5,370 nucleotides of DNA. Origin: Escherichia phage GR8. The translations under genes were made by a program, and so were the position numbers. The stretch lies in sequence record PQ551090.1; one strand, 5' to 3'. The notes beneath the pieces were generated by a model. The model was not told the origin of the DNA, did no database searches, and was given only the letters and a program-made list of their open reading frames with translations. Positions 1 through 5,370 of the stretch are shown here, one piece after another. The stretch's first letter is position 1. Each line of letters opens with the position of its first letter.

Positions 1-1175
1 TCGCTGGCGATTCCTTCGAGATGGACGCCGTTGGCGCTCTCCGTCTTTCTCCATTGCGTCGTGGCCTTGCTATTGACTCTACTGTAGATATTTTTACTTT
101 TTATGTCCCTCATCGTCATGTTTATGGTGAACAGTGGATTAAGTTTATGAAGGATGGCGTTAACGCTTCTCCTCTTCCGACCGTTAACACTACTGGTTAT
201 ATTGACCATGCTGCTTTTCTTGGCACGATTAACCCTGATACCAATAAAATTCCTAAGCATTTGTTTCAGGGTTATTTGAATATCTATAACAACTATTTTA
301 AAGCGCCGTGGATGCCTGACCGCACCGAGGCTAACCCTAATGAGCTTAATGAAGATGATGTCCGTTATGGTTTCCGTTGCTGCCATCTTAAAAACATTTG
401 GACTGCTCCGCTTCCTCCTGAGACTGAGCTTTCTCGCCAAATGACGACTTCTACTACTTCTATTGACATTATGGGTCTGCAAGCTGCTTATGCTAATTTG
501 CATACTGACCAAGAACGTGATTACTTCATGCAGCGTTACCGTGATGTTATTTCTTCATTTGGAGGTAAAACCTCTTATGACGCTGACAACCGTCCTTTAC
601 TTGTCATGCGCTCTAATTTCTGGGCATCTGGCTATGATGTTGATGGAACTGACCAAACGTCGTTAGGCCAGTTTTCTGGTCGTGTTCAACAGACCTATAA
701 ACATTCTGTGCCGCGTTTTTTTGTTCCTGAGCACGGCACTATGTTTACTCTTGTGCTTGTTCGTTTTCCGCCTACTGCGACTAAAGAGATTCAGTACCTT
801 AATGCTAAAGGTGCTTTGACTTATACCGATATTGCTGGCGACCCTGCTTTGTATGGCAACTTGCCGCCGCGTGAAATTTCCATGAAGGATGTTTTCCGTT
901 CTGGTGATTCTTCTAAGAAGTTTAAGATTGCTGAGGGTCAATGGTATCGTTATGCGCCTTCTTATGTTTCTCCTGCATATCACCTCCTTGAAGGCTTCCC
1001 ATTTATTCAGGAACCGCCTTCTGGTGATTTGCAAGAACGCGTGCTTATTCGCCATCATGACTATGACCAGTGTTTCCAGTCCGTTCAGCTGTTGCAGTGG
1101 AATAGTCAGGTTAAATTTAATGTGACCGTTTATCGCAATCTGCCGACCACTCGCGATTCAATCATGACTTCGTGA
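1..1175 (+). CDS. F: Major capsid protein F, C-terminal 390 codons (5'-truncated at window edge; reading phase begins at nt 3; continues from the 5' piece at 5278..5370 across the circular junction)
   Basis: Open frame from window edge to TAA/TGA at 1173-1175; translation (…DSFEMDAVGALRLSPLRRGLAIDSTVDIFTFYVPHRHVYGEQWIKFMKDG…RDSIMTS) recognised as phiX174-type gpF; 31 + 5 missing + 1 + 390 codons = 427 aa, the known F length. Confidence 0.95.
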   Translation, partial: AGDSFEMDAVGALRLSPLRRGLAIDSTVDIFTFYVPHRHVYGEQWIKFMKDGVNASPLPTVNTTGYIDHAAFLGTINPDTNKIPKHLFQGYLNIYNNYFKAPWMPDRTEANPNELNEDDVRYGFRCCHLKNIWTAPLPPETELSRQMTTSTTSIDIMGLQAAYANLHTDQERDYFMQRYRDVISSFGGKTSYDADNRPLLVMRSNFWASGYDVDGTDQTSLGQFSGRVQQTYKHSVPRFFVPEHGTMFTLVLVRFPPTATKEIQYLNAKGALTYTDIAGDPALYGNLPPREISMKDVFRSGDSSKKFKIAEGQWYRYAPSYVSPAYHLLEGFPFIQEPPSGDLQERVLIRHHDYDQCFQSVQLLQWNSQVKFNVTVYRNLPTTRDSIMTS

Positions 1176-1285
1176 TAAAAGATTGAGTGTGAGGTTATAA
1201 CGCCGAAGCGGTAAAAATTTTAATTTTTGCCGCTGAGGGGTTGACCAAGCGAAGCGCGGTAGGTTTTCTGCTTAGGAGTTTAATC
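1176..1285 (+). promoter_or_regulatory. F-G intergenic region with AT-rich near-perfect hairpin (about 1207-1234, agcggtaaaaatt / aatttttgccgct); corresponds to the phiX174 complementary-strand origin / PriA (n-prime) primosome assembly site, and probably the weak post-F terminator/mRNA-stabilising hairpin
   Basis: Inverted repeat read directly from sequence; position between F stop and G start matches the known location of the phiX174 n-prime recognition site (established knowledge). Exact site boundaries not determined. Confidence 0.6.
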
Positions 1286-1813
1286 ATGTTTCAGACTTTT
1301 ATTTCTCGCCATAATTCAAACTTTTTTTCTGATAAGCTGGTTGCTAGTTCTGTCACTCCAGCTTCTTTAGCACCCGTTTTACAGACACCTAAAGCTACAT
1401 CGTCAACGTTATATTTTGATAGTTTGACGGTTAATGCTGGTAATGGTGGTTTTCTTCATTGCATTCAGATGGATACATCTGTCAACGCCGCTAATCAGGT
1501 TGTTTCTGTTGGTGCTGATATTGCTTTTGATGCCGACCCTAAATTTTTTGCCTGTTTGGTTCGCTTTGAGTCTTCTTCGGTTCCGACTACCCTTCCGACT
1601 GCCTATGATGTTTATCCTTTGGATGGTCGCCATGATGGTGGTTATTATACCGTCAAGGACTGTGTGACTATTGACGTCCTTCCCCGTACGCCGGGCAATA
1701 ATGTTTATGTTGGTTTCATGGTTTGGTCTAACTTTACCGTTACTAAATGCCGCGGATTGGTTTCGCTGAATCAGGTTATTAAAGAGATTATTTGTCTCCA
1801 GCCACTTAAGTGA
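1286..1813 (+). CDS. G: Major spike protein G (175 aa)
   Basis: ATG at 1286 preceded by AGGAG (1274-1278, 7-nt spacing); stop TGA 1811-1813; translation [19 protein letters not shown]… recognised as phiX174 gpG; length matches. The six-frame track starts at an upstream in-frame TTG (1241) that lacks an RBS. Confidence 0.95.
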
Positions 1814-1821
1814 GGTGATTT

Positions 1822-2808
1822 ATGTTTGGTGCTATTGCTGGCGGTATTGCCTCTGCTCTTGCTGGCGGCGCCATGTCTAAATTGTTTGGAGGCGGTCAAA
1901 AAGCCGCCTCCGGTGGCATTCAAGGTGATGTGCTTGCTACCGATAACAATACTGTAGGCATGGGTGATGCTGGTATTAAATCTGCCATTCAAGGCTCTAA
2001 TGTTCCCAACCCTGATGAGGCCGCACCTAATTTTGTTTCTGGTGCTATGGCTAAAGCTGGTAAAGGACTTCTTGAAGGTACGTTGCAGGCTGGCACTTCT
2101 GCCGTTTCTGATAAGTTGCTTGATTTGGTTGGACTTGGTGGCAAGTCTGTCGCTGATAAAGGAAAGGATACTCGTGATTATCTTGCTGCTGCATTTCCTG
2201 AGCTTAATGCTTGGGAGCGTGCTGGTGCTGGTGCTTCCTCTGCTGGTATGGTTGACGCCGGATTTGAGAATCAAAAAGAGCTTACTAAAATGCAACTGGA
2301 CAATCAGAAAGAGGTTGCCGAGATGCAAAATGAGACTCAAAAAGAGATTGCTGGCATTCAGTCGGCGACTTCACGCCAGAATACGAAAGACCAGGTATAT
2401 GCACAAAATGAGATGCTTGCTTATCAACAGAAGGAGTCTACTGCTCGCGTTGCGTCTATTATGGAAAATACTAATCTTTCCAAGCAACAGCAGGTTTCCG
2501 AGATTATGCGCCAGATGCTTACCCAAGCTCAAACGGCTGGTCAGTATTTTACCAATGACCAAATCAAAGAACTGACACGCAAGGTTAGTGCTGAGGTTGA
2601 CTTAGTTCATCAGCAAACGCAGAATCAGCGGTATGGTTCTTCTCATATTGGCGCTACTGCAAAGGATATTTCTAATGTCGTCACTGATGCTGCTTCTGGT
2701 GTGGTTGATATTTTTCATGGTATTGATAAAGCTGTTGCCGATACTTGGAACAATTTCTGGAAAGACGGTAAAGCTGATGGTATTGGCTCTAATTTGTCTA
2801 GGAAGTAA
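1822..2808 (+). CDS. H: Minor spike / DNA pilot protein H (328 aa)
   Basis: ATG at 1822 with GAGG 1812-1815 overlapping the G stop; glycine-rich N-terminus [25 protein letters not shown]… and Q-rich central region typical of phiX174 gpH; length matches. Confidence 0.95.
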
Positions 2809-2812
2809 CCGT

Positions 2813-2846
2813 CAGGATTGACACCTTTCTAATTGTATGATTTCAT
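2813..2846 (+). promoter_or_regulatory. Putative gene A promoter (P_A) region; perfect -35 hexamer TTGACA at 2818-2823, -10 element not confidently assigned (candidates TATGAT 2836-2841, TTTCAT 2841-2846)
   Basis: TTGACA seen directly in the H-A intergenic spacer; phiX174 is known to have a promoter for A here. Spacing to the candidate -10 hexamers is non-ideal, so the exact elements are uncertain. Confidence 0.5.
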
Positions 2847-2871
2847 GCCTCCAAACTTTGGAGGCTTTTTT
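2847..2871 (+). terminator. Hairpin plus T-run (gcctccaa-act-ttggaggc followed by TTTTTT) immediately upstream of the gene A ATG; intrinsic-terminator-like structure (T_H) whose 3' arm contains the gene A Shine-Dalgarno GGAGG
   Basis: Perfect 7-8 bp inverted repeat 2847-2865 followed by six T (2866-2871), then ATG at 2872; read directly from sequence. Terminator function is inferred from structure and from the known post-H terminator of phiX174. Confidence 0.65.
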
Positions 2872-4413
2872 ATGGTTCGTTCTTATTACCCTTCTGAATG
2901 TCACGCTGATTATTTTGACTTTGAGCGTATTGAGGCTCTTAAACCTGCTATTGAGGCTTGTGGCATTTCTACTCTTTCTCAATCCCCTATGCTTGGCTTC
3001 TATAAGCAGATGGATAACCGCATCAAGCTCTTGGAAGAGATTCTGTCTTTTCGTATGCAGGGCGTTGAGTTCGATAATGGTGATATGTATGTTGACGGCC
3101 ATAAAGCTGCTTCTGATGTTCGTGACGAGTTTGTATCTGTTACTGAGAAGTTAATGGATGAATTGGCACAATGCTACAATGTGCTCCCCCAACTTGATAT
3201 TAATAACACTATAGACCACCGCCCCGAAGGGGACGAAAAATGGTTTTTAGAGAACGAGAAGACGGTTACGCAGTTTTGCCGTAAGCTGGCTGCTGAACGC
3301 CCTCTTAAGGATATTCGCGATGAGTATAATTACCTCAAAAAGAAAGGTATTAAGGATGAGTGTTCAAGATTGCTGGAGGCCTCCACTATGAAATCGCGTA
3401 GAGGCTTCACTATTCAGCGTTTGATGAATGCAATGCGCCAGGCTCATGCCGATGGTTGGTTTATCGTTTTTGACACTCTCACGTTGGCTGACGACCGATT
3501 AGAGGCGTTTTATGATAACCCCAATGCTTTGCGTGACTATTTTCGTGATATTGGTCGTATGGTTCTTGCTGCCGAGGGTCGCAAGGCTAATGACTCACAC
3601 GCTGACTGCTATCAGTATTTTTGTGTGCCTGAGTATGGTACAGCTAATGGCCGTCTTCATTTCCATGCGGTGCACTTTATGCGGACACTTCCTTCAGGTA
3701 GCGTTGACCCTAATTTTGGTCGTCGGGTACGCAATCGCCGCCAGTTAAATAGCTTGCAAAATACGTGGCCTTATGGTTACAGTATGCCCATCGCAGTTCG
3801 CTACACGCAGGACGCCTTTTCACGTTCTGGTTGGTTGTGGCCTGTTGATGCTAAAGGTGAGCCGCTTAAAGCCACCAGTTATATGGCTGTTGGTTTCTAT
3901 GTGGCTAAATATGTTAACAAAAAGTCAGATATGGACCTTGCTGCTAAAGGTCTAGGAGCTAAAGAATGGAACAACTCACTAAAAACCAAGCTGTCGCTAC
4001 TTCCCAAGAAGCTGTTCAGAATCAGAATGAGCCGCAACTTCGGGATGAAAATGCTCACAATGACAAATCTGTCCATGGAATGCTTAATCCAACTTACCAA
4101 GCTGGGTTACGACGCGACGCCGTTCAACCAGATATTGAAGCAGAACGCAAAAAGAGAGATGAGATTGAGGCTGGCAAAAGTTACTGTAGCCGACGTTTTG
4201 GCGGCGCAACCTGTGACGACAAATCTGCTCAAATTTATGCGCGCTTCGATAAAAATGATTGGCGTATCCAACCTGCAGAGTTTTATCGCTTCCATGACGC
4301 AGAAGTTAACACTTTCGGATATTTCTGATGAGTCGAAAAATTATCTTGATAAAGCAGGAATTACTACTGCTTGTTTACGAATTAAATCGAAGTGGACTGC
4401 TGGCGGAAAATGA
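2872..4413 (+). CDS. A: Replication initiation protein A (rolling-circle endonuclease/ligase, 513 aa)
   Basis: ATG at 2872 preceded by GGAGG (2860-2864); stop TGA 4411-4413; translation [31 protein letters not shown]… recognised as phiX174 gpA; contains the origin nick sequence at 3190-3219; length matches. Track ORF begins at upstream TTG 2833, which falls inside the terminator hairpin region and is not favoured. Confidence 0.95.
3190..3219 (+). other. Viral (+) strand origin of replication: conserved 30-nt gpA recognition/nick sequence CAACTTGATATTAATAACACTATAGACCAC; nick expected between G3196 and A3197
   Basis: Exact 30-mer present in the sequence inside gene A; this is the well-characterised phiX174-type origin (established knowledge). 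Confidence 0.9.
3388..4413 (+). CDS. A*: A* protein (341 aa), in-frame internal translation start within gene A
   Basis: ATG at 3388 in the A frame, preceded by GGAGG (3375-3379, 8-nt spacing); begins [10 protein letters not shown]…; matches known phiX174 A* length and start context. Confidence 0.8.
3750..3790 (+). promoter_or_regulatory. Putative gene B promoter (P_B) inside gene A; candidate -35 TTGCAA (3754-3759) and -10 TACAGT (3778-3783), 18-nt spacer
   Basis: Hexamers read from sequence; phiX174 is known to have a promoter for B within A upstream of the B start, but the exact position recalled from memory is approximate. Confidence 0.3.
3966..4328 (+). CDS. B: Internal scaffolding protein B (120 aa), encoded entirely within gene A in a different reading frame
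   Basis: ATG at 3966 preceded by AGGAG (3954-3958, 7-nt spacing); translation [120 protein letters not shown] recognised as gpB; stop TGA 4326-4328. Confidence 0.95.
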
Positions 4414-4498
4414 GAAAATTCGACCTATCCTTGCGCAGCTCGAGAAGCTCTTACTTTGCGACCTTTCGCCATCAACTAACGATTCTGTCAAAAACTGA
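4328..4498 (+). CDS. K: Protein K (56 aa), small protein overlapping the 3' end of A and the 5' part of C
   Basis: ATG at 4328 shares its A with the B stop codon (TGATG); open frame of 56 codons to TGA 4496-4498 ([56 protein letters not shown]); matches phiX174 K in position and length. Absent from the ORF track only because it is under 60 aa. Confidence 0.85.
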
Positions 4499-4670
4499 CG
4501 CGTTGGATGAGGAGAAGTGGCTTAATATGCTTGGCACGTTCGTCAAGGACTGGTTTAGATATGAGTCACATTTTGTTCACGGTAGAGATTCTCTTGTTGA
4601 CATTTTAAAAGAGCGTGGATTACTATCTGAGTCCGATGCTGTTCAACCACTAATAGGTAAAAAATCATGA
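4410..4670 (+). CDS. C: Protein C (86 aa), DNA maturation / switch from dsDNA to ssDNA synthesis
   Basis: ATG at 4410 overlaps the A stop codon (ATGA, 4410-4413); stop TGA 4668-4670; translation [86 protein letters not shown]; track ORF begins at an upstream in-frame GTG (4392). Confidence 0.9.
4597..4635 (+). promoter_or_regulatory. Gene D promoter (P_D) inside gene C: -35 TTGACA (4597-4602), -10 TACTAT (4621-4626), 18-nt spacer, predicted start about 4633-4635
   Basis: Consensus -35 and good -10 read directly; the predicted start coincides with the recalled phiX174 D-transcript start once window coordinates are converted using the F/A/D gene anchors. Confidence 0.7.
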
Positions 4671-5125
4671 GTCAAGTTACTGAACAATCCGTACGTTTCC
4701 AGACCGCGCTGGCCTCCATTAAGCTGATTCAGGCTTCTGCCGTTTTGGATTTAACCGAAGATGATTTCGATTTTCTGACGAGTAACAAGGTTTGGATCGC
4801 CACTGACCGCTCTCGTGCTCGTCGCTGCGTTGAGGCTTGCGTTTATGGTACGCTGGACTTTGTGGGATATCCTCGCTTTCCTGCTCCTGTTGAGTTTATT
4901 GCTGCCGTCATTGCTTATTATGTTCATCCCGTCAACATTCAAACGGCCTGTCTCATCATGGAAGGCGCTGAATTTACGGAAAACATTATTAATGGCGTCG
5001 AGCGTCCGGTTAAAGCCGCTGAGTTGTTCGCGTTTACCTTGCGTGTACGCGCAGGAAACACTGACGTTCTTACTGACGCAGAAGAAAATGTGCGTCAAAA
5101 ATTACGCGCAGAAGGAGTGATGTAA
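4667..5125 (+). CDS. D: External scaffolding protein D (152 aa)
   Basis: ATG at 4667 overlaps the C stop (ATGA, 4667-4670); stop TAA 5123-5125 overlaps the J start (TAATG); translation [152 protein letters not shown] recognised as gpD. Confidence 0.95.
   Translation: MSQVTEQSVRFQTALASIKLIQASAVLDLTEDDFDFLTSNKVWIATDRSRARRCVEACVYGTLDFVGYPRFPAPVEFIAAVIAYYVHPVNIQTACLIMEGAEFTENIINGVERPVKAAELFAFTLRVRAGNTDVLTDAEENVRQKLRAEGVM
4845..5120 (+). CDS. E: Lysis protein E (91 aa; single-gene lysis protein, inhibitor of host MraY), encoded within gene D in the +1 frame
   Basis: ATG at 4845 with GAGG 4832-4835 upstream; N-terminal hydrophobic segment MVRWTLWDILAFLLLLSLLLPSLLIMFIPSTF… recognised as phiX174-type E; stop at 5118-5120; track ORF starts at an upstream in-frame ATG (4815), but the known E start is the MVRW methionine. 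Confidence 0.9.
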   Translation: MVRWTLWDILAFLLLLSLLLPSLLIMFIPSTFKRPVSSWKALNLRKTLLMASSVRLKPLSCSRLPCVYAQETLTFLLTQKKMCVKNYAQKE

Positions 5126-5241
5126 TGTCTAAAGGTAAAAAACGTTCTGGCGCTCGCCCCGGTCGTCCGCAGCCGTTGCGAGGCACTAAAGGTAAGCGTA
5201 AAGGCGCTCGCCTTTGGTATGTAGGTGGTCAACAATTTTAA
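5125..5241 (+). CDS. J: Small basic DNA-binding / packaging protein J (38 aa)
   Basis: ATG at 5125 preceded by AGGAG (5113-5117, 7-nt spacing); highly basic translation MSKGKKRSGARPGRPQPLRGTKGKRKGARLWYVGGQQF; stop TAA 5239-5241. Below the 60-aa cutoff of the ORF track. Confidence 0.9.
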   Translation: MSKGKKRSGARPGRPQPLRGTKGKRKGARLWYVGGQQF

Positions 5242-5245
5242 TTGC

Positions 5246-5261
5246 AGGGGCTTCGGCCCCT
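5246..5261 (+). terminator. J-F intergenic hairpin AGGGGC-UUCG-GCCCCU (6-bp GC stem closed on a C(UUCG)G tetraloop); corresponds to the weak post-J terminator / mRNA-stabilising hairpin of phiX174
   Basis: Perfect inverted repeat with TTCG loop seen directly; no downstream T-run (followed by TACTTGAGG, where GAGG 5267-5270 is the F Shine-Dalgarno). Terminator efficiency inferred to be low. Confidence 0.6.
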
Positions 5262-5277
5262 TACTTGAGGATAAATT

Positions 5278-5370
5278 ATGTCTAATGTTCAAACTGGCGC
5301 CGAGCGTATGCCGCATGACCTTTCTCATCTTGGCTTCCTTGCTGGTCAGATTGGTCGTCTTATTACCATT
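5278..5370 (+). CDS. F: Major capsid protein F, N-terminal 31 codons (3'-truncated at window edge; continues at nt 1 after the circular junction)
   Basis: ATG at 5278 preceded by GAGG (5267-5270, 7-nt spacing); translation MSNVQTGAERMPHDLSHLGFLAGQIGRLITI matches the gpF N-terminus. Confidence 0.9.
   Translation, partial: MSNVQTGAERMPHDLSHLGFLAGQIGRLITI

Follow-up and report, generated by a model that had tools for sequence, protein, structure and literature searches.

The closest described relatives of the DNA analysed here are the wild coliphage NC51 (DQ079891.1), S13 (AF274751.1 / M14428.1) and phiX174 (NC_001422.1). NC51 has a 5386-nt architecture with 11 genes at coordinates identical to those found here, and S13 shares both this architecture and the species. 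The window, as we call the whole stretch of 5,370 nt that was analysed, matched these genomes over 100% of its length, with identities of 98.4% to NC51, 98.1% to S13 and 97.9% to NC_001422 (97.9–98.0% across phiX174 records). At a species threshold of at least 95% genome-wide nucleotide identity, as cited in bioRxiv 10.1101/2025.09.12.675911, it falls within Sinsheimervirus phiX174 (Microviridae, Bullavirinae). We regard it as highly likely that the window represents all but 16 nt of the genome of a strain of this species that occurs in nature, with NC51, S13 and phiX174 as its closest relatives. It is a new strain of a known species and holds no new gene, element or arrangement. The original prediction had called it a known phage, which was right as to the species; within that species it is a separate strain, which differs from phiX174 itself by 113 nt.

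Global alignment to the rotated phiX174, NC51 and S13 genomes gave 113, 84 and 104 mismatches, respectively. The window corresponds to positions 1110-5386 and then 1-1093 of phiX174 (NC_001422, whose positions are given below as record positions), with zero internal indels. This collinear, indel-free match bears out the earlier claim, made from the letters alone along with a proposal to align the window to phiX174 and S13, of a nearly complete, circularly permuted phiX174-like microvirus genome. The sole alignment gap lies in gene F, between the last and the first base of the window. The 16 reference bases that the window lacks there (record 1094-1109, TCAACTACTCCGGTTA) do not vary among the 21 relatives compared. 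The final base of the window is record position 1093, and the window opens with the second base of F codon 37. What F lacks is codons 32-36 together with the initial base of codon 37; translation of window positions 3-47 gives AGDSFEMDAVGALRL. The break inside gene F had been predicted, with F codons 1-31 (...GRLITI) at one end and the other part of F at the opposite end, together with frames that join if 16 nt (5 codons + 1 nt) are missing from a circle of about 5386 nt, and the alignment showed this arithmetic to be exact. The gap thus points to a circle of 5386 nt. Terminal overlap is absent, the longest match of a suffix to a prefix being 1 nt. Direct joining of the two ends shifts the frame of F and produces a stop at codon 60, and a true 16-nt deletion was rejected because the essential capsid protein would be truncated there. 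The gap in this essential gene would rather be a product of linearisation, assembly or trimming than a biological deletion.

One strand carries all 11 genes (A, A*, B, K, C, D, E, J, F, G and H), whose order and overlaps are canonical and whose coordinates are equivalent to those of NC_001422, in agreement with the original prediction of a whole phiX174 gene complement. The ten genes other than F are complete, each with an ATG start, no internal stop and canonical length, and in the Pfam profile matches the gene products scored far above the curated cut-off of their families (Table 1).

Table 1. Coordinates of genes and other features in the window (position 1 is its first base; record positions are those of NC_001422)
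Feature	Position	Strand	Product or nature	Remarks
Gene F, 3' part	1..1175	+	Major capsid protein	Codon 37 second base to stop; record 1110-2284; translation starts AGDSFEMD; Pfam Phage_F E=1e-154
F-G intergenic region	1176..1285	.	110 nt	Same base for base in phiX174, NC51 and S13
Gene G	1286..1813	+	Major spike protein, 175 aa	Pfam Phage_G E=2e-121
Gene H	1822..2808	+	DNA pilot / minor spike protein, 328 aa	Pfam Microvir_H E=5e-214
H-A intergenic region	2809..2871	.		Exactly as in NC51; 6 differences from phiX174
Gene A	2872..4413	+	Rolling-circle replication initiator, 513 aa	Pfam Phage_GPA E=1e-62
Origin of viral-strand synthesis	3190..3219	+	30 nt, CAACTTGATATTAATAACACTATAGACCAC	In gene A; rep_origin annotated at record 4306
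Gene A*	3388..4413	+	In-frame internal start of A, 341 aa	ATG conserved, equivalent to record 4497
Gene B	3966..4328	+	Internal scaffolding protein, 120 aa	Other frame within gene A; Pfam Phage_B
Gene K	4328..4498	+	56 aa	Pfam Protein_K; protein as in phiX174
Gene C	4410..4670	+	DNA maturation, 86 aa	Pfam Phage_C; protein as in phiX174
Promoter-like site	4597..4626	+	TTGACA-18-TACTAT	Consensus scan; region as in phiX174
Gene D	4667..5125	+	External scaffolding protein, 152 aa	Pfam gpD E=3e-98
Gene E	4845..5120	+	Lysis protein, 91 aa	Inside gene D, +1 frame; Pfam Microvir_lysis
Gene J	5125..5241	+	DNA-binding core protein, 38 aa	Pfam Microvir_J; protein as in phiX174
J-F intergenic region	5242..5277	.	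With hairpin GGGGCTTCGGCCCC	Same in phiX174, NC51 and S13
Gene F, 5' part	5278..5370	+	Codons 1-31	Translation MSNVQTGAERMPHDLSHLGFLAGQIGRLITI, ends ...GRLITI

A rolling-circle replication module is present, formed by the origin in gene A and an HUH endonuclease with paired catalytic tyrosines. The HUH motif of protein A is HFHAVH (residues 263-268) and its catalytic-tyrosine motif YVAKY (residues 343-347), and the 30-nt origin is identical in the window, phiX174, NC51, S13 and PJNS001. Three of the four intergenic regions (J-F, F-G and G-H) are identical to those of phiX174. We take the F-G region to carry the F terminator hairpin and the complementary-strand priming (PriA/n') site, as in phiX174. 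In the H-A region a terminator-like hairpin at 2847-2865 precedes a T run, and window position 2853 is the equivalent of the transcription start annotated at record 3962 in NC_001422. The promoter-like site found by consensus scan stands at the position of the phiX174 D promoter and is presumably PD.

The 113 nt that separate the window from phiX174 are similar to the 119 nt that separate S13 from phiX174. In a neighbour-joining tree the window was placed within the clade of S13, NC51, phiX174 and WA10, with S13 as its sister. By overall distance NC51 comes closest (84 differences, 98.4%), as it also does across F-G-H. The B protein is identical to the gpB of both NC51 and ID45, and the H-A region is also shared with NC51; differences from NC51 at the amino acid level amount to 6 in A, 2 in F, 2 in G, 3 in H and 4 in E. 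S13 is nearer than NC51 in the G region (window 1201-1800), where its G protein differs by a single residue, and in the K/C region. It also comes closest over the A-to-J half (98.4%) and matches the window exactly over 4176-4716, but its 104 substitutions include 8 amino acid changes in H and 6 in F. With phiX174 the window shares gene order, gene lengths, origin, the J-F, F-G and G-H regions and the K, C, D and J proteins, the D protein being the same even though 12 nt differ in its gene. The substitutions relative to phiX174 change 8 residues in F, 5 in G, 5 in H, 6 in A and 5 in E (every one of the changes in E is silent in D), and six of them fall in the H-A region.

The differences from phiX174 are spread over the genome and are overwhelmingly synonymous, with dN/dS values of 0.05-0.09 against NC51, S13 and phiX174 in non-overlapping coding sequence. 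Most of them (97/113) are alleles present in other wild isolates. Sixteen alleles of the window are missing from all 20 natural relatives, and natural genomes scored likewise had between 5 and 33 such alleles. These 16 are scattered from window position 11 to 3603; 15 are transitions, and they comprise 9 synonymous changes and 7 conservative replacements. DNA damage or chemical conversion was considered as the source of a C-to-T excess and rejected, because the spectrum is no different in S13 and NC51 and T-to-C changes occur almost as often. Along the window the nearest relative switches among NC51, S13, phiX174, ID45, NC5/NC16 and WA10, and the best breakpoint was located between 2766 and 2988, near the H/A junction (permutation p=0.0024). 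The same kind of conflict was found among NC51, S13 and phiX174 themselves, so reticulation belongs to the group as a whole, and a shifting nearest relative with a breakpoint is as expected of a recombining phage population.

Searches for the same lineage elsewhere were also carried out. The exact A, E, G and H proteins and the rebuilt F protein were absent from about 15 billion proteins. A 41-mer and a 27-mer carrying window-specific alleles were both absent from viral, genome and metagenome contig collections, which therefore yielded no independent natural sighting. Megablast against complete E. coli genomes gave no match, which argues against a prophage or an integrated copy.

Carry-over of the Illumina PhiX control into the sample, a possibility raised together with the original prediction, would be an obvious source of a genome of this kind. 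Such carry-over is very common, with 1230 scaffolds from 1041 isolate genomes flagged (Mukherjee et al., PMC4511556), and PLSDB includes six 5386-nt "plasmids" (from Vibrio, Cellulomonas, Edwardsiella and E. coli) whose match to the window equals that of phiX174. Among the IMG/VR relatives of G, the only locus found was a copy of spike-in phiX174 whose ends overlap by 497 nt. This contig and the Vibrio "plasmid" were used as benchmarks (n=2 independent copies): they differ by 5-6 nt from NC_001422 and by 1 nt from one another, but by 112-113 nt from the window, which is not nearly identical to the sequencing control. As the differences are genome-wide, mostly synonymous and in 97/113 cases found in wild isolates, their pattern is unlike that of sequencing error. 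At the level of sequence, a spike-in origin is refuted, and we give it practically no credence. Derivation from phiX174 or S13 by laboratory evolution or engineering is hardly more credible, despite the well over 100 laboratory phiX174 lines in the phage collection. No laboratory phiX174 record comes closer to the window than wild type, all having 97.9-98.0% identity to it, and no record of passage from a known ancestor to the window sequence was found in that collection. Synthetic S13 variants exist and are reported to have only a few engineered changes from S13 (PMC3399791), against the 104 nt between the window and S13. The low dN/dS is likewise not a signature of short-term adaptation. Somewhat less remote, but still improbable, is a chimeric consensus of at least two co-occurring natural phiX174-like strains, in which the mosaic would be an assembly artefact. 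The change of nearest relative at a significant breakpoint is what such a consensus would produce, and a contig 16 nt short of closure without terminal overlap fits a break at a polymorphic site. However, the only segment nearly identical to a known strain is the universally conserved B/K/C region, the unattested alleles do not form one block, all overlapping reading frames are intact, and the like conflict among NC51, S13 and phiX174 points to group-wide reticulation.

Equally improbable, in our judgement, is a machine-designed or other synthetic phiX174-like genome, for example a candidate from the Evo genome language model or an assembly from the sequencing of such phages. [quoted passage not shown] The window fits these figures, with 84 changes, 98.4% identity, NC51 as nearest genome and a mosaic of natural alleles, so that the Evo-Phi series resembles it both in distance to the nearest natural genome and in its nearest relatives; in addition, the public collections searched held no exact counterpart. 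Nevertheless, in the parts of the design table that were compared (first 400 nt per genome plus each assembly fragment) the window-specific alleles had 0 occurrences, and the reference alleles at the same sites had 149, 17, 36 and 8. The two 5386-nt candidates that were compared, from a table with seven occurrences of "5386", were clearly unlike the window. In length (5386), GC content (44.69%) and identity to phiX174 (97.88%, 114 differences), the design umi194 agrees with the values expected of the window once completed, but its sequence is plainly different and we attribute the agreement to coincidence. Unlike the reported design hotspots, the J protein of the window is unchanged, its intergenic regions are natural and it has no indel. 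Designs start at phiX174 position 1, against 1110 for the window, and the number and spectrum of unattested alleles are within the natural range. A milder version of one such improbable reading would be that the unattested replacements F A157V and A288V, G A152V, and H A110V, I165V and M251L mark a host-range variant. If the window were nevertheless a design or a synthetic mosaic in a public collection, designed phage genomes would already be inseparable from wild strains by ordinary sequence criteria.

For a natural strain of Sinsheimervirus phiX174, which is the reading we favour, the circularity, ssDNA nature, viability and host of the phage are inferred. Its biology would be that of phiX174, with a genome in the form of a plus-strand ssDNA circle of about 5386 nt. 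Protein A would nick the conserved 30-nt origin and drive rolling-circle replication, B and D would scaffold a procapsid of F, G and H, C and J would package the DNA, and E would lyse the cell. The divergence of about 2% from phiX174 probably represents natural strain divergence under purifying selection, with segments reassorted among related strains by recombination. The biological interest of one more strain of a very well-understood virus is small, and the window is best seen as an added data point for the reticulate, recombining wild populations of phiX174-group coliphages. There is also a practical side, since contamination filters set at 90% or more identity to PhiX (one such screen is that of PMC4511556) would discard this genome as an artefact. 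The count of differences separates the two cases cleanly, with 5-6 nt in real carry-over and more than 100 nt in the window.

A megablast search of 50,697 phage records returned 161 records of phiX174-group genomes matching the full length of the window at 95–99% identity, with the wild coliphage NC51 as the top match (98.4%), followed by S13 (98.0–98.1%) and about 140 phiX174 records (97.9–98.0%). The final 30 bases of the window end at position 1093 of the phiX174 reference (NC_001422), and the references were rotated to this position for global alignment. The rotated alignment had no internal gaps, its sole gap being 16 reference bases between the end and the start of the window. Such a gapless, collinear match over the full window bears out the original prediction of a near-complete, circularly permuted phiX174-like genome. 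The species is the known Sinsheimervirus phiX174, of which the window represents a strain that is new and natural. A prophage or integrated copy is unsupported, because the search of complete E. coli genomes gave no match.

Genes A, A*, B, K, C, D, E, J, G and H were found at coordinates equivalent to the NC_001422 annotation, each with an ATG start, canonical length and no internal stops. All products scored far above the curated Pfam cut-off, the families matched being Phage_GPA, Phage_B, Protein_K, Phage_C, gpD, Microvir_lysis, Microvir_J, Phage_G, Microvir_H and Phage_F, and the window carries no additional or rearranged elements relative to phiX174. Base for base, the window shares with phiX174 the 30-nt origin of viral-strand synthesis and the J–F, F–G and G–H intergenic regions; its H–A intergenic region is that of NC51, with 6 differences from phiX174. 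A terminator-like hairpin in this region has a CT loop in the window, NC51 and S13 but TC in phiX174 and PJNS001, with an unchanged stem. Protein A contains an HUH motif and a tyrosine pair and, by analogy with phiX174, would carry out rolling-circle replication from the origin; likewise, the procapsid would be assembled on B and D scaffolds, C and J would act in packaging, and E in lysis.

Coordinates of features in the window, in protein A and in the phiX174 reference
Feature	Window position	Other coordinates	Detail
Gene F, translated stretch after the gap	3–47		AGDSFEMDAVGALRL
Open frame inside F	663–1058 (-)		131 aa
Six-site pattern, gene G	1486–1663
Open frame inside H	1771–2340 (-)		189 aa
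Best breakpoint	between 2766 and 2988
H–A intergenic hairpin	2847–2865		GCCTCCAAA-CT-TTGGAGGC
Gene E, inside gene D	4845–5120
Gene F, first segment	5278–5370	F residues 1–31	ends ...GRLITI
Absent bases		NC_001422 1094–1109	TCAACTACTCCGGTTA
HUH motif, protein A		residues 263–268	HFHAVH
Tyrosine pair, protein A		residues 343–347	YVAKY

Protein E shows five amino acid changes with respect to phiX174 (T9I, N60S, T82M, V88A and R89Q). All five are silent in the D frame, the overlapping D protein being unchanged, and therefore it is the embedded gene that takes up the variation. For the two long open frames on the complementary strand, no evidence of their being genes was found; the synthetic-genome record MN385565.1 labels many such conserved ORFs 'determined not to code'.

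Translation of both ends of the window reproduced exactly the predicted split of gene F, in its coordinates, its frames and the loss of five codons plus one nucleotide, so described from sequence alone. F is intact except for these 16 nt, which are invariant in 21 of the 21 relatives compared. There is no terminal overlap between the window ends, and joining them directly produces a frameshift in this essential capsid gene, with a stop at codon 60. The gap probably stems from linearisation, assembly or trimming of the sequence, and the actual genome would therefore be a 5386-nt circle.

That the sequence could be a sequencing spike-in, as had also been proposed, was not borne out by comparison with two independent benchmarks of real PhiX carry-over, a 5386-nt Vibrio inusitatus 'plasmid' (PLSDB) and a 5883-nt IMG/VR contig with terminal overlap. 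The two copies lie 5 and 6 nt from NC_001422 and are separated from each other by a single nucleotide; their distances from the window are 112 and 113 nt. Judged by nucleotide distance, the window is not spike-in contamination but a fourth lineage of similar depth within the tight S13/NC51/phiX174 cluster, because its distances are comparable to those of phiX174 from S13 (119 nt) and from NC51 (92 nt). The genome itself is of low interest and the main lesson is practical: PhiX filters based on an identity threshold, such as one of 90% (PMC4511556), would wrongly throw it out, and true carry-over can be told from wild relatives by counting how many positions differ from the control.

The divergence of the window looks natural. 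Its differences are evenly distributed along the genome, and dN/dS in non-overlapping coding sequence was 0.05 versus NC51 and 0.09 versus both S13 and phiX174. Proteins D, J, K and C are identical to those of phiX174 despite 12, 4, 0 and 2 nt changes, respectively. Against a panel of 20 genomes (16 wild isolates, ID1 to WA11, DQ079880-95, with S13, phiX174, PJNS001 and Shigella phage SGF3), only 16 window alleles were unattested, compared with 5–33 for natural genomes treated in the same way. Fifteen of these alleles are transitions; nine are synonymous and seven are conservative replacements (F A157V, F A288V, G A152V, H A110V, H I165V, H M251L and A P155L). DNA damage was rejected as the cause of the viral-strand C–T and T–C bias, since S13 and NC51 have the same bias.

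A neighbour-joining tree placed the window within the S13/NC51/phiX174/WA10 clade. The phylogenetic signal was reticulate, with four-taxon informative sites tying the F–G–H half to NC51 and the A-to-J half to S13 (permutation p=0.0024 for the best breakpoint), and half-by-half megablast concurred (NC51 98.4% and S13 98.4%, respectively). The nearest genome per 600-nt interval alternates among NC51, S13, phiX174, ID45, NC5/NC16 and WA10. Comparable conflicts exist among the reference genomes, such as a cluster of outgroup-like alleles of NC51 in gene G, and the signal fits recombination inside a natural population. Rokyta et al. are said to have described in 2006 recombination in a natural population of these coliphages. 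In gene G, six sites within 180 nt follow one pattern, with the derived allele in the window, phiX174 and S13 and the outgroup (PJNS001/SGF3) allele in NC51, suggesting that NC51's own G segment came from a more distant lineage.

Other origins were weighed against that of a natural strain. Phages of phiX174 type designed with a genome language model (Evo) carry 67–392 changes from the nearest natural genome, with NC51 and S13 among the nearest, vary in length and have their hotspots in gene J and regulatory elements (bioRxiv 10.1101/2025.09.12.675911). The window's 84 changes versus NC51 fall inside this range, and the absence of any counterpart of the lineage from the protein, viral, genome and metagenome contig collections searched also favours such a machine-designed genome, which we nevertheless consider very unlikely. 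The window is the opposite of the designs in J, regulatory elements and length; within the first 400 nt of each design genome and each assembly fragment, window-specific alleles occurred 0 times and the reference alleles 149, 17, 36 and 8 times; and the two 5386-nt designs whose sequences were compared with it there did not match. A chimeric consensus of co-occurring strains has a similarly slim chance, and a laboratory-evolved line is more improbable still, every laboratory record being 2% distant from the window.

One design listed in File S1, umi194 (length 5386, GC 44.6899%, 97.8834% identity to phiX174), has the values expected of the window once its 16 absent bases are filled in, provided that these bases add one AT-to-GC change relative to phiX174. 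The identity of this design with the window was rejected, the sequence, as far as that source displays it, being clearly different despite equal summary statistics; such statistics by themselves cannot identify a phiX174-group genome.

Apparent carry-over of the phiX174 control was also noted in GenBank (MZ417522.1, positions 169–5631 of 24,953; MT947439.1; PP417747.1), under labels including Mycolicibacterium phage, Protaetiibacter phage and 'Enterobacteria phage ST5386', and in PLSDB (NZ_AP024880.1, NZ_AP024868.1, NZ_AP024892.1, NZ_AP028091.1, NZ_AP026443.1 and NZ_OR345925.1), as Vibrio, Edwardsiella, Cellulomonas and E. coli plasmids. These records are 97.9–98.0% identical to the window, the same as phiX174; the Vibrio inusitatus record is the sole candidate among them that was compared directly with NC_001422 (5 nt). 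Finally, the SGF3 record (MN266305.1), a standard 5386-nt phiX174-type genome, lacks annotated F, J, B, K and E and has two 'hypothetical proteins' on the complementary strand, which looks like an artefact of automatic annotation.

Follow-up and report, generated by a model that had tools for sequence, protein, structure and literature searches.

Escherichia phage GR8 carries a phiX174-type genome distinct from the laboratory reference

The 5,370-nt sequence of Escherichia phage GR8 (PQ551090.1), referred to here as the window, i.e. the whole stretch of DNA that was analysed, has the appearance of phiX174, and the question is whether it is the laboratory phage itself or a separate member of the same group. 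The first-pass annotation had claimed, from protein motifs, that the window differs from the exact laboratory reference, and the alignment bears this out. An ungapped comparison with NC_001422 after rotation, over 5370 aligned bases, gives 113 substitutions, zero indels and 97.9% identity, and 112 differences separate the window from CP004084, a sequencing-control-type phiX174. Only 5 sites separate the two references, which represents the control-strain level of variation. The window is therefore neither identical to phiX174 nor within control-level distance of it, and falls outside the laboratory/control strain as defined by identity to NC_001422 bar a handful of known control variants.

The layout of the window follows phiX174 coordinates 1110..5386 and then 1..1093, as in a circularly permuted phiX174-type genome of 5386 nt. 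With 5370 of 5386 nt it is near-complete and linearised, short of the full genome by 16 nt of gene F (phiX174 1094-1109, F codons 32-37), which are absent at the window junction. Phages of this species have a circular, single-stranded DNA genome and a T=1 capsid. In reference coordinates the two ends of the window adjoin across the gap, which is compatible with a circular genome but is no proof of one; the shortfall probably arose when the sequence of a circular molecule was assembled or trimmed. All 11 open reading frames (A, A*, B, K, C, D, E, J, F, G and H) are intact, in the phiX174 order and with the phiX174 overlaps, at homologous coordinates and with a single terminal stop each, the window boundary being the sole interruption of gene F. 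The features are as follows:

1..1175, + strand: gene F, major capsid protein, beginning with the final two bases of codon 37 and running to its stop codon (coordinate mapping, amino-acid table)
1176..1285, + strand: F-G intergenic spacer, 110 nt, same as phiX174 throughout
1286..1813, + strand: gene G, major spike protein, 175 aa (frame and amino-acid comparison)
1822..2808, + strand: gene H, DNA pilot/minor spike protein, 328 aa (frame and amino-acid comparison)
2809..2871, + strand: H-A intergenic spacer, 6 substitutions relative to phiX174
2872..4413, + strand: gene A, replication initiator, 513 aa (frame and amino-acid comparison)
3190..3219, + strand: viral-strand synthesis origin, 30 nt, CAACTTGATATTAATAACACTATAGACCAC, identical to phiX174 4299-4328
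3388, + strand: in-frame start of A*
3966..4328, + strand: gene B, internal scaffolding protein, inside A (frame and amino-acid comparison)
4328..4498, + strand: gene K, zero differences from phiX174
4410..4670, + strand: gene C, 2 differences, both synonymous
4667..5125, + strand: gene D, external scaffolding protein, 12 differences, all synonymous in D
4845..5120, + strand: gene E, lysis protein, inside D, 5 amino-acid changes
5125..5241, + strand: gene J, DNA-binding core protein, 4 differences, all synonymous
5242..5277, + strand: J-F intergenic spacer with GC-rich hairpin, same as phiX174
5278..5370, + strand: gene F codons 1-31, resuming at window position 1 after the 16-nt gap (coordinate mapping)

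The origin and three of the four spacers (J-F, F-G and G-H) are identical in the window and in phiX174, reference and control strain alike. Changes in the H-A spacer had also been suspected, and six substitutions are indeed found there. At four of these sites the window base is carried by 18/18 wild genomes, and the other two substitutions sit in the 3-nt loop of a terminator-like hairpin (2847-2865) whose stem is kept.

Phage species are usually delimited by the ICTV at about 95% nucleotide identity or more across the genome. The window lies above this value in gapless comparisons over 5370 nt with NC_001422 (97.9%), NC51 (98.4%) and S13 (98.1%). Judged by its sequence, it is placed in the species Sinsheimervirus phiX174 (Bullavirinae, Microviridae), as a strain distinct from the laboratory reference.

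The distribution of alleles among 18 wild genomes shows where the differences from the reference lie. Of the 113 sites that differ, 33 have in phiX174 an allele that occurs in 0/18 wild genomes and is private to the laboratory reference; examples are F Ile4, His217, Leu243 (temperature-sensitive) and Val319, G Leu20 and Asn113, and H Asp137. Leu at F242 has been described as a laboratory temperature-sensitive allele (PMC2935103). Only 16 of the 113 window alleles are private to the window, and the remaining 97 match alleles in wild isolates. Phage phiX174 control DNA is a ubiquitous contaminant, and the phiX-like contigs found in collections of genomes, metagenomes and plasmids belong essentially all to the control strain, so that a control phage or an experimentally evolved derivative, differing through sequencing errors or laboratory adaptations, had to be considered. 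However, the differences exceed a hundred and mostly match wild alleles, GenBank experimental-evolution lines come no closer than 98.0%, and errors would not be 73% synonymous nor leave every overlapping frame unharmed. The alignment refutes a laboratory or control strain with added errors, and we give this whole explanation a next to negligible chance.

At the protein level, 30 amino-acid differences from phiX174 are found, 6 in A, 1 in B, 5 in E, 8 in F, 5 in G and 5 in H, with 0 in K, C, D and J. All the examples that the first-pass annotation had named are among them. In F the changes are I4V (window 5287-5289), T93S, Q154E and A157V (NQDDARYG to NEDDVRYG, 351-362), H217R, L243F, A288V and V319A, of which A157V and A288V are private to the window; the F sequence matches the PDB capsid protein F chains 9k3m, 36cr and 1al0. 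Protein G carries L20A and T21S (DKLVLTS to DKLVASS, 1343-1348), S28L, N113D (1622-1624) and the private A152V. The changes anticipated in H number five: S70N, A110V (private), D137G, I165V (private) and M251L (private nucleotide), with residues 165 and 251 lying within the solved coiled-coil tube segment 143-282. Protein A differs by H44Y, P155L (private), A180T, T275S, T402M and G435A, and B by V39M alone, which is common to 17/18 wild genomes. The changes in E are T9I (WDTLAF to WDILAF, 4869-4871), N60S, T82M, V88A and R89Q, and every substitution causing them is silent in D. The window residue is present in 18/18 wild genomes at 10 of the 30 differences and in 16-17/18 at 4 more; in about half of the amino-acid differences it is the laboratory reference that is peculiar.

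Tabulated gene by gene, the substitutions are mostly synonymous, with dN/dS of about 0.03-0.3 and zero in D, J and C. Wild phiX-like isolates have been described as being under purifying selection (PMC2935103). The first-pass annotation had stressed that many changes fall in the capsid and spike proteins, which determine host range, and an enrichment of this kind is not supported. Gene F has the most substitutions of any gene, but 31/39 are synonymous and its dN/dS relative to phiX174, 0.07, is the lowest among genes with any amino-acid change, which rules out amino-acid enrichment in F. The corresponding value for G is 0.31, and it drops to 0.06 when the comparison is made with NC51, the higher value being due to G alleles of the reference itself.

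Experiments have defined residue F154 as a host-recognition site (PMC2935103; PMC10368449). Q154E, which is the common allele in the wild (12/18 genomes), is the only capsid change at such a site; the private A157V is three residues away. It is conceivable, though unlikely, that the private changes F A157V and A288V, G A152V, and H A110V, I165V and M251L shift the lipopolysaccharide host range relative to phiX174, NC51 and S13. If so, the window would be no neutral strain but a natural variant in host range. These private changes in the capsid, spike and pilot proteins are candidates for host-range effects, and nothing so far suggests an effect.

The closest known genome is that of the wild coliphage NC51 (DQ079891), with 84 differences (98.44%), followed by S13 with 104; WA10 has 116. 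NC51 shares with the window its genome length frame, gene order, overlaps and spacers, the 84 differences being substitutions with no indels, and it is the nearest genome in gene F (19 differences, 2 amino-acid changes). In contrast, the window is nearer to S13 in gene G, where 5 nt differ from S13 and 12 from NC51, and nearer to WA10 in the D/E region. The first-pass annotation had proposed a natural or evolved phiX-like lineage resembling S13. A distinct phiX174-like lineage is what the comparison supports, but the likeness to S13 is confined to gene G, and S13 is neither the nearest relative nor near-identical. S13 (AF274751/M14428) belongs to the same species-level group (98.06% identity) and shares F Glu154 and G Ala20/Ser21 with the window, whereas 23 S13-private alleles, e.g. 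F Q81R and A102S and J S8F and P12S, are absent in the window. By neighbour-joining, a subclade of phiX174, NC51, S13 and the window has 98% bootstrap support, and the pairing of the window with S13 inside it has only 36%. Maximum chi-square tests of mosaicism give p<=0.005 for two parent pairs, a moderate significance that is uncorrected for multiple pairs.

The shift of the nearest neighbour along the genome could also mean that two or more co-occurring phiX-like strains were blended into a chimeric or consensus metagenome contig, its exact haplotype occurring in no single phage, and a contig ending 16 nt from closure is possible where strain variation breaks the assembly graph. However, in a leave-one-out analysis the window has 16 private alleles, 53 exact-match segments and 84 differences from its nearest genome, and the corresponding values are 23, 57 and 104 for S13, 19, 55 and 108 for WA10, 5, 49 and 84 for NC51, and 17, 55 and 102 for ID45. 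The statistics of the window fall within the range of comparable wild isolates, and its 53 segments match the mosaicism of plaque-purified, Sanger-sequenced ones (49-57). The overlapping frames are all intact as well, and the pattern of substitutions is that of strong purifying selection. A chimeric contig is considered quite improbable. The 16 private alleles, missing from NC51 and the other wild genomes examined and including A P155L besides the capsid, spike and pilot-protein changes discussed above, comprise 7 nonsynonymous and 9 synonymous substitutions, 15/16 being transitions; other wild genomes are alike in this respect. Window positions 361, 754, 1740, 2150, 2314 and 3335 are among the private sites.

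A different possibility is that the sequence is not natural, being either a phiX174-like genome generated by computer, for instance with a genome language model fine-tuned on Microviridae, or a laboratory recombinant of wild isolates. The PDB entries 36cr, with variant capsid and spike proteins, and 36cq, with a phiX174-type G, presumably come from the King et al. 2025 design study, and the private residues of the window are absent from their capsid and spike proteins. That study (doi 10.1101/2025.09.12.675911) reports designs that differ at 67-392 positions from their nearest natural genome (93.0-98.8% identity), NC51 and S13 being among these nearest genomes, and some of its candidates have a length of exactly 5386 nt and an identity of 97.9-98.5% to the reference. 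The window would fit the description, with its 84 differences from NC51 and its alleles, mostly natural ones in new combinations with a few novel ones added. However, the designs begin at GAGTTTTA, whereas the window begins inside gene F at phiX174 1110 and falls 16 nt short, with the look of an assembled contig. The tested private alleles occur in no candidate (0 against 178 at phiX174 1990 and 0 against 36 at 4712) in a comparison that covered 400 nt per File S1 sequence, apart from 60 rows and the 16 verified genomes. The segment and private-allele statistics are also typical of wild isolates, and a non-natural origin is regarded as highly improbable.

Searches of sequence collections returned no identical sequence and none closer than NC51. 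The H, G and A proteins of the window have no exact match in the assembly gene index, and an exact-DNA scan with private-allele k-mers found no match in IMG/VR, metagenome contigs or genome contigs. Among relatives of H in three collections, the full-length close matches are all control phiX174, at ~97.9%, and none is closer than NC51. Complete genomes of E. coli gave no match, and the six matching records of the plasmid collection are all control phiX174. The absence of an identical or closer sequence from the collections searched is a point against a natural source.

Considering the alleles shared with wild isolates and the signature of purifying selection, we propose that the window is of natural origin and, very probably, a naturally evolved strain of Sinsheimervirus phiX174 forming a fourth lineage in the phiX174/NC51/S13 subclade. 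With the same 11 overlapping genes, origin and spacers, the phage would work exactly as phiX174 does. Its 113 differences have three sources. About 30% reflect alleles specific to the laboratory reference. Most of the remainder are standing, mostly synonymous polymorphisms, arranged in a patchwork common to other wild isolates that fits within-clade recombination, the likely cause, together with purifying selection. The 16 lineage-private substitutions, with 15 transitions and 7 conservative amino-acid changes, make up the third.

The window is a new strain of a known species and biologically nothing unusual. Its biological weight is small, as it adds one further wild haplotype to a well-sampled and heavily studied species. 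For sequence analysis, reads or contigs that resemble it should not be discarded as phiX174 spike-in contamination. The Sanger reference is once more shown to be the outlier: one in three of the apparent 'variants' goes back to an allele private to the reference, and wild isolates should therefore be used to polarise differences from NC_001422 before any of them is called an adaptation.

Of 50,697 phage records searched with megablast, 161 matched over the full length at 95-99% identity, and every one is a phiX174-group microvirus. Coliphage NC51 is closest (98.4%), with S13 (98.1%) and the phiX174 records (97.9-98.0%) next. When anchored in four reference genomes, the first 40 bases of the window map at phiX174 1110 and the last 40 at 1093, and the window is thus a circularly permuted 5386-nt genome that opens within gene F and lacks 16 nt. 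The absent bases, at the window 1/5370 junction, are phiX174 1094-1109 (F codons 32-37); after rotation the alignment to the reference is gap-free, and all 11 reading frames are intact. Since control-phiX assemblies also include contigs shorter than 5386 nt (5385, 5367 and 5310 nt), the shortfall looks like a circular assembly that was not fully closed.

The first-pass annotation had proposed, from scattered substitutions, that the window is a variant or relative of phiX174 and not the exact laboratory reference. Alignment with that reference (NC_001422) bears this out, with 113 substitutions (97.90% identity), and every example it gave is correct. Identity is not at control-strain level either: the sequencing-control-type phiX174 (CP004084) differs from the window at 112 sites, and from NC_001422 at only five.

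Amino-acid replacements in the window relative to NC_001422
F: I4V, T93S, Q154E, A157V, H217R, L243F, A288V, V319A
G: L20A, T21S, S28L, N113D, A152V
H: S70N, A110V, D137G, I165V, M251L
A: H44Y, P155L, A180T, T275S, T402M, G435A
B: V39M
E: T9I, N60S, T82M, V88A, R89Q
K, C, D, J: none

The window was aligned with 16 wild phiX-like isolates (DQ079880-DQ079895), S13 and Salmonella phage PJNS001. It differs from NC51 at 84 positions, S13 at 104, phiX174 at 113, WA10 at 116 and ID45 at 131, and from the remaining genomes at 150-255. Neighbour-joining bootstrap gives 98% support to the split of the window, S13, NC51 and phiX174 from the rest, but resolution within these four is poor (window with S13, 36%; NC51 with phiX174, 68%); the window is therefore a fourth lineage of the phiX174, NC51 and S13 subclade. 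The label "S13-like" applies only loosely, as the subclade is shared but NC51 is nearer and the pairing with S13 is weak.

At 33 of the 113 sites the reference allele is missing from all 18 wild genomes, and thus the laboratory strain is the outlier there; at 27 of these 33, the window base is carried by 18/18. Just 16 window alleles are private, that is, absent from all wild genomes compared; 15 are transitions. Nine of the 16 are synonymous and seven are conservative replacements. The other ~64 differences are polymorphisms common to varying subsets of wild genomes.

Residues encoded by alleles private to one sequence
NC_001422 (examples): F I4, H217, L243, V319; G L20, N113; H D137; A A180, T402; E R89
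Window (replacements): F A157V, A288V; G A152V; H A110V, I165V, M251L; A P155L

By private-allele count NC_001422 (33, including 11 amino-acid changes) exceeds S13 (23) and the window (16). At three of the five sites separating the control-type strain from NC_001422 (833, 2731, 2811), the control-type strain has the window's allele. According to Wichman & Brown (2010, PMC2935103), every wild phiX-like phage has Phe at F242 (F243 counting the initiator Met), whereas the laboratory isolate has Leu there, probably Sanger's temperature-sensitive mutation. H residue 251 is repeatedly replaced in wild phages, since Leu arises by A>C (CTG) in the window (position 2572) and by A>T (TTG) in ID1 and WA11, and ID22 has M251I.

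The 30-nt origin and the J-F, F-G and G-H spacers are unchanged from phiX174. Six substitutions separate the H-A spacer from that of phiX174. At four of these sites 18/18 wild genomes have the window base; the other two change only the 3-nt loop of a terminator-like hairpin and leave its 8-bp stem intact. Four NC_001422-private sites lie in this spacer, in the interval bounded by the TTGACA box and the transcription start annotated at 3962.

Capsid and spike changes had been taken as a host-range signal, a reading that the substitution pattern does not favor, as replacements are not enriched there. F has the most differences of any gene (39 vs phiX174; 31 synonymous, 8 nonsynonymous), and the lowest dN/dS (Nei-Gojobori counts) of the genes with any amino-acid change: 0.07, compared with 0.10 for A, 0.13 for H and 0.31 for G, with D, J and C at 0. 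Against NC51 the values are 0.03 (F), 0.06 (G) and 0.07 (H). All five replacements in gene E (window 4845-5120, within D) come from substitutions silent in the D frame, and the D protein is unchanged; variation in E therefore appears to be carried along by silent changes in D.

Host-recognition sites reported from experimental evolution include, numbered without Met, F101, F102, F153, F336, F361, F364 and F388 (PMC2935103), and F Q154K/R (Met counted) is described as allowing phiX174 to infect heptoseless LPS mutants (PMC10368449). Among the documented sites the window differs from phiX174 only at F154, where it has the Glu found in 12/18 wild genomes. The private F A157V is three residues away, and an effect on host recognition is conjectural. 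H I165V and M251L map to residues 143-282, the segment of the coiled-coil tube whose structure is solved. The window-private residues are absent from every solved F and G chain in the PDB. Among recent capsid F and spike G structures (36cr_B/C, 36cq_B/C), 36cr has variant G (A20, S21, L28, A52, D113) and variant F (e.g. K83Q, S340A, A362V relative to the window); 36cr and 36cq may be a designed phage and its phiX174 control.

The nearest neighbor changes by region: NC51 in F (19 differences), S13 in G (5), WA10 in D/E (7) and NC5 in the A/B/K/C overlap (1). Two-breakpoint maximum chi-square tests gave p<0.005 for S13/WA10 and p=0.005 for NC51/phiX174, other parent pairs being marginal. Leave-one-out attribution divides the window into 53 exact-match segments, and NC51, S13, WA10 and ID45 into 49-57, with 16 private alleles against 5-23. 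On these counts the window looks no different from other members of a wild population that recombines. A designed or synthetic origin was weighed as well, since King et al. (2025, doi 10.1101/2025.09.12.675911) describe generated phiX-like genomes at 93.0-98.8% identity to natural ones, with NC51 and S13 among their nearest neighbors and some exactly 5386 nt. Among the truncated candidate sequences of their supplement, the window-private alleles at two sites occur in 0/178 (phiX174 1990) and 0/36 (4712). The opening within gene F, the missing 16 nt and the wild-type-like statistics favor an assembled natural contig, and we regard a designed or synthetic origin as very improbable.

No exact match, or one closer than NC51, was found in the phage, IMG/VR, metagenome, genome and plasmid collections searched. 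The assembly gene index has no record of the window's exact H, G or A protein, scans of IMG/VR, metagenome contigs and genome contigs did not find its private-allele patterns, and the E. coli genomes searched have no match. Protein H retrieved ~150 phiX-like loci, essentially all control phiX174 (~97.9%), and plasmid records hold six copies of it. Metagenome contig FUFK010037421.1 (327,964 nt) has dozens of head-to-tail phiX174 copies with match spacing in multiples of 5386 nt, probably a control-DNA concatemer or assembly artefact. Three phage records look like control-phiX contamination or mislabelling: 'Mycolicibacterium phage J1' (MZ417522.1; 24,953 nt), which starts with a complete phiX174-like stretch of 5463 nt (5386+77), and 'Protaetiibacter phage SSC1' (MT947439.1) and 'phage ST5386' (PP417747.1), 5386-nt genomes as distant from the window as phiX174.

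The first-pass observation is thus upheld and its interpretation in part. The window adds a new strain to a known species and functions like phiX174. It is otherwise of little interest, except as a reminder that many of the "differences from phiX174" originate in the laboratory reference itself.
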